Of a stretch of 64,000 nt of DNA, positions 1 through 64,000 are shown in pieces. The DNA is taken from contig CAWHAE010000016.1 of assembly GCA_963827235.1 (NCBI GenBank), positions 576,001 through 640,000 on the forward strand, in the 5' to 3' direction. Source of the DNA: an uncultured bacterium. Its GTDB lineage: Bacteria > Chloroflexota > UBA5177 > JANWHV01. The position numbers and the translations under genes are program-made. Numbering within the stretch: position 1 is the first letter of the stretch; each line of letters opens with the position of its first letter. The notes beneath the pieces were generated by a model, which worked only from the letters and a program-made list of their open reading frames with translations, was not told the origin of the DNA and made no database searches.

Positions 1-378
1 GCACCGCCGGGGACAAGGCCGAGCGCGGTGGCTTCATCGTCTTCCGCTCCGCCTTCTACAAACTCCACCAGACGAGCCGAGGGCCGCTTTCCCTGCGCCT
101 CGACCCAGGCCGAGAAGCTCGATCAGCTCGCTCAGCGGCTGGGTCATATGGCGGCCACGCACGGCGAGTGGCTTCCCGCGGGACCCGGAGATGGTGCCAT
201 CCGCGCGCAAGGCGGCCAATGCCTGGCGAACCGTGCCTCGAGCTACACCATACCGGCGGACCAGATCGTGCTCAGATGGCAGAAGCTGCCCCGGCACCAG
301 ATCGCCGCACGCTATCTCCTGCCGGATGTCGTCGGCGATGCGGCGATAGAGCGGCTTCGACGGCGCTTCGCCCGGCAT
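1..378 (-). CDS. GntR family (HutC/UTRA subfamily) transcriptional regulator, runs off window; apparent +1 frameshift near 120
   Basis: The wHTH reads PLYRRIADDIRQEIACGDLVPGQLLPSEHDLVRRYGVARGTVRQAL. SD GGAGAAGGAG precedes the ATG at 378. Removing one base at about 120 restores a UTRA-like continuation, LISFSAWVEAQGKRPSARLVEF. Confidence 0.85.
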
Positions 379-427
379 CGTCTCCTTCTCCGGCCGCCAG
401 GTGTCCGGCACGCACCCAACCCTCTCG

Positions 428-443
428 ACTTGTCTATACAAGC
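428..443. promoter_or_regulatory. HutC-type GntR operator (CTTGTATAGACAAG)
   Basis: Near-perfect palindrome ACTTGTCTATACAAGC with the GT-N-TA-N-AC core, about 50 bp upstream of the GntR start. Confidence 0.7.
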
Positions 444-550
444 AATTGTGCCGGTGCCCTGGTTGGGCTGTCAAGGGCCGGCGTGAGGCGCCAGGGTGAT
501 TGCGGGCGGCCTGTAACAGGCGTAGACTAGGCCCACGGTGCGGGAACAGA

Positions 551-2134
551 ATGATGGCGATGAACGACGAAGAGCTATCCGCCGGCCTAGCCGATAACGT
601 GCTGCAGGTGGTGGCGACCCTCGTGCCCGGCTGCTCGGCGGCTGCCGGCGTCATGTTGGCCGGCACGCACGCGATGCAGACGGTTGGAGCGATCGGCTCG
701 CGAGCGCGTCTCTTGCTCGAGGGCGGCGCCCTGGTGTCAGCGCGCCGTGCCATGAGCGAGCACGCCGCGCTGACCACGCAGTTCAGCGCGCCGGACGCCG
801 CGGGCGCTACGCTCATCTCGGTTCCGGTATTGGGTAGAAACCGCATTCCGCTCGGCGTGCTCCAGGTGTTGTGCGAAGCCGGGGGCGGCGAGCTCCGCCT
901 GCGGGGCACACTGGAAGCGCTTGCCGAGCTGATTGCCGACACCGTACACGATCACAAGCTCAACCTTGACCTGCAGCATAGCCTCAATCAACTCTTCCTC
1001 GTCTACGAGGTTGGGCGACTCTTCAATCTCTCCAGCAGCATGAACGAGGTGCTGCACGAGGTTCGCGTGCGGCTCTCCGGCACGATGAGCTTCCACCACT
1101 GCTGCATCCTGTTGCTCAACAATGAACAGTGCCTGGTGCCGGAAGCAGGAATCGGCATCGACGCGCAGTGGCTGGCGGAGGCCAAGCCAAGAGTGAGCCG
1201 AAGTGTCGCGGCGCTGGTGCTCGAATCCGGAGTAGCCGAACAGGTGACCGACCCCATCGAGCTGGCCGGGCTGGATACCCCGACGCTCGACACGGGATTG
1301 CCGCCGGGCAGTGTGCTCTGCGCTCCCATGACTACCAGGCTGGGGGTGATAGGCGTGTTCGAGCTGTACACGCCCGAACCCTACGCGTTCAGCAGGGACG
1401 AGAAGTTCCTGCTCTCGGTTCTCGCCTCCGAGCTCGCTACCGCCCTGGAGAATTCGCAACTCTACGTCAGTCTGCGCGAGAAGGAAGGAAGGCTGACCGT
1501 TCTGGCACACAAGCTCATTCATTCGCAAGAGGAAGAGCGAAAGCGCATCGCGCGCGACATGCACGACGGGCTGGCCCAGATGCTGGTCAGTGCCTACCAA
1601 TACCTGCAGGCGCATGCATACAGCGTGCCTGCCGGAGACGGAAGGGGATCGCTCGACGAGGGCCTGACCGCGCTGGCGGAGTGCATCGACGAATCTAGAA
1701 ACGTTATCTTCGATCTCAGGCCCTCTACGCTCGACGATTTTGGGCTCGTGCTCGCCTTGCGGCAGTTCCTGCAGAAGACGGAAGCCGAGACAGGTTGGTG
1801 CACCAAGCTGGATATCGAGGGTGCCATCGGGCCTATGCCGCCCGCCACGGAGACAGCCATCTACAGGCTAGTCAAGGAAGCGGTGACCAACGCGCGCAAG
1901 CACGCGGAGTCACCGTGCGTGCACGTCCGACTTACAGGACGCGCAGGGAACATCGTCATTCTCGTGCGGGACAAAGGCAAAGGCTTCGACGAGAAGGCGG
2001 TGCCGGCATTCAGCATCGGGCAGTTCGGCATCATGGGCATGCGCGAGCGCGCGTCATTGCTAAGCGGATCCTTCCACCTGAGAAGCAGGCCAGGCGCAGG
2101 CACAGTCATCCGGATCGTCTTACCATTGGAGTAG
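551..2134 (+). CDS. GAF-domain sensor histidine kinase (HisKA_3/NarX-like)
   Basis: H-box EERKRIARDMHDGLAQ, EAVTNARKHA, DKGKGF, FGIMGMRERA; GAF segment SVLCAPMTTRLGVIGVFELY; no TM helices seen. Confidence 0.9.
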   Translation: MMAMNDEELSAGLADNVLQVVATLVPGCSAAAGVMLAGTHAMQTVGAIGSRARLLLEGGALVSARRAMSEHAALTTQFSAPDAAGATLISVPVLGRNRIPLGVLQVLCEAGGGELRLRGTLEALAELIADTVHDHKLNLDLQHSLNQLFLVYEVGRLFNLSSSMNEVLHEVRVRLSGTMSFHHCCILLLNNEQCLVPEAGIGIDAQWLAEAKPRVSRSVAALVLESGVAEQVTDPIELAGLDTPTLDTGLPPGSVLCAPMTTRLGVIGVFELYTPEPYAFSRDEKFLLSVLASELATALENSQLYVSLREKEGRLTVLAHKLIHSQEEERKRIARDMHDGLAQMLVSAYQYLQAHAYSVPAGDGRGSLDEGLTALAECIDESRNVIFDLRPSTLDDFGLVLALRQFLQKTEAETGWCTKLDIEGAIGPMPPATETAIYRLVKEAVTNARKHAESPCVHVRLTGRAGNIVILVRDKGKGFDEKAVPAFSIGQFGIMGMRERASLLSGSFHLRSRPGAGTVIRIVLPLE

Positions 2135-2159
2135 CGACGAGCTCAGAAGGAGATCAATA

Positions 2160-2594
2160 ATGCAGCCACCACAGCCTGATGCGCCGCTGATCCTGGTGAC
2201 AGAGGACAACCCTCTGCATATGAAGATCTTCGTGCTCAACCTCACCTTCAAGGGGTATCGCGTGCTCGAAGCGGAAAACGGGCTGAAAGGTCTCGAGCTG
2301 GCGAAACGGGAGATACCGGACCTGATGTTGGTCGACCTCACCCTTCCCAAGATGGAAGGATGGGAGATGGTGCGCAGGATCAAGGCCGAGCCGGAGACCG
2401 AGAACATTCCCGTGATTGTGGTCTCGGCGCGCCGGCCCCAGGATGAAGAGCACGAGGCGCGAGAGCTCCGGATCAGTCACTACGTCTCCAAGCCATTCAA
2501 TCCCGAACACCTGATGGACCTGGTCGATCAAACGGTGGAGAAATCGCGGCGGACCGGAGAACCCGGTGTCGCCAAGCACACGGCAGAGTACTGA
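2160..2594 (+). CDS. single-domain response regulator (receiver only)
   Basis: ILVTEDN, DLMLVDLTLP, VVSA and SKPF motifs; SD AGGAG. Confidence 0.9.
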   Translation: MQPPQPDAPLILVTEDNPLHMKIFVLNLTFKGYRVLEAENGLKGLELAKREIPDLMLVDLTLPKMEGWEMVRRIKAEPETENIPVIVVSARRPQDEEHEARELRISHYVSKPFNPEHLMDLVDQTVEKSRRTGEPGVAKHTAEY

Positions 2595-2693
2595 CCGCTG
2601 TCGGAACACCAGCCTGCGTCCCCGCGACACCTCCCGGACCGCGCTATGCTCACTCGGCAGTGTCACCCGCCGCTCCGGGCGGGACGACGCTGC

Positions 2694-3452
2694 TCAGGTG
2701 GTGCCGCTGATCCGGCGCCGCACCTTCTGTAACGGGTTCACCACCAGCGCCTTGGCGCTCTGCCTGACGTAGTCGGGCAATGATATGCGAGGATGCGGCA
2801 GCGGCAGCTCGCCGGCCGTGGTCCTCTTGGCGGCAAGGCTCGAGCGAAAATCAGCGGCAGTGGAGCCATCGTATTCGGTGTAGGCCGTGCCGATGCGGCA
2901 CAGGAAGTGCGCGTCGCTGCCGCCTACCTCGGCCAGACCCCAGCCAGCGTTGAGGCGGGCCAGTTTCGCGCGGGTGATGCGCCCTGCCGGCGAGGGGTTA
3001 AGCGTCTCTACCGCTGCGAGGGGAAAGCCCGTGGCCAACAATCGCTCGATCTGCCGGCGACCCATGCTGGGCGTCAAGGGGCTCAAGGGATGGGGCGCAA
3101 TCACTACCCCTCCCTGGCGCAGAATTGCCTCGCAGGTATGCTCGAGCGATCGAAGGGCGGGAAGGCGCTCCTCGACAAAGAGAGCGAGCACGTGCACACC
3201 CCTGGCAGTCGTCACTTCCGTGCCCACGATCAGGTCGAAGTCGTAGTGGCCGCGGGCGTGCAGCTCTCGCGCAAGGAGGGCCCCGGCGACGCTGTCGTGA
3301 TCGGTGATCGCGATCAGGTCGAGTCCCTGCTGCTGAGCCATATCGAGCACCTGCTGGGGCGAGGAAAGACCATCGCTGAACGTGGTGTGCACGTGAATGT
3401 CGCCGCGACCTCGTTTCACGGGGACGGCTGGACGAACCTCGGTCTGGCTCAC
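2694..3452 (-). CDS. PHP-domain metal-dependent phosphoesterase
   Basis: DIHVHTTFSDG, ITDHD, APHP and GGSDAH motifs. Confidence 0.88.
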   Translation of the reverse strand: MSQTEVRPAVPVKRGRGDIHVHTTFSDGLSSPQQVLDMAQQQGLDLIAITDHDSVAGALLARELHARGHYDFDLIVGTEVTTARGVHVLALFVEERLPALRSLEHTCEAILRQGGVVIAPHPLSPLTPSMGRRQIERLLATGFPLAAVETLNPSPAGRITRAKLARLNAGWGLAEVGGSDAHFLCRIGTAYTEYDGSTAADFRSSLAAKRTTAGELPLPHPRISLPDYVRQSAKALVVNPLQKVRRRISGTT

Positions 3453-3509
3453 GCGGCTACGCCTCTCCGGCCGCCGGTAACCGCCGTTGATTGCCGGCGG
3501 TTTGGATGC

Positions 3510-4847
3510 TCAGCCTTCCAGCAACAGCGACAGCGGATCTTCAAGCAACTCCTTGACTCGAACCAGGAATCGCACGGCCTCGTTTCCGTCCACGATCCTG
3601 TGATCGTAGGAAAGCGCCAGGTACATCATAGGGCGCACGACCACCTGTCCGCCAACCACGACGGGCCGCTCCTCGATCTTGTGCATGCCGAGAATGCCGA
3701 CCTGAGGCGTGTTCAGGATGGGGGTCGAGAGCAGCGACCCAAAGACCCCGCCGTTCGTGATCGTGAACGTGCCACCCACCAGATCCGACAGACTCAGCGC
3801 ATTGCCGCGGGCGCGCGTCGCCAGATCGATGATCTCACGCTCGATATCGGCGAAGCTCTTCAGGTCGGCATCGCGCAGAACAGGCACGACCAAGCCTTCC
3901 GCAACCCCGACGGCTATGCCGATGTCGTAGTACGACTTCAACACGACGTCGTCGCCCTGTATCTCGGCGTTCAAATTGGGAAATGACCTCAGCGCGGCGA
4001 CCACCGCCTTGGTAAAGAAGCTCATGAACCCGAGGTTGACGCCGTGCACGGCCTTGAATGTCTCCTTGCGCCTGGCGCGGGCCTCCATGACGGCAGACAT
4101 GTCGACCTCGTTGAACGTGGTCAGCATGGCGGCCGTGTGCTGGGCTTCGAGCAGGCGCCTGGCGATGGTCTGCCGGCGCCGCGACATGCGCACTCGTTTC
4201 TCGCGCGCGGCGCGATCCGTGCTCGCCGCCGCCGGCTGCTGTGCCGCAACTGCCGGCTGCGCGATGCGCTCTTCCGGCGTCCTCGGCTGGACAGGCGGCA
4301 CTGGAGTCGCCAGGTTGGACGCATCCGCGGCGGGAGACACCGTCTCTGCGTGCCGGCCGCCGTTCATGGCGGCAGCCACGTCGTTCTTGGTGACCCGGCC
4401 GGCTATGCCGGTGCCGCGCACCGCGGCCAGGTCTACATTGCCCTCCTGAGCGATGCGGCGCGCCAGCGGCGTGGCCGGAACGCGGGCATCTGCCGCGCCG
4501 GATGGAGTCGCATCCGCGCCGGCACCCGGCGTCGCGACCGCGGCCTCGGGCGCGGCGTTCGTAGCTGCTACCGTGCCGCCGCCTGCCGGCAAAGACTGCG
4601 GGGACGATGCGGCCTCCGCCAGCGTGCCCAGCACGGTCCCGACGCCGACAGTCTCGCCCGCGGACTTCTGGATCTGTTCCAGCACTCCCGCGTGCTCCGC
4701 CGGCACTTCCAGGTTGACCTTCTCAGTCTCGAGCTCGACAATCGGCTCGCCGGGAACGATCGTATCTCCGACGCTCTTCAGCCATTTGCCGACCACCGCC
4801 TCCATGACGGACTCGCCCAGAACCGGCACCACGATCTCAACAGCCAT
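3510..4847 (-). CDS. sucB: 2-oxoglutarate dehydrogenase E2, dihydrolipoyllysine succinyltransferase
   Basis: Lipoyl motif [12 protein letters not shown]3-binding ATPLARRIA, catalytic [10 protein letters not shown]. Confidence 0.96.
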
Positions 4848-4860
4848 GTTGCAACGCTCC

Positions 4861-7689
4861 CTACGGCACGCTCAATTGGGACGCCGGGTCCTGCAATCCG
4901 CTGAAGGCTTCGGCCACGATCCTCGCTTGTTCGAGCTGGTGCACGATAGGCGAGCCTTCGGCAGGGCTGGCTCGCTCGGATCTTCCGACATAGTCCACGT
5001 GCACGTCGCGCTTCACAATCTCGCGCAACTGCGGCTGCATGTAGCCCCAGGCGCCCATGTTGCGCGGCTCCTCTTGCAGCCAGGTCACCTCGCGCGCCCG
5101 AGGATAGCTCGCCAGCACGTGGCTCAGCTCGGCCCGCGGGAAGGGATAGAGCAGCTCGACCCGCACCACCGCTGCGCGCTCAGCATCCGCCCTGGCCTGG
5201 CTCCCGGCCAGGTCCGCGTAGACCTTGCCGGTACACAGGATCACGCGCGTGACCTCCGCGGCCCGCGACCTGGCTCTCTCGTCGTCGATCACCGGCTGGA
5301 ACGAGCCGTCCGCCAGCTCTCTCAGCGTGCTGGACGCGATCGGATGCCGCAGCAAGCTCTTGGGAGCCATCAACACTAGTGGGCGGGGATCGACCTCGCG
5401 CAGCGCGACGTGCAGGCGCAGCAGGTGGAAGTATTGCGCGGCGGTCGTACAGTTGGCTACGCGAAGGTTATCGCTGGCGGATAGCTGCAGAAACCGCTCC
5501 AGGCGCCCGCTGGAATGCTCCGGTCCCATGCCCTCGTAGCCGTGCGGCAACAGCATGACCATCCATGGGTACTGGCGCCATTTTGCCCGAGCAGCGCTGA
5601 TGAACTGGTCGATGATCACCTGCGCGGCATTGGCGAAGTCACCGTATTGCGCTTCCCAGAGCAGCAATGCCCGCGAAGCCTGCCCGACGTATCCGTACTC
5701 GAATCCGAGTGCGGCGGACTCGGAGAGCGGGCTGTTATAGATGGCAAAGGATGCCTTTGCCTCCTTGAGCGAGTGCATGGGTATGTACCGCGCTCCGGTC
5801 ACCACGTCATGCCACACCATGTGCCGCTGGCTGAACGTTCCGCGCTCCGAATCCTGCCCAACCAAGCGAATCGGCGTGCCGTCCGCCAGTAGCGAAGCAA
5901 AAGCTAGAGACTCGGCGTGCGCCCAATCGATGCCTGCGCCGCCGGTGATCGCGTCGCGCCGTGTCTGCAGCATGCGCTCGAGCCGTGGATGCACCATGAA
6001 CCCCAACGGTCGAGCGAGCAGCTGGGTGTTGAACTCCGCCAACTGCTCCGCCGCGACCGGCAGGACGGTGACTTCGGCCCTCACGCGTACCGTCGGCTCT
6101 TCGCGCACCACGGGATCCTCGGCCACCGCGAGCAAGGACTGCAGCTCGGACAGCGCCGCCTGGAACAGCTCCTCCGCCTCGTCGGTGGACACGATGCCAT
6201 CGCGAACGAGCGCTCGGGCCCAGAGCTGCCGTACGCTTGGATGTTGCCGGATCCGCTCGTACATCAGGGGCTGCGTGAACGCCGGCTCGTCACCTTCGTT
6301 GTGTCCCCACCGCCGATAGCCGACCAGGTCGATCAGAAAGTCCTTCTTGAAGCGTCGCCTGTAGGCGCACGCGAGACCGGCGGCGGCCAGGCACGCTTCG
6401 ACGTCGTCGGCGTTGACGTGCACGATCGGTATCTCAAATCCCTTGGCCAGATCGCTGGCATAGAGGGTCGATCGAGCGTCCTGAGAGCCTGTCGTGAAGC
6501 CGAGCTGGTTATTGGCGATGATATGCACCGTGCCGCCCGTCCGGTAGCCGGCAAGTCGCGAGAGATTGAGTGTCTCAGCCACTATTCCTTCACCGGGAAA
6601 GGCAGCGTCACCATGAATGACGATCGAGAGCGCAGCGTCAAAGTCCTGGACCGGGAAACCGGGAGCATTTCGCCGTTCCTGCAGGGCCCGCGTCATGCCC
6701 TGGATGACGGGGTTGACGAATTCAAGGTGGCTCGGGTTCGGTGCCAGGGTCACGCGCACGTGCACCGACTCGCCTTCCGTCACCGTCGTCTGGTGGCCGA
6801 GGTGATAGCGCACGTCCCCGGTCCAACCGTAGTGGGCGAAGTGCTCGGTTGGGGAGGTCGTGGCGCTGCTCGTCACGCGGTGGAACTCGGACAAGATACG
6901 GGCGTACGGCTTGCCGAGCACATGCGCAAGCACGTTCAGGCGACCGCGGTGGGCCATGCCCATCACGACCTCGGTCGTGCCGTCCGCGGCCGCGTTGCGG
7001 ATGATCGTATCGAGCATCGGCACAAGCATGTCGATGCCTTCAATCGAGAAGCGTTTCTGACCCGGTAGAGCTCTGTGCAAGAAGGCTTCGAAGGCATCGA
7101 TCTCGGTCAACCTGTGCAGCAGCTCGAGGCGTGCCTGCGCGGCCAGCGGCTGCCTGAACCGCCCGGACTCGATGGCATCGCGAATCCAGCTCCGCTCGGT
7201 GTGATCCTGAATATGTGCGATATCATAGCCGGTCGTGCCGCAATACACCTCGCGCAGAGCGGCGATCACGTCGCCGGCATTGCGCGCGTTGGTCGAGACC
7301 GGACCTTTGATCACCGACGCCGGCATTTCGACCAGATCGGCAGGCTCGACGCCGGAGCCCTCCAGATCCATGGTGGGATCGCCGGGCGGCTCGCTCCCGA
7401 GTGGATCGAGATGGGCAGCCAGATGGCCGCGGCTGCGAATGGTACGCGCGACGTGGGAGAGGAGCGTGATGCGCGCGATATCGCGAGGGTCGGCGACGGA
7501 GAGCGTATGCCCGTTCGCTACAGCGTGCCCGTTGCCGCTGCCCGATTCCGCGGGCGCATCGAGCGGGCTCCAGTGCGCGAACAAGCTGCGATCGGCGCTG
7601 TCGACCGACGCCGGATCCGCCAGGTATCGCTCGTACAGCTCGAGCACGTAGCCCGCGTTTGGACCATGAAAAGACTCGAGTTTGTCCAC
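4861..7689 (-). CDS. sucA: 2-oxoglutarate dehydrogenase E1
   Basis: [57 protein letters not shown]; GTG start after GGAG. Confidence 0.96.
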
Positions 7690-7948
7690 GTTGTCTCCAC
7701 CGTTCTCGCGGGCGAGCCGATCGGCATACCGACGCCTGCGCAGGCCGTGATGCAACAACTATTCTAACAAGCATCATGCCACACAACCCGGATGTTTGGA
7801 GCCAGAGTTGCCGAGCGCCAGGTAAATGCTGCATCATGTCGTGTGGAGCCGGGGAGTCCGCCCATGCTCACTCATACGCGGAGCTCCCGGAAACCGGCTG
7901 GGTAGGCACGCGGCACCTGCATACCGCACGCCCTCCGATAACTGTTAA

Positions 7949-9001
<1,053 letters not shown>

Positions 9002-9043
9002 GCTCGGCCCTTCGTGTGCCACGAGTTCTGAAGGGAGTCTGTA

Positions 9044-10231
9044 ATGGCAAAGAAGAGCGTTCGCGACATCGAAGTCAGCGGTAAGCGCGTGCTCGTTCGT
9101 GCCGACCTCAACGCGCCTCAGCGCGAGGACGGCTCGGTCTCGGACGACACCCGCTTGCGGGCGTCGCGTCCTACGCTGCAATACCTTCGCACGCACGGCG
9201 CAAGCGTCGTCCTCATGTCCCACCTCGGCCGCCCAAAGGGCAAAGTCGACGAGCGGTATCGCATGGCACCGATCGCCGCCAAGCTCTCTGAGATCCTCGG
9301 CCAGGACGTGATCATGGCACCCGACTGCGTGGGACCGGAAGTGGAGGCTCTCGCCGCGAAGCTGGAGCCCGGCCAGATTCTCCTCCTGGAGAACCTGCGC
9401 TTCCATAAGGAGGAAGAGGCCAACGATCCGGTCTTCGCCCAGGCGCTGGCGAAGCTCGGTGACATTTATGTCAACGATGCGTTCGGCACTGCGCACCGCG
9501 CCCACGCGTCGACCGAAGGCGTGACCCACTATCTGCCGTCGGTGGCCGGCTTGCTCATGCAGAAGGAGCTCGACGCGCTGGGCAACCTGGTCGAGAATCC
9601 TGCGCGGCCGTTCGCTGCCATCATCGGCGGGGCCAAGGTCTCGTCGAAGCTGGCAGTGCTGAAGAACCTCCTGCAGAAGGTCGACGTCCTGGTAATTGGC
9701 GGCGGCATGGCGGGCACGTTCCTCAAGGCCAAGGGCCAGGAGATCGGCGAGTCGCTGCTCGAGGCCGACCTGATCGACGACGCCAGAGCAATCGAGTCAG
9801 CCGCCGCGGAACGGGGCGTGAAGTTCCTCCTGCCGGTGGACACGGTAATCGGCAACAAGTTTGCCGCCGATGCCGAGCGGAAAGTCGTGGCGGCCGGTCA
9901 GATACCGGCGGGCTGGCAGCAGCTTGACATCGGGCCACAGACGATCCAGCTCTTTGAAGAAGCCCTCGCTACGTGCAAGACCATCCTTTGGAACGGTCCT
10001 ATGGGCGTCTTCGAATTCGAGCCGTTTGCGGTCGGCACCAACGCCATCGCGTCGTTCCTGGCGCGCAGCAGCGCCGTGACCGTCGTCGGCGGTGGAGATT
10101 CGGTGGCTGCCCTCGAAGGCCAGGGCCTTGCCTCGAAGATGACTCACGTCTCGACGGGCGGCGGAGCCAGCCTGGAATTCCTTGAAGGCCGGGTCTTGCC
10201 CGGCGTGGCCGCCCTGGAGGATCACGCATGA
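9044..10231 (+). CDS. pgk: phosphoglycerate kinase
   Basis: SHLGRPKG, LENLRF, NDAFGTAHRAHAS, STGGGASLEFLEG. Confidence 0.98.
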   Translation: MAKKSVRDIEVSGKRVLVRADLNAPQREDGSVSDDTRLRASRPTLQYLRTHGASVVLMSHLGRPKGKVDERYRMAPIAAKLSEILGQDVIMAPDCVGPEVEALAAKLEPGQILLLENLRFHKEEEANDPVFAQALAKLGDIYVNDAFGTAHRAHASTEGVTHYLPSVAGLLMQKELDALGNLVENPARPFAAIIGGAKVSSKLAVLKNLLQKVDVLVIGGGMAGTFLKAKGQEIGESLLEADLIDDARAIESAAAERGVKFLLPVDTVIGNKFAADAERKVVAAGQIPAGWQQLDIGPQTIQLFEEALATCKTILWNGPMGVFEFEPFAVGTNAIASFLARSSAVTVVGGGDSVAALEGQGLASKMTHVSTGGGASLEFLEGRVLPGVAALEDHA

Positions 10232-10992
10232 GCGCATCTGCTCGGCGGCCAATCGTGGCTGCCAACTGGAAGATGAATACGACGCCGGCCGATGCCGGTA
10301 GCCTGGCAAAGAGCATCGTGGAGGCTACCGCGGCGACTCGTCAGGTGGAAGTGGTGATCTGCCCGCCCGCGATCTCGCTCATCGCCGTCCGCGACGCGGT
10401 CGGCGGCGTAGTCGGCGTGGGCGCGCAGAACATCCACTGGAAGGACTCCGGGGCGTTTACCGGTGAGGTGTCGGCGCCGATGCTCAAGGGCATCGCCACC
10501 CACACCATTATCGGCCACTCGGAGCGCCGGCAATACTTCGGCGAGACGGACGAGACCGTGCACGACAAGGTTCGTGCCGCGCTCTCGCACGGTATCACGC
10601 CGATCGTGTGCGTCGGCGAGACGCTCAAGCAGCGCGAGGCCGGTATCACCGCCGACCTGGTCGCTCTGCAGGTACGCGCCGCGCTGCACGGCATCACCTC
10701 CGAGGAGCTCTCCGGCATCGTCGTCGCCTATGAGCCCGTGTGGGCAATCGGCACCGGCCTCGCGGCCACCAGTGCCGACGCCAACGCGGTGGCGATCGAG
10801 ATACGAAATGTGCTTGCCGATCTGGGAGGCAGCGCCGCGGCCGAAGCCGTCCGGATTCAGTACGGCGGCAGCGTCACCGCGTCGAATGGCCCGGATTACC
10901 TGCAGCAGTCCGACATCGACGGCGCCCTCGTCGGCGGTGCCAGCCTCAAGCCTTTCGACTTCGCGGGTATTGTGAAGGCCGCTGCTCGATAG
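10228..10992 (+). CDS. tpiA: triosephosphate isomerase
   Basis: ANWKMN, GHSERR, AYEPVWAIGTG, YGGSV, LVGGASL; ATGA overlap with pgk. Confidence 0.98.
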   Translation: MSASARRPIVAANWKMNTTPADAGSLAKSIVEATAATRQVEVVICPPAISLIAVRDAVGGVVGVGAQNIHWKDSGAFTGEVSAPMLKGIATHTIIGHSERRQYFGETDETVHDKVRAALSHGITPIVCVGETLKQREAGITADLVALQVRAALHGITSEELSGIVVAYEPVWAIGTGLAATSADANAVAIEIRNVLADLGGSAAAEAVRIQYGGSVTASNGPDYLQQSDIDGALVGGASLKPFDFAGIVKAAAR

Positions 10993-11002
10993 GATCAACC
11001 AC

Positions 11003-11040
11003 GGTCACCGGCGTGGGGCATCAGCCCCACGCCGGTGACC
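11003..11040 (+). terminator. perfect 17-bp stem-loop after tpiA (terminator or mRNA-stabilising hairpin)
   Basis: GGTCACCGGCGTGGGGC-ATCA-GCCCCACGCCGGTGACC; no U-tract. Confidence 0.6.
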
Positions 11041-11060
11041 GCCATCCACAGGTGAGGTAC

Positions 11061-11885
11061 ATGACACCCGACTCCGCCCATGCGTCCGGCAGACGCGGCG
11101 ACGCAGCACCTCCCACACCTCGCGTGTCCGATGCCGCCGTGACGAGCGTAGCGATAGGTGCCGGCCTCCCGGCGCGGGACGGTGAGAACCGAGTGCTCGT
11201 CGGCGTGATCTGGGATCTGGACGGTACGCTGGCAGACACCGAGGAGGCGCATTTCCGGGCGTGGCAGGCCCTGTTCGCCAGACTTGAGCGCACGTTGAGT
11301 TGGGAAGAGTTCAAGCCAACCTTCGGCCTAGGCAACCCGGACATCCTGCGCCTGTTGATCGATGCCAACCTTGCCGACGACGACGTGCAACGTCTCAGCG
11401 ATGAAAAGGAAGCGCTGTTCCGCCAGTTCTCCGAGGACATCAAACCGATGCCGGGAGCGATCGAGCTCGCGCGGCACCTCCATCGCCTGGGTATCCCGCA
11501 GGCTATCGGCTCCTCGGCACCGCCGGAAAACATCCCGCACGTGCTGAACACGCTCGCCGTGTCCGACCTATTCGAGGCCACGGTCTCGCGCTGGGAGGTC
11601 GAGCAAGGCAAGCCGGCTCCCGATATCTTTCTCGTCGCCGCGCGCAAGATCGGCGTGCCGCCCGTCCAGTGCTTGGTCCTGGAGGACGCTCCTCCGGGCA
11701 TAGCCGCCGCACGCGCCGGTGGAATGCGGTGCGTGGCCCTGGTGGGCACATGGCCCGCGGACACCCTCACCAACGCCGACTACATGGTGCGCACGTTCGC
11801 CGACCTCGTCTGGGATCGCGAGACGTACGCGCGCTTTGCGTCGGGAAACTGGAATCCTCCCGACGACGTGCCGACCCAGTCCTGA
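11061..11885 (+). CDS. HAD-superfamily phosphatase (beta-phosphoglucomutase-like)
   Basis: WDLDGTLADT, GSSA, GKPAPDIF, VLEDAPPGI; start uncertain. Confidence 0.88.
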   Translation: MTPDSAHASGRRGDAAPPTPRVSDAAVTSVAIGAGLPARDGENRVLVGVIWDLDGTLADTEEAHFRAWQALFARLERTLSWEEFKPTFGLGNPDILRLLIDANLADDDVQRLSDEKEALFRQFSEDIKPMPGAIELARHLHRLGIPQAIGSSAPPENIPHVLNTLAVSDLFEATVSRWEVEQGKPAPDIFLVAARKIGVPPVQCLVLEDAPPGIAAARAGGMRCVALVGTWPADTLTNADYMVRTFADLVWDRETYARFASGNWNPPDDVPTQS

Positions 11886-12067
11886 TCAGAGTCGCCGCGC
11901 AGCGCGCCTGCTCCCGCGGATCCGACGACTGATTCCGACCACCACGCACGGCGCTTTGCAGGAGCGATGCCGTCGCCAACACACGTTCACGCTCAGGGCA
12001 AGCGACCAAGCCCACACCCACGCTCGTAAGTGCGCGACTCTGTAGTGATGACGGACGCCCTGACCGC

Positions 12068-13084
12068 TCAGGCGGGCGGCAGGGTGAAGCGGCCCTGGTC
12101 CATGATTGGGCGTCCATCCACCCAGATGCTGGTGCGCAGGGGAATCACGTCCACGTGGGTCCCGCTGGACCAGTCGGCGCCGGTGCGGTCCGGGTATGGG
12201 TTGCCGAAGGCGACGTGCAGGCCCGGAAATTTCTCGTCTTGCAAGAGATTGCCGGTAAGTTCGGTGAGCAGGTCATTGGTGCCGATAGCGAACTCTCCGG
12301 CACGGCGACCGTTGGGCGAGGCGCTCAGATAGTCCCAGATCTCGGTTGATAGGGCCCGGTCCGGATGGTCCACCGATACAACGTGGCTCTGTTCGACGTG
12401 GAACACCACCGGAGCGTCGAGGAGCCCATACTTCTCGCTGAAGTAATCCCCGATCAGGCGCGCAGTAAGCGTGCCCTCGAGGCCGGCGGGCGAGGTATAG
12501 GTCTCCCCCTCGGGCAGGTTCCCCCAGTCTCCCTGCTGGCGGTACAGGCCGTGACAGGGCACCCAGCGCAGCCGATCCGGATCGAAGCTGGCGGTGAGGC
12601 TGGTGCCCTCGTCGTTCTGCACGCGGATCGTGCGACAGGACGCGACCAGTGCATTCACTCGCGTGGTCAGGTCGGCGACGTGCTCATAGTCGACCCGCAT
12701 GCCGGTGCGCATCAGCTGTGGCGTGATGCCGATCATGTGGCCATGGCGCACATGAAGCTCGGTGCGGAGGAACGGTCCGAGAGGTATGCGGAAACCGATC
12801 TCGCCGGGGCGTCCCTGGGCAGCGAAGAAGCTCGCGGTCGGCCCGAAGGCGCGCATATCCGTAACCAACGTATCCGGGAGGCGAAGCAACGGGCGCGGTC
12901 CCAGTTCCTCGAGACGCATGAGCCGGCAGGTAGCGCCCCGCTCGTCCGCCGCAATGCGCAGCGCCTCGCCGATTGGGAGAGTCTCGTCGTCGGTAATGAT
13001 ATAGACGCGGTCCGCACGCGTGATGGCCAGGCACTGCACGACAGCGGTGCGAGCGCCGGGAAGCAGGTCGTCGAGCATTGTCAT
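12068..13084 (-). CDS. aminopeptidase, M29 (aminopeptidase T-like) family
   Basis: NLPEGETYTSP, GEFAIGTN, QDEKFPGLHVAFG, THVD. Confidence 0.85.
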   Translation of the reverse strand: MTMLDDLLPGARTAVVQCLAITRADRVYIITDDETLPIGEALRIAADERGATCRLMRLEELGPRPLLRLPDTLVTDMRAFGPTASFFAAQGRPGEIGFRIPLGPFLRTELHVRHGHMIGITPQLMRTGMRVDYEHVADLTTRVNALVASCRTIRVQNDEGTSLTASFDPDRLRWVPCHGLYRQQGDWGNLPEGETYTSPAGLEGTLTARLIGDYFSEKYGLLDAPVVFHVEQSHVVSVDHPDRALSTEIWDYLSASPNGRRAGEFAIGTNDLLTELTGNLLQDEKFPGLHVAFGNPYPDRTGADWSSGTHVDVIPLRTSIWVDGRPIMDQGRFTLPPA

Positions 13085-13336
13085 GAGGGGCGGCTCCTGG
13101 CACTGAGCGATGTGGGGCCGCGACGGCGGCTCCTTCTGGTAGCCCCAGTGTACCGCGGCCATACCGGAGGCGGCTTGCTCGGCACGGTGACGGTTATGCC
13201 GTCTTTGGCCAGCGTGGCCGGTCTTGGCTCCGCGGGGTAGCCATCCGATATGATGAGGTCGGGCGCTTAGCGAGCATGGCGGGCCGCAATGAGTCGGCGA
13301 CCTCGCGGAACTGCCCTCCCGTGAAGGCGGTGCACG

Positions 13337-14401
13337 ATGGACGACGAATACGAGCTGCTCGCGGCAGCGCTTGACGCGCTGCCCAACGGCTTTGCGCGCA
13401 CCACCGCCGGCCTTGAGCTGCGCATCCTGCGCAAGATCTTCTCACCGGACGAGGCTGAGCTGGCATGCCGCCTAACAGGCACTGCTGCTAGCGCAGTGGA
13501 GATTGCCGCCCGCGTCCGGCTGCCGGCTGCAGAGGTCGCTCGACGCTTGCCCGCGCTCGTCGCCCGAGGTCTGGTGCGCCAGGAGTCCGAAGGTGATGTC
13601 CCTTTGTTCCGGCTGGCGCCGTTCATGGTAGGTATCTTCGAGTCACAATCGGATGTCCTTGATCACGAGCTGGCGCACCTGGTTGAGGGCTACATGGCGG
13701 CCGGCGGCGCGGCAGGCATCATGCAGCCGGAACCAGCCCTCCATCGCGTCCTGCCAGCGCAGGGCACGGTGAAATCTGAATGGATTCTTCCCTACGAAGA
13801 CGTGCGCGCACTGCTGTTGGCTGCTACTACTTACAACGCGGGAACTTGTATCTGCCGTGCGGAGCGCGAGCTGGTCGGTCAGAAGTGCGCGTATCCGCGG
13901 GACATGTGTCTGAGCTTCTCCACCGCGGTGCGGGAATGGCAGCCCGGTGACCTCACGCGCGACGAAGCGCTCGCACTGCTCGACCGGACGGAGGAGCTTG
14001 GTCTGGTGCACACAGTCTCCAACGTCATGCAGGGCGTGGACTATGTTTGCAATTGCTGTGGCTGTTGCTGCGCCATCCTGCGCGGGATCACGGAGTGGGG
14101 CATAAAGCAGTCGGTCGCGGCGGCGAGCTACTACGCCGTCATCGATGAGGACCTCTGCGCGGCATGCGGGACGTGTGTGGGGCGCTGCCAGGTCCACGCC
14201 ATTGCCGAACGCGATGGCGTTCCGGTCGTGAGCCGCGAGCAATGCATCGGCTGCGGATTGTGTGCCAGCGGCTGCCCCAACAGAGCGGCCAGGCTGGAAC
14301 GCAAGGCCGAGGCTGAGCACCTACCTACGCCCGTCGATCGCTTCGCCTGGGAAGACGAGCGCGCGCGCAACCGAGCGATGGCCGGCGCCGCTGGTCGCTA
14401 G
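13337..14401 (+). CDS. 4Fe-4S dicluster protein with N-terminal wHTH and Cys-rich central region
   Basis: CICR, CNCCGCCC, CAACGTCVGRC, CIGCGLCASGCP. Confidence 0.85.
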   Translation: MDDEYELLAAALDALPNGFARTTAGLELRILRKIFSPDEAELACRLTGTAASAVEIAARVRLPAAEVARRLPALVARGLVRQESEGDVPLFRLAPFMVGIFESQSDVLDHELAHLVEGYMAAGGAAGIMQPEPALHRVLPAQGTVKSEWILPYEDVRALLLAATTYNAGTCICRAERELVGQKCAYPRDMCLSFSTAVREWQPGDLTRDEALALLDRTEELGLVHTVSNVMQGVDYVCNCCGCCCAILRGITEWGIKQSVAAASYYAVIDEDLCAACGTCVGRCQVHAIAERDGVPVVSREQCIGCGLCASGCPNRAARLERKAEAEHLPTPVDRFAWEDERARNRAMAGAAGR

Positions 14402-14527
14402 CCCCGGTCCAGGCCGCCGTCCCGAATGACCGCGCGCTCTGTGCATTCGTACCTGTCGGCTGCCCCTCGGCGCTCAGTGTCAATCAGGGTCGTGCCATGT
14501 GCAGGCTTAGCTCGCGACCTCATTTTG

Positions 14528-15079
14528 CTAGTGGGCAGCCGGACCGGCAATCGTGATACTGGCAAAGATGCGGGCAAGAGCACGACCTTGCGCCGCCGCC
14601 GGGCCGCGCGGGGTGCCGCCCACCGTGGTCACCAGAGCTGAGCCGAACACGTACATGACATGTGCACGGTAGGCAACCAGCCCGGTGAACGTGACCGCCT
14701 GGCCCGAGTCTCGATTGACTTTCGCCACGCCTCGCGTGAGCTGCATGCCGTGGATCAGCACGCGAGAGTAGCTTACTTTCGCTGAAGCCGGCACGCCGGC
14801 GGAGCCGAGGATGTCCAGCACCAGCTTGCGCAGATCGGCGGCAGTCGGTGCGGCCATACCGCCCTCAGCGCCCGCGTCAAAGGCCGCACCGGTGTCCGCA
14901 GTGCGAACCGCCAGGTCGGTGCCGGATGCAGCGAAGTGCTGCCAGTCGCCGGGATAGGAGACGCTATAGCCAAGCTTCGCGTTGTGATAGACGCGCCAGC
15001 CCGCGGCGGACGCCTGGGGAGCGATACCAAGATTGACGAGCGTCGTCGCAAGTGCAAGTACTATCGCCAGGTATCGCAT
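14528..15079 (-). CDS. secreted hypothetical protein (PsbP-like fold possible)
   Basis: Signal peptide MRYLAIVLALATTLVNLGIAPQASA; GYSVSYPGDW; SD AAGGA. Confidence 0.7.
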   Translation of the reverse strand: MRYLAIVLALATTLVNLGIAPQASAAGWRVYHNAKLGYSVSYPGDWQHFAASGTDLAVRTADTGAAFDAGAEGGMAAPTAADLRKLVLDILGSAGVPASAKVSYSRVLIHGMQLTRGVAKVNRDSGQAVTFTGLVAYRAHVMYVFGSALVTTVGGTPRGPAAAQGRALARIFASITIAGPAAH

Positions 15080-15603
15080 TGCTCTATTCCTTTCACGCAA
15101 AGCAAATTCGTCGACGTCCCAGGCCGCCTCAAACATAGGGCTCCGCAGGCTACGTCCGTCCCGCTGAACGAGGCCGGCAGTGGAGGCCTCCTTTTCATGC
15201 TACCTAACGCAGAGCCCGGATCCGGATCCGCGAGCTGCGTGGCACCAGGCGATGGCGTCCATGCGCTTGAGACCGCCAATCCAACTCTTGTTTGACCCGT
15301 CCTCGACGGCCCAAGAATAGCCATCTCGAACGCCATAGACCCTCCTGGCGGTCCTGGAAAGGCCCCACTAACTCGGCCGCGGCGCTGCCAACAGACAGCG
15401 CTCGCCAGGGTGCAGAGAGTGCTGATCAGAGGACACCGTGGCCGTCTCGTCCATGAGCTTGCGAAGCGAAAACGCGGCAGCATGATTGGGCCGCGAGCGT
15501 GACTCCAAGGTGCTACCGGCTACAGAGGCGACGCACAGCGCCATCGCCCTTGGCTCGGCACGCTAGCCGCCGACGCAGGAAGTAAGCGCCGCTCGCCCGA
15601 ACT

Positions 15604-16644
15604 CTACGCTCGGGCCGGAACGCCGGTGGAGCGGCGGACGACCAGCGTGGTCGGGAGCCAGAGCTGTCCGGTCGGCTCGACGGCGGGGCCGACACCCACC
15701 GCGCTGAGCGCCTGCTTCGCGGCTGCCATGCCGATGGCGACCCTGGGCAGTGCGACGGTGGTAAGCGGCGGGTTGACGAGCGATGCCGGGATGATGTCGC
15801 CGATGCCGATCACCGACAGAAAGCGCGGAATACGCAATCCCTGCTCCTCCGCGCTCTGGATGAGGCCGATTGCCGCCATGTCGCTCACGGCAATGAGCGC
15901 CGTGGGCCGCGGTCTGAGCGCGAGCACGGCTTCCAGTGCAAGGCGCCCGCCGTCCAGGCGTGCGTTGCCCGGCACCGTGCAGAGCGACTGCCGGTTCCCA
16001 CCGCTCTGTTCCCACGCGGCAACGGCGATGGCCTCCAGCGACGAGCCTTCCGCCAGGTCGTCGGTCATCAGGGCGATTCGCTCGTGACCCAGCTCCCGCA
16101 GGTGGTCGGCCGCGGCCCGCAGCCCGGTCATGAGGTCCGGCGTCACGTGGACGCCGGCGTCGATGGCGCCCGGACCGCTGTTCACGAGCACCGTTGGCAG
16201 ACGCGCGGTCGCCATGCGCTCCAGGATCTCCGGTGAGAGACCGTCCGTCACGACGATCACGACGTCGACGCGCCTGCTGGCCAATGAATCGAGGAAGGCC
16301 GCCACGCGCTCTCCGTTGCCGGCCGCGCTGCAGACGAGAAGGTCGTAGCGCGCTCCGGCAAGGACCGACTCCACACCGCTCACTATGTCGGGAAAATGCG
16401 GATCCAGCATATCTGCCACGAGTATGCCCATGGTCATAGTGCGGCCGCTCAGCAGGCTGCGTGCGGCAGCACTTGGCCGATAGTTGAGCTCGCGCGCGAT
16501 GCGCAGTATACGCTCCCGTACCTCCGTGCTGATCGGCGCCGTGCCGTTGAGCGCATGCGAGACCGTGGAAGGCACGACGTTGGCCATGCGCGCCACGTCG
16601 GCAATGGTCGTCGGTCGTGGCCGCTTGCGGGCGTCTACTGACAT
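15604..16644 (-). CDS. LacI family transcriptional regulator
   Basis: TIADVARMANVVPSTVSHALN, YRPSAAARSL, SDMAAIG, PPLTTV. Confidence 0.93.
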   Translation of the reverse strand: MSVDARKRPRPTTIADVARMANVVPSTVSHALNGTAPISTEVRERILRIARELNYRPSAAARSLLSGRTMTMGILVADMLDPHFPDIVSGVESVLAGARYDLLVCSAAGNGERVAAFLDSLASRRVDVVIVVTDGLSPEILERMATARLPTVLVNSGPGAIDAGVHVTPDLMTGLRAAADHLRELGHERIALMTDDLAEGSSLEAIAVAAWEQSGGNRQSLCTVPGNARLDGGRLALEAVLALRPRPTALIAVSDMAAIGLIQSAEEQGLRIPRFLSVIGIGDIIPASLVNPPLTTVALPRVAIGMAAAKQALSAVGVGPAVEPTGQLWLPTTLVVRRSTGVPARA

Positions 16645-18353
16645 GGCTGCAGCCCCATCCCCGGGAGGTCGGCCTCGTCCGCGGGCCAGGCGGGACGCCG
16701 TGGCGTGCTCTGCACCACCATGTGGTCGGCGCCCTGGGCAGCGCGTCCCGCCGTGCCCAGGGCATGTTGGAACACGAGCTCCTGGGTCGCCGTTGACCGG
16801 CTGAACTCGGCCACGATGCGGCCCTTGCGGACCACACCGACGCGGTCAGCGACGTTTAGAAGCTCAGGCAGCTCGGAACAGATGACCAGCAGTCCGATGC
16901 CCTGCGCGGCAAGGTAGCGAATAAGCGAGCAGATCTCCATCTTTGCCGTGACATCCACGCCTCGCATGGGCTCATCAAGGATCAGAACCTTGGGCAGCGT
17001 AGCAAACCACTTGGCAAGGACGACCTTCTGTTGATTCCCCCCCGACAGCCCTTGCACCGCGCACGACTGTACAGGCGTGCAGACGCCAAGCTGCGCGATA
17101 AGCCGCGCGGCCATGCGCAGGCCGATCCCCGGCGTCACCAGCCCGGCATGGGCGATGCGGTCCCAGATGGGCAGTGCCACGTTTGCACTGGCCGGCTGAC
17201 GCAAAATGAGTCCGTCCACTTCTCGATCCTCGGTCAGCATGCCGATCCCTGCCTTGATAGCGTCGCGCGGCGAGCGGATACGCAGCGACCGGCCATACAC
17301 GCGGATCAACCCGCCGTCGAGCGGATCAACGCCGAAGATGGCACGTGCGATTCTTGTCCGGCCGGAGCCTGTCAATCCTGCCAGGCCGTAGATCTCGCCC
17401 GCCGTGATCTCGAAGCTTACGTCCTCGAAGATATTCCGCCGGCTCAGATGCTCCACCTGTAGTGCCACGGATCGTCCGGGCCGGTTGAGCACGCCAACTC
17501 CGGCTTGCTCACCCGCCCCGACCCGCATGACGAACTGACTGATCAAGGACTCGCGCGTGACCTCGGCTACTCTGATCGCCTCCGTGGTTGTGCCGCTACG
17601 CATGATGGTAACACGGTCGGCGATGGTCAAGACCTCGTCCAGCTTATGGCTGATATAGATCACCCCGGCTCCGCGATCCCGCAGATGGCGCAACACCTCG
17701 AACAGGCGGGCGGTCTCCACGGATCCGAGGGCAGCAGTCGGTTCGTCGAGGATACACAGCCGCACGTTGCGGATGAGCGCCCTGGCAATGGCCACGATCT
17801 GGCGCTCAGCCAGGCCCAATTTGGCCACGGGCGTGGCCGCGTCGAAGGAGGCGCCCAGCTCGCGCAGCAAATCGGTGGCGCGGTCGCGCATCTGGTGCCG
17901 ATGCATGAGAGGGATGCGCTCGAACACCAGCTCGGCGCCCAGGAAGATATTGTCGGCGACCGTCAAGCCGGGCACGAACTGCGGTTCCTGGTGGATGGTC
18001 ACGATACCGTACCGCTGAGCGTCTCGGGGTGAGGCAAACCGCACCTTTCGGCCGGCAATACGCATCTCACCGGCGTCCGGGGCATAGATGCCGGCCACGA
18101 TGTTGGCCAGCGTCGTCTTGCCGCTGCCGTTGGCGCCGACTATGGCGTGGATCTCCCCCGGACGCACCTCCAGGTCGGCCGAAACGATGCCGGAACCCTG
18201 GATGAAGCTTTTCCGTATGCCGCGCAGCTCGACAAGGGGCTCCTCCGCGGCCCCAAGGCCCTGCGGAGCGATCGATGCTCTTGTCGTGCCTTGCAACGCC
18301 GCGCCGGCGCCACGATCGTCGTGCCTGCGCCGCTCGAAAGGTAGGATGTTCAT
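16635..18353 (-). CDS. sugar ABC transporter ATP-binding protein (second RbsA-type fused double NBD)
   Basis: GANGSGKTT, ILDEPT, GLTGSGRT, LSGGNQQKV. Confidence 0.92.
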   Translation of the reverse strand: MNILPFERRRHDDRGAGAALQGTTRASIAPQGLGAAEEPLVELRGIRKSFIQGSGIVSADLEVRPGEIHAIVGANGSGKTTLANIVAGIYAPDAGEMRIAGRKVRFASPRDAQRYGIVTIHQEPQFVPGLTVADNIFLGAELVFERIPLMHRHQMRDRATDLLRELGASFDAATPVAKLGLAERQIVAIARALIRNVRLCILDEPTAALGSVETARLFEVLRHLRDRGAGVIYISHKLDEVLTIADRVTIMRSGTTTEAIRVAEVTRESLISQFVMRVGAGEQAGVGVLNRPGRSVALQVEHLSRRNIFEDVSFEITAGEIYGLAGLTGSGRTRIARAIFGVDPLDGGLIRVYGRSLRIRSPRDAIKAGIGMLTEDREVDGLILRQPASANVALPIWDRIAHAGLVTPGIGLRMAARLIAQLGVCTPVQSCAVQGLSGGNQQKVVLAKWFATLPKVLILDEPMRGVDVTAKMEICSLIRYLAAQGIGLLVICSELPELLNVADRVGVVRKGRIVAEFSRSTATQELVFQHALGTAGRAAQGADHMVVQSTPRRPAWPADEADLPGMGLQPCQ

Positions 18354-18390
18354 GGCCACCTCGCCACGTACAGAACTGCACCTTTCACGC

Positions 18391-18418
18391 ATCGTACCAC
18401 ATCATGCAAGCGTTTCAA
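18391..18418 (-). promoter_or_regulatory. internal promoter (TTGAAA-16-TACGAT) overlapped by a LacI-type operator TGCAAGCGTTTCAA
   Basis: AANCGNTT palindromic core at 18405-18418, upstream of the ATPase-lacI pair. Confidence 0.6.
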
Positions 18419-18698
18419 TGAGCTCCCGACCAGACTCGCGTAGGCTAGCATACGCCACCGGCGAGCCCAAGGTGCGGGCGGCCTGCGTTCCAGTGTGCAC
18501 TCGCGTCACACGCCGGCCGTCGGGACGACACCACGCATCGATCGCCTGGCGGGGACCGCGCTCCGCCGGTCGCCTCCGCCGGCTGCAAGGATCATCCCGT
18601 GCCGCTGCACTCTGGCTCCACGAGGGGCCGTGCTCCGTGCTAGGAAACGCATGCCGCCGTTCGATCAACGTGCTATCCGCAGGCGGCGATGTGATGCG

Positions 18699-19811
18699 TC
18701 AGGTAGGCTGGGCTGACGGCGCGCCGGGCGCTGGGCCGATTGCTTGCGGCGGCCTGCGCAGCGGAATACCGCCCACGCTCATGGCCGGCAAAATCACCAT
18801 TTGTACAAGCACAACGGCCAGCAGCACGACGCCGCGCGCCACCTGCTGCCAGTTGGACCCCAACCCGAGCAGATTGAAGATGTTGGGCAGGATCTGGATG
18901 ATCATCAGGCCGACGAAGGTGCCCCTCACCGTGCCCACGCCGCCAGTCAGCAGCGTGCCGCCGACCACGACGGCCGCGATAGCGTCGAGCTCGTAGGTCA
19001 CGCCCGCTGTGGGCGGTGCCGACACCTGGCGAGAAGCGTAGAGTATGCCGGCCAGTCCCGCCAACATGCCGCTGCAGGTATAGACGGCGATCTTGACTCG
19101 CTTCACGCGCACGCCCAGCAGCAGCGCCGCGGCTTCGTTGCCGCCGACGGCAAAGACGTGCCGGCCGAAGGGCGTATAGCGAAGCAGGGCGGCTAGGGCG
19201 ATGAAGGCCAGCACGGCGATGAGCGCTCCGGAGGGTATGTTCCAGGGGATGAATGGCAGTGGGGTCTCGGCCACGTTCTGGAAGCCGCTTCCCGGGGCCA
19301 CGCTGACCGCCGATGCCCCGGCCCCGGAGGTGGAGGCATTGTTGGCCATGGAGGCGAACTGCAGCGATAGGCCGCGGGCTATGGAGAGCATCGCCAGGGT
19401 GATGATGAACGGCGGCACCCGCGTGTAGGCGATACCGATGCCGTTGACCAGACCCACCAGCCCCGTCGCCGCGAGGGCGACGACTATGGCCACGAAGATA
19501 CCGTGCGAGGACATAGCGGCGGCGAAGAAGGCACCCAGCGCCAGCACGGAGCCCACCGAAAGGTCGATGCCGCCGCTCAGGATAGCCAGCATCTGAGCGC
19601 AGGCAAGCACGCCGAAGACCGCCATCTGGTCCGAGAGATTGCCAATGTTATTGCCGGTCAGGAAGTGCGGCGAGAGGACCGAGCAGACGATCACGAGCAA
19701 TACCAGCACGACCAGCGACGTTTCGCGCTGCAGCAGCGCCAGGATCTGCGCCGCGATAGGCACCGATGGGCGTCGCTCACGCTGCACTGGATTCGCCTCT
19801 TTCTCACTCAT
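18699..19811 (-). CDS. sugar ABC transporter permease (YjfF/RbsC-like)
   Basis: GGIDLSVG, FGRHVFAVGGNEAAA, YELDAIAAVVVGG. Confidence 0.93.
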   Translation of the reverse strand: MSEKEANPVQRERRPSVPIAAQILALLQRETSLVVLVLLVIVCSVLSPHFLTGNNIGNLSDQMAVFGVLACAQMLAILSGGIDLSVGSVLALGAFFAAAMSSHGIFVAIVVALAATGLVGLVNGIGIAYTRVPPFIITLAMLSIARGLSLQFASMANNASTSGAGASAVSVAPGSGFQNVAETPLPFIPWNIPSGALIAVLAFIALAALLRYTPFGRHVFAVGGNEAAALLLGVRVKRVKIAVYTCSGMLAGLAGILYASRQVSAPPTAGVTYELDAIAAVVVGGTLLTGGVGTVRGTFVGLMIIQILPNIFNLLGLGSNWQQVARGVVLLAVVLVQMVILPAMSVGGIPLRRPPQAIGPAPGAPSAQPT

Positions 19812-19834
19812 TGCACGTCACACGTCTCCGGCGG

Positions 19835-20935
19835 CTACTGCCGCGCCAGCCCGCCCTGCAAGATCACGGCGCCCGCCACGATCACACCATTGGCGATAAG
19901 CTGCGTCTGCGTCGGCCAGCCGGCCTGGATGAACAGCGCGTAGAGCACGGTCAGGATCAGGCCGCCGATCATTGTCCTGCCGATTCCGCCACTGCCGCCG
20001 AGCAGCGACGTGCCTCCCACCACGACCATGGCAATGCTCTGCAGTTCGAAGTTCAAGCCGTCGTTGAATGGATCGGCCGTGGAGTTGTGCGAGGCGTAGA
20101 GCACGCCCGCCAGACCGGCCAGAAGGCCGCTCACCGTGTAGACGAGGATTTTCACCCGGTCGACCGGGATGCCGGCCAATCGAGTCGCGCGCTCGTTGCC
20201 GCCCACAGCAAAGATGTAGCGACCGACGACAGTGCGTGCCAGGAAGAATCCCGCCGCCAGGTAGACGACGATGGTCAGAATGACGCTCATCGGTACCAGG
20301 CCCAGCCCCGGCACGGGGCCATAGTTGGTAGTCGCATAGGTCACGAAGTTCGGGTCTTGAATGTAGGTGACGCCGGCGCTGGCAATTGTCTCCGCCACGC
20401 CGCGCGCCGCGATCATCACCGCCAGCGTGACCACGATCGGCTGGATGCCTGTCTTGGCAATCACCGTGCCGGAGAAGCCGCCCAGCACCGCGCACAGCAG
20501 CATGGGTAGCGCGAACGCCGCTATCGTGCCGTACCCGTTGTTCATCAGCACAGCGGCCGAACAGGATCCCACAGCGAGCACGGCGCCGACGGACAGGTCG
20601 ATGCCGCCGGTGAGAATCACCAGCGCTTGGCCCACGCCGATCAGCGCGTATGACAGGCAGAAAGTCTGCAACTGCAGCCGGATATTGAGCTCGGTGAGGA
20701 AGTTGGGGCTTATGACGGAGGTAATGATGACCAGAACGATGAGCGCAACAAACGATCCGTACTGCTGCAGGAACGGCAGCACCCGCGTGGTGTAAAACGC
20801 GCCGCGACCGATGATGACGCGCCCCAGCATAGATCTCTTGATCGCCAGACCGGCGGCCGACTGGACCGGCGGAGCAGACGACTCGGCGCCGGTCGGCGGT
20901 GGCAGCTCTGCGCTCTCGGGCTTCACCAGGCTCAC
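19835..20935 (-). CDS. sugar ABC transporter permease (YtfT/RbsC-like)
   Basis: GGIDLSVG, IQPIVVTL, GGNERATRLAG, FELQSIAMVVVGG. Confidence 0.93.
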   Translation of the reverse strand: MSLVKPESAELPPPTGAESSAPPVQSAAGLAIKRSMLGRVIIGRGAFYTTRVLPFLQQYGSFVALIVLVIITSVISPNFLTELNIRLQLQTFCLSYALIGVGQALVILTGGIDLSVGAVLAVGSCSAAVLMNNGYGTIAAFALPMLLCAVLGGFSGTVIAKTGIQPIVVTLAVMIAARGVAETIASAGVTYIQDPNFVTYATTNYGPVPGLGLVPMSVILTIVVYLAAGFFLARTVVGRYIFAVGGNERATRLAGIPVDRVKILVYTVSGLLAGLAGVLYASHNSTADPFNDGLNFELQSIAMVVVGGTSLLGGSGGIGRTMIGGLILTVLYALFIQAGWPTQTQLIANGVIVAGAVILQGGLARQ

Positions 20936-22446
20936 CCCTCTGAGATGACTTTCATCACGCGGTCCTCGCTCGCCTCGGCGCGAGGGAATTCGCCGACCTT
21001 TCTTCCGTCCTTGATCACCACGACCCTATCGCTTCCCTCTACCACCTCCTCGAGCTCGGACGAGATCATGAGCAGGCTCATGCCCTGCTCTCGCGCCAGC
21101 TCCTGGATCAGCCGCTGGATCTCAAGCTTGGCGCCGACGTCGATGCCCCGCGTGGGCTCGTCCAGAATCAGGAAGCGGGGACGCCGGCACAGCCAGCGCG
21201 CCAGGATCACCTTCTGCTGATTGCCGCCCGACAAGCGCCCGACCGGCGTGCCGGCGCTCGGCGCGCGGATGTCGAGCCGGCGGATCATCTCGTCAACCAC
21301 GGCACGCTGCCGCCGCGGGCTGATAACGCCCATACGCGAGAAGAGCGGCAGCGCCGCCAGCAGGATGTTGTCTCGCACGCTCAGCTCCGGTACGATGCCT
21401 TCGACCTTGCGGTCCTCGGTGACATAGCCCATACCGGCGCGTACGGCCGCCCACGGCGAGCGGATGCGCTGTCGCCGCCCCTCCATGCGGATTGTGCCCG
21501 ACTCCGCGCGATTGAGTCCGAAGATAACGCGCGCCAACTCCGTGCGGCCCGACCCGAGCAGTCCGGCAAGGCCGACCACCTCACCCCTATGCGTGCGGAA
21601 GCTCACGTCTCTGGGGGACCTGCCACCGGTGAGATGCTCGACCTCGAGCACCGGCTCGCCCGCCTCCGCGGCCGTTTCGCTGAATGCCGTCGTGCCCAGA
21701 GCGCGCACCTGCTCCGGATCCCGACCGAGCATCAGCGCGACCAGACTGAGCACGTCGATGCTCTTCACGTCGGTGGTAATCACAAGCCGTCCATCACGCA
21801 GCACCGTCACTCTGTCGGCCAGTGTGAAGACCTCCTCGAGCCGGTGGCTGACGTAGATAATGCCCACGCCACGCGCCTTCAGCTGCCGGATCACGGCAAA
21901 GAGCACCTGTACCTCGGCGGCATCCAGCGAGGACGTCGGCTCGTCCATGACCACCAGGCTGGCGTCCAGCGAGACGGCACGGGCGATGCTCACCATCTGC
22001 TGCAGGGCGACGCTGATCTGCGATACGGGCACGGCGAGGTCCACGTGGATATCGAAGCTCTGCAGCAGCTTGCCGGCTTCGCTGCGCATCCTCGCCCAGT
22101 CGATAGTGCCCAGTCGGGTGCGAGGCTCGCGACCAAGGAAGATGTTCTCGGGCGCTGTCAGATAAGGCACCAGGTTGACTTCCTGGTAGATTGTCGCGAT
22201 GCCCGCCGCCTGCGACGCGGCCGGGGTGGCGAACGAGACCTCTTTTGCGCGGAGCACAACGCGACCGCCGTCCTTGGCGTAGGCTCCTGTCAAGATCTTG
22301 ATCAGTGTCGACTTACCTGCGCCGTTGTGCCCGACCAGAGCGTGCACCTCGCCGCGCTGCACGTCGAAATCGATGGCGGAGAGCGCCTGGACGCCCGGGA
22401 AGCTCTTGCTGACGCCACGCATTTGCAGTAGTGATTCGGCGGCCAT
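20932..22446 (-). CDS. sugar ABC transporter ATP-binding protein (YtfR-like)
   Basis: GHNGAGKST, MDEPTSSL, GLLGSGRTE, LSGGNQQKV, DEPTRGIDVG; SD AGGAG. Confidence 0.95.
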   Translation of the reverse strand: MAAESLLQMRGVSKSFPGVQALSAIDFDVQRGEVHALVGHNGAGKSTLIKILTGAYAKDGGRVVLRAKEVSFATPAASQAAGIATIYQEVNLVPYLTAPENIFLGREPRTRLGTIDWARMRSEAGKLLQSFDIHVDLAVPVSQISVALQQMVSIARAVSLDASLVVMDEPTSSLDAAEVQVLFAVIRQLKARGVGIIYVSHRLEEVFTLADRVTVLRDGRLVITTDVKSIDVLSLVALMLGRDPEQVRALGTTAFSETAAEAGEPVLEVEHLTGGRSPRDVSFRTHRGEVVGLAGLLGSGRTELARVIFGLNRAESGTIRMEGRRQRIRSPWAAVRAGMGYVTEDRKVEGIVPELSVRDNILLAALPLFSRMGVISPRRQRAVVDEMIRRLDIRAPSAGTPVGRLSGGNQQKVILARWLCRRPRFLILDEPTRGIDVGAKLEIQRLIQELAREQGMSLLMISSELEEVVEGSDRVVVIKDGRKVGEFPRAEASEDRVMKVISEG

Positions 22447-22461
22447 GACACTCCTACTTGA

Positions 22462-22501
22462 CCGGCAAGGCGCCTGCACCGTTGTGCCGGCGCCTTGCCG
22501 G
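22462..22501 (-). terminator. intercistronic hairpin after the substrate-binding protein gene
   Basis: CCGGCAAGGCGCC...GGCGCCTTGCCGG, a 13-bp inverted repeat. Confidence 0.55.
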
Positions 22502-22534
22502 GGCGGAATAGCGGGATAGCCTTCAGACGCTGTG

Positions 22535-23602
22535 CTAGAAGCCCTTACCCTCCATGGCCTTGGCGTTGGCCTTGGTCACCGTGGTGTCGACGGGGACGAT
22601 GTTCGCCGGAACCTTTTGCGCCGTGAAGTAAGCGTTGACCCACTTCCAGGTGAGCGGTCCATACATGGGACTGTTCGTGACGCAAACATCCCAGTTGCCC
22701 TGTGCAATGCGCAGGAAGATGTCATTCTGGCCGTCGATTGAGCCCCAGCGCAGCTTCTTGTTGAAGCCGGCTTCCTGCACGGCCTGCCACGCGCCATCGC
22801 CCATGCCGTCGTTGTGGGCATAGACCATGTCGATCTTGGTGCCGAATTTGGTGATCCAATTGGTCATGATCTTCTTGGCGGTTGCCAGGGTGAAGTCGCC
22901 GTCCTGGGAATCGAGCATATTGAATCGCTTGACGGGATCGATCACGTGATGGAATCCGCCGCCGCGCAGGATTGCCGGTCCGGCGCCGGTGCTGCCTCGC
23001 AGCTCCAGGTAGTTGATTGTACCCGTAGTATTCTGGATGAAGTAGTTGCCGACCTTGACGCCCTGCGAGTACTGATCGTTGTTGATCAGACACAGGTAGT
23101 CCTTGCCGGGCGTACCTGCGCTGTTCCTGTCGATCTCGATCACCGGTACGCCGGCCGCGAGAGCGCGGACAGTCGCCGCCTTAAGTGGATCGACCTCGCG
23201 AGGAGTCAGTACGACGAGGTCGCAACCTCGGGCGATCAGGTCGCCGACGTCACTCACCTGCTTGGCGGTGTCGCCATTGGCGACGGTGCTGATGTAGTCG
23301 TACTTCGCCGTCCAGTGCGCCGTCCACTCGTCCTTCATGCTCTTTGTCTCGGCAAAGCGCCAGGTGTTGTTCAGCTCGCTCTGCGAGAATCCGATGAGAT
23401 ACTTCGCCTTCTTCGGCGGGTGCGCGGGCGTGACTAGCGGGTTGCCCTTCGAGGCGGCCATCACCTCCATGGCATTGAAGGGATCTAGGGCGCTGGCAGC
23501 AGCGGCAGCGCTGAGGCCCAGCGCCGCAGCGCCGCGAAGAAAATCAAACCTGTTGATCTTGCCGGAACGAAGCTCGCCAGCCAGTTTGTCCATGTCGCGC
23601 AT
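22535..23602 (-). CDS. sugar ABC transporter substrate-binding protein (YtfQ-like) with Tat-like leader
   Basis: GFSQSELNNTWRFAET, AHNDGMG, SIDG; leader INRFDFLRGAAALGLSAAAA. Confidence 0.88.
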   Translation of the reverse strand: MRDMDKLAGELRSGKINRFDFLRGAAALGLSAAAAASALDPFNAMEVMAASKGNPLVTPAHPPKKAKYLIGFSQSELNNTWRFAETKSMKDEWTAHWTAKYDYISTVANGDTAKQVSDVGDLIARGCDLVVLTPREVDPLKAATVRALAAGVPVIEIDRNSAGTPGKDYLCLINNDQYSQGVKVGNYFIQNTTGTINYLELRGSTGAGPAILRGGGFHHVIDPVKRFNMLDSQDGDFTLATAKKIMTNWITKFGTKIDMVYAHNDGMGDGAWQAVQEAGFNKKLRWGSIDGQNDIFLRIAQGNWDVCVTNSPMYGPLTWKWVNAYFTAQKVPANIVPVDTTVTKANAKAMEGKGF

Positions 23603-24010
23603 GAGCTCATCCTTCCTGCGGATAACGACGAGTCGACAACGATGTTGATCCATGAAGCGCGCGGTCTCTCGGGATCCCCTAATCCCCAGATGGCAAGGTC
23701 GTGCGAGACCTCCGGACCGCTTGGGCCGTGCTCCGGCATGCTGCGCAACAGCCAGGCCACGCAGGCCGCGGTCCGGCATACACGCCGGTGAAGAGCTCCT
23801 CGAGATGGTCAGCCGAGCGCGCTCGCCTGGCCAGGGAAGCGCGGCAGAATGCTCGTGTCTTGCGGGCCGAGAACCCACCCGAGTCCAGCGTGAACGTGGT
23901 CCACAGGAACACCCCGCCTCTGCAGAGGCCTGGTGCCTCGCGCGGATCGCAGTACCCCACCCCGACCGGGCCGCGAAGGCAAGTTACATAATTCGCTGGA
24001 CAAATCAATC

Positions 24011-24058
24011 AGTACGTACTTCGCCCCCTATTATTGTCGGGCCGAGGCAGAATGTCAA
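24011..24058 (-). promoter_or_regulatory. sigma70-type promoter of the ABC operon plus a palindromic operator
   Basis: TTGACA (24058-24053), 17 bp, AATAAT (24035-24030); perfect palindrome AGTACGTACT at 24011-24020, just downstream of the predicted TSS. Confidence 0.7.
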
Positions 24059-24364
24059 GTATTTCATGCAATGGTTTTTATAGCATCATCTGCCGACCGT
24101 TCGCCCAGGATACCGAGCTCGCGGACGTCCGCCCAGGACCGCCTGCGCCCGCAGCGGGCGCGCACGCCGGGAAGAGCGTTGCCCCGGCCCATGGATAGCA
24201 GCCCGCCAGAGCGATCCTCTCCGCCACCAGCTGTGCTCGCCTGGCACAGGCGCCGGCCATGCACGCGCGGGCGACCAGGCGTCACTGGCAAGGTGATTCG
24301 GAGCGAGCTCGAACCGAGCGCGGACGCTACCTTCCGAAGACGACTGTCAGGATAGAACTGTCAC

Positions 24365-25723
24365 ATGCAAGCCCGGGCGCGATACGCTGATACTCAGCGG
24401 AGTATCGTAGAGCATAGTTTGGCACCTGTGACCGAGCGACCTGGAACCGGACCTCGCCCGACTGCAATGGGCAGCGCGCGCTACGCCTTGCGAGCGGCGC
24501 GGGGATTCTTCGGGCTGAACCTGCCCATTACGTCAGCGGTCCGGCGTGACTTCAGGCTGGATCTGCTGGGTGCGGTTCTTTACGGCGTGTTCAACGGCGC
24601 CGTGGCAGGGTATCTACTGGTAGTCGCACGGACTATCGGCGTCAGCCAGTTCGGCATCGGATTCTTGGTCGCGGCACCGGCGCTTGGCGCGATCGTGTCC
24701 TTGCCGGTGTCGCTCTCGATCACCGGCGCGCGTTCACGCCTTTTTCTGATGCTCACGTTCTACCTGGGACGCGCGCCCTTGCTGCTACTGTTGTTCTGGG
24801 CTTCGCCAGCGCCGTACCTCGTGATGGCGTCGGCATTCTACATCTTCGGCAGTCTTGCTTCGCCCTTCTACGCACAGGTGATGCAGCACGTCTATCCACG
24901 CGAATTCCGTGGCCAGCTCATGAGCCTGGTACGGGTAGGCACGGGCGTGGCAACCACCCTCTCCTCATTGGCAGCGGCATACCTACTGGGCTCGGGCAAG
25001 GTCTCGTACCAGGATCTGTTCGGCGTCGGTGCCGTGCTGGCCCTCGCCGCCACCGCCGTGTTTTCCCGCATCACGCCGGTTAGGCCGGCGGCGCGGCCAC
25101 GGCAATCCCTGCGCGAGACGTTCGGTATCCTGCGGCGGGATAAGCCGTTCGCGGATTTTCAACTGGCGCTCTACTTCATGGGCATCGGCAATATCATGGC
25201 CGGCACCCTCTATCCGCTGGTCATTGTCGACAAGCTGCACGCGGGATACGGACCGTTCGGAGTGCTCTCCGTGGTCTCGGCGCTCGGCTACCTCTCGTCC
25301 TGGATCGGGTGGGGCCGCGTCGTCGACCGCGCCGGTCCGGTGGTGACAATCCTGCTGGCAGAGGTATTCAACCTGGCCTTCATCGCCGGCCTGTTGCTTG
25401 CACCCGGTGTCTATTGGCTGGCCCCGGCCCTGTTCATGAACGGCGTGTCGAATGCAGGGTTCGAGATCGGTCCCGTGGCCTCGTCGATCCATTTCTGCGC
25501 GGCTACTCCCCAGGACGTGCCGCGGTACATGGCGCTTCACTCCCTGATCTACGGCACCCGGGGTCTGGCCTGTCCGTTCATCGCCACGCTCCTTCTTGCC
25601 GGTAACCGCTTCACGATGTCCAGCGGTGCCTCGCTCGCGATGGCACTGGTCGGTACCGCGCTCATGGTACGTCTACTTGAACCGGTGAGAGACAAACGGC
25701 CGACCGGTCCGCTTGCGACGTGA
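24365..25723 (+). CDS. MFS transporter
   Basis: About 12 hydrophobic segments, YPREFRGQLMS, WGRVVDRAG; start uncertain. Confidence 0.85.
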   Translation: MQARARYADTQRSIVEHSLAPVTERPGTGPRPTAMGSARYALRAARGFFGLNLPITSAVRRDFRLDLLGAVLYGVFNGAVAGYLLVVARTIGVSQFGIGFLVAAPALGAIVSLPVSLSITGARSRLFLMLTFYLGRAPLLLLLFWASPAPYLVMASAFYIFGSLASPFYAQVMQHVYPREFRGQLMSLVRVGTGVATTLSSLAAAYLLGSGKVSYQDLFGVGAVLALAATAVFSRITPVRPAARPRQSLRETFGILRRDKPFADFQLALYFMGIGNIMAGTLYPLVIVDKLHAGYGPFGVLSVVSALGYLSSWIGWGRVVDRAGPVVTILLAEVFNLAFIAGLLLAPGVYWLAPALFMNGVSNAGFEIGPVASSIHFCAATPQDVPRYMALHSLIYGTRGLACPFIATLLLAGNRFTMSSGASLAMALVGTALMVRLLEPVRDKRPTGPLAT

Positions 25724-25995
25724 CGGGCGGCATTCAGCCCGGAACAAGGCCCTGCTCAGCTTTCCGCGTGACTGACAGTGCCGCCACAAACTCCCCGTCT
25801 ATCGCAATCGACAGCATGAGGTGCAGATGACGCGGTCCCGCGATGCCTGTCTCGCGGTGGAACTGGCCGGAGGGCCACGCCGAGCGGCCGGTGCCTGAAC
25901 AGGTCGCGGCAATCACTTCCGCATGCCTCGCGTGCGGGCCGTCAATGTGTCGTAGGTGTGCTGCCGCCTCATTCGAGTCCGGACGGCCTGCCGCC

Positions 25996-26592
25996 TCACT
26001 TCAGCCCGGCGTACCCCGGCTGATGCACGATCGTGACATCCGGCGGAGGCCAATAGGAGAGCATGGCCCGGCCGATGACGTTCTTGATCGGCAGCAATCC
26101 CCACACATGCGAGTCACTGGAGTTGTTGCGGTTGTCGCCCATCACGAAGAGATCGCCCTTGGGTACTTTGACATCGCAATAGGTGCACCCCGATGCCGCG
26201 TAATCAGGCTCGGCAGCAACGTACGGCTCGCTCAGCTGCACATTGTTCACGTACACCTGACCGCGCGCGATAACGACGTGGTCACCGGCGACCCCTATCA
26301 CGCGCTTGATGTAGTCGAGACTGGGATCTACCGGATACTCGAACACTATCACGTCGCCGCGCTCCGGAGAATGGAAGCGGTAGGTCAGCTTGTCGACCAG
26401 GATATACTCGCCGTTGTGAAACGTCGGCTCCATGCTCTGCCCCTGCACTGTAAATGGCTGCAGTGAGAAGCGTGCGGCGAGAAAGAGCGCTACGGTGATG
26501 AAAATCGTCTCGATAAGCTCGACCGCGAGTCTGCGTCGCGGCGCGCGCGGCGGTGGCGCGGCAGCCGCCTGGCCCGGGTAAGCGGGTGGCAC
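25996..26592 (-). CDS. lepB: signal peptidase I
   Basis: GQSMEPT, YIKRVIG, GDNRNNSSDS; the true start may be ATC at 26601. Confidence 0.95.
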   Translation of the reverse strand: MPPAYPGQAAAAPPPRAPRRRLAVELIETIFITVALFLAARFSLQPFTVQGQSMEPTFHNGEYILVDKLTYRFHSPERGDVIVFEYPVDPSLDYIKRVIGVAGDHVVIARGQVYVNNVQLSEPYVAAEPDYAASGCTYCDVKVPKGDLFVMGDNRNNSSDSHVWGLLPIKNVIGRAMLSYWPPPDVTIVHQPGYAGLK

Positions 26593-26732
26593 GGGTTCGA
26601 TCGTCTATCTCCTCACTGTGTCAATCGCGCCGGTCCATGCACTGCGACACCTGCCTCTCCAGAAGGGATGCAGTCGGAGCTCCTGCGGCGTGCCGTCTCT
26701 GGCACCGCCCGGTAGCATGAAGTGTCGCGTCG

Positions 26733-26806
26733 TGCTCCGGGCAGGATTCGAACCCGCGACACCTGGTTCCGAAGACCAGTGCTCTAATCCACTGAGCTAC
26801 CGGAGC
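26733..26806 (-). tRNA. tRNA-Arg (anticodon UCG), CCA not encoded
   Basis: Acceptor GCTCCGG/CCGGAGC, D-arm GCTC/GAGC, anticodon arm CTGGT-CT-TCG-GA-ACCAG, T-loop GTTCGAATC. Confidence 0.95.
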
Positions 26807-26879
26807 ATGATGGAAGTATACTTGGCCGGCCGGGCAAGGTCCACCACGCCCGACAAGCGAGGCAGCCCGCACGGACGCT

Positions 26880-27407
26880 TCAATGCAGCATCGTGATGTC
26901 GGGCATCGGCCAGTAGGCGAACATCGCTCTTCCTTCGACGTTGCTCAGCGGCACGAATCCCCATATGTGAGAGTCACTCGAGTTGTCGCGGTTGTCGCCG
27001 AGCACGTAGAGATAGCCCTTGGGAACATGTACGTCGCAGTACGCGCACTGCGATTGCGAATAGTCCGGCGGATCCGCGATATAGGCCTCAGATAGCTGGA
27101 GCCCGTTGACGTAGACATGCCCGTTCGCTACCACGACGTGGTCGCCCGCCACTCCGATCACGCGTTTGATGTAGTCCTGGGTCGGATCCTTGGGATACTT
27201 GAAGACGATGATGTCTCCGCGCTGGGGACTGTGCAGCATGTAGCTGACCTTATCCAGCATGACCCATTCGTCGTTGTGCAGGGTCGGCTCCATGCTCTGC
27301 CCGTCCACGATGCGAGGCGTTATCGTGGCGTGAATCCCCAGGTAGATCAGCGCGGTCACTAGCGCAATCTGCACAAGCTCCTTGACCGCTTTCCCCGATG
27401 CTCGCAT
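26880..27407 (-). CDS. lepB: signal peptidase I, second paralog
   Basis: GQSMEPT, YIKRVIG, GDNRDNSSDS. Confidence 0.95.
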   Translation of the reverse strand: MRASGKAVKELVQIALVTALIYLGIHATITPRIVDGQSMEPTLHNDEWVMLDKVSYMLHSPQRGDIIVFKYPKDPTQDYIKRVIGVAGDHVVVANGHVYVNGLQLSEAYIADPPDYSQSQCAYCDVHVPKGYLYVLGDNRDNSSDSHIWGFVPLSNVEGRAMFAYWPMPDITMLH

Positions 27408-27861
27408 CAGTCTGCGTCCTCGTTTCGCTCATGTCTCAGCCTCAGGCGCGATCGTACCGCGCCGCCGCCTATCAGACCGTAGCCCATTCGTCAGTGTCGC
27501 GCAAGCTATCCCCGGTTACGGTCGAATTAAGATTCGGCAATCTCCTGCGCCCGGCACTCGACGCGACCGGTGGTTGCCGCCGTCCCGTAAACGCTTTACC
27601 TGCGCCCTGACCCTCGGGTGGCCGGCACAGTCCGCGGTGTCGAGGCGCCGAGGCGCGCGCCGTTTCTATTCGCTCAGGAACCGTGCTATACTGTGGGCTG
27701 ACTGGCAGACGGCCATGATCTCCGCGCCCGAAGCGGACCGACCAGCCTGGTCTCCCGGCTCTGCCAGAGCGAATCCGACCGGCAACGATCCTGTCCTGCG
27801 CGTCCCGTCGCGTTCGAGGTGCATCGGCTCCTTAGCTGGCGGTGTCGTGGCTGCCTGGAAG

Positions 27862-30667
27862 ATGATTCACGTCGTTGAGTACCCCGGTCGATCTCGTGGC
27901 GCGAGGATCGCGAGCGCACTGCTGCTCACGGTCCTGTTGATGCATTTTGCCTCCGACGGCGGGACAGCCCAGATTGCCTTCGCCGGGACCGTGTCTCGCA
28001 CGCCGGTACCGGCTTCCGGCCCGCCAGGAACTCAGGTGCTATTGCAGGATGGCGCCGGCGACCTCGCAATCGGATCTGTCGTGACCGTCTGGATGGCCGG
28101 CACCATCCTCGAAGATAATGTTCCGGTCGGCGATGGCGGAAGCTTCTCCATCACCGTGACCGTGCCGCAGCTGGAGGCGGGCGGCTACTACATCGACGTC
28201 GAGGCGAATAGCGGCTCCGTCGAGTTCCCCTTTGCAGTCACCGGCGCGACCGCCAGCGCGACCGCGACGATCACCGCGCCGGTGCCGTCCGCCACCGCAA
28301 CGGCAACGCAGCCGGTAGCAGCGACGGCGACGCCGCTCCAGCCGACAACGCCAAGTTCAACGGCGACACTCTCGCTGGCGACCGCGGCACCCACCGACAC
28401 GCCCGCCACGGCCTGGTCACCTACTTGTACCGCGACAGAGACGCCCTATGCGACCCAGGTCCTCGGTGTCTCGCCGGCCTCGGGCCCACCCGGAAGCACC
28501 AACGTGATCGTCACCGCCAATCCAGGCGCATTTGCCGGCGCCGCTGGCGTGGACCTGAGCTTCGTCGATTCGGGAGGCACGTCGACCGATTCTGCCGCTG
28601 GTAGTCGCTCGGGCCGACGGTTCGTTTTCCGCGAGCGTGCAGCTCCCGGTCATGGCTACCTACGGCGTTGCGACACTCATCGCCCATGTGGATGCGTCGG
28701 GCCAGCTGGCGAGAGGCACGTACTTCGTCACACCTGAGGTTCGGACTCTTCCATCCCTTGCCAGTCCCGGCCAGACCGTGGAGATCATCGCGGACGGGTT
28801 CCCGCCCACCGCTACTGTCTCCTTTCAGCTTGCAGGCGTTGTTCTTCCTTTCGATCCGCCGGTAGCCACCGATGAGCGGGGCCACCTCGACGTGAAGGTT
28901 GTCGTCCCCCCGGCGATCGGCAGCCAGCCCTCGGCGTCACTCAGCGTTACCAGCCTCGCCGGCGGGTGCACGGCGGCGGTGTCCCTGCCCATTGCCGAGC
29001 CATCGCCGACCATGACTCGCACTCCCAGCCAGACGCGCACCCCGAGCACGACCCGGACCCCGAGCACGACCCGGACCGAGTCCGCCACGCCCACACCGAG
29101 CTGCACGCGCACTCCCAAGGCTAGCCGCACGGCGAGCGATACGCGTACCGCGTCGCCCAGCGGCACGCCGGCGAAGACGGCGACGACACGCGCCGTACGG
29201 TCCGGCGCAGCGGCGATTCCCAGCGCGAAAGTGACCGCCCGGCCGGTAGCCTCGCCGAGCACTGCGGGGACCGCGTCCAGCGCGAGCGTTGGCTCTCAGG
29301 CTACGAAGCTACTGTTCGCCGAGGGCTCCACTGCACAGGCGACGAAGAGCGGTGGAGTGTCATTTGCCGAGACAATCAACGTGGTCAATCCGACCAGCTA
29401 TACCGTCCCGCTCACCTTCACGTATTATGTCGTGGGCCGCGGAATGGCTGTCGTCGTGCGCCGTGTGCTCGGGCCGTCGTCTGCGCTTCGGGAGAACGTC
29501 AATGGCGATGTCGGAGCGAACAGGATCGTGTCGGCGGTGCTGTCGTCGCCCGTGCGCGTTGCTTCCTCACGTACTATTTCCCGGCGCGAGGCGGGCGGCG
29601 AGCGCCTCGACGGCAGTACTACCCCCGGAGCCCGGGCTCCGGCCACGAAGTGGTACTTCGCCGGTAGCCCCGGCGGCAGCAGAGTCCGCGACTATCTGAC
29701 GCTGTTCAACCCCACCGGAGCGACGGCCGCCGTGACCATTACGCTGGCGACCACTACTTCCGGCGGGCGCGGGGCTGGCAAGATCACCGCACGCATACCG
29801 CCTCTTGGGCGGACGACCCTCGAGGTGGGTGGGCCGCAGGGCAGCAGACAGTTGGCAGGGGCGGGACTCATCATCGCCAGCTCGGCGGCGGTCGTGGCCG
29901 AGCGCGTCGAGTACTTCGGCACCGGCTCCGGACCGGCTCAGCGAGGCTTCACGGTGACGCTCGGCTCGTCCAGGCCGTCGATTGTTGCCCGCTTCGCGCT
30001 CGGCCCCTCGGTCAACCGCTCCGGAGCAGGCGGCGACCAGACGGTTGTGACAGTGCTGAATCCGGCTGGCTCGGCCGGGAGAATCGCGGTGACGGCGCGC
30101 TTTACGGATGCGGTCGGGCATGCGATCGGCCGGCCGCGCGTGTTGATCGTGCCTGCCGGCACTCATAGCTCGATAGCCGTGGAGCCGCTGCTCGGTGCCG
30201 CGCAGACGGGAGTCGGCATCGAGTTGCACGGAAGCGGTCCGCTCGTGGCTGAGGCCACCCGTTACCTCGGTGGACCGCCGGACGGGGCAGCTCGCGCGGG
30301 CATCGACCTGCCGGGCGCGGATACGCCGTCCGGCGACATGTACTTCTCGGATCTGGCGACCTCGTTGGCAGACGGAACACAGGCTGTGCGCCGCCTTTAC
30401 GTCTTCGATCCGGGAACGGCGCCCCTTCGCGTCGTGACTCGATACTTTACTACGCACGGCGCCAGGCAGGCGGCGCCGCGCCTGGTACCTGGCCACGGCA
30501 TCGCCATCATCGACGTAGCGGCTGACCTGAGAGCCGCCAAGATCGTGGGGCCGGTGGGCGGCGAGCTTACACTCGCACCCGGCACGCACGGAGCGTTCAT
30601 TGCCTGCTCCGTCGGCACGAGCGTCGATGGACAAGAGGCGGTCGAGGAGCCCGGGGATCCGCGCTGA
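27862..30667 (+). CDS. large secreted/surface protein (Ig-like domains, Thr/Pro linkers, FAEG-repeat C-terminal domain); apparent +1 frameshift near 28590
   Basis: Signal-like hydrophobic stretch, LLFAEGST, KWYFAG, VVAERVEYF. Deleting one T in GATTCTG joins the two ORFs as TDLPLVVARADGSFSASVQLP. Confidence 0.75.
29013..29160 (+). repeat. imperfect 18-bp coding repeats (TRTPSx linker)
   Basis: CCCGAGCACGACCCGGAC occurs twice; the translation is TRTPSQTRTPSTTRTPSTTRTES. Confidence 0.7.
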
Positions 30668-30690
30668 TCCCGGATGCACACCGGCGCCGC

Positions 30691-31395
30691 TCAGCTATGC
30701 CGGGACTCTGTATTCGTGCCGCCGGCTTCAGGCGCCTCCCGGTGGCGACGCGGCGCGCCTTCACGCTCGCGAAGCACATCGCCCACGGAGTCCAGCGACA
30801 CGCCTTTCGCACTGAGCATCACCAGCGCGTGGTAGAGGAGATCCGCGATCTCCGCCGCTAGGTCGTCGGGCGAATCGTTTTTGGCCGCGATTATCACTTC
30901 GGCCGTCTCCTCACCCAGCTTTCGTGCGATTCTGTCCACACCCTGCGCCAGTAGGTGATTGGTGTAGGATCCGGCTTCCGGCTGCCGGCGGCGACCCTCG
31001 ATCGTCTGGTACAGCCGAGCCAGCACCGCGCCGCCCGCGCGACCCTCGGCCGCATGCGGGTCGTCTGCGCGCGAGGACTCGGAGAAGCACGAGCGAGCAC
31101 CGGTATGGCAAGTCGGTCCCTCGGGGGCGGCGCGCACCAATAGCGTGTCGCCGTCGCAGTCGGGCCTGACCTCAACGACACGCAGGTAATTGCCCGACGT
31201 CAGGCCTTTGTGCCACATCTCGCTCCTGCTCCGGCTCCAGAACCAGACATCGCCGCTCGAGAGCGTCCGCTGGACGGCCTCTGCGTTCATGTAGCCGAGC
31301 ATGAGCACAGTGCCATCGTGCACGTCCTGCACGATGGCGGGAATCAATCCGCGGTCGTCGAAGCGCAGACTGTCGAGCGTACGGCGTTCACTCAC
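30691..31395 (-). CDS. hisIE: bifunctional phosphoribosyl-AMP cyclohydrolase/phosphoribosyl-ATP pyrophosphatase
   Basis: [40 protein letters not shown]. Confidence 0.96.
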
Positions 31396-32171
31396 AGAGA
31401 CACGCTCCCGCTGGGCAAGCGCACCGGTATGCCGCGCCTGCGCATCTCAAGCTTGACGTCGCCGACCGTGAGCTCGGCGTAGTGGAAGATGCTCGCGGCC
31501 AGCACGGCATCTGCTTTCCCGATCGAGACCGCCTCGGCCATGTGGACCGCGTTGCCGGCGCCGCCCGACGCAATGACCGGCACGGGCACCGCGTCCGCGA
31601 CTGCCGCGGTGAGAGTCAGCTCGAAACCGTCTTTCGTGCCGTCCGCGTCCATCGACGTGAGCAATATCTCGCCGGCGCCACGGCGAACGACTTCGCGTGC
31701 CCATTCTATCGCGTCGAGACCGGTGGCTCGCCTGCCGCCATGGGAATAAACCTCGTAGGTTCCAGATTGACGGCGACGCGCGTCAATGGCCACCACGATA
31801 CACTGACTGCCAAACGCGTAGGCACCCTCAGCAACCAAATCGGGACGGGCGATCGCCGCCGTATTCACGGCGATCTTGTCCGCGCCGGCGCGCAGCATGC
31901 GCCGCATGTCGTCGACGGATCGAATGCCTCCGCCTACCGTGAGCGGAATGAATACCTGATCGGCGGTTCGCGCCACCACCTCCACCATTGTGTCACGTTC
32001 GTCGCTGGAGGCCGTGATATCCAGGAAGGTCAGCTCGTCCGCGCCTTGCAGGTCGTAGAGATGCGCCATCTCTACCGGATCGCCGGCATCGCGCAGTGCC
32101 ACGAAATTGGTGCCCTTGACCACGCGTCCTCCGGTCACGTCGAGGCAAGGGATGACTCTCTTGGTGAGCAT
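31392..32171 (-). CDS. hisF: imidazole glycerol phosphate synthase cyclase subunit
   Basis: [35 protein letters not shown]. Confidence 0.97.
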
Positions 32172-32175
32172 ACGA

Positions 32176-32886
32176 TTATCTCCAGCGTCGTAGCGTGCTG
32201 AGCGGCAGAGCCCCTGTGTAGAGCGCCTTACCAACGATCGACGCTTCCGCCCCGGCAGAGGCGACTGCTTCGAGATGCGACTCGCTCGCGATACCGCCGG
32301 ACGCCACCACGGGAACGCCGGCCGCGTCAATGATCTCCCGCAAGCCCTCTACGTTCGGACCCGCCAGCATGCCGTCGGTTGCGATGTCGGTGTAGATCAG
32401 GCGGCGCGCACCGGCAGCCACTACATCCAGTGCCATGTCGACCGCCCGGGTGGCGCTCGTCTCGATCCAGCCCTTTATGGCGGCCAGCCCGTTTCGGGCG
32501 TCGATGCCGACGGCGACTGCCGGTCCGTGCAAGGTGAGCAGTCGGCCCAACAGGTCGCGGTTCTCCAGCGCTGCCGTACCGATTACCACGCGCGCAGCGC
32601 CGGCGCCAAGCGCCTGTTCCACGGCATCGCTCGTGCGCAAGCCGCCGCCGAACTCTACCTTGAGCGCCGTGGCGGCGGCGATCTGCGCGAGCACGCCGAC
32701 ATGGCGCGGTTCGCCCTCGCGCGCGCCGTCCAGGTCGACGAGATGCAGCCAGGTGGCGCCCTCCGCCTCGAATCGACGCGCCACTTCCACCGGATCGTGG
32801 GAGTAGCGCGTGTCACGATCGAAGTCGCCCTGTTCGAGACGAACGCACAGTCCGCCACGGAGGTCGATGGCCGGTATCAAGAGCAT
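32176..32886 (-). CDS. hisA: ProFAR isomerase
   Basis: [32 protein letters not shown]. Confidence 0.96.
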
Positions 32887-33494
32887 ACGCCGGCCAGACG
32901 GAGGAAATTCGCGTAGATGCGCAGACCATCAGGACCGCTCTTCTCGGGGTGAAACTGCGTGCCCAGCACGTTCTCATGGACTATCGCCGAGCAGAATGAG
33001 TCGCCGTATCCAGTGACGGCACACACAACGTCCGTCGACGGCACGGCAAAATATGAGTGCACGAAGTAGAAATGGCTGTGGTCGGCAATGCCGTCGAAGA
33101 GCGCTGTAGGTCGCCGGTACTCGACGGTATTCCAGCCCATGTGCGGTACCTTGAGCCCAAGCGGGAAGAGCCGTACGTCGCCGGGCACGATGCCCAGGCA
33201 CGGCGTGCCGTCCTGGCCGCCTTCGTCGCTATGGCCGAGCAACAGCTGAAGGCCCAGGCACACGCCGAATAGCGGTACGCCGCGCTCGGCGACGGTCTTC
33301 AGTGCCGCGTCCATTCCCAGGCGTGCCAGGCGCTCCATGGATTGCTGCGCCGAGCCCACACCGGGAAGAATGACTGCCGCGGCGCGCAGCACTTCGTGCG
33401 GATCGGCCGTGACCGTCGGCCGGCCGCCGGCGTGCTCGACCGCGCGCACTACGCTGTGAAGGTTCCCTGCGCCGTAATCGACAATCGCTAGCAT
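32877..33494 (-). CDS. hisH: imidazole glycerol phosphate synthase glutamine amidotransferase subunit
   Basis: DYGAGNL, GVCLGLQ, PHMGWN, QFHPEKS. Confidence 0.97.
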   Translation of the reverse strand: MLAIVDYGAGNLHSVVRAVEHAGGRPTVTADPHEVLRAAAVILPGVGSAQQSMERLARLGMDAALKTVAERGVPLFGVCLGLQLLLGHSDEGGQDGTPCLGIVPGDVRLFPLGLKVPHMGWNTVEYRRPTALFDGIADHSHFYFVHSYFAVPSTDVVCAVTGYGDSFCSAIVHENVLGTQFHPEKSGPDGLRIYANFLRLAGVCS

Positions 33495-33501
33495 GTCCCG
33501 G

Positions 33502-34773
33502 CTACCTCACCGCCAGCAGGCGGGCCAGGTGCTCAACGACCGCGCCGTCCGCCACCTGTTCTTCCGTATGGTTGAAAAGGTCCTTCACCTGCACTGTGCC
33601 GGCTGCAACCTCGTTCTCACCCAGGATGAGCGCGAAACGGGACTTGCTCTCGTTGGCAGCGCGCATCAGAGCCTTCAGACTGCGCCCGGGCGTGCCCACT
33701 CCGGTGACGATGCCGGCCTTGCGCAGTCGCTGTGCCAGCGGAAACGCGGCGCGTTGCCCGGCCTCGCCCGCGCCGATCGCGTACGCCTGATACCCGCAGC
33801 GATCGGGCGGGTCCACGCCTTCGTCCTGCAAGGTCTTGACGATGCGCTCGATACCGCTGGCAAAGCCTATACCGGGCGTCGGCCGGCCACCGATCATCTC
33901 GGCCAGGAGATCGTAGCGACCACCGGCACCCACCGTGCTCTGGCTGCCTTGCAAGGTCGGCCAGAATTCGAAGACGGTCTTCGTGTAGTAGTCGAACCCG
34001 CGCACAAGGGTAAAGTTGATCGTGTACGGCTCCAGGATGCTGTCCAGCGCGGCCAGCAGGGCGTGCCAGTGTCCACGGCACTCGTCGCACAGGTAATCGA
34101 TCATGTGTGGCGCGCCGGCCGCCATCTTCTGGCAGTACGGTTTCTTGCAGTCCAGTAGGCGCATAGGATTGCGCGATAATCGTTGCCTGCACTCCTCGCA
34201 CAGATCGTCGCGCAGCGGCTCGTAATACGCCCGCAAACGCTCGATATAGGCGGGCCTGCAGGTGCGGTCGCCGATAGAGTTCACCTGAAGGCTGAGGCGG
34301 TCGAGCCCAACCGCGCGGTAGATCTGCGCTGCCATGGCGATCAGCTCGGCGTCGACCTGGGGGCTCATGTCACCAAGGGCCTCGCAGCCGAACTGGTGGT
34401 GCTGCCGGAGCCGGCCCTCTTGCGGCTTCTCGTGCCGGAACGTGGGCTCTGCCAGATAGAACAGCTTCACGGGCTGCGGTAGCGTGAACATGCCGTGCTC
34501 GAGGTAGGCGCGGACGACGCCGGCGGTACCCTCCGGCTTCATGGTTACCGACGAACCGTCGCGATCCTCGAAGGTGTACATCTCCTTCTGCACGATGTCC
34601 GTGACTTCGCCAACGCCGCGCGCAAACAACGCGGTCGGCTCCAGGATCGGCGTGCTTATGCGCTGGTAGCCGTATAGCCTGGCGGTCTGGCGCGCACTCT
34701 CCAGGACCGCATCCCATGCCGGCCACGCGTCCGGCAAAAGGTCGCGCATGCCCTTCAGGGCTTGGAAACTCAC
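33502..34773 (-). CDS. hisS: histidine--tRNA ligase
   Basis: KEMYTF, PEGTAG, GRLRQHHQFG, LVRGFDYY, GGRYD. The C-terminal anticodon-binding domain is present, so this is not HisZ. Confidence 0.95.
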   Translation of the reverse strand: MSFQALKGMRDLLPDAWPAWDAVLESARQTARLYGYQRISTPILEPTALFARGVGEVTDIVQKEMYTFEDRDGSSVTMKPEGTAGVVRAYLEHGMFTLPQPVKLFYLAEPTFRHEKPQEGRLRQHHQFGCEALGDMSPQVDAELIAMAAQIYRAVGLDRLSLQVNSIGDRTCRPAYIERLRAYYEPLRDDLCEECRQRLSRNPMRLLDCKKPYCQKMAAGAPHMIDYLCDECRGHWHALLAALDSILEPYTINFTLVRGFDYYTKTVFEFWPTLQGSQSTVGAGGRYDLLAEMIGGRPTPGIGFASGIERIVKTLQDEGVDPPDRCGYQAYAIGAGEAGQRAAFPLAQRLRKAGIVTGVGTPGRSLKALMRAANESKSRFALILGENEVAAGTVQVKDLFNHTEEQVADGAVVEHLARLLAVR

Positions 34774-34917
34774 AGACGGCATCCTTCCTGCCAGGTTCAG
34801 GGGCGGCGGCGCAGGCGCCACACCATGGGTAGGCGCGATCGGCGATGCTTGCCGTATCGATAGTGTAACGCATCCATGGCGCCGCTCAGGGGGGCGCCGG
34901 ATGTTCGCGGTTCGAGG

Positions 34918-35193
34918 CTAGTGCAGCTGAGAGGCGATCAGGTTGCCGACGAACTGGATCAGCAGCATGGCCACCAGCGGCGAGACGTCGATACTTCCGA
35001 TCGGCGGGATGATGCGCCGCAACGGCGCTATGACCGGCTCGGTGACATCGTCTAGCAGCCTGCCCGGGCCGGACGCGCGCGTGTCGACGGCAAACCAGCT
35101 CAGGCACGCTCGCAGCAGAATGGCCAGAAACAGGATATTGCTTGTAACGAGGATGAACTCAGCGATGAACTGCCCGGTTGTGACATTGCTCAT
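34918..35193 (-). CDS. yggT: YggT family membrane protein
   Basis: TEPVIAPLRRIIPPIGSIDVSPL; adjacent to yggS. Confidence 0.88.
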   Translation of the reverse strand: MSNVTTGQFIAEFILVTSNILFLAILLRACLSWFAVDTRASGPGRLLDDVTEPVIAPLRRIIPPIGSIDVSPLVAMLLIQFVGNLIASQLH

Positions 35194-35924
35194 GGGTTCC
35201 CGCCAGTCGCTAGGGCGGCCCGCTCGCCGAAGATGGCGCGTCCAACCCTGATATGCGTTGCCCCTTCCTCGATGGCAATCTCGAAGTCGTTGGTCATCCC
35301 CATCGAGAGAGAGTCCCAGGCCGCGCGGTCGAAGGTCGAAGTCAGCTCTTCACGAAGCAACCGCGCGCTCGCAAAGATCGCGTGCAGCTCACGCGTGGTG
35401 GCCTCCTCGGGAGCGACCGTCATCAGGCCCCGCCAGCGAAGGAAGGGTATCCCCGCCAACGTGCCGGCGCAATCTCGCAAGCCGGCGGGACTGAACCCAA
35501 ATTTGGAGCGCTCTCCGCTCGTGTTCACCTCTGCAAAAACGTCGACGGATCGCCCAAGTACTGCCGCCTCCCGTCCCACGATCAGGGCCAGGTCCACGGA
35601 GTCAATCGAATGGATGGCACCGCTCACGCGCACCGCTTTCCTCGCCTTGTTGCGCTGCAGATGCCCTATGAGATGCCACCGGCAGACAGCACGATCCTGC
35701 AGGGCTGCCACTCGCTGGACGAGATCCTGAACGCGGTTCTCCCCGAAATCGCGGACGCCGGCCGCCAGCGCGCCGGCGACCGCGTCGAGGGCTACCATCT
35801 TGCTCACGGCGATCAGGGTTACCGTCCCGGCGTCACGACCCGTGCCGCTCGCCGCACGGGCGATGCGCTGACGAACAGTATCCACGCGATCCTGAATTGA
35901 GACTGGAGCGGCGACGGCGTTCAC
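35190..35924 (-). CDS. yggS: pyridoxal phosphate homeostasis protein
   Basis: IAVSK, FGENRVQ, WHLIGHLQRNK, LSMGMTNDF, IRVGRAIFG. Confidence 0.95.
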   Translation of the reverse strand: MNAVAAPVSIQDRVDTVRQRIARAASGTGRDAGTVTLIAVSKMVALDAVAGALAAGVRDFGENRVQDLVQRVAALQDRAVCRWHLIGHLQRNKARKAVRVSGAIHSIDSVDLALIVGREAAVLGRSVDVFAEVNTSGERSKFGFSPAGLRDCAGTLAGIPFLRWRGLMTVAPEEATTRELHAIFASARLLREELTSTFDRAAWDSLSMGMTNDFEIAIEEGATHIRVGRAIFGERAALATGGNP

Positions 35925-36011
35925 ATGTTCAGTGTAGCATAGCACCGCGACCGGCCCTCTTGACTGCCGACGCTGGGACTGATTAGCGTGGAGGGTAGTA
36001 AGGAGACTCTC

Positions 36012-38462
36012 ATGGCATCTTGGGTGCGCGGAGCAGGATCGGCCGCGGCGGCGGCAACGATCGCCGGCCTTGGCGCCGGCGGAATAAGGCGTTTGGTGGC
36101 GGGCTCGCTGCCCGTCACGGTTGGCACGATAACCGTGCCGGGATTACACGGCGTGGTCACCATCGACCGCGATGCCTGGGGCATTCCGCGTATCGTCGCT
36201 TCCGACCTGAGCGACCTGCACTTCGCCAACGGGATTGTCCACGCCCAAGACCGGTTGTGGCAGCTCGAGCTGCTCCGGCGAGTGGGTGCCGGCACGCTCT
36301 CCGAGCTGTTCGGCGAGCGCACCTTGCAGGCCGACAGGCTCATGCGTCGCGTCGGGCTGCGGCGGGTAGCAGAGCGTGAGGAGGCGCTGCTCTCACCGGC
36401 TACTCGCGCGGCATACGAGGCCTACGCGCGCGGCGTGACATTTGGACTCCACGGATCACGTCGAAGAATGCCGGTCGAGTTCGAGCTAGTCCGCTTCTTC
36501 CGCCCGCCCATGCTCCGCTGGCATCCCGCACCCTGGAGCGTCGTGGATAGCCTCCTGGTCGGCAAGGTGCTCGCCTTCGGCCTGAGCTCCAACTGGACCA
36601 GCGAGGTCGTTCGCGCTTCGCTGGTAGGAAAAGTGGGATCGGTGAAAGCGGCGGCTCTGGAGCCCTGGGCGGGGACCAGACACCCAATCGTTGTGCCTGG
36701 AGAGCTCGCCTCGCCGCTGCTGGCATCGAGTCTGTTCGACGCATACGCCGAGCTCGAGCCGTTTCTCGCCGGCATAGGGATCGGCCGGGGCGGATTCAGC
36801 AACAGCTGGGTAGTCGACGGCACCAGAACCGCTTCCGGCAAGCCGCTGTTGGCCAACGACCCGCACCTGGGCATCCAGATGCCGTCGACATGGTATGAGC
36901 TCGAGCTTTCCGGCCCGGACCTTGAGGTCGCAGGCGCCGGGCTACCAGGAACGCCCGGGGTGCTGATCGGTCGGAACGAGCACATCAGCTGGGGTATCAC
37001 TGCGTCCTTCATCGACACCCAGGACCTGGTGATCGAGCAGGTCAATCCGGACGCACCGACCCAGTACCTGTTCGAGGGTACGTGGCGCGATGGGACGCTT
37101 GTGCATGAGCGCATCGGGGTCCGCGGCAGGTCGTTCCCGGTCGTCGAACACGTCCTGATCACGCAGCACGGCCCCATAGTTGCTCCGGCAATCGACGGCG
37201 GTGGGCGGGCGCTGGCTCTGCGATGGACCGCTCTTGAGCCGGGAACGGTCGCTGAGGCCGCGCAGGCCATCAATCGTGTCCGGGACTGGGATGAGTTCGT
37301 AGCGGCATTGCGACTGTGGACCAGCCCGCCGATGTGCTTCGTCTTCGCGCACGTCGACGGCGACATCGGGCAGTATGCCGCCGGAGAAGTGCCCATCCGC
37401 TCCAAGGGCGACGGGACCCTGCCTGTGCCCGGCTGGACAGGAGAATACGAGTGGACGGGGCGTGTGCCCTTGGAAGCCCTGCCCCACTCGTACAATCCCA
37501 GCACCCACCAGATCGTCGCGGCCAACAACCGGCTGGTGGGGACGAGCTACCCGTACATTTTGGGCCACGAATGGCTGCCGGGCTACCGCGCTCGCCGCAT
37601 CTGCGACCTTCTGGAAGGCAGGAGCAACCTGACCGTGGAGGATTTCCGCCGCATCCAGCTTGACCTCTATTCACTGTCCGGACACGAGGCGGCCGAGATT
37701 CTATCCGCCGTCCAGCCGGCAAACGCGGTCGAGGGCAGCGCTCTGGCCAGCATCCGAGAGTGGGACGGTTACCTCACCGCGGATTCGGTGGGCGGCTGCA
37801 TCGCGCTGACCTTCCAGCATCACCTGTTGCGCGCCGTGTTCGAGCCCGTGCTCGGCGACTTAACGGAGACGTATCTCGGCACCGGATCTTCGCCAAGCGT
37901 GCCGCGTAACGGGTTCTTCTCGCGGGCGATTCCGTTCGTCTACGACCTGGTCCGGCGCCACGACGACGGCTGGTTCCAGCGGCTGGGCGCACGCGGCACG
38001 TCGTGGGACGGCGTGATTCGCCGGGCCCTCACCGATACACTGACATTCTTGACAGCGCGGTTGGGGCAGGACATGGACGCCTGGCGGTGGGGTCGGCTCA
38101 ATCAACTTGGGTTCCAGCACGTCCTGGGCTCGAAGCCGCCGCTGTCGCGCTGGTTGAACCGCGGCCCCGTGGAGATGGGTGGAGACGACAATACCGTGGC
38201 CGCCGCTTGCCTGCCCCTGCACAGCCCGTTCGACACGAACGGGTGGGCCGCGTCGTACAGACAGATCGTAGACATGGGCGATCTGTCGCGATCGATCTCG
38301 ATGCACACCACCGGTCAGTCCGGTCAAGCAGCCAGCGAGCACTACGACGACATGCTCGAGGCCTGGCGGGAGGGACGCTACCACCCCATGTCCCTTCCGG
38401 TGGGCGACGTGCGGCGCGAGCTGGGTGGCCGCCTCGTGCTCGAGCCAGCTCCTCGCACCTGA
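36012..38462 (+). CDS. penicillin acylase family Ntn hydrolase (S45)
   Basis: RDAWGIPRI, AQDRLWQ, nucleophile SNSWVV, LANDPHL, GQSG. Confidence 0.93.
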   Translation: MASWVRGAGSAAAAATIAGLGAGGIRRLVAGSLPVTVGTITVPGLHGVVTIDRDAWGIPRIVASDLSDLHFANGIVHAQDRLWQLELLRRVGAGTLSELFGERTLQADRLMRRVGLRRVAEREEALLSPATRAAYEAYARGVTFGLHGSRRRMPVEFELVRFFRPPMLRWHPAPWSVVDSLLVGKVLAFGLSSNWTSEVVRASLVGKVGSVKAAALEPWAGTRHPIVVPGELASPLLASSLFDAYAELEPFLAGIGIGRGGFSNSWVVDGTRTASGKPLLANDPHLGIQMPSTWYELELSGPDLEVAGAGLPGTPGVLIGRNEHISWGITASFIDTQDLVIEQVNPDAPTQYLFEGTWRDGTLVHERIGVRGRSFPVVEHVLITQHGPIVAPAIDGGGRALALRWTALEPGTVAEAAQAINRVRDWDEFVAALRLWTSPPMCFVFAHVDGDIGQYAAGEVPIRSKGDGTLPVPGWTGEYEWTGRVPLEALPHSYNPSTHQIVAANNRLVGTSYPYILGHEWLPGYRARRICDLLEGRSNLTVEDFRRIQLDLYSLSGHEAAEILSAVQPANAVEGSALASIREWDGYLTADSVGGCIALTFQHHLLRAVFEPVLGDLTETYLGTGSSPSVPRNGFFSRAIPFVYDLVRRHDDGWFQRLGARGTSWDGVIRRALTDTLTFLTARLGQDMDAWRWGRLNQLGFQHVLGSKPPLSRWLNRGPVEMGGDDNTVAAACLPLHSPFDTNGWAASYRQIVDMGDLSRSISMHTTGQSGQAASEHYDDMLEAWREGRYHPMSLPVGDVRRELGGRLVLEPAPRT

Positions 38463-38548
38463 CCGTAGACACCTGCTGCCTGCTACCGGCTTGGTAATGG
38501 GTGCGCCGCGGGGGAAGGTCGACCCGGTTATCAGCCGCCTCCGCCGCT

Positions 38549-39439
38549 CTAGCTCCGTAGCGAGGCGACGAAGGCGGCGAGGCTCTCGCCGCCGGATACT
38601 CTGATTCGTTGTAGCTCGAAAGGATCCCGCGCATCCTGCCGGCTCGTGGTCAGCGGTCCGTCGAGCAGAGCGCCCACGTAGCCGTACTGTGGCATCAGCG
38701 ACAGCACGAGCTGTTCCTGCGCAACGTCGCCGCGGGCGAATGGCTGTCCGGACGGATAGGCCAGAAACTGCACGGGTACCGACAGCTCCTGCTGCAGGAC
38801 GTTGCGAGAATCGCGAAGCTCGAAGCGAATCTTGACCTCGGTCAGCAGCCCAAGGTCCTGGTGGTCGACAGTGTGCGAACCGATCTCCATACCGGCAGCG
38901 ACCAGAGCCTTGAGTTGGGTCCAGCTCATGTAGCTGTTCACACCGAGGGTCAGTCCCACATAGCTGCTGATGATGTTGAACTCGCCGTGCACGTGATTCC
39001 TGCGCAGGAGCGGTAGAGCGTCGGTGTAGTTGTCGAGGTAGCCGTCGTCGAACGTAAGCACGACCGGCTTACTCGGCAGTCGGGCGCCGAGGACGAGCGC
39101 GGAGAAGACCTGCGTGAGGCCGATCACGTGAAAGCCATGGGCTCGGAGATAGGCAAGCTGGGCCTGGAAGTTCTGGTCGGTTACGGTCAGCCCGTAGTTG
39201 AGCGCCGTCGCCGGCGGCAGAGAGCTCACGTGGTGATACATCAGGATCGGAATAGAAAGCACTCTGTTAGGCAGCACGGCGGGAAGCCTGAGCAGGTGCT
39301 TGGCAGGCACGCCCGCTGCCGCGCCGTCCCGTGAGGCGGCAGCCTGCAGTGCCGGTACTCCCGCAGCCTGCACCAGTAACACGAGGGCGGCCACCATGAT
39401 CGCCCGCACAAGGGCTGTCCACCTGTTGCCCCGCATCAC
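38549..39439 (-). CDS. secreted polysaccharide deacetylase (CE4)
   Basis: PILMYHH, LTFDDGY, IGSHTVDH, AYPSG; signal peptide. Confidence 0.9.
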   Translation of the reverse strand: MMRGNRWTALVRAIMVAALVLLVQAAGVPALQAAASRDGAAAGVPAKHLLRLPAVLPNRVLSIPILMYHHVSSLPPATALNYGLTVTDQNFQAQLAYLRAHGFHVIGLTQVFSALVLGARLPSKPVVLTFDDGYLDNYTDALPLLRRNHVHGEFNIISSYVGLTLGVNSYMSWTQLKALVAAGMEIGSHTVDHQDLGLLTEVKIRFELRDSRNVLQQELSVPVQFLAYPSGQPFARGDVAQEQLVLSLMPQYGYVGALLDGPLTTSRQDARDPFELQRIRVSGGESLAAFVASLRS

Positions 39440-40000
39440 GTTCTCTCCAGTAATCGCCGAGCGTCTGTAGTACGGCTACGCGCGCCTTCCTTTTCGTCGC
39501 GCCGTGGCGTTGGTCGCAACAAAGCTAGCCTCCCGGCGGCGGTCCGTCCAAAGCCATACTATCATATGCCCGGCTTCGCCCCGATAAGCACCCTGTGTGC
39601 GAGCGATAGAGTGGTACTTCGCATGATGGCGCGGATGTCGTACCATCAGGGAATAGGAGGCTACTTCCCATCGTGTATGGGCGGGCGGAGGCCCAATCGC
39701 AGCCGGCGGGGCAGGAACACTCGTCAGGGGCGCGACGACGGCGGCGGCGTGAAGCGTGCCGGAGAGTTGCCCAGAGTAGTGCTCCGGTCGGGGCGATTGG
39801 CCGCTGTAGGTGCTCATCGGGCATGGTGGGACAGGGGACAAGCATGTTGGGCGGGAAGGGTTTGTCGCACAGACCAGAGCGTTAGGCACGCGGGGCGCCT
39901 GGCGGCGCCATTCATTGGCAACAGGACGTGACGGACTGGTGGGGCTTGTTGGTATGTGCGTGATTCCAGACGCTGCTTGTTCAGTGGAAGCGGCTCGGCC

Positions 40001-41590
40001 ATGAGCACTGTCCGCTGCCCTTCCTGCGGCGCCCTCGCCGGCCCTTCGATGTACTGCGGCACGTGCGGCATGCGGCTCGTGCGTGACCAGCCGCCACCGG
40101 CGCCACCAAAGGTATCCGTGGCTACGCAGAGCTTCCTGCCCCTCGAGCCTGGCACGGTCCTGAGCGGCCGCTATCGCATCGTGGAAGCCATCGCCGCCGG
40201 CTCCATGGGCGCGGTGTACCGCGCCGAGGACATGCGCATCGGTGGACGTCCCCGCGCGCTGAAGGAACTGCTGCAGAACTCGGGCACGCCGCAGGAACGG
40301 GCCGAGGCAGAAACGTGGTTTCGCCGCGAAGGCGATACCCTGATGAGCTTGCAGCATCCGGCTATCCCGCAAATCCACGACACGTTCAGCGAAGGCATGC
40401 GCCATTACCTGGTCATGGACCTGGTGGACGGCCGTTCGCTCGAACAAGTCATCCTGGAAGAGGGCACCCCGGGACTGCCCGAGCAGCAAGTAGTGGGCTG
40501 GGCAGATCAGGTGCTCGAGGTGCTGAGCTACCTGCACGGCAGAACAGACCCGCTGATCTTCCGCGACCTCAAGCCCGCAAACCTCATGCTGACGACGCAG
40601 GGCCAGGTTCGCCTCATCGACTTCGGCATTGCCCGTGTCTTTACTCAACAGGCGCTCGGCACGGCTATCGGCACACCGGGCTACGCGCCGCCCGAACAGT
40701 ACCAGGGACTTGCCGAGCCGGCGAGCGACCTATATGCGCTGGGTGCTACGATGCACCATCTGCTTACGGGTCGCGACCCGCGCAAGAATCGCCCGTTCGA
40801 CTTCCCGCCCGTGCGCACGCTGGCGCCCGAGACTAGCCCCCAGGTGGCGGCGGCGGTAGACCGTTCGGTAGCGCTGGATCCGCGCGCTCGCCACGGCACT
40901 GCCGCCGAGATGCGGCGTGCTCTGCACGCCGGCGCACTGACCGAGACGTCACCCCTTACCATCTCTGGCTCCCTGGCGCGCTCGCATACGGGCTCCGGGG
41001 TAATGCCTGGCGCAGCGTTCAGAGGCCAGGTTGCGCCGGTGGTCAACTCAGCGGATGGCGGTGCGGTGCACGTGAGCTACCGCAGCATACGACTCCGGCC
41101 CAGCGACCTGGCGATCGCCTGCGCGAACAACGTCGTACGCTCGAGCATCGACCGTCGCACGGTTCGCATCAAGAACCGGACGGGTACTCGCCTGCTCTGC
41201 ACGTTCGATGCTGACGTTCCCTGGCTCCGGCCCGACCGCCCGGCCGCGTGGTTGGAGCCGCGGGATAGGCTGGACCTTACGGTCGGGCTGATGTGGCAGA
41301 ACCCCCCGCCCGGGATTCACCACGGTGCCGTACGCGTACATGGCGGAGGGAACACGTGGAGCGTACCCGTCAGCCTCACGGTGCGCGACCAGGATTCCAT
41401 GGCTCTGCAGAGGCTGGTGATTCCTCTCGGCAACGTCGCCATGCTATGCTTCTCCGTGGGCCTGCTTGCCATGATGTTCTCGTGGCTGGGCATGGCGACG
41501 GTACCGTTCAACGTAGCCTGGAATCTGATCGTGATTGGGCTTGTGGCGCGGGTCTTGCTGAAGGTCGTCCGTGGCGGGATCGGGCACTAG
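40001..41590 (+). CDS. Ser/Thr protein kinase with N-terminal zinc ribbon, Ig/BACON-like domain and C-terminal TM helices
   Basis: CPSCG/CGTCG, GSMGAVY, FRDLKPAN, DFG, GTPGYAPPE. Confidence 0.92.
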   Translation: MSTVRCPSCGALAGPSMYCGTCGMRLVRDQPPPAPPKVSVATQSFLPLEPGTVLSGRYRIVEAIAAGSMGAVYRAEDMRIGGRPRALKELLQNSGTPQERAEAETWFRREGDTLMSLQHPAIPQIHDTFSEGMRHYLVMDLVDGRSLEQVILEEGTPGLPEQQVVGWADQVLEVLSYLHGRTDPLIFRDLKPANLMLTTQGQVRLIDFGIARVFTQQALGTAIGTPGYAPPEQYQGLAEPASDLYALGATMHHLLTGRDPRKNRPFDFPPVRTLAPETSPQVAAAVDRSVALDPRARHGTAAEMRRALHAGALTETSPLTISGSLARSHTGSGVMPGAAFRGQVAPVVNSADGGAVHVSYRSIRLRPSDLAIACANNVVRSSIDRRTVRIKNRTGTRLLCTFDADVPWLRPDRPAAWLEPRDRLDLTVGLMWQNPPPGIHHGAVRVHGGGNTWSVPVSLTVRDQDSMALQRLVIPLGNVAMLCFSVGLLAMMFSWLGMATVPFNVAWNLIVIGLVARVLLKVVRGGIGH

Positions 41591-42758
41591 CGTTCGTCGC
41601 TTGGTGGTCAAGCTGGGCAGCAACCTGCTGGCCGACCAACGCGGCGAGCTGCTTTACTCGGCGATGAGCGGGCTGGTGGATCAGCTCGCGGAGTTGCACC
41701 GCTCCGGCACCGAAGTAGCGGTCGTCTCGTCTGGAGCGGTTGCAGCGGCACGCGGGCGTTTCTCCGACCTCCGTGACAGGCCAGACCTGCCGGCAAAGCA
41801 AGTGTTGGCAGCGATAGGTCAAGTCCGGCTCATGCAGCTCTACGACCGCTGCTTTAACGATCACGGCATTCCGGTCGCTCAAGCGCTGCTCGCACCGGGT
41901 GACCTGGGCAGGCGGCGCAGTTACCTGAATGCACGCAGCACATTGCTCGGTCTGCTGCGCAACCGAGTATTGCCGATCATCAACGAGAACGACGTGGTGG
42001 CCACGGACGAGCTGAAGTTCGGCGACAACGACACGCTATCTGCCGTCGTCGCAGGATTGATCGATGCCGACCTGCTGCTCATCCTCACCGACATTGCCGG
42101 CCTGTTCACTGCCGACCCGCGGCGCGACCCGGCGGCAACCTTGATGCGCGAAGTGCCGAAAGTCACGGCACGCGTCGAGCGTCTGGCCGGAGGTGCCGGC
42201 TCGAAACACGGCACGGGAGGCATGATAACCAAGCTCCGGGCCGCTCGCCTTGCAACGTCGGCAGGCATTGCCACCGTTATCGCCGACGGTCGCGCCGAGC
42301 ATGCGATCCGGGATGCGATCGCGGGCGAGATCGGGACGCGATTTCAGGCAGGTGGAGACCGCCTGGACGCGCGGCGCCGATGGCTGCGCGCACACGTCGG
42401 GGGCAAAGGCGCGCTCGTGGTGGACGACGGGGCCTCGCGGGCCTTGCGCTTCCTGGGAAGCAGCCTGCTGCCGATCGGCGTGGTCGATGTGCTCGGCAGA
42501 TTCGAGCAGGGCGACACCGTGGAGGTGCAGGACCTTCACGGGCACGCGGTGGCATACGGCGTCTCGAACTATGCGTCGCCCGACGCACACAAAATCATGC
42601 GCAGCCACTCCGACTGCATTCGCGCCACGCTGGGCTACTCACACGGAGACGAGCTCATTCATCGCGACAATCTGGTAGTGCTCACGGCGGACGGCGATGA
42701 GATCACCTTGGACCCGGACCAGTCAAGGCTCGCGTCCGGAGCTCCGGCACCGGCATAG
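41571..42758 (+). CDS. proB: glutamate 5-kinase with PUA domain
   Basis: VVKLGS, SSGAV, INENDVV, GDNDTLS, GTGGMITK, SLLPIGV. Confidence 0.96.
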   Translation: MAGSGTSVRRLVVKLGSNLLADQRGELLYSAMSGLVDQLAELHRSGTEVAVVSSGAVAAARGRFSDLRDRPDLPAKQVLAAIGQVRLMQLYDRCFNDHGIPVAQALLAPGDLGRRRSYLNARSTLLGLLRNRVLPIINENDVVATDELKFGDNDTLSAVVAGLIDADLLLILTDIAGLFTADPRRDPAATLMREVPKVTARVERLAGGAGSKHGTGGMITKLRAARLATSAGIATVIADGRAEHAIRDAIAGEIGTRFQAGGDRLDARRRWLRAHVGGKGALVVDDGASRALRFLGSSLLPIGVVDVLGRFEQGDTVEVQDLHGHAVAYGVSNYASPDAHKIMRSHSDCIRATLGYSHGDELIHRDNLVVLTADGDEITLDPDQSRLASGAPAPA

Positions 42759-42879
42759 ATCCAGGGCGTTTGCCGGCAAGTGATCGCGATCGCGGGTCGT
42801 GATCCGGGTCCGCGCTGTCGATCCAGTGCTCAAGCCGCCAGTTGACGGTGGATCGTGCGTCAGGTATGTGTGTATCAGC

Positions 42880-43878
42880 ATGGTAAACGAGCGCGCTCTG
42901 GCAGAAGGCTACATTGACGGGTATGCGAAGCTTGGCCTCTACCCAATCAGGGTGGTGGCCAAGATGACAGGCATCAACGTTCACACGCTTCGAGCGTGGG
43001 AGCGGCGCTATGGCGTGCCGAGGCCCTCGCGCACGGCAGGTACGCACCGCCTGTACGACGCGGGCGACATCGCGATCATCCGTCGCGTTCAGGAGCTCAC
43101 TCTGAGTGGTCTGACTCCGGGAAGAGCTTGCGCGTACGTGATTGCTGAAGCGTCCGAGAACCAGGCTGTCGTGGAGATCGAGCCGCAGCCGGTCCCCGAC
43201 CGAGGTTGCGAGCTGTGCGGTGCCCTGGTGCGCTCATTCATCGAGCTGAACGAGGACACCGCGGGCCGCATCCTCGTCGAGCTGACCCAACTGCTCGGTC
43301 CGGAGGGAGCGCTGGTGGACGTCCTCCTGCCCAGCCTTGCCGAGATCGGTACCGCTTGGGAAGAAGGGCGGGCCTCGATAGCTGCCGAGCACTTCGCCAG
43401 CGCGGTGGTGCGGTCGTGGCTCGTCTCGAACTTCGACGGTGCGGCCAAGGGCGATGGGAGGCTGGTGGCGCTGGTAGGCGCAGCACCCGGCGAGCAGCAT
43501 GAGATTCCGCCGCTGGCCCTGACAATGCTGCTACGGAGACGCGGCTGGCATGTCCTGTTTCTCGGTGCGGGAATGCCGTTTGAGGATCTCTCTGATGCCA
43601 TCGTGCGCAAACGCCCGCAGCTCGTTTGCCTCTCGGCCAATACGACGGCGTCCGTGCCCGGCCTCGTAGACGTCCTCTTGCAGCTCCGTTGCCTCCCCGA
43701 AGCCGGCTCGGTGATCCTTACGTACGGCGGCTCGCCTTTCACGGCCAGCGCTCACCTGCGGGATCCCCTGGAAGGCATTGCTACGTACCTCGGGGACGAC
43801 CTGCGAACGGCAGCGGACGTAGCAGGCTCGCTGCTCGAGCAACGCGCCGCCAGCCTGGCCGCCGCCGAGCTGGATTGA
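42880..43878 (+). CDS. MerR-family B12-binding regulator (CarH/LitR-like)
   Basis: HTLRAWERRYG, W-x9-EH (WEEGRASIAAEH), GEQHE. Confidence 0.9.
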   Translation: MVNERALAEGYIDGYAKLGLYPIRVVAKMTGINVHTLRAWERRYGVPRPSRTAGTHRLYDAGDIAIIRRVQELTLSGLTPGRACAYVIAEASENQAVVEIEPQPVPDRGCELCGALVRSFIELNEDTAGRILVELTQLLGPEGALVDVLLPSLAEIGTAWEEGRASIAAEHFASAVVRSWLVSNFDGAAKGDGRLVALVGAAPGEQHEIPPLALTMLLRRRGWHVLFLGAGMPFEDLSDAIVRKRPQLVCLSANTTASVPGLVDVLLQLRCLPEAGSVILTYGGSPFTASAHLRDPLEGIATYLGDDLRTAADVAGSLLEQRAASLAAAELD

Positions 43879-43895
43879 GCCTGTCGTTGGCAGGC

Positions 43896-44702
43896 TCAGC
43901 GCCTCCGCATGCCGAAGCTCACGTAGCCTAGCGCTGCCAGCGCGGCCAGGATGGCCAGTCCGCGGACTGCGGCGGCCAGGGGCAGCGCCGGAACCAAGCA
44001 GCCGACAAAAACGATCGCCAGGCCCACCTGGGCGGAGCGCAGCAGTACCGCCGACTGTCCGGCCCGCGGCCGGGCGGCTATCGCCGCCGGGGCGGACGAG
44101 GACGCAGCAGCTCGCGGTCTCAAGGCGGTCTCCAGTGGCCGCAGGAGGTTCTGCCAGGTCTGGGGATCCGCGCCCTTGCCGCGCCACTGGAGGTCGTCCG
44201 CGGCGGCGTCGAGCACGCGAAGCACCTCGCCGCGAAACGAGCTCGCCAGCGCCGCGAAGTCCATCGCTTCGGCCAGGGCACCGTCGATCCCCTGGGTGAA
44301 GGCGCGGTCTCCGACCGCGATCGTATCGATGAGCAGCGCCTCTACAGCGCTGACCACGCGGCGGTACGTATGCCGCGGCAGGTTGGGAATGAGGCGCAGC
44401 GCGGCGCTGGCCACAACCGACCGGATCGCATCCACGCGTACGTCCGACCGCTGCGTCGCTTCATGAGCGGCGGCGCTCTCGACGACCTCCTTTTCGCGTA
44501 GCATCTCGCCGACGGCGACATAGGCAGCGTTGATCAACTTGAAGCGACGGTCTGCCTCCAGCCGCTGCGAGTCTGAGCTGCTCGCGTAGCGGTCGGGATG
44601 CCACGCCTTGACGAGCTTGCGATAGGCGCGCTTGAGTTCGTCCGGCGTAGCAGTACGCGAGAGTCCGAGTACAGCGTACGGGTCAGCGATCTCGCCGGGC
44701 AT
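43896..44702 (-). CDS. J-domain (DnaJ-like) membrane protein
   Basis: DPYAVLGL, AYRKLVKAWHPDR, FKLINAAY; two C-terminal TM helices. Confidence 0.88.
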   Translation of the reverse strand: MPGEIADPYAVLGLSRTATPDELKRAYRKLVKAWHPDRYASSSDSQRLEADRRFKLINAAYVAVGEMLREKEVVESAAAHEATQRSDVRVDAIRSVVASAALRLIPNLPRHTYRRVVSAVEALLIDTIAVGDRAFTQGIDGALAEAMDFAALASSFRGEVLRVLDAAADDLQWRGKGADPQTWQNLLRPLETALRPRAAASSSAPAAIAARPRAGQSAVLLRSAQVGLAIVFVGCLVPALPLAAAVRGLAILAALAALGYVSFGMRRR

Positions 44703-44707
44703 AGCGA

Positions 44708-46144
44708 TCAGCGTTCACGCGACTCGTAGAGCAGTCCACGGATGGCTGCGACATCCCTCCGAATCTGCACGTTTTCGTTCTTGAGCTCGACGGCAACCTT
44801 GTCGCAGCCGTGGACGACCGTGCTGTGATCGCGGTTTCCCAGGTAGGCACCGATCCGGGGCAGCGAGCAGTTGGCCTCCTCGCGCATGAGATACATTGCT
44901 ATCTGCCGGGGCAAGGCGATGGCCCGTTCGCGCGAGGCGCCGAGCATGTTCTGGCGGTCGACCTTGTAGTACGTCAGCACGGCATCCATCACCTCGTCCA
45001 GGGTCGGCGCGGACCTGCGAATACCACCCGAAGCCGCCTCCAGCGCGCTGGCCGCCAGCTCGAGAGTTACCGGAACGTTCTGCACGCCTGCCATGTGAGT
45101 GATCCGGGTGAGCGTGCCTTCGAGCTCGCGCACGTTGTTCTGCACGCGCTTGGCGATATAGTCGATGACAGTCTTCGGAATGGGAACCGGCTGGAGCTCC
45201 GCCTTCGACTGGAGGATTGCGATCCGATGTTCGAAGTCCGGCGGCTGCACGTCCGCGATCAGCCCCCACTCGAAGCGAGACCGAAGCCGATCCTCGAGCG
45301 TCGTCATTGCCTTGGGATGCCTGTCGCTGGTCATTACAATCTGCTTCTGGGCCTCGTGCAGTGCATTGAATGTATGGAAGAACTCGTCCTGAGTGCTCTC
45401 CTTGCCGGCGATGAACTGAATGTCGTCGATAAGGAGGATATCGACGCACCGGTAGCGGCTGCGGAACTCCTCCGTCCTGCCTTTCTGAATGGCAGCGATC
45501 ATCTCGTTCATGAACTGCTCGGATGAGACATACAGGACCTCGAGATGCCCGTGCAGTCTCAGTGCTTCGTGGCCGATCGCGTGCAGGAGGTGCGTCTTGC
45601 CGAGCCCGACGCTTCCCCAGATGAAGAGAGGGTTATAGCGATGGGCAGGATTCTCGGCAACGCTCATGCTCGCGGCATAGGCAAACCGATTCGTGCTCCC
45701 CTGAATGAACGTCTCGAACACGTAGCGCGGATTGAGCTGCAGCGCCTGATTGGAGAAGAACGGTGCCAGCAAAGTGGCCGACGGGCCCGGATTGGCGCGG
45801 CTCGCCCGAGTGCCTCTGGAGATCGCGGCGCCATCCGCGCGCTGGCCCGCAACGCGCTGCCTGCGCCCTTCCACCTCGTCGGCGGCGACAACCTCTTCCT
45901 CCACGATGGCGTACTGGAGCCGGATGCGGCCAAACTCGAGCGTTTGCATTGCCTTATCGATATGCTTGGAAAGCCGCTGTTCCAAATAGAGCTTGTTGAA
46001 TGCGCTCGGCACACCCACGGTGAGCTGCGAGCCGTCGTAGGCCACACACCTCGTGTTCTGTAGCCACTGCTTGAAGTTCTCCGGCGTGATGAAGCTCTGC
46101 AGTTCAGCTAAGATTCGCTGCCAAATTAGTGAGCCTTGCTGCAA
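44708..46144 (-). CDS. dnaA: chromosomal replication initiator DnaA (possibly a paralog)
   Basis: YNPLFIWGSVGLGKTHL, LLIDDIQF, RLRSRFEWGL, NVRELEG, RQIAMYL, RDHSTV; TTG start after GGAGG. Confidence 0.95.
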   Translation of the reverse strand: MQQGSLIWQRILAELQSFITPENFKQWLQNTRCVAYDGSQLTVGVPSAFNKLYLEQRLSKHIDKAMQTLEFGRIRLQYAIVEEEVVAADEVEGRRQRVAGQRADGAAISRGTRASRANPGPSATLLAPFFSNQALQLNPRYVFETFIQGSTNRFAYAASMSVAENPAHRYNPLFIWGSVGLGKTHLLHAIGHEALRLHGHLEVLYVSSEQFMNEMIAAIQKGRTEEFRSRYRCVDILLIDDIQFIAGKESTQDEFFHTFNALHEAQKQIVMTSDRHPKAMTTLEDRLRSRFEWGLIADVQPPDFEHRIAILQSKAELQPVPIPKTVIDYIAKRVQNNVRELEGTLTRITHMAGVQNVPVTLELAASALEAASGGIRRSAPTLDEVMDAVLTYYKVDRQNMLGASRERAIALPRQIAMYLMREEANCSLPRIGAYLGNRDHSTVVHGCDKVAVELKNENVQIRRDVAAIRGLLYESRER

Positions 46145-46355
46145 TCTCGTGTCCTCCCCTCATGCGGCCGAAGCATAGCATGCCCTTGCGCCCGTCTCGG
46201 CGCGGCGCCGCGCGCGGGCAATGCTGGAGCGCAGCCCCAATCTCGTGCAACGTGACGCACCGCGCCCATCTCGCGGTCCAGAGCCGCCGTGACAACACGG
46301 GGCCCATACCCCACTGCAGTGCACTAGAGAATCCATTGTAGTCCGTTGAAAGGTG

Positions 46356-47393
46356 TTACGGAACAACCGAGAGAAGATGAGCCACGATACGTTCTAGCGA
46401 CAGAATCTCTTGCGCGGCCCCGATTGCCGCTGCTTCACGAGGCATGCCGTACACGACACTGGTACTTTCATCCTGAGCGATCGTCTGGCCACCGGCGAGG
46501 CGAATGCTCTGCAGACCCGCCGCTCCGTCGGTACCCATGCCGGTAAGCACCAGCCCGACCGACTGCGCTCCGTAGGCCCGGGCAATCGAGCGCAGCAGCA
46601 CCGTTCCCGAAGGCCGGTGACCGTCGATAGGACCATCATCCGAGAAGCCAAGGAATCCCGCGCTGTCTACGACCATGTGCGTGTCGTCGGGAGCGAAGAG
46701 GACCTGGCCAGGCTGCGGGACTTCGCCCGCCTGCCCCAGACGCACCTCCATCTTTGTATCGTTACTCAGCCATTCGACGAGCCCGGGAACGAATCCGAGA
46801 GTAATATGTTGCACGACAAGGATAGGCGCCGGGAAGTTGTAGGGCAGCCGCCGGAGCAGAAAGTGCAGGGCCGCAGGACCACCGGTGGCGGCGACTACGC
46901 CGACCGCGCGGACGTGCGTCGGCGCACTGTGCGCGGCCATGGGGACGATTGGACTGGTCGGCGCCGGCTTTCTCTGCACAACTTTTACCCCGGCCATGCT
47001 TCGCACCGCCTGGACCAGCTCATCGTGCATTCGCCGGTACTCAGGTTCGTCCGGCCCGGTGGGCTTGGCCACGACTGCCAGGGCACCGGCGCGAATAGCC
47101 TCAAAGGCCATTTGCGAGGAAGGGTCGCCGACGTAGCCGCTGAGCACGACGATCGGCACTGCCAGACTCTCCAGAATCTTCTGCGTGGCCTGCAGGCCGT
47201 CCATGATTGGCATGTTGATGTCCATGATTACAACGTCGGGGCGCAGCGAGAGGCACAGCCGAACTGCCTCCGCTCCATCCCTCGCCGCGCCTACCACGCG
47301 CAAGTCTGGCTCCTGCTCGAGCGTCGTCAGGAGCAGGCGCCGCATAACAGCGGAGTCGTCCGCGATCAACACGCGATATATGCGCTGAGCCAT
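46356..47393 (-). CDS. cheB: CheB-like receiver plus methylesterase-domain protein; catalytic Ser replaced by Ala
   Basis: ADDS, MDINMP, AATGGP (canonical ASTGGP), VVQH, HRPS, TGMGTDG, AQDE. Confidence 0.88.
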   Translation of the reverse strand: MAQRIYRVLIADDSAVMRRLLLTTLEQEPDLRVVGAARDGAEAVRLCLSLRPDVVIMDINMPIMDGLQATQKILESLAVPIVVLSGYVGDPSSQMAFEAIRAGALAVVAKPTGPDEPEYRRMHDELVQAVRSMAGVKVVQRKPAPTSPIVPMAAHSAPTHVRAVGVVAATGGPAALHFLLRRLPYNFPAPILVVQHITLGFVPGLVEWLSNDTKMEVRLGQAGEVPQPGQVLFAPDDTHMVVDSAGFLGFSDDGPIDGHRPSGTVLLRSIARAYGAQSVGLVLTGMGTDGAAGLQSIRLAGGQTIAQDESTSVVYGMPREAAAIGAAQEILSLERIVAHLLSVVP

Positions 47394-47544
47394 CAATGCT
47401 CCAACAATCTTGGCCGTCTCTGGTAGGTCCGCAATATGCGAAGCCCAGGGCAGACGCACTCGACGGCCCGCGATTCGCTTGTATCGAGTGTACAGCACAG
47501 CTGGGGTGGCTCGGCGCGGCAACGTGCAGGCGGGAACTCGCAGC

Positions 47545-48186
47545 TTAAGGCCGCAAAAAGTACGTCCGCACCCGATCGCGCAATGCCGGCCACACTGTAT
47601 CGTAGCCAGCCAGTTCCACGTCGCTCATATCTCGGTACAGCTTGCCCGCTGCCTTGTGCATGCGAATGCTTTCCGTCCAGAACTCGCCGGCGGTGCCGGT
47701 CGCTGGCGGACGCTCCATGATCACGCCGCCGCTCCCGCACGCCGTCCAGCTTTCGAGCAGATTGCCATCGCGCGCCAGGGCCAGGGCCTCGCACCACTCG
47801 CAGGCGCGATCGTTGCCGGTTAGCCCATGCATCAGGGAGAGCAGATGGTCGACGCGGCTTGGGCCGTCCGCGTCGTCGCCGGCGTTGCGCCGAGTGAAGA
47901 GCTCGTTCCATTGCCCGGCAAGCGCAGGGATGCGCAAGCCCCCATCGCTCGCCAACACTAAAATCCCGCCGGCACGATCCGACCACGCCAGCGCCTTCTC
48001 CACCGCGTTCTCCAGGAAGCCAGGGCCCCGCTCGTCGACGCGCGGCGGAAGGATACTCAGGTCGAAGGGAGTGCGAAGCAACACCGGCAGGCCCTGGCAG
48101 AGCCAGGCGAGTCGCCGAAGCTTCGCCGAGTTCGAGCTGGCGAGCAGGAGCGGCTCGGGCTCCAGCCTGCTAGCATCCGGCTTCAT
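47545..48186 (-). CDS. Ham1/ITPase-like NTP pyrophosphatase, divergent
   Basis: LASSNSAK, FLENAVEKA, LASDGGLRIPALAG; no C-terminal SHR motif. Confidence 0.75.
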   Translation of the reverse strand: MKPDASRLEPEPLLLASSNSAKLRRLAWLCQGLPVLLRTPFDLSILPPRVDERGPGFLENAVEKALAWSDRAGGILVLASDGGLRIPALAGQWNELFTRRNAGDDADGPSRVDHLLSLMHGLTGNDRACEWCEALALARDGNLLESWTACGSGGVIMERPPATGTAGEFWTESIRMHKAAGKLYRDMSDVELAGYDTVWPALRDRVRTYFLRP

Positions 48187-48541
48187 CGTCGGGCCGTGGG
48201 GCGTTCTGCGACTGGGCATACGCTCGCAGCGAAGCGTAGCTCGCCTCGGAGCGAGTCTTCCACCACCCGGAGTCACCTCGAAGCCGGATATTCCGCATAT
48301 CGAGGAGCCATCGGGCGTACGCAGTGCGCTGGCGCACCAGCACGCACACGGCGCGGCGGTTCACGCGCCACCAAGGGCGCGTCCCGGGCAGCGATGGCAT
48401 GTAGAGGCCGAATGTCTCCAGACGCCAGCGGGCCAGCCCTTTGCACAGCAGCAAAGCGACGTGGCGGGCCAGCAGAACGTCGGAACACGTCCGAAGGACG
48501 TATGTCCTGGCGAAGCCGCCACGTCTGTGCAGGCGGCCCAT
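48170..48541 (-). CDS. basic hypothetical protein (~123 aa)
   Basis: TGATG coupling to the upstream gene; RWRLETFGLYMPSLP..RPWW; its end overlaps the Ham1 start. Confidence 0.55.
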   Translation of the reverse strand: MGRLHRRGGFARTYVLRTCSDVLLARHVALLLCKGLARWRLETFGLYMPSLPGTRPWWRVNRRAVCVLVRQRTAYARWLLDMRNIRLRGDSGWWKTRSEASYASLRAYAQSQNAPRPDDEAGC

Positions 48542-49104
48542 CAGTGATAGAACGGGTTGTGCCTGTTGCCCCTGGCCTCCGCAACCATGTCCGCCAGTTG
48601 CTTGCTGGTGAAGACATCCTCTTCCTGGCCATACGACAGAGCAAGGCGCTGAATATCCCGTCGGAGATAGCCCGGCACGGGATAGCGATAATTGACGATC
48701 AGCGTGTCGTCGCGCTCGACCAGAAGCACCGCCAGGGCCTTCACCTTGTCGAGTCGCGCACCGATGGTGCGAAACGTCTCCTGGTAGCCATCGGCACATA
48801 CGGGACGGCGTCGAGTAGACCGGGCCGATCGCACGGCACCTGCCCGGGCGGCACCGCGGCGTCTAGCGGTTCGCTCGCCTCGCAGCCGAGCCATGAGGCG
48901 AGACAGGTCGCCATGGGGCACCATCCCCGTCACCGGCCTGGCGAGGTCGCCACGAGAAAAACTGTGCCAAACGAAGCCATCGTCGATCTCACTCAGCGTA
49001 ACGTACTCCGCCCGCAGCCAATCCAGGTAAGCGCCTATAGCGCGCAACGCGTCGCGATATTGAGGCTCGTCCTGTGTCGCGAAGCCGATCGCCGTGCTTG
49101 CCAC
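48541..49104 (-). CDS. hypothetical protein, paralog B with internal two-fold repeat
   Basis: YRDALRAIGAYLD / YQETFRTIGARLD; aligns with the 49221-49823 product. Confidence 0.8.
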   Translation of the reverse strand: MASTAIGFATQDEPQYRDALRAIGAYLDWLRAEYVTLSEIDDGFVWHSFSRGDLARPVTGMVPHGDLSRLMARLRGERTARRRGAARAGAVRSARSTRRRPVCADGYQETFRTIGARLDKVKALAVLLVERDDTLIVNYRYPVPGYLRRDIQRLALSYGQEEDVFTSKQLADMVAEARGNRHNPFYH

Positions 49105-49220
49105 TCAACACACCCTCGATCAGTCTAGGCACGCGGGCCACGTCTCTCATCATAGCATCGCGTCGGCAACGCGGCTCCTGGCAGTAGCCACCAGCACGCA
49201 AGCGCGACCCGCGGGAGCAC

Positions 49221-49823
49221 TCAGTGATAGAAGCTCGTGCCCCGAAAGCCCCGGACGCGCCGTACCAACGCTATGGCGTCGTCGCGATACAGCACATCCT
49301 CGTGGAAGTAGTTGTTCGAGATGAATCGATCGGGCTCCATCTGAACAAACAGCGGGACCGCCAGGGTATACTGCACCAATATCGAGTCATCGCTCTCCTG
49401 CAACATGAAGGAAGTCGCCGCGACGCGGTCCAGCTTGTAGCTCAAGCAACGCAACAACTCCTCATAGCCGAATGGGCACACGGCGTCGATGCGCCGCTCC
49501 GGCTGAATGATCGAGCGCGATCCGTCGGGAAGGCTGAATTTGGTTTGCAGTCCCGGCGCATCCTGGGCTTCGTCGATCACCAGGTCGGGCACGCGGCCCA
49601 GTCGAGCGGCTTTCACCGACTCAGTCAGCTGCGGTATCTCGTCATGCCCGACCACGCCGCAGAGAAGCTGCGCAGGGTCTTCGCGAGCAAGGCAGCGCCA
49701 GATGAATCCTTGCTCGCTCTCGGCGAGCGTGAGGTTTCGCGCCTCAAGCGTATCCAGGTACGCTCCGATCGGGCGGAGCAATAGCCGATACTTCGGCGCT
49801 GCCGAGGTGCTCAAGGTTCCCAC
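49221..49823 (-). CDS. hypothetical protein, paralog A with internal two-fold repeat
   Basis: YRLLLRPIGAYLD / YEELLRCLSYKLD; shares the C-terminal FYH; start uncertain. Confidence 0.8.
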   Translation of the reverse strand: MGTLSTSAAPKYRLLLRPIGAYLDTLEARNLTLAESEQGFIWRCLAREDPAQLLCGVVGHDEIPQLTESVKAARLGRVPDLVIDEAQDAPGLQTKFSLPDGSRSIIQPERRIDAVCPFGYEELLRCLSYKLDRVAATSFMLQESDDSILVQYTLAVPLFVQMEPDRFISNNYFHEDVLYRDDAIALVRRVRGFRGTSFYH

Positions 49824-50033
49824 GTGATGCAATCTAGTGATCAATGTCCGCCTCACAGGGTTGTCTACCGCTCTCGGAGTCACGCCCAGTATAGTCGACC
49901 AAAGCAGCCTCTGCAAGACTGGAGCGCCGTGAGCATGGCCGCCGTTGCTTCGACCTCGACCTTGCGGCGAACCGCGTGTCCGGGGCGCCGTCCAGTCATC
50001 TCTGGCCGGGTCCAGATGGGACCAGCGATGCTG

Positions 50034-51203
50034 CTATGGCAGCACCTGAATGTCAAATTCGAAGAGCCGCTGGTACTCGCGAACCGCGGCGCGATCAGTC
50101 ATCTCGGCAAGATAGTCGCAGATCACACGCGGCAGGCTGCAGCCGGGCGACTCACGCTTTCTGACCAGGGGCGGCAGCTGAGCGGGATTTGTCGCGTAGG
50201 ACTCAAACAACGCGCGTACCAGGCGTTGCGCCTTCACCCACATGGTTTCGACGATGTGGTGCCGGTAGAGCGATGCGGTCAGGAACTCGTGCAGCGACGC
50301 TCGTAGCGCCTGCACGTCCGGCGAGAAGGTCACGACCGCCGTTTCCAGGCTGCGGATCTCGTCCGGGCTGGATGGATGCAGATCGTCAAGAGCCGCGGCC
50401 GTCATGGCCACCGCATCGGTGACCATGACGTTCACCAGGTAGCGCTTGAGCGAGCGGCGGGCGAGGTCATGCGTCAGATCGGCGGTTCGTTCGACGATCT
50501 GAGGCCGCACCGCCGTCCACCAGGTGGGACGCTGCTCGTCGAACGCTTCCCAACGAATAAGACCGGCCGCCAGGCCGTCGTCAAGGTCGTGGCAGCCGTA
50601 CGCAATGCCGTCCGCCAGATCGCTGACCTGTGCTTCGAGGCTGGGCTGGTTGAAGTTGACAAACTCACGCTCCGGCCCCGGAAGGCGATGAATGCCGTGC
50701 ATGGCGATCCCCTCGCGCACTTCCCAGGTCAGATTCAAGCCGTGCATACCGGGGTATTCTTCCTCGAGCAGGTCGACGATGCGTAGCGTCTGGGCGTTGT
50801 GCTCGAAGCCGCCATCTCCGGCCATGCATTCGGAGAGCATGGTCTCGCCCGCGTGCCCAAACGGCGGGTGGCCGAGATCGTGCGCCCGGCAGATTGCCTC
50901 CGTGAGGTCGAGGTTCAGACCCAGCGTCTTGGCCATGGTCAGGGCGATCTGCGTGGCCTCTTCGGTATGGGTCAGGCGCGTCCGAAAATACTCGCCTTCC
51001 AGGGTGACGAACACCTGAGTCTTGTTCCCCAGTCGCCGGTAGGCCGAGGAATGCACGATCCGATCTCGGTCTCGGCTAAACCCCGTGCGGAGCGCATCGC
51101 CGCCATCGCCATGGCGGCGCCCACGCGAGCCCGCCGCGTGCTCGGCGTACGGCGCCAGGCTCCTCGCCTCAGCAGCCTCCAGGTCCTGACGGCGCAACAG
51201 CAT
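50034..51203 (-). CDS. dgt: deoxyguanosinetriphosphate triphosphohydrolase-like HD protein
   Basis: RDRDRIVHS, KTQVF, RTRLTHT, HDLGHPPFGHAGE, FEHN, HDLDDG. Confidence 0.93.
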   Translation of the reverse strand: MLLRRQDLEAAEARSLAPYAEHAAGSRGRRHGDGGDALRTGFSRDRDRIVHSSAYRRLGNKTQVFVTLEGEYFRTRLTHTEEATQIALTMAKTLGLNLDLTEAICRAHDLGHPPFGHAGETMLSECMAGDGGFEHNAQTLRIVDLLEEEYPGMHGLNLTWEVREGIAMHGIHRLPGPEREFVNFNQPSLEAQVSDLADGIAYGCHDLDDGLAAGLIRWEAFDEQRPTWWTAVRPQIVERTADLTHDLARRSLKRYLVNVMVTDAVAMTAAALDDLHPSSPDEIRSLETAVVTFSPDVQALRASLHEFLTASLYRHHIVETMWVKAQRLVRALFESYATNPAQLPPLVRKRESPGCSLPRVICDYLAEMTDRAAVREYQRLFEFDIQVLP

Positions 51204-51273
51204 ACGGCGCTACATCATCCTCCTCGGAAATCGCCCCGGCGGCGCGGGAACCGCCATAGCGAAGCGTAGCAGG

Positions 51274-52923
51274 TTACTGTGTATAGCTGCGAAGAACCCA
51301 GCCGTCAATACTCGACGCGGGCAAAGCGACGTGCGCCCAGTGGGTCGTAAGGGCAAGAACCTGAAGCGTCGTACCCTGCTTGACCTCCGCGATTACCTGG
51401 TGGTCCTGCCCAGGACCGCTACGGATATTCAGGATCGAGGCGGCAACCGTGATGAGCGTCGCGTGCACAATTAGGGCCGTGCCGTCGTCGGTCAATTGCA
51501 CGGCGCCGGACGCTCTTTGCACCGCGCCGGCGGCCTTCGACGGCGGCGCAGTCAGCGGCCTGGCGACCCAGCCGGTCGTGCCTCCCGGCAGCACAACCGC
51601 GGCCCAGTGCGGCGTGCTGCGCACGAGCTGCATCTCCGTACCGCCGTACACGGAACCGCTGACAGGATACTGCAGGCCCGGTCCGCTTCTCACGTGAAGC
51701 AGCGGTACCGTCGGCACGATGTAGGCGGTCGACTGGCCCGACCTACCGGAGACGTCGATGTACTGGCGCACCACCCAGCCCTGCGACCCGTCTCGCGTCT
51801 TGATACTTGCCCAGTGGGGCGAGAAAGAGAGAACCTCCACCTTGTCCTTCTGGTACACAGACGTCACGATCGCATGGTTCTCGCCGGGGCCGGAACGCAC
51901 GTTCAAGCCGAGCACGTTCACCGTTCCCACGGTCGAACCCGCCGGCGGCCAAGTCGGGCGCGCAGCTGAGTCCGCACTATCCCAGTCCTGGTAGCCAGTC
52001 ACATACTTCTTGTCCACCCAGCCGGTCACGTTCTGGGGCAACGCGACGTCAATCCACGCTCCCTGCGTCTTGATGTAGCCGAGTTTGGCGCCACGTAGAG
52101 TCGTGCCGAGGATATGCGCTTTCAGCCCGGGGCCGCTGCGCACGTGTAGTCCGTCGCTCACGGACACCACGACGTAGTGCTTGTAGCTCTGCAAGAAATG
52201 CTGCAGTACGGGCTCGGACTCCAGAGGAAAGATCTTGTTCTGCCCACCGGAGCTCAGGATGTAGCTCGCCGGCTGGAGTTGATGCGCGGCCACGAAGGCA
52301 ATCGGATCCATGTAACCGGCAATCAGGCTGCTGTTCCCGAACGTGTATCCCCAGCCGTCTTCGTCGACGGTCTTGATCTCAAAGTGAAGGTGGGCGCCCG
52401 TCACGAAGCCGGTAGCACCCACCAGCCCGATCTCCTGGCCTTGCGTCACCACCTCGCCACTGTAGACCGTGAGACTGCCGAATGCCATGTGCTCGTACTG
52501 GGAGTACACGATGCTCCCATCGGGCAAGTAGTGCCGGATGCGAACCATGACACCGTAGCTTCCGTTGTATCCCGCGGTCACCACGATGCCGTTCGCCGTC
52601 GCGTGCACGACTGAGCTGGCGGTAGAAGTGGCCAGGTCGGTGCCCGTGTGCCCACAATAGTAGAGGCCGTAGAGATAATACCCCTGGTTCTGGGAGGGAT
52701 CGCATGAGGTATTGAAGCCCTGGGAGATGTAATAGCCGTTGCCGTTGTTCTGGTTCCAGGTAGGCTGGACCGTGCTCATGCCGACCGGATAGATAAACGA
52801 CGTGGCGATCGCCGCACCGCCTGTGCTAGTATTGTCTGACGACGGGGATGCCATGGCATTGAGCGGGCCGTACGGAAGAGCAGTCGCACACGTCAGCACG
52901 AGCGTTGCGGAGATCTGCTTCAA
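51274..52923 (-). CDS. secreted M23 peptidase with four SH3b domains
   Basis: HTGTD, YEHM, HLHFE; four L[HN][VI]RSGPG...GWV repeats; start may be ATC at 52950. Confidence 0.9.
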   Translation of the reverse strand: MKQISATLVLTCATALPYGPLNAMASPSSDNTSTGGAAIATSFIYPVGMSTVQPTWNQNNGNGYYISQGFNTSCDPSQNQGYYLYGLYYCGHTGTDLATSTASSVVHATANGIVVTAGYNGSYGVMVRIRHYLPDGSIVYSQYEHMAFGSLTVYSGEVVTQGQEIGLVGATGFVTGAHLHFEIKTVDEDGWGYTFGNSSLIAGYMDPIAFVAAHQLQPASYILSSGGQNKIFPLESEPVLQHFLQSYKHYVVVSVSDGLHVRSGPGLKAHILGTTLRGAKLGYIKTQGAWIDVALPQNVTGWVDKKYVTGYQDWDSADSAARPTWPPAGSTVGTVNVLGLNVRSGPGENHAIVTSVYQKDKVEVLSFSPHWASIKTRDGSQGWVVRQYIDVSGRSGQSTAYIVPTVPLLHVRSGPGLQYPVSGSVYGGTEMQLVRSTPHWAAVVLPGGTTGWVARPLTAPPSKAAGAVQRASGAVQLTDDGTALIVHATLITVAASILNIRSGPGQDHQVIAEVKQGTTLQVLALTTHWAHVALPASSIDGWVLRSYTQ

Positions 52924-53068
52924 TCGGGATCTTGATACTGGCAGCTTGATAGTGTCACCTCGATCTGGAGTGGGCTAGAGCTGGCTTTGTGGCAACCGTA
53001 GCAGGCGACGTCAGCAGTGTCAATGGGTGGTGGCTCACAACTCACCACACACAAGATGGAGGGATGGG

Positions 53069-53260
53069 GTGGCAAAAAAGGACAAAGGGGCCGTGCAGAA
53101 ATGCAAAGCCTGTGGATCGCCGATGATCCTCGACGAGACTATCATCGAATCAGCAGGCAACAGGAGGATAAAGCGGGTGTTCCTTCACTGTGTGAACGGT
53201 GAGTGCGGGCACATCGACCGCCTGCGCGACGTCCTGGTTCAGCCAGGCGCCACGGCATAA
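53069..53260 (+). CDS. small zinc-ribbon protein (Ogr/Delta-like Cys pattern)
   Basis: CKACG...CVNGECGH; SD GGAGG before GTG. Confidence 0.7.
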   Translation: MAKKDKGAVQKCKACGSPMILDETIIESAGNRRIKRVFLHCVNGECGHIDRLRDVLVQPGATA

Positions 53261-53320
53261 TCAGGGGGCTCCGGCAGACGATCGCCGGCTGGACGCCGAT
53301 ATCGGGCGGGTGCGCGTGCC

Positions 53321-54850
53321 TCAGACGATCAGATCCGGCTCGCGGTTCACTGGTGGAGTCACAGGGAGTACCACGCCAAACGTGCTGCCTCCGACCTCGC
53401 CGCTGCGCACCCACATCTGGCCGCCGTGCTCGCGCACGATCGTATGGCTGATATACAGGCCGACACCCAGACCCGAGAAGTGTTGGGCGCGCGATCGCAC
53501 ACGGTAGAATCGCTGGAACAGTTGGCCTTGTTCCTCGGCGGGTATGCCCACTCCACTATCCGAAACGGTGATCGTGACCTCGGTGCGAGTGCCCTCGACA
53601 GTCACCCGCACCGGCCCGCCGTCCGGCGAGTACTTGACCGCATTGTCGAGCAGGTTGGTGAGTACCTGCTCCAGTCGCGTCGCGTCGCACAGAATCACAC
53701 CGCTGCTGCCGTCATCGTCCAGGAGGAAACTACGATCGGGATGGGCGGTGCGATGAACATCAACTGCCTCCCGCACGAGGTCAGTAACCGGGACCGGTGC
53801 GATGCGCAGGCTCATCCGGCCGGCGTGAATTCGCGACACGTCGAGTAGATCGGTTACCAAACGAGTCAATCTGTCGGCCTGGCGAACGATCTTGTCGGCG
53901 TTGGCAACGACGTCCTTCGCTTCCATCTTGTCCGCGTTCATCTGCGTGAGCTGCGCGTAGCCGCGGAGCGTGCTGATCGGGGTCTTGAGCTCGTGGGTCG
54001 CCATGGAGACGAACTCATCCTTCTGTCGCTCGCGCTCCCGCAGCACGGTGACGTCCCGGCACATCACCAGCCCGCCGGCAACCGTGTCCTCTCTGAGCAG
54101 CTTTGCCGCGGTGAACATGCAGTGCAGCTGGCAGGTATCCTCGCCCAGCTGCATGACTACTTCTCCGGCGAGCACGTTGGGACCGTTCAGCGGCCAGCCG
54201 GACGGCAAAACTTCCGCGACCGGAGTGAGCGCCGGCACCACGCGTACATTGAAGGCTTGGATGAGGTCCATCCACGGTCTGCCGGCATACGAGTCCACCG
54301 ACGTGCCGAGTAGCTTAGCCGCGCCGGGGTTGATCTCGACGATCCGGCCCTTGATGTCCAGCGTAATCACGGCCTCGGGCAAAGAGCGCAGCATGTCCTG
54401 CAAGGAGCAGAGCCCGGCCTCGGCCCTGGCAACCGCGGCGCGAGCACGCAGCGCGACGCTCTCCTGATTGCGCATTCTCTCTCGCTCGCGCTCCCGAATC
54501 TGAAGCTGCTGTATCACGACTGCCGCGGCCAGGCCCTGGGCCACCAGCGCAATCACGCGGTTCGCCAGCGCCGCGGTCGCCTCATCAGGAGGAGCGCCGA
54601 ATCCCGCCACCGCCACGGTAGCCACTGACGTGACCACGAAGACGAAGTATGTGGCGCGTGGTGCGCCGAGCACAAGGGTAAGCACGATGGGCGCGACGTA
54701 GAGCGCGGAGAAGACGACGTCCGCCGGATGCCAGGCGTCGCATGCGAACACAAGGGCGACCAGGATAGGAGGAAGGTACGCTAGCAGTATCGTGCGTAGC
54801 CCGCTGCCGGCTGGTGCAAAAACCTTCGTGCGCACCGCGTTCTGTTGCAT
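53321..54850 (-). CDS. membrane PAS sensor histidine kinase (HisKA)
   Basis: N-terminal TM helices, PAS, THELKTP, NLLDNAVKYS, DSGVGI, FQRFYR, GLGVGL. Confidence 0.92.
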   Translation of the reverse strand: MQQNAVRTKVFAPAGSGLRTILLAYLPPILVALVFACDAWHPADVVFSALYVAPIVLTLVLGAPRATYFVFVVTSVATVAVAGFGAPPDEATAALANRVIALVAQGLAAAVVIQQLQIRERERERMRNQESVALRARAAVARAEAGLCSLQDMLRSLPEAVITLDIKGRIVEINPGAAKLLGTSVDSYAGRPWMDLIQAFNVRVVPALTPVAEVLPSGWPLNGPNVLAGEVVMQLGEDTCQLHCMFTAAKLLREDTVAGGLVMCRDVTVLRERERQKDEFVSMATHELKTPISTLRGYAQLTQMNADKMEAKDVVANADKIVRQADRLTRLVTDLLDVSRIHAGRMSLRIAPVPVTDLVREAVDVHRTAHPDRSFLLDDDGSSGVILCDATRLEQVLTNLLDNAVKYSPDGGPVRVTVEGTRTEVTITVSDSGVGIPAEEQGQLFQRFYRVRSRAQHFSGLGVGLYISHTIVREHGGQMWVRSGEVGGSTFGVVLPVTPPVNREPDLIV

Positions 54851-54936
54851 TTCCCTGTCTTGCGTTCGATGCCGGGCATAGGACTAGCAGTATTAGCGTA
54901 CGTGGTCCCGTGCCAATCAGATATAGGCATTTATAG

Positions 54937-55437
54937 CTAGCGCAGCTCACCACGAAAATACAGCAGTGGCGTGCCCGACTCCGACGAAGCGACATGGACC
55001 GCGCGGCCGAGAAACAGCGTGTGGTCGCCCGCGGCGATGACGCCGGTGGTGATGCAGTCAACATGAGCCAGCGCGCCGTCCAGCAGCGGCGCACCTGTTG
55101 TCGCCACGTGGCACGGGAAGACGGTGAACGCCGGATCGTCGTGCGACTGCTCCGGATCGGCGAAGTAATCAGCCAGCTCGCGCTGCTTCGCCGACAACAC
55201 GCTCAGGGCGAAGTTGTCGCTGTTCCTCATGGCCGCGTACATCCTGGTGCCCGTCTGGATGCTGATAAGCACGAGAAGCGGCGCGAGTGACACTGAGATC
55301 ACGGCGTTAGCGGTGACGCCATGCCGGCCGGATGAAGCAGCGGTCGTGGCAACAGTCACGCCCGAAGCGAGACAACTAAGCGCGGCCTTGAACTGGGCCG
55401 CGTCGACCTCAGGAGGAACATGGTCGTCCGTGTTCAT
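54937..55437 (-). CDS. flavin reductase family protein
   Basis: ASGVTVAT, SVSLAP, AGDHTLFLG, PLLYFRG. Confidence 0.9.
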   Translation of the reverse strand: MNTDDHVPPEVDAAQFKAALSCLASGVTVATTAASSGRHGVTANAVISVSLAPLLVLISIQTGTRMYAAMRNSDNFALSVLSAKQRELADYFADPEQSHDDPAFTVFPCHVATTGAPLLDGALAHVDCITTGVIAAGDHTLFLGRAVHVASSESGTPLLYFRGELR

Positions 55438-55446
55438 GGACTCAGA

Positions 55447-56259
55447 TCAACAGGCCGGCGCCGTGAGTCTGCGGATGACGAACTCCTTGATGCGCTCCAC
55501 CTGTTCGTGCTCCCGACCCGCGAAGGTAGTGCCATACCACGACGCCAGCTCTTCGAAGCACATCTCGAACACGTCGTCCGGCAGGCGCCAGGTCTGGGAC
55601 CACAGCCGTTTGCGGATCGAGTCTAGCTCCTCGGCGTGCGACACCGTCGCCTGCCAGCTCACCGGCTTGATCACTTCAACGGCAAGTCCCGGTATGGTCG
55701 AGTGCAGGTAGTCTAGAAGCGACGAGGCGGCTTCCGACGAGTTCGGCACCGCATAACCCCGGCGGTTGACGATCTCCTTCCACTTCTCGGGTACGGACGG
55801 CAGTCCCGCGCCGTCGACCATGTCCGCGCAGATAAGGAGGCAACCCCCCGGGCGGAGCACGCGGAACAATTCCTGAACTGCCCGCCTGGCGTCTGCCATC
55901 AGGTGAAAGACGTGCACGGCAATCGCCGCGTCGAAGTCACCATCCTGGAACGGCAGATCATGCGCGTCGGCTTCTTCCACGCGAACCCGCAAGGGGCGCC
56001 CGCCTGCGGCAGAAGCCGCCAGCTTCTCGTGAAGCCTCGCCAGCATCTCCAGGGATATATCCACACCGGTCACATCGTAGCCAAGCTCTGCCAGCGGCAG
56101 GGCGATACGACCTGTGCCGACTCCAATCTCCAGAAAGCGGGTGGCGGCGGTAGCTTGGGCCGCAGCCGCCAGGCCCCGGCCGATTGCCAGTGCAACGTCG
56201 CGATCGTAACCGCGGGTCGCATCGTAGTAGCCCGCGGCACGGTCAAAGTTGATCGACAC
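55447..56259 (-). CDS. class I SAM-dependent methyltransferase
   Basis: FDRAAGYYDATR, LEIGVGTGRI, GVDIS, RVLRPGG; SD GAGGAGG before GTG. Confidence 0.9.
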   Translation of the reverse strand: MSINFDRAAGYYDATRGYDRDVALAIGRGLAAAAQATAATRFLEIGVGTGRIALPLAELGYDVTGVDISLEMLARLHEKLAASAAGGRPLRVRVEEADAHDLPFQDGDFDAAIAVHVFHLMADARRAVQELFRVLRPGGCLLICADMVDGAGLPSVPEKWKEIVNRRGYAVPNSSEAASSLLDYLHSTIPGLAVEVIKPVSWQATVSHAEELDSIRKRLWSQTWRLPDDVFEMCFEELASWYGTTFAGREHEQVERIKEFVIRRLTAPAC

Positions 56260-56895
56260 GATTCTCGCCTCCTCGCACTGAGGCACCAGGGACGCCGAGC
56301 AATACGACGGGAAGGACAGCCCGCCAGGCCGAATGCCACGCAGTGCCGCGCACAATCGCTCTTCATCGTACCTGAAACCGGCCGTCACCCGATGAAGCCG
56401 GCGCTGTTCTCGCGTCCAGCCTGCCACCTGTCGTGGTCAGCGAACACCGGTCGTCGATTGTACCGCGATCGGTGCCACGGCCCTGGCTGACCGGCCCTGG
56501 GACATCGGCCATCTGGACGCCACGTGGACGTGACATCGCAGCCTTCACCTTCCGCGAGGAACGGACCGCGCACACGGCGATGGGTGATTCTCCGACGAAT
56601 GACAGTGCAGGGCCGAGGCCGCCTCCGCACCGGGCCTGTGAGCAACTCGCTTGCCACCTGGCGGCCAACAGGGCGGGCAAGATGCCCGAGCGATCCCGGG
56701 AATGGGCCAGGAGCCGCTCCTTGCCACGATTCGCGAGCGGCACCTGCGTGGGACGTGGAGCCCGCTCGCCGCCGCCGTGTGCCGGCCGGCATACGCCGAA
56801 TCGTGGCTGCGCGGGCAGATCGGGATACTCGCGGGCAGCTACGGCGCGCTGAAGAATCCGTGGCGCCAACGGACGGTGGCCCCGAAGTGACCCAA

Positions 56896-57192
56896 CTACA
56901 GGTGGATGAACAGCAGCGGGCGGACGCTCCCCTGCGCCTCCAGCGCTTCGACGCGCCCGGCAATCCAGGGCACAAGCGTGCGTATGGCACCCACCTCACG
57001 CTCAGTTCTGTCGGCCGACTGCACGAGGTGCAACAGCTCGGCTATCTTCACGCCCAGGTGGGCAATCTGAGCCTTCTGTACTGGAGTGGCACGGGCCACG
57101 GTAAGTGCTTGATAGCGCTCGCGCAGGCAGCCGACCTCACCTGCAATCTCGTTCTGAATGGAGTCTGGTCTCGCGATGCACGCCGTGCTCAT
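56896..57192 (-). CDS. hypothetical helical protein (98 aa)
   Basis: Strong SD GGGAGG, dedicated promoter upstream, protein-like composition. Confidence 0.65.
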   Translation of the reverse strand: MSTACIARPDSIQNEIAGEVGCLRERYQALTVARATPVQKAQIAHLGVKIAELLHLVQSADRTEREVGAIRTLVPWIAGRVEALEAQGSVRPLLFIHL

Positions 57193-57213
57193 ACTTGTGC
57201 CCTCCCGTAATAC

Positions 57214-57249
57214 TAGAACAAGTGTACTACAGGAGGCTTTGCATGGCAA
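57214..57249 (-). promoter_or_regulatory. promoter TTGCCA-17-TACACT with an overlapping LexA-like box TAGAAC-AAGT-GTACTA
   Basis: Palindrome at 57214-57229 matches GAAC-N4-GTTC with one mismatch and covers the -10 element. Confidence 0.6.
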
Positions 57250-57332
57250 TACTCCAGGAACCTTGTCGTTTCGGGGAGCGGACAGGCGCCAGCCTATCCT
57301 GAGCACCGGGCCTCGCACCAGAGATCTCGGAG

Positions 57333-57776
57333 CTAGGCCCCGGAGCTGCCGAAACCGCCGCGCGCCGGGGCGTCCATGGCGGAGACCTCCTGCCACTGAG
57401 CGCGGTCGACACGCACAAAGATGCCTTGCGCCACGCGCTCGCCGCGGTGAACGTACACGGGCTCAGTGGTGAAGTTGTAGACCTGGCACAGTATCTCGTC
57501 GTCGTCGCCGCGATAGTCCTGGTCGATCACTCCTATTCCGTGCGGCACGGAGAGGCCCTTGCGCCGTGGCGTCGAGCTGCGCGAAGCCACCAGCAGCATG
57601 TACCCTTCCGGCGTGGCAACGGCCACACCGGTCGGCAACAGCGCTATCTGCCCCGGTTGAATGACAGTCTCCTCCCGGCAGAAGAGGTCAAAACCTACGG
57701 AGCCCGGTGACGTATACGCCGGCATCGGCAATTCTGGGTCGAGCCGGCGGATGGTGACAACGAGCTTCTCAGCCAC
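57333..57776 (-). CDS. dut: dUTP diphosphatase (trimeric)
   Basis: SVGFDL, SRSS, GVIDQDYRG, RVAQ, RGGFGSSG. Confidence 0.93.
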   Translation of the reverse strand: MAEKLVVTIRRLDPELPMPAYTSPGSVGFDLFCREETVIQPGQIALLPTGVAVATPEGYMLLVASRSSTPRRKGLSVPHGIGVIDQDYRGDDDEILCQVYNFTTEPVYVHRGERVAQGIFVRVDRAQWQEVSAMDAPARGGFGSSGA

Positions 57777-58602
57777 CGGGCAGGATAATGCCGCTCGGTC
57801 GCACGGAGCCCCCAGACGGTGGTAGCGGGCGGCCATAAGGATCAACCAGCCCGGATGACTGCTGCACGGGCTGTGCGGGCTCGCCCTCAGGGTTGCTGAG
57901 TCGCCGCGCTATCTCCATGAAGCGGTCCGTGACTTGCTTGGCCGGCACGCCATACTGCTTGGCCACCTCGTCCGGATCTGCCTCGATCCCGTCCAGAGCA
58001 AGCACACACATGTGCGTGGCCGCCAACCAAGCGGTGACATCGGCTGCCGGATTCAGGTCCCTGCGCAGGGCGTGCCAAAAGCGAAGCCCCTGCTCCAGCA
58101 TGTGCAGGCCCGCGCCATCAGCCTGCAGCTTGGCGAGAAGCAGCTTGTCCGCCGAGTCGATCTCTTCCGGATGCTCCAACTCAAGCTGCATCTGTCCGTT
58201 ATAGAACATCACGGTAGGCTCGAGTATGACGTCGACGGTGAAATCGAGATCAGCAGGGACCGGCCAGATGTCGTCGACCATCCAGGCGCCGTTCTCCGAG
58301 CGGAGGACCACGGTGCTTACAGACACGTCCTCATCTTGCGCGTCGCGTCCGCGCACCTCGGCCACCGCCATCTCTTCGCCGACCTCGGCCATCGAGAGCC
58401 CAATCTGCTTGGGATTGGCCGCTAGTCCCAGAGGGACTCCCAGGGCGCTCATGCCGAACAGTGCTACTCCTTCGCGCTTGATGCTCCTCTCCGAAAGTAC
58501 AGCGAGCGCCGCCGGGACGTCGTCGTGCAGCACAGCGTCAATCAACGCCGTCACGGGAGTAACCACCGGCTCGGCGATCGCCTCTTGCGGGCGTAAAGTC
58601 AT
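57769..58602 (-). CDS. hypothetical acidic protein (NTF2-like N-part, C-terminal HTH-like part)
   Basis: Long ORF with SD GGAG, overlapping the dut start; VVLRSENGAWMV; EVAKQYGVPAKQVTDRFMEI. Confidence 0.75.
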   Translation of the reverse strand: MTLRPQEAIAEPVVTPVTALIDAVLHDDVPAALAVLSERSIKREGVALFGMSALGVPLGLAANPKQIGLSMAEVGEEMAVAEVRGRDAQDEDVSVSTVVLRSENGAWMVDDIWPVPADLDFTVDVILEPTVMFYNGQMQLELEHPEEIDSADKLLLAKLQADGAGLHMLEQGLRFWHALRRDLNPAADVTAWLAATHMCVLALDGIEADPDEVAKQYGVPAKQVTDRFMEIARRLSNPEGEPAQPVQQSSGLVDPYGRPLPPSGGSVRPSGIILPGG

Positions 58603-58768
58603 CTCCGCAGGTCCCTTCGCTCCTCTGCCGGGAGTCCACTATCGAAAGGCAGTGCCCCGGCTCTCCGCGGATCCTAGCATCCCTGAGCGCTTGCGGACAA
58701 ATGCGCGCGAAGCGCCACAGAACACGCCATTTCGGCCCTGCCGGCGCCGTACCCTGCTGCGGGCCAGG

Positions 58769-60184
58769 CTATGTCGGATGGACCATCTGCTCCGGTCGCA
58801 CCCAAGCGTCGAAATCCTCGGGCGTAACCAGGCCGAGCTCCACAGCCGCCTCCTTGAGCGTGCTGCCGTCCTTATGCGCCCTCTTGGCTACGCGAGCCGA
58901 GTTATCGTAGCCAATGTGAGGGTTCAGTGCCGTCACCAGCATCAGGCTGTCCGAGACGTACGCGGCGATGCGCCTCGTATCAGGCTCGATGCCGACCACG
59001 CAATGCAGGCGAAAGCTTCGCGCTGCGTCGGCCAGCAGGCGGACCGAGTGCAAGAAGTTGTGAATGATCACGGTCTTGAAGACGTTCAGCTCGAAGTTGC
59101 CGCTGGCACCGCCGATATTGATCGCTACATCGTTACCCAGTACCTGGGCACAGACCATGGTGACCGCTTCGCTCTGCGTGGGATTCACCTTCCCGGGCAT
59201 AATCGAGCTGCCGGGCTCGTTCTCCGGGATACTCAGCTCTCCGATGCCGCAACGGGGCCCGCTGGCAAGCCAGCGAACGTCGTTGGCTATCTTGTTCATG
59301 GCGCAGGCCAGCGTCTTGAGCGCGCCGTGCGCTTCCACGACGGCGTCGTGGCTGGCCAGCGCCTCGAACTTGTTCTCGGCCGAGATGAATGGCAGCCCGG
59401 TCAGCTCGGCGATCTTGGCGGCGCTTCGCTCGGCGTACTCACGATGCGCATTCAGGCCGGTGCCGACTGCTGTGCCCCCCAGGGCAAGCTCGCACAGGTG
59501 CGGCATCGCGCTGTCGATGGCCCTGAGCGCATGATCGAGCTGCGACACGTAGCCGGAGAACTCCTGGCCGAGCGTGAGCGGCGTAGCGTCCTGGAGGTGC
59601 GTGCGACCGATCTTGACGATGCCGGCAAAGGCGATGGACTTCTCCTGCAAGGCGTCACGCAATGCCGCCACCTGTGGCTTGAGCAGTCGCTCGACCTGCT
59701 CGACCGCAGCGATGTGCATGGCGGTCGGGAAGGTATCGTTTGAGGACTGGCTCTTGTTCACGTCGTCGTTGGGGTGAATGGGCTTCTTCGACCCGAGAAC
59801 GCCGCCGGCGAGCTCTATGGCCCGATTTGAAATCACCTCGTTCGCGTTCATGTTTGTCTGCGTGCCGCTGCCAGTCTGCCATACTCGAAGCGGGAAGTGG
59901 TCGTCGAGCTTGCCCTCGATCACCTCGTCCGCCGCTTGCACGATCAGGTCGACTTTATCTTTCGGCAGTAACCCGAGATCGCCATTCGTCAGCGCCGCGG
60001 CTTTCTTCAAGATGCCCAGCGCCCAGATGAGGGAACGCGTAAACCGGTCCTCTCCGATGTCGAAGTAGCGCAATGAACGCTGCGTCTGAGCGCCCCAATA
60101 GCGATCGACCGGGACCTGGATTTCTCCCATGCTGTCGCTTTCACTGCGCGTCGCGGTGCTGCCAGTACCCATGGTCGTGCTCAT
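58769..60184 (-). CDS. fumC: class II fumarate hydratase
   Basis: [41 protein letters not shown]. Confidence 0.97.
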
Positions 60185-60280
60185 TGGTTCCTCCCACAGT
60201 TGGTGAGCGATGCCAGGCAAGCACCCCTGTGGGGCACGACATGCGGCGCAGGTATGAGGCTAGTCGCCGGGGGCGTGGCC

Positions 60281-60329
60281 TGACATGAACTGGTCATGTT
60301 TCAGTATAGCTGGAGCGCAGGCATGTCAC
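60281..60329 (-). promoter_or_regulatory. putative fumC promoter (-10 TATACT) with ACATGA-N5-TCATGT inverted repeat
   Basis: TATACT at 60308-60303 (minus strand); inverted repeat at 60283-60299; additional CATGTCA half-site at 60322-60328. Confidence 0.45.
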
Positions 60330-60463
60330 GGGCAGGGGGCGACGAGGGCTGACGAAATACTCGTGGCGCGGTCGTAACGGAGCACTCTACTCGAGTGCTC
60401 GCCGTCCGCGGAGTACGTGCCCGATCCGCTAAGGATGGGCACTCAAGGCAGGCTGCCTGAAAC

Positions 60464-61450
60464 CTAGCGGCCTACCTCGAGGTCTCGCAGCGTCGACAGG
60501 AGGAAAGCATTGGCAGGGGCGAACTGGCGCCCGATACCGCGCTTCAACTCGGCGATTGCCTCGTCGGGGTCCCGTGGCGCCCTGTATGGGCGACCGGAGC
60601 GAATCGCCTCATAGGCGTCCGCCAAGCCGATCAACTGGGCATGAATGGGTATGGCGTCCTCGGACAAGCGATCCGGGTACCCGGTGCCGTCCCAGCGCTC
60701 GTGATGATGGCGGACCGACGGAGCGAGGTGAGCAAGACAGGCCACGCGGCGGACCATGCGGTCTCCGGCCGCGGGATGAATGCGCAGCGAGCTCCATTCG
60801 CCGTTGGAAAGGGTGCTGCGTTTGCGAAGCAGCTGAGTGGAGACGCCGATCTTGCCGATATCGTGCAGCACGGCGGCCGTCTCAAGCGCCAACAGGTCGC
60901 GCGCATTGAAGTTCATGGCTCGCCCGAGGCTCGCCGCGAGCCGTCGCACCGTGTACGAATGCCTGGCCGTGGCAGGCTCATGCGCCTCCAGCATCTGCAT
61001 CATGGCGTCCGCGGCCTGCTGCATCGTATCGAGGCGACCTGCCGAGGCAAGAAGCAGAGCGTGCACATGCGCAGCGTAGCCCCTGGCCAGGGCAATGTAC
61101 TCGTGCTGGCTGGCCACGTACCCGTAGTCATAGAGCACGACCAGCGCACCGCGCATACCGAGCACCGGCTCGACAGGAGAGGCAGCCAACCCCGGGCGGC
61201 TTACGCCTTCGCCGCTCTCGAGCACGCGCAGGGCGTGGGCCCTCCACGCATTGAGATGGCCACGGCCGGCCGCCATGTCCGAGAGCTCGCCACCTTTCGA
61301 GGCTAGCAGCAGCCTGGCACCGATGCCCGCGCCGGACGCCTCGTCGAGAATAGCTTGCAGTGCCGGCCGCAGCAGCAGATCACAGTCCCAAGGGCAGTCG
61401 CATATCGGCTGTGCCGGGTTAACCGGCAACAGCCTCGCTGCATTCAGCAT
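60464..61450 (-). CDS. HD-GYP domain phosphodiesterase with degenerate GAF-like N-terminus
   Basis: TARHS, LHDIGKIG, IHP, HHERWDGTGYP, RPYR. Confidence 0.92.
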   Translation of the reverse strand: MLNAARLLPVNPAQPICDCPWDCDLLLRPALQAILDEASGAGIGARLLLASKGGELSDMAAGRGHLNAWRAHALRVLESGEGVSRPGLAASPVEPVLGMRGALVVLYDYGYVASQHEYIALARGYAAHVHALLLASAGRLDTMQQAADAMMQMLEAHEPATARHSYTVRRLAASLGRAMNFNARDLLALETAAVLHDIGKIGVSTQLLRKRSTLSNGEWSSLRIHPAAGDRMVRRVACLAHLAPSVRHHHERWDGTGYPDRLSEDAIPIHAQLIGLADAYEAIRSGRPYRAPRDPDEAIAELKRGIGRQFAPANAFLLSTLRDLEVGR

Positions 61451-61673
61451 GGGTCACAGCCTTCCCGTACAGTCGTGGCAACAAGATGCTTGCAAACGTG
61501 CGCAGATCGCGTGCCTGGATGTCTGCCACCATGGCAGCCTCTTTGGCCGAAAGTCCGAATTCGAGCGCTGCCGCGCCGGGGTTGCCGAGCAAGGCCGCCC
61601 CAAACGAGTGATCGACCGCGGCGGTACCGATAAGCCGCTCGAAGCTTGCATGTAAAGTCGGATGCGGTGCCAT
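61419..61673 (-). CDS. 84-aa NHLP/Os1348-like leader-type small protein
   Basis: ERLIGTAAVDHSFGAALLGNP...FGLSAKE; SD GAAAGGG; lies between the repeat gene and the HD-GYP gene. Confidence 0.7.
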   Translation of the reverse strand: MAPHPTLHASFERLIGTAAVDHSFGAALLGNPGAAALEFGLSAKEAAMVADIQARDLRTFASILLPRLYGKAVTHAECSEAVAG

Positions 61674-61705
61674 GATCAGGATCCCTTTCAGGTGGTAGGA
61701 GTGAT

Positions 61706-62182
61706 TCAGCGCTTCGAGTGGCTGGCGGTAGTCTTGGTATGACTCTTGGTCGCGTGCAAGGGGCCACCGTTCGCGCCGCCTGCGCTGCTCAGCCTGATAG
61801 CGAGCGGTCCGCCACTCGCGCCGCCTGCACTGCTCAGCCTGATAGCGAGCGGTCCGCCGTTCGCACCGCCTGCGCTGCTCAGCCTGATAGCGAGCGGTCC
61901 GCCGTTCGCGCCGCCTGCACTGCTCAGCGAGTGGGCCAGGGGGCCACCGTTCGCGCCGCCTGCACTGCTCAGCCTGATAGCGAGCGGTCCGCCGTTCGCG
62001 CCGCCTGCACTGTTCAGCGAGTGGGCCAGGGGTCCGCCATTCGCTCCGCCTGCACTGTTCACAGCGGCATGGAAGGCACGGCCGGTGGTTGCCGCGTGCG
62101 CTTGCGTATCCACGTGAACGGCCGCCAGGCAACTTGCGGAAAACACGATGGCAATGGCAACGCGTCGAATTGCATGCGTCAT
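61706..62182 (-). CDS. secreted protein with seven 15-aa repeats (core SAGGANGG)
   Basis: SD GAGGAG; Sec signal MTHAIRRVAIAIVFSASCLAAVHVDTQAHA; differences between repeat copies are mostly synonymous in this frame. Confidence 0.85.
   Translation of the reverse strand: MTHAIRRVAIAIVFSASCLAAVHVDTQAHAATTGRAFHAAVNSAGGANGGPLAHSLNSAGGANGGPLAIRLSSAGGANGGPLAHSLSSAGGANGGPLAIRLSSAGGANGGPLAIRLSSAGGASGGPLAIRLSSAGGANGGPLHATKSHTKTTASHSKR
61761..62062. repeat. 45-bp tandem repeat, about 6.7 copies
   Basis: Units start at 61761, 61806, 61851, 61896, 61941, 61986 and 62031; two linker variants (CTGATAGCGAGC and GAGTGGGCCAGG). Confidence 0.95.
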
Positions 62183-62197
62183 GGCAGTATGCTCCTC

Positions 62198-62213
62198 TAG
62201 GACAAACGTTCTA
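62198..62213. promoter_or_regulatory. LexA-like palindrome TAGAAC-GTTT-GTCCTA upstream of the repeat-protein gene
   Basis: TAGGACAAACGTTCTA on the + strand, abutting the SD; same architecture as the box at 57214-57229. Confidence 0.45.
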
Positions 62214-62504
62214 TACCACAGCAAAGCTCAGTACTCTTACCTGCTTGACGTGGTTATCCTCTTCAACCGGGGCCGCGTACGACTGCCGCTAGCTGCAGCC
62301 ACGCCCGTACCCGGACGCTCCCAGAAACGAGACCACCTACGTCTGTTCGCGATCGCAGACGCACACTGTTTGGCGGCAAACTGTCATATAATAGCTGTGG
62401 CTGTCAACCGCGCCTTAGGACCCAGTTCGGCCATTTGCCGCCGAAGGTAGGTTAGCATAGAGACCCTGGGCGCACCCTGAGACGATTTCAGGAGAGAGTA
62501 GCCG

Positions 62505-64000
62505 GTGACAGACGGCAACATGCCCGGCAATCCTGCCTGGTCTTCGGCCAAGACGCGAGTTCCCTTGCCGCGTATCCTCGTTTCACGCCCGCGCCTTATC
62601 CAGCCGCTCAACACCGCGGCCGAAGCCGGCCGCGTCACCCTGATCGTCGCGCCCGGCGGATCGGGCAAGAGCACACTGGCGGCCGATTGGACTCGGCAGG
62701 CTACCATGCCCGTCGCGTGGTATACGGTCGACGCCGCCGACCGCGATATCCGCCGCTTGGCGGCCGGGGTATGCGGAGCGATCGCTCGCGTGCTCCCCGG
62801 CGCCGCCGACTCGGCCATGCGTGCGATTGAAAATGGTGCTACCGAAGTCGCTGCTATCGGTCTTCTGCTTGACAGGCTGGAAAACGAGCCGCTGACTCTC
62901 GTGCTCGACGACTTTCACCACCTCGACGGCGTGCCGGAAGCCACCGCACTGTGGGAACACTTCTTCCGATTCAGGCCGCCGACCCTGGCGCTCACCATCC
63001 TCTCCCGCACCGTGCCCATTCTTGGCTTTGCCATGCTGGCGGCAATGGATGCTCTGCTCGGACTTGGGCGCACCGACCTCAGCTTCGTGCCTGACGAGGC
63101 AGCCGAGCTGCTGGCCCGGCACGGCCTGGACCCGGCCCCGGCCGCCCAGTTCGTGACCCGCACCGACGGTTGGGCGACGGGATTGCTCATGCTCGCGAGA
63201 GCAGCTCCCAGCGGAGTTCGCCAGCTCCACGTGCGCGTTGATACCCTGATGAACCAGCTTGGTGCCGAGCTGCTTAGCTCGCTGTCCGTCGATCTGCGCA
63301 CCTTCCTGCTCGAAAGCGCCTCGCTCGGCCCGGTGACGCCGGAGCAAGCTGACGACCTTCTCGGCCGTGCCAACAGTCTGGCGCTGTTCGGCGACATCTT
63401 GCAGCGAGGCCTCTTTCTCGCCAGAGAAGCGACGACCTACCGGTATCACGATCTCTTTGCCGAGTACGCTGTCGCGGTTCTACGTACCGAAGACCCTGCT
63501 AAGCTGCGCTCGATTCGCGAGCATGCCTCCGCCTACTGGTGCGACCAGGGCGACCTGCCGCGCGCGCTCGGTCTCTTGGCCGAGGACGGCAACTGGCTTG
63601 CGCTGGCTGCACTGCTCGAGACCCAGCGGGGTGCTCTCTGGAGCCGCGCCATGTGGGGAACCGCCATCGACATGGTCGAGCGGCTGCCCGAGAAGTATCG
63701 CACCCCACGCGTCCTGTCGCTTAGCGCGACCTGTCACACCTCCCGCGGAGAGTACGCGCAGGCGCTGGCACAGGCCGACGCGGGCATGGCCCTGTCGCAT
63801 GACGAGAGCGAGTGGCTGAGCTGTGCCGTGACACACGCCGACACGCTGCACTGCGAAGGAAGGCTCGAGGAATGCGCGCGGAGTGCCGATGCCGCGCTCG
63901 CCGTAGCGCGGAGAATCGAGCACGGCGCCGCCATCACCCGCTTGCTCAGCCTGAGAGGCCGTGCGAGGCTCGGCCTCGGCATGATGGACTCCGGCATGGA
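62505..64000 (+). CDS. MalT-like STAND ATPase transcriptional regulator with helical/TPR-like region; 3' truncated, absent from the ORF track
   Basis: Translated by hand: AKTRVP, VSRPRL, Walker A APGGSGKST, AWYTVD, Walker B LVLDDFHHL, RTDGWATGL, YRYHDLFAEY; SD AGGAG before GTG at 62505. Confidence 0.9.
   Translation, partial: MTDGNMPGNPAWSSAKTRVPLPRILVSRPRLIQPLNTAAEAGRVTLIVAPGGSGKSTLAADWTRQATMPVAWYTVDAADRDIRRLAAGVCGAIARVLPGAADSAMRAIENGATEVAAIGLLLDRLENEPLTLVLDDFHHLDGVPEATALWEHFFRFRPPTLALTILSRTVPILGFAMLAAMDALLGLGRTDLSFVPDEAAELLARHGLDPAPAAQFVTRTDGWATGLLMLARAAPSGVRQLHVRVDTLMNQLGAELLSSLSVDLRTFLLESASLGPVTPEQADDLLGRANSLALFGDILQRGLFLAREATTYRYHDLFAEYAVAVLRTEDPAKLRSIREHASAYWCDQGDLPRALGLLAEDGNWLALAALLETQRGALWSRAMWGTAIDMVERLPEKYRTPRVLSLSATCHTSRGEYAQALAQADAGMALSHDESEWLSCAVTHADTLHCEGRLEECARSADAALAVARRIEHGAAITRLLSLRGRARLGLGMMDSGM

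What the first reader, a model, noticed from the sequence alone, without database searches (positions are those of the whole stretch)
60464..64000. Candidate new peptide-signalling module: multi-core secreted peptide, NHLP-like small protein, HD-GYP PDE and a divergent MalT-like STAND regulator
Seen in the sequence: three tightly spaced minus-strand genes (32-bp gap, then 32-bp overlap), namely a secreted 7x repeat protein, an 84-aa leader-like protein and an HD-GYP protein. They sit head-to-head across about 320 bp with a MalT-like STAND NTPase. Established: MalT-type STAND regulators are ligand-activated through helical/TPR sensor domains; RRNPP regulators bind re-imported secreted peptides through TPRs; HD-GYP domains hydrolyse cyclic dinucleotides. 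Inference: the repeat protein is exported and cut into several near-identical peptides that are sensed by the STAND/TPR protein, with output through c-di-GMP turnover. I do not recognise this arrangement as a characterised system. No protease, maturase or peptide importer is visible in the window.
Basis: partly seen in the sequence, partly recalled or inferred. Interest (0 to 1): 0.85.

Follow-up and report, generated by a model that had tools for sequence, protein, structure and literature searches.

The report
Multi-core peptide STAND signalling cassette
A Chloroflexota genome carries three copies of an undescribed four-gene signalling cassette: a large ATP-driven transcription activator, a secreted peptide made of repeated short cores, a small helical protein predicted to clamp the activator, and a c-di-GMP-degrading enzyme.

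Summary
In detail: all four genes, their spacings and the 7x15-residue repeat are as described.

It is not a chance arrangement.
- The genome holds three paralogous copies of the cassette.
- All four other genomes of the genus have it.
- Its core pair, a STAND regulator plus an Os1348-like protein, recurs across the phylum. 41 of 48 inspected loci have a BTAD-type STAND within 6 kb and 27 of 48 have an HD-GYP.

The regulator is 1058 aa: a MalT-like NTPase, a helical sensor and a C-terminal winged-helix/BTAD.

Within the repeats, the core codons differ almost only synonymously and the spacer codons non-synonymously. The frame is therefore real and the cores are under selection.

New here: the NHLP-like protein is predicted to bind the regulator's NTPase domain (score 0.78, best control 0.00). 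The predicted site is the surface that the inhibitor MalY uses on MalT.

Outside this genus the same gene slot holds a tiny membrane peptide, often with DUF5317.

That the peptide is the sensed signal remains inference. Four library searches found no description of the cassette.

The parts
60464..61450 (-). GAF-like + HD-GYP phosphodiesterase, 328 aa. This is the likely c-di-GMP-degrading output. Its start overlaps the end of the Os1348-like gene by 32 bp.
   Evidence: Pfam HD_5 E 2e-34. Metal and GYP residues H164, H196, D197, K200, H225, H249, H250, E251, D254, G255, G257, Y258 and P259 are invariant in 14 homologues. The model has pLDDT 87.9. Its best fold match is the HD-GYP enzyme 4mcw, E 2e-14. 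Residues ~27-106 match GAF domains such as DosS, E ~0.02, target TM ~0.6.
61419..61673 (-). Os1348-like NHLP-clan small helical protein, 84 aa. It is the predicted binding partner (anti-activator) of the STAND NTPase domain.
   Evidence: NF038399 42.0 bits against a cut-off of 40. The model has six helices and pLDDT 82.6. The top fold hit is 6lk7 (Os1348), but it is weak: E 0.32, TM 0.42-0.45. Predicted complex with STAND residues 1-800: score 0.78, best of 3 controls 0.00.
61706..62182 (-). Secreted multi-core pro-peptide, 158 aa. It has a signal peptide of ~30 residues and then seven 15-residue units, each an 11-residue conserved Gly-rich core ending Gly-Pro-Leu-Ala plus a 4-residue variable spacer.
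   Evidence: ORF and Shine-Dalgarno. Synonymous versus non-synonymous pattern. Orthologues with 5, 4, 3 and 2 cores in the same slot.
61742..62056 (-). The seven tandem core-plus-spacer units within the pro-peptide gene.
   Evidence: TRF period 45, 6.6 copies, score 415 at 61767-62061. Unit table.
62183..62504 (.). Divergent intergenic control region, 322 bp, between the peptide operon and the STAND gene.
   Evidence: It has blocks conserved with the orthologous region of G001: 85% mean column identity over a 379-column alignment that also takes in the flanking gene starts. No consensus sigma-70 promoter, terminator or Rfam family was found.
62505..64000 (+). First 498 residues of a 1058-aa STAND transcription activator. 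The gene would end at window coordinate 65681. Its domains are a MalT-like NTPase, a helical sensor and a C-terminal winged helix plus BTAD.
   Evidence: Full ORF at L003:4505-7681. BTAD 50 bits against a cut-off of 22.1, plus AAA_16 and AAA_22. phmmer to the MalT chain 8bob_C gives E 2.5e-31 over residues 26-380. All 35 aligned homologues carry BTAD and 30 of 35 carry TPR_MalT.

Best explanation
This is one of three copies of a lineage-specific form of a signalling cassette that is conserved in Chloroflexota.

Proposed mechanism:
1. The STAND protein is an ATP-dependent transcription activator. It has a MalT-type NTPase and sensor, and a SARP-type winged helix plus BTAD at its C-terminus. It most likely drives the divergent operon.
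2. The operon's first product is exported and carries seven copies of a short Gly-rich core ending Gly-Pro-Leu. These cores are the functional units and most likely the cue, directly or indirectly, that the sensor part of the STAND protein responds to.
3. The second product, the Os1348-like helical protein, binds the NTPase domain on the surface used for oligomerisation. This holds the regulator in its resting state, as MalY does with MalT, and gives negative feedback.
4. The third product, a GAF-like HD-GYP enzyme, lowers c-di-GMP as the output.

Shown here: the genes, their conservation, selection on the cores, and an intact catalytic site.
Predicted by a model: binding of the Os1348-like protein to the NTPase domain.
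Inferred: control of the promoter, processing of the peptide, and sensing of the peptide.
For: Conservation of the cassette
- There are three paralogous four-gene cassettes in this genome, on C16, C10 and C12.
- Orthologous cassettes are present in all 4 other genomes of the genus.
- A profile of the cassette-type Os1348 proteins matches 95 of 401 phylum genomes at E <= 1e-6.
- I inspected 48 Os1348 loci, chosen from the best hits and therefore not a random sample. 41 have a BTAD-type STAND within 6 kb, and 36 of these are full length. 3 have a cyclase-AAA_16-TPR protein directly upstream, and one of those also counts among the 41. 27 have an HD-GYP and 15 have DUF5317.
- Of the 5 loci with neither type of STAND, 3 are cut by a contig end beside the gene.
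- In an earlier set of the 30 best hits with 1.5 kb flanks, 20 were of the cyclase-STAND type.
- A tree of 35 STAND proteins follows the genome families, and the window's family is one clade with 100% SH-aLRT support.

Predicted binding of the Os1348-like protein
- Score 0.78, best of 3 controls 0.00. This mark was reached by 58 of 80 solved complexes and 2 of 110 mismatched pairs. The runs agree in at least 77% of contacts and the partner's pLDDT is at least 77. My own alignments were used.
- I mapped the interface through the alignment with MalT. It covers 8 of the 10 positions equivalent to the MalT residues that contact MalY, as listed in PMC10427625 section 7.

The peptide
- Synonymous against non-synonymous differences are 80:12 in the cores and 5:40 in the spacers.
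- A small ORF sits in the same slot in 35 of 48 loci: 32 with a signal- or membrane-like segment and 3 without. This count comes from a crude script plus inspection by eye.
- In G281 a 4x tandem array aligns with the C-terminal tail of the single-core peptides of sister genomes.

The HD-GYP
- The catalytic residues are intact and the fold matches known HD-GYP enzymes.
Against: - Nothing shows that the peptide is processed, released or sensed. No protease or importer stood out in the ORF lists of the flanks I printed.
- Three relatives have slot peptides with no hydrophobic segment: G025, G281 and G076. Export cannot therefore be universal in the wider family.
- The window's own sensor region has no significant TPR match in Pfam. 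Only TPR_12 at E 0.04 and ANAPC3 at E 0.008 appear.
- No operator-like repeats or consensus promoter were found in the intergenic region.
- The complex is a model. It used unpaired alignments of my own, and the direction of the effect (inhibition) rests on the analogy with MalY.
- The founding Os1348 protein of Pseudomonas is described as a likely modified antibiotic precursor (PMC7726476, abstract and sections 15 and 20).
- A Cys in the hydrophobic segment is kept in 5 of 5 orthologues of this copy. It fits a relaxed lipobox, a rule I recall from memory, so the protein could be a lipid-anchored surface protein rather than a soluble one.
- An earlier follow-up in this scan (e1-5105031) judged that nothing supported a secreted quorum signal for the related DUF5317 mini-protein module.
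Confidence: 0.5

Rival explanations
1. The STAND protein and the Os1348-like protein form a self-contained regulatory pair that responds to an unknown intracellular ligand. The slot peptide is not a diffusible signal. It is a small membrane or surface (possibly lipid-anchored) accessory protein that modulates membrane partners, as small membrane proteins do for sensors. In this genus it has drifted into a repetitive surface protein.
For: - In most other families the slot peptide is a 33-50-residue single-pass peptide, and in 15 of 48 loci it lies beside the membrane protein DUF5317.
- This genome has three further peptide-DUF5317 loci. Two lie beside membrane GGDEF/HD-GYP proteins, with no Os1348 gene seen in the ORFs printed for those loci.
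- A Cys fitting a relaxed lipobox is conserved in 5 of 5 orthologues (the rule is recalled from memory).
- No importer or protease stood out in the flanks I printed.
- An earlier follow-up (e1-5105031) reached this view for the DUF5317 module.
Against: - Tandem amplification of a short core arose in at least three lineages: f1, G281 of f8 and G076 of f14.
- Selection acts on the cores but not on the spacers. This points to the short core, not a folded or anchored protein, as the working unit.
- The hydrophobic segment has been lost in some relatives.
Confidence: 0.3
2. The cluster makes a ribosomally synthesised, modified peptide. The Os1348-like protein, or the repeat protein, would be the precursor, as proposed for Os1348 in Pseudomonas sp. 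Os17.
For: - The 84-aa protein reaches the NF038399 cut-off and weakly matches Pfam Frankia_peptide, 20.8 bits against a cut-off of 48.
- Fold hits include a RiPP precursor bound to its enzyme (7lts_B) and nitrile hydratase, all weak.
- In f1 the proteins end in Ala-Gly, reminiscent of leader cleavage sites.
Against: - No GNAT, HEXXH peptidase, SagB-type or other maturase gene lies next to any of the three cassettes of this genome.
- The genes that follow are signalling enzymes: an HD-GYP in 27 of 48 loci, or a receiver domain.
- In f1 the protein ends at the would-be cleavage site, leaving no core.
- I did not screen all 48 loci for maturases.
Confidence: 0.07
3. The 45-bp tandem array is not coding. 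It would be a set of phased binding sites for the winged-helix/BTAD regulator, and the ORF would be an accident of GC-rich repeats.
For: - SARP-type regulators bind direct repeats (established knowledge, recalled).
- All frames across the array are open apart from one.
- GC3 does not single out a frame.
Against: - Variation between units falls on third codon positions in the core, 80 synonymous against 12 non-synonymous.
- There is a Shine-Dalgarno site and a signal peptide.
- Orthologues keep the Gly-Pro-Leu core with different DNA and different copy numbers.
Confidence: 0.03

Closest known systems
MalT and its inhibitor MalY (Escherichia coli maltose regulon; PMC10427625)
   Same: The regulator has a STAND NTPase plus helical sensor homologous to MalT (E 2.5e-31 to 8bob_C). 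A separate protein is predicted to dock on the alpha7/alpha8 surface of the NTPase domain. It covers 8 of the 10 positions equivalent to the MalY contacts. In MalT that surface is an oligomerisation interface.
   Different: The partner is an 84-residue NHLP-fold protein, not a PLP enzyme. It is encoded in the operon next to the regulator. The DNA-binding end is a winged helix plus BTAD, not LuxR. The ligand is unknown, not maltotriose.
RRNPP peptide signalling of Firmicutes (Rap-Phr, PlcR-PapR, NprR-NprX, Rgg-SHP); recalled, not read here
   Same: A small exported pro-peptide gene lies next to a cytoplasmic repeat-domain regulator. Peptides are hypervariable between paralogous cassettes.
   Different: The receptor is a ~1060-residue STAND ATPase rather than a bare TPR protein. 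The cassette has two extra conserved genes (Os1348-like, HD-GYP). It occurs in another phylum. Re-import has not been shown.
SARP / AfsR-type regulators of actinomycetes; recalled
   Same: A winged helix plus BTAD domain is combined with a STAND NTPase and TPR-like repeats.
   Different: The domain order is inverted: NTPase first, BTAD last. An AfsR-like order does occur elsewhere in this genome, next to a DUF5317 locus.
Cluster OS3 of Pseudomonas sp. Os17 (Os1348 with GNAT, HEXXH peptidase and SagB-type genes; PMC7726476)
   Same: A small all-helical protein of about 85 residues from the same NCBIfam family, with a weak fold match to 6lk7.
   Different: Here there are no modification genes. 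The neighbours are a STAND regulator and signalling enzymes.
Mini-peptide / DUF5317 / Os1348-like / HD-GYP cassette with STAND regulator, noted earlier in this scan (e1-5126248, e1-4738228, e1-3164647); unpublished AI notes
   Same: The same regulator family, the same Os1348-like protein and the same HD-GYP. I found the cassette independently before reading those notes.
   Different: In this genus DUF5317 is missing from the cassette, the operon is divergent rather than co-directional, and the peptide has a Sec-type signal and up to seven tandem cores.
Multi-copy pheromone precursors such as yeast alpha-factor; recalled
   Same: Several copies of a short conserved core are separated by spacers behind one signal peptide.
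   Different: No processing protease is known here, and no evidence exists that free peptides are made.

Membership tests
HD-GYP cyclic-dinucleotide phosphodiesterases | HD_5/HD domain above the Pfam threshold | tested here: met
   PF13487 119.2 bits against a cut-off of 27.2.
HD-GYP cyclic-dinucleotide phosphodiesterases | Metal-binding His/Asp residues and the HHExxDGxGYP motif | tested here: met
   All are invariant in the 14-sequence alignment, the window protein included.
HD-GYP cyclic-dinucleotide phosphodiesterases | Hydrolysis of c-di-GMP or cGAMP | not testable with these tools
   This needs an enzyme assay. The fold is closest to 4mcw, 4r8z and 9rbz.
Os1348 family, NHLP clan (NF038399) | HMM score at or above the curated cut-off | tested here: met
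   42.0 bits against a cut-off of 40. The two paralogues in this genome score 36.5 and 28.1, below the cut-off.
Os1348 family, NHLP clan (NF038399) | Fold like the crystal structure 6lk7 | tested here: inconclusive
   It is the top Foldseek hit, but with E 0.32, probability 0.82 and TM 0.42-0.45. By sequence, phmmer gives E 0.17.
Os1348 family, NHLP clan (NF038399) | Neighbouring GNAT, HEXXH and SagB-type modification genes, as in cluster OS3 | tested here: not met
   None lies beside the three cassettes of this genome.
MalT / LAL regulators | N-terminal STAND NTPase homologous to MalT | tested here: met
   E 2.5e-31 to 8bob_C over residues 26-380.
MalT / LAL regulators | MalT equivalog score | tested here: not met
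   NF003420 162.3 bits against a cut-off of 537.
MalT / LAL regulators | C-terminal LuxR-type helix-turn-helix | tested here: not met
   The C-terminus is BTAD preceded by an OmpR-like winged helix. Trans_reg_C is seen in paralogue B and in G030.
SARP / AfsR regulators | BTAD domain | tested here: met
   50 bits against a cut-off of 22.1. 35 of 35 homologues have it.
SARP / AfsR regulators | Winged helix and BTAD at the N-terminus, NTPase after them | tested here: not met
   The order here is NTPase (38-155), sensor, BTAD (919-1036).
RRNPP peptide-receptor systems | Receptor is a TPR protein without an NTPase | tested here: not met
   The receptor candidate has AAA_16/AAA_22 NTPase hits and MalT homology.
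RRNPP peptide-receptor systems | Adjacent small exported pro-peptide gene | tested here: met
   A signal-peptide ORF lies next to the regulator in 9 of 9 cassettes of the genus where the slot is on the contig. The signal was judged by a crude hydrophobicity rule and by eye.
RRNPP peptide-receptor systems | Mature peptide re-imported and bound by the receptor | not testable with these tools
Mini-peptide / DUF5317 module | DUF5317 gene next to the peptide gene | tested here: not met
   There is none in the cassettes of this genus. Three DUF5317 genes lie elsewhere in the genome.

The most novel reading that the evidence does not exclude
Chloroflexota possess a family of peptide-based cell-to-cell signalling systems of their own. 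The receptor would be a STAND ATPase transcription factor. The pheromone would come from an exported precursor that this genus has amplified into up to seven cores. An NHLP-fold protein, otherwise known only from peptide natural-product clusters, would act as a dedicated anti-activator that clamps the receptor's oligomerisation surface. The read-out would be c-di-GMP breakdown. The three paralogous cassettes, with unrelated cores, would be three private channels.
Probability: 0.3. Interest if true: 0.9.

Novelty: new variant of a known kind. Interest (0 to 1): 0.78.

Why it matters
- Peptide signalling with cytoplasmic receptors is understood almost only in Firmicutes. How the many large STAND transcription factors of soil and sediment bacteria are switched is mostly unknown.
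- This cassette offers a compact, testable case: one regulator, one predicted protein inhibitor with a defined interface, one candidate peptide cue of about ten residues, and one enzymatic output.
- It gives a first functional hypothesis for NHLP-like proteins that have no core peptide and no maturases. They may be protein-binding regulators of STAND NTPases, including cyclase-STAND proteins.
- The repeated, independent tandem amplification of the peptide tail marks which part of the tiny peptide matters.

Tried and rejected
- RNA evidence: no RNA holder was listed for 60400-62700. One DNA run held a small share (0.15) of the sampled words. I did not lay reads.
- Homologues of the repeat protein in the 5.8-billion-protein collection: 35 candidates shared words, and none scored E <= 0.001 at 86-277 aa. 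I did not try the 'shorter' or 'longer' options.
- Rfam at gathering threshold on four cassette loci (66 kb): 0 matches.
- Promoter and terminator scan of 60300-62700: 0 and 0.
- Repeat search in the intergenic region: one 7-nt two-copy direct repeat and short inverted repeats, none convincing as operators.
With the single protein it returned 1 locus, a 'Chloroflexota bacterium' MAG record that is the same contig as G002:C684.
- NF038399 hits in the same class (families f2, f3) proved to be another subfamily in unrelated contexts. Of the 30 first loci, 23 had neither an HD-GYP nor a STAND within 1.5 kb.
- The search of earlier findings by place, by all words together and by sequence gave nothing.
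- The RiPP reading and the operator-array reading were considered and given low odds (see the rival explanations).
- GC3 did not discriminate between frames in the repeat. The synonymous pattern did.

Full report
**1. The observation**

The ORF listing and the sequence itself show three genes on the minus strand:
- a 328-aa gene at 60464-61450;
- an 84-aa gene at 61419-61673, which overlaps the first by 32 bp;
- after a 32-bp gap, a gene at 61706-62182 whose ATG follows a GAGGAG Shine-Dalgarno site.

On the plus strand an ORF starts at 62505, 322 bp from the peptide start, and leaves the window.

The family matches are as follows.
- The first protein matches Pfam HD_5 (119 bits against a cut-off of 27.2).
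- The second just reaches NCBIfam NF038399, 'Os1348 family NHLP clan protein' (42.0 bits against 40). It also gives a sub-threshold Frankia_peptide hit.
- The third has no family.
- The fourth resembles MalT (E 1.4e-47, far below the equivalog cut-off).

Tandem Repeats Finder reports a 45-bp period with 6.6 copies.

**2. Beyond the window**

The window is G000:C16:576001-640000. The regulator is 1058 aa (L003:4505-7681). Pfam finds AAA_16 and AAA_22 near the N-terminus and BTAD at residues 919-1036. The stretch before BTAD looks like an OmpR-type winged helix; Trans_reg_C is detected in paralogue B and in a relative.

The domain order is MalT-like NTPase, helical sensor, winged helix, BTAD. 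It is neither the LuxR end of MalT nor the N-terminal SARP module of AfsR.

**3. Is the repeat gene real?**

All frames but one are open across the array, and GC3 does not help. I compared the seven units codon by codon.
- In the 11 core codons there are 80 synonymous and 12 non-synonymous codon-pair differences.
- In the four spacer codons there are 5 and 40.

This is the signature of selection on the peptide core in this frame. It argues against a non-coding operator array.

The N-terminus has two arginines, 15 hydrophobic residues and an A-x-A site. I judged this by eye, as no predictor was available.

A Cys inside the hydrophobic stretch is kept in all 5 orthologues of this copy. It fits a relaxed lipobox, a rule I recall from memory, so a lipid anchor cannot be excluded.

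**4. Paralogues and orthologues**

tblastn against the genome and ORF lists show two more cassettes with the same order and orientation: C10:961428-966164 and C12:604816-609585. Each consists of an HD-GYP gene, an overlapping Os1348-like gene, a small signal-peptide ORF, and a divergent STAND of 1065 or 1070 aa.

The three peptides are unrelated in sequence:
- seven cores ending Gly-Pro-Leu in the window copy;
- one Gly-rich stretch ending Pro-Pro-Ile-Phe on C10;
- three cores ending Gln-Pro-Phe on C12.

All four other genomes of the genus carry cassettes.
- Orthologues of the window copy have 5 (G001), 4 (G004), 3 (G003) and 2 (G002) cores.
- The C12 type has 3 cores in G002.
- A further type in G003 and G004 has a single core and a receiver-domain protein in place of the HD-GYP.

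**5. Across the phylum**

NF038399 matches 31 of 41 related genomes at E <= 0.001, 11 of them over the cut-off (the tally includes the unpublished G018). Most hits in the same class belong to a different 69-residue subfamily in unrelated contexts. Of the first 30 loci, 23 had neither partner within 1.5 kb.

A profile of nine cassette-type proteins (A1) matches 95 of 401 phylum genomes at E <= 1e-6 (the tally includes the unpublished G226).

Of its 30 best loci:
- 20 have a 1430-1500-aa protein directly upstream with adenylate/guanylate cyclase, AAA_16 and TPR domains (domains shown for the G030 member);
- the other 10 have a BTAD-type STAND, an HD-GYP or both.

I then fetched about 7 kb on each side of 40 further hits. 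Together with 8 loci already held, I scored 48 loci.
- 41 have a BTAD-type STAND within 6 kb, 36 of them full length.
- 3 have the cyclase type; one of these also has a BTAD-type STAND 2 kb away.
- 5 have neither. Three of these are cut by a contig end beside the gene, one lies on a 6.4-kb contig, and one has nothing within 7 kb.
- 27 have an HD-GYP and 15 have DUF5317.

These loci were picked from the top of a ranking, so the fractions describe the sample, not the phylum.

All 35 aligned STAND proteins have BTAD, and 30 have TPR_MalT. Their tree follows the genome families. The window's family is a single clade holding the three paralogues, none with DUF5317 (quick search, SH-aLRT only).

**6. 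The peptide slot**

In other families the 300-1100 bp between the STAND gene and the Os1348-like gene hold a 33-50-residue ORF. It has a basic N-terminus, one hydrophobic helix and a short Gly-rich tail, commonly Gly-Ala-Pro-x-Asp-Gly-Gly. It is often followed by a ~195-aa membrane protein that is DUF5317 (E about 1e-34).

My crude hydrophobicity rule flagged a small ORF in 34 loci.
- I dropped 3 by eye (L073, L077, L108).
- I added the window's own, which the script missed. This gives 32 of 48.
- Three of the 32 (L084, L089, L098) have unusual tails.

Three further loci have slot ORFs with no hydrophobic segment:
- G025, a single core;
- G281, four tandem 11-residue units;
- G076, two ORFs of tandem 10-residue units that differ almost only synonymously, partly masked by N.

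In an alignment of nine family-f8 peptides, the G281 unit and the G025 peptide align with the tail of the single-core peptides; Pro and Asp are invariant.

Tandem amplification of the tail has therefore happened in at least three lineages. This marks the tail, or core, as the working part. The forms without a hydrophobic segment mean that export is not a constant of the wider family.

**7. The Os1348-like protein**

The founding member is an 85-aa, six-helix dimer from Pseudomonas sp. Os17. It is encoded with GNAT, HEXXH and SagB-type genes and was proposed to be a modified antibiotic precursor (PMC7726476; abstract and sections 15 and 20 read).

The window protein models as six helices with pLDDT 82.6. 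Its best fold hits are 6lk7, a RiPP precursor in complex with its enzyme, and nitrile hydratase, all weak.

Here the protein has no maturase neighbours. In f1 it ends right at an Ala-Gly, so no core is left.

Its constant neighbour is a STAND NTPase, so I spent the single complex job on STAND residues 1-800 plus this protein, each with an alignment (A3 with 35 rows, A4 with 43 rows). The result:
- scores 0.78, 0.77 and 0.78, with the best of three controls at 0.00;
- the mark was reached by 58 of 80 solved complexes and 2 of 110 mismatched pairs in the tool's calibration, which holds only roughly because my own alignments were used;
- the runs agree in at least 77% of contacts, and the partner's pLDDT is at least 77.

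The interface joins the two most conserved helices of the small protein (residues 4-23 and 57-68) to STAND residues 46-48, 147-151 and 170-191.

The alignment with MalT (8bob_C) puts these on MalT 139-143 and 162-183. In the cryo-EM study of MalT-MalY, MalY contacts R143, R147, L162, P163, Q164, G166, A168, N169, V172 and R173 on helices alpha7 and alpha8. That surface is an oligomerisation interface, and MalY thereby blocks activation (PMC10427625; abstract and section 7 read). Eight of these ten equivalent positions are in the predicted interface (my mapping by hand).

The partner is unrelated to MalY, so recall of that structure is an unlikely cause of the score. It is still a model, not a measurement.

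**8. The output enzyme**

All metal-binding and GYP residues are invariant in 14 homologues. The model has pLDDT 87.9. It matches the HD-GYP structures 4mcw, 4r8z and 9rbz, and its N-terminal domain matches GAF domains. In other families the enzyme carries PAS and GAF domains.

**9. Best reading**

- The STAND activator controls the divergent operon.
- The Os1348-like protein is a built-in anti-activator.
- The exported multi-core peptide supplies the cue.
- The HD-GYP is the output.

Only the first layer is shown: the genes, their conservation, selection on the cores, and an intact active site. The Os1348-NTPase contact is predicted. Promoter control, peptide processing and peptide sensing are inferred.

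The main rival keeps the STAND-Os1348 pair but treats the peptide as a membrane or surface accessory rather than a diffusible signal. The RiPP and operator-array readings have little support.

**10. Novelty**

Full-text searches gave the following.
- 'DUF5317': 0 papers.
- 'Os1348': 5 papers, of which only the Pseudomonas study is relevant.
- Two combined searches: nothing on such a cassette among the listed titles and abstract starts. One listed item was a survey of HD-GYP architectures, which I saw only in the listing.

The library lacks most subscription journals, and supplements were closed.

Earlier AI notes of this scan describe the DUF5317-containing form in other Chloroflexota. I reached the same cassette independently before reading them.

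What this window adds:
- the DUF5317-less, divergent form with a Sec-type signal and tandem cores, present in three paralogous copies;
- the evidence that the cores are the selected units;
- the predicted MalY-like docking of the NHLP-fold protein.

Noticed in passing
L039:7765-12307 (G030); also 20 of the 30 loci L041-L070: In family f13 and some others, the Os1348-like gene follows a ~1440-aa adenylate/guanylate cyclase-AAA_16-TPR protein, at a distance of 3 to 44 bp in the three loci I measured. No HD-GYP or peptide gene is present. The small protein may regulate STAND-type cyclases too.
   Followed up: partly
L104:4927-5397 (G076, minus strand): Two small ORFs lie between the STAND gene and the Os1348-like gene. 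They consist only of tandem 10-residue units with a seven-residue core (Asn-Pro-Glu-Ser-Phe-Gly-Ser) that varies synonymously. They have no signal peptide. The array is interrupted by a masked run of N.
   Followed up: partly
L073:7016-7189 (G281): A 57-codon ORF carries four tandem 11-residue units that align with the tail of the single-core membrane peptides of sister genomes. The hydrophobic helix has been lost.
   Followed up: yes
G000 C12:682663-683666, C10:736381-737287, C18:72077-73014 (L115-L117): This genome has three further mini-peptide plus DUF5317 loci, and the C12 locus has twin peptide genes. On C10 and C12 they lie beside membrane GAF-GGDEF-HD-GYP proteins. They also lie beside STAND regulators of other architectures: BTAD-AAA_16-TPR on C10 and XRE-HTH-NTPase-TPR on C12. 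No Os1348-like gene was seen in the ORFs printed for these loci.
   Followed up: partly
L010:1492-1947 (G035): An NHLP-like N-terminal domain is fused to about a dozen tandem hexapeptide units. The ORF printed next downstream begins like a cyclic-nucleotide-binding regulator (by eye; not scanned against any family).
   Followed up: no
L008, L012, L015, L024 (families f2, f3): A separate 69-78-residue subfamily matches the Os1348 model. It has a conserved Trp-Thr-Ala-Arg-Trp end and sits between large conserved genes of unrelated look (not scanned against any family). It is not part of the cassette.
   Followed up: no
L071, L080, L100, L038, just upstream of the peptide genes: The read-through frames share a conserved stretch (Leu-Lys-Pro-Val-Leu-Lys-Pro-Gly-Gly-like) in four family-f8 genomes. 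This suggests a conserved DNA or RNA element in front of the peptide gene.
   Followed up: no
L003:7872-8477 (just beyond the window, plus strand): A 201-aa ORF downstream of the STAND gene is conserved in G001. It has only weak receiver-domain likeness (E 0.003-0.02) and no Pfam family. It is possibly a pseudo-receiver.
   Followed up: no
window 57769-58602 (-): A 277-aa ORF between the dUTPase and fumarase genes has no Pfam match. It is conserved in G001.
   Followed up: no
window 62129-62131 (Cys18 of the pro-peptide): A Cys inside the signal peptide is conserved in 5 of 5 orthologues and fits a relaxed lipobox (rule recalled from memory). The product could be a lipoprotein.
   Followed up: partly
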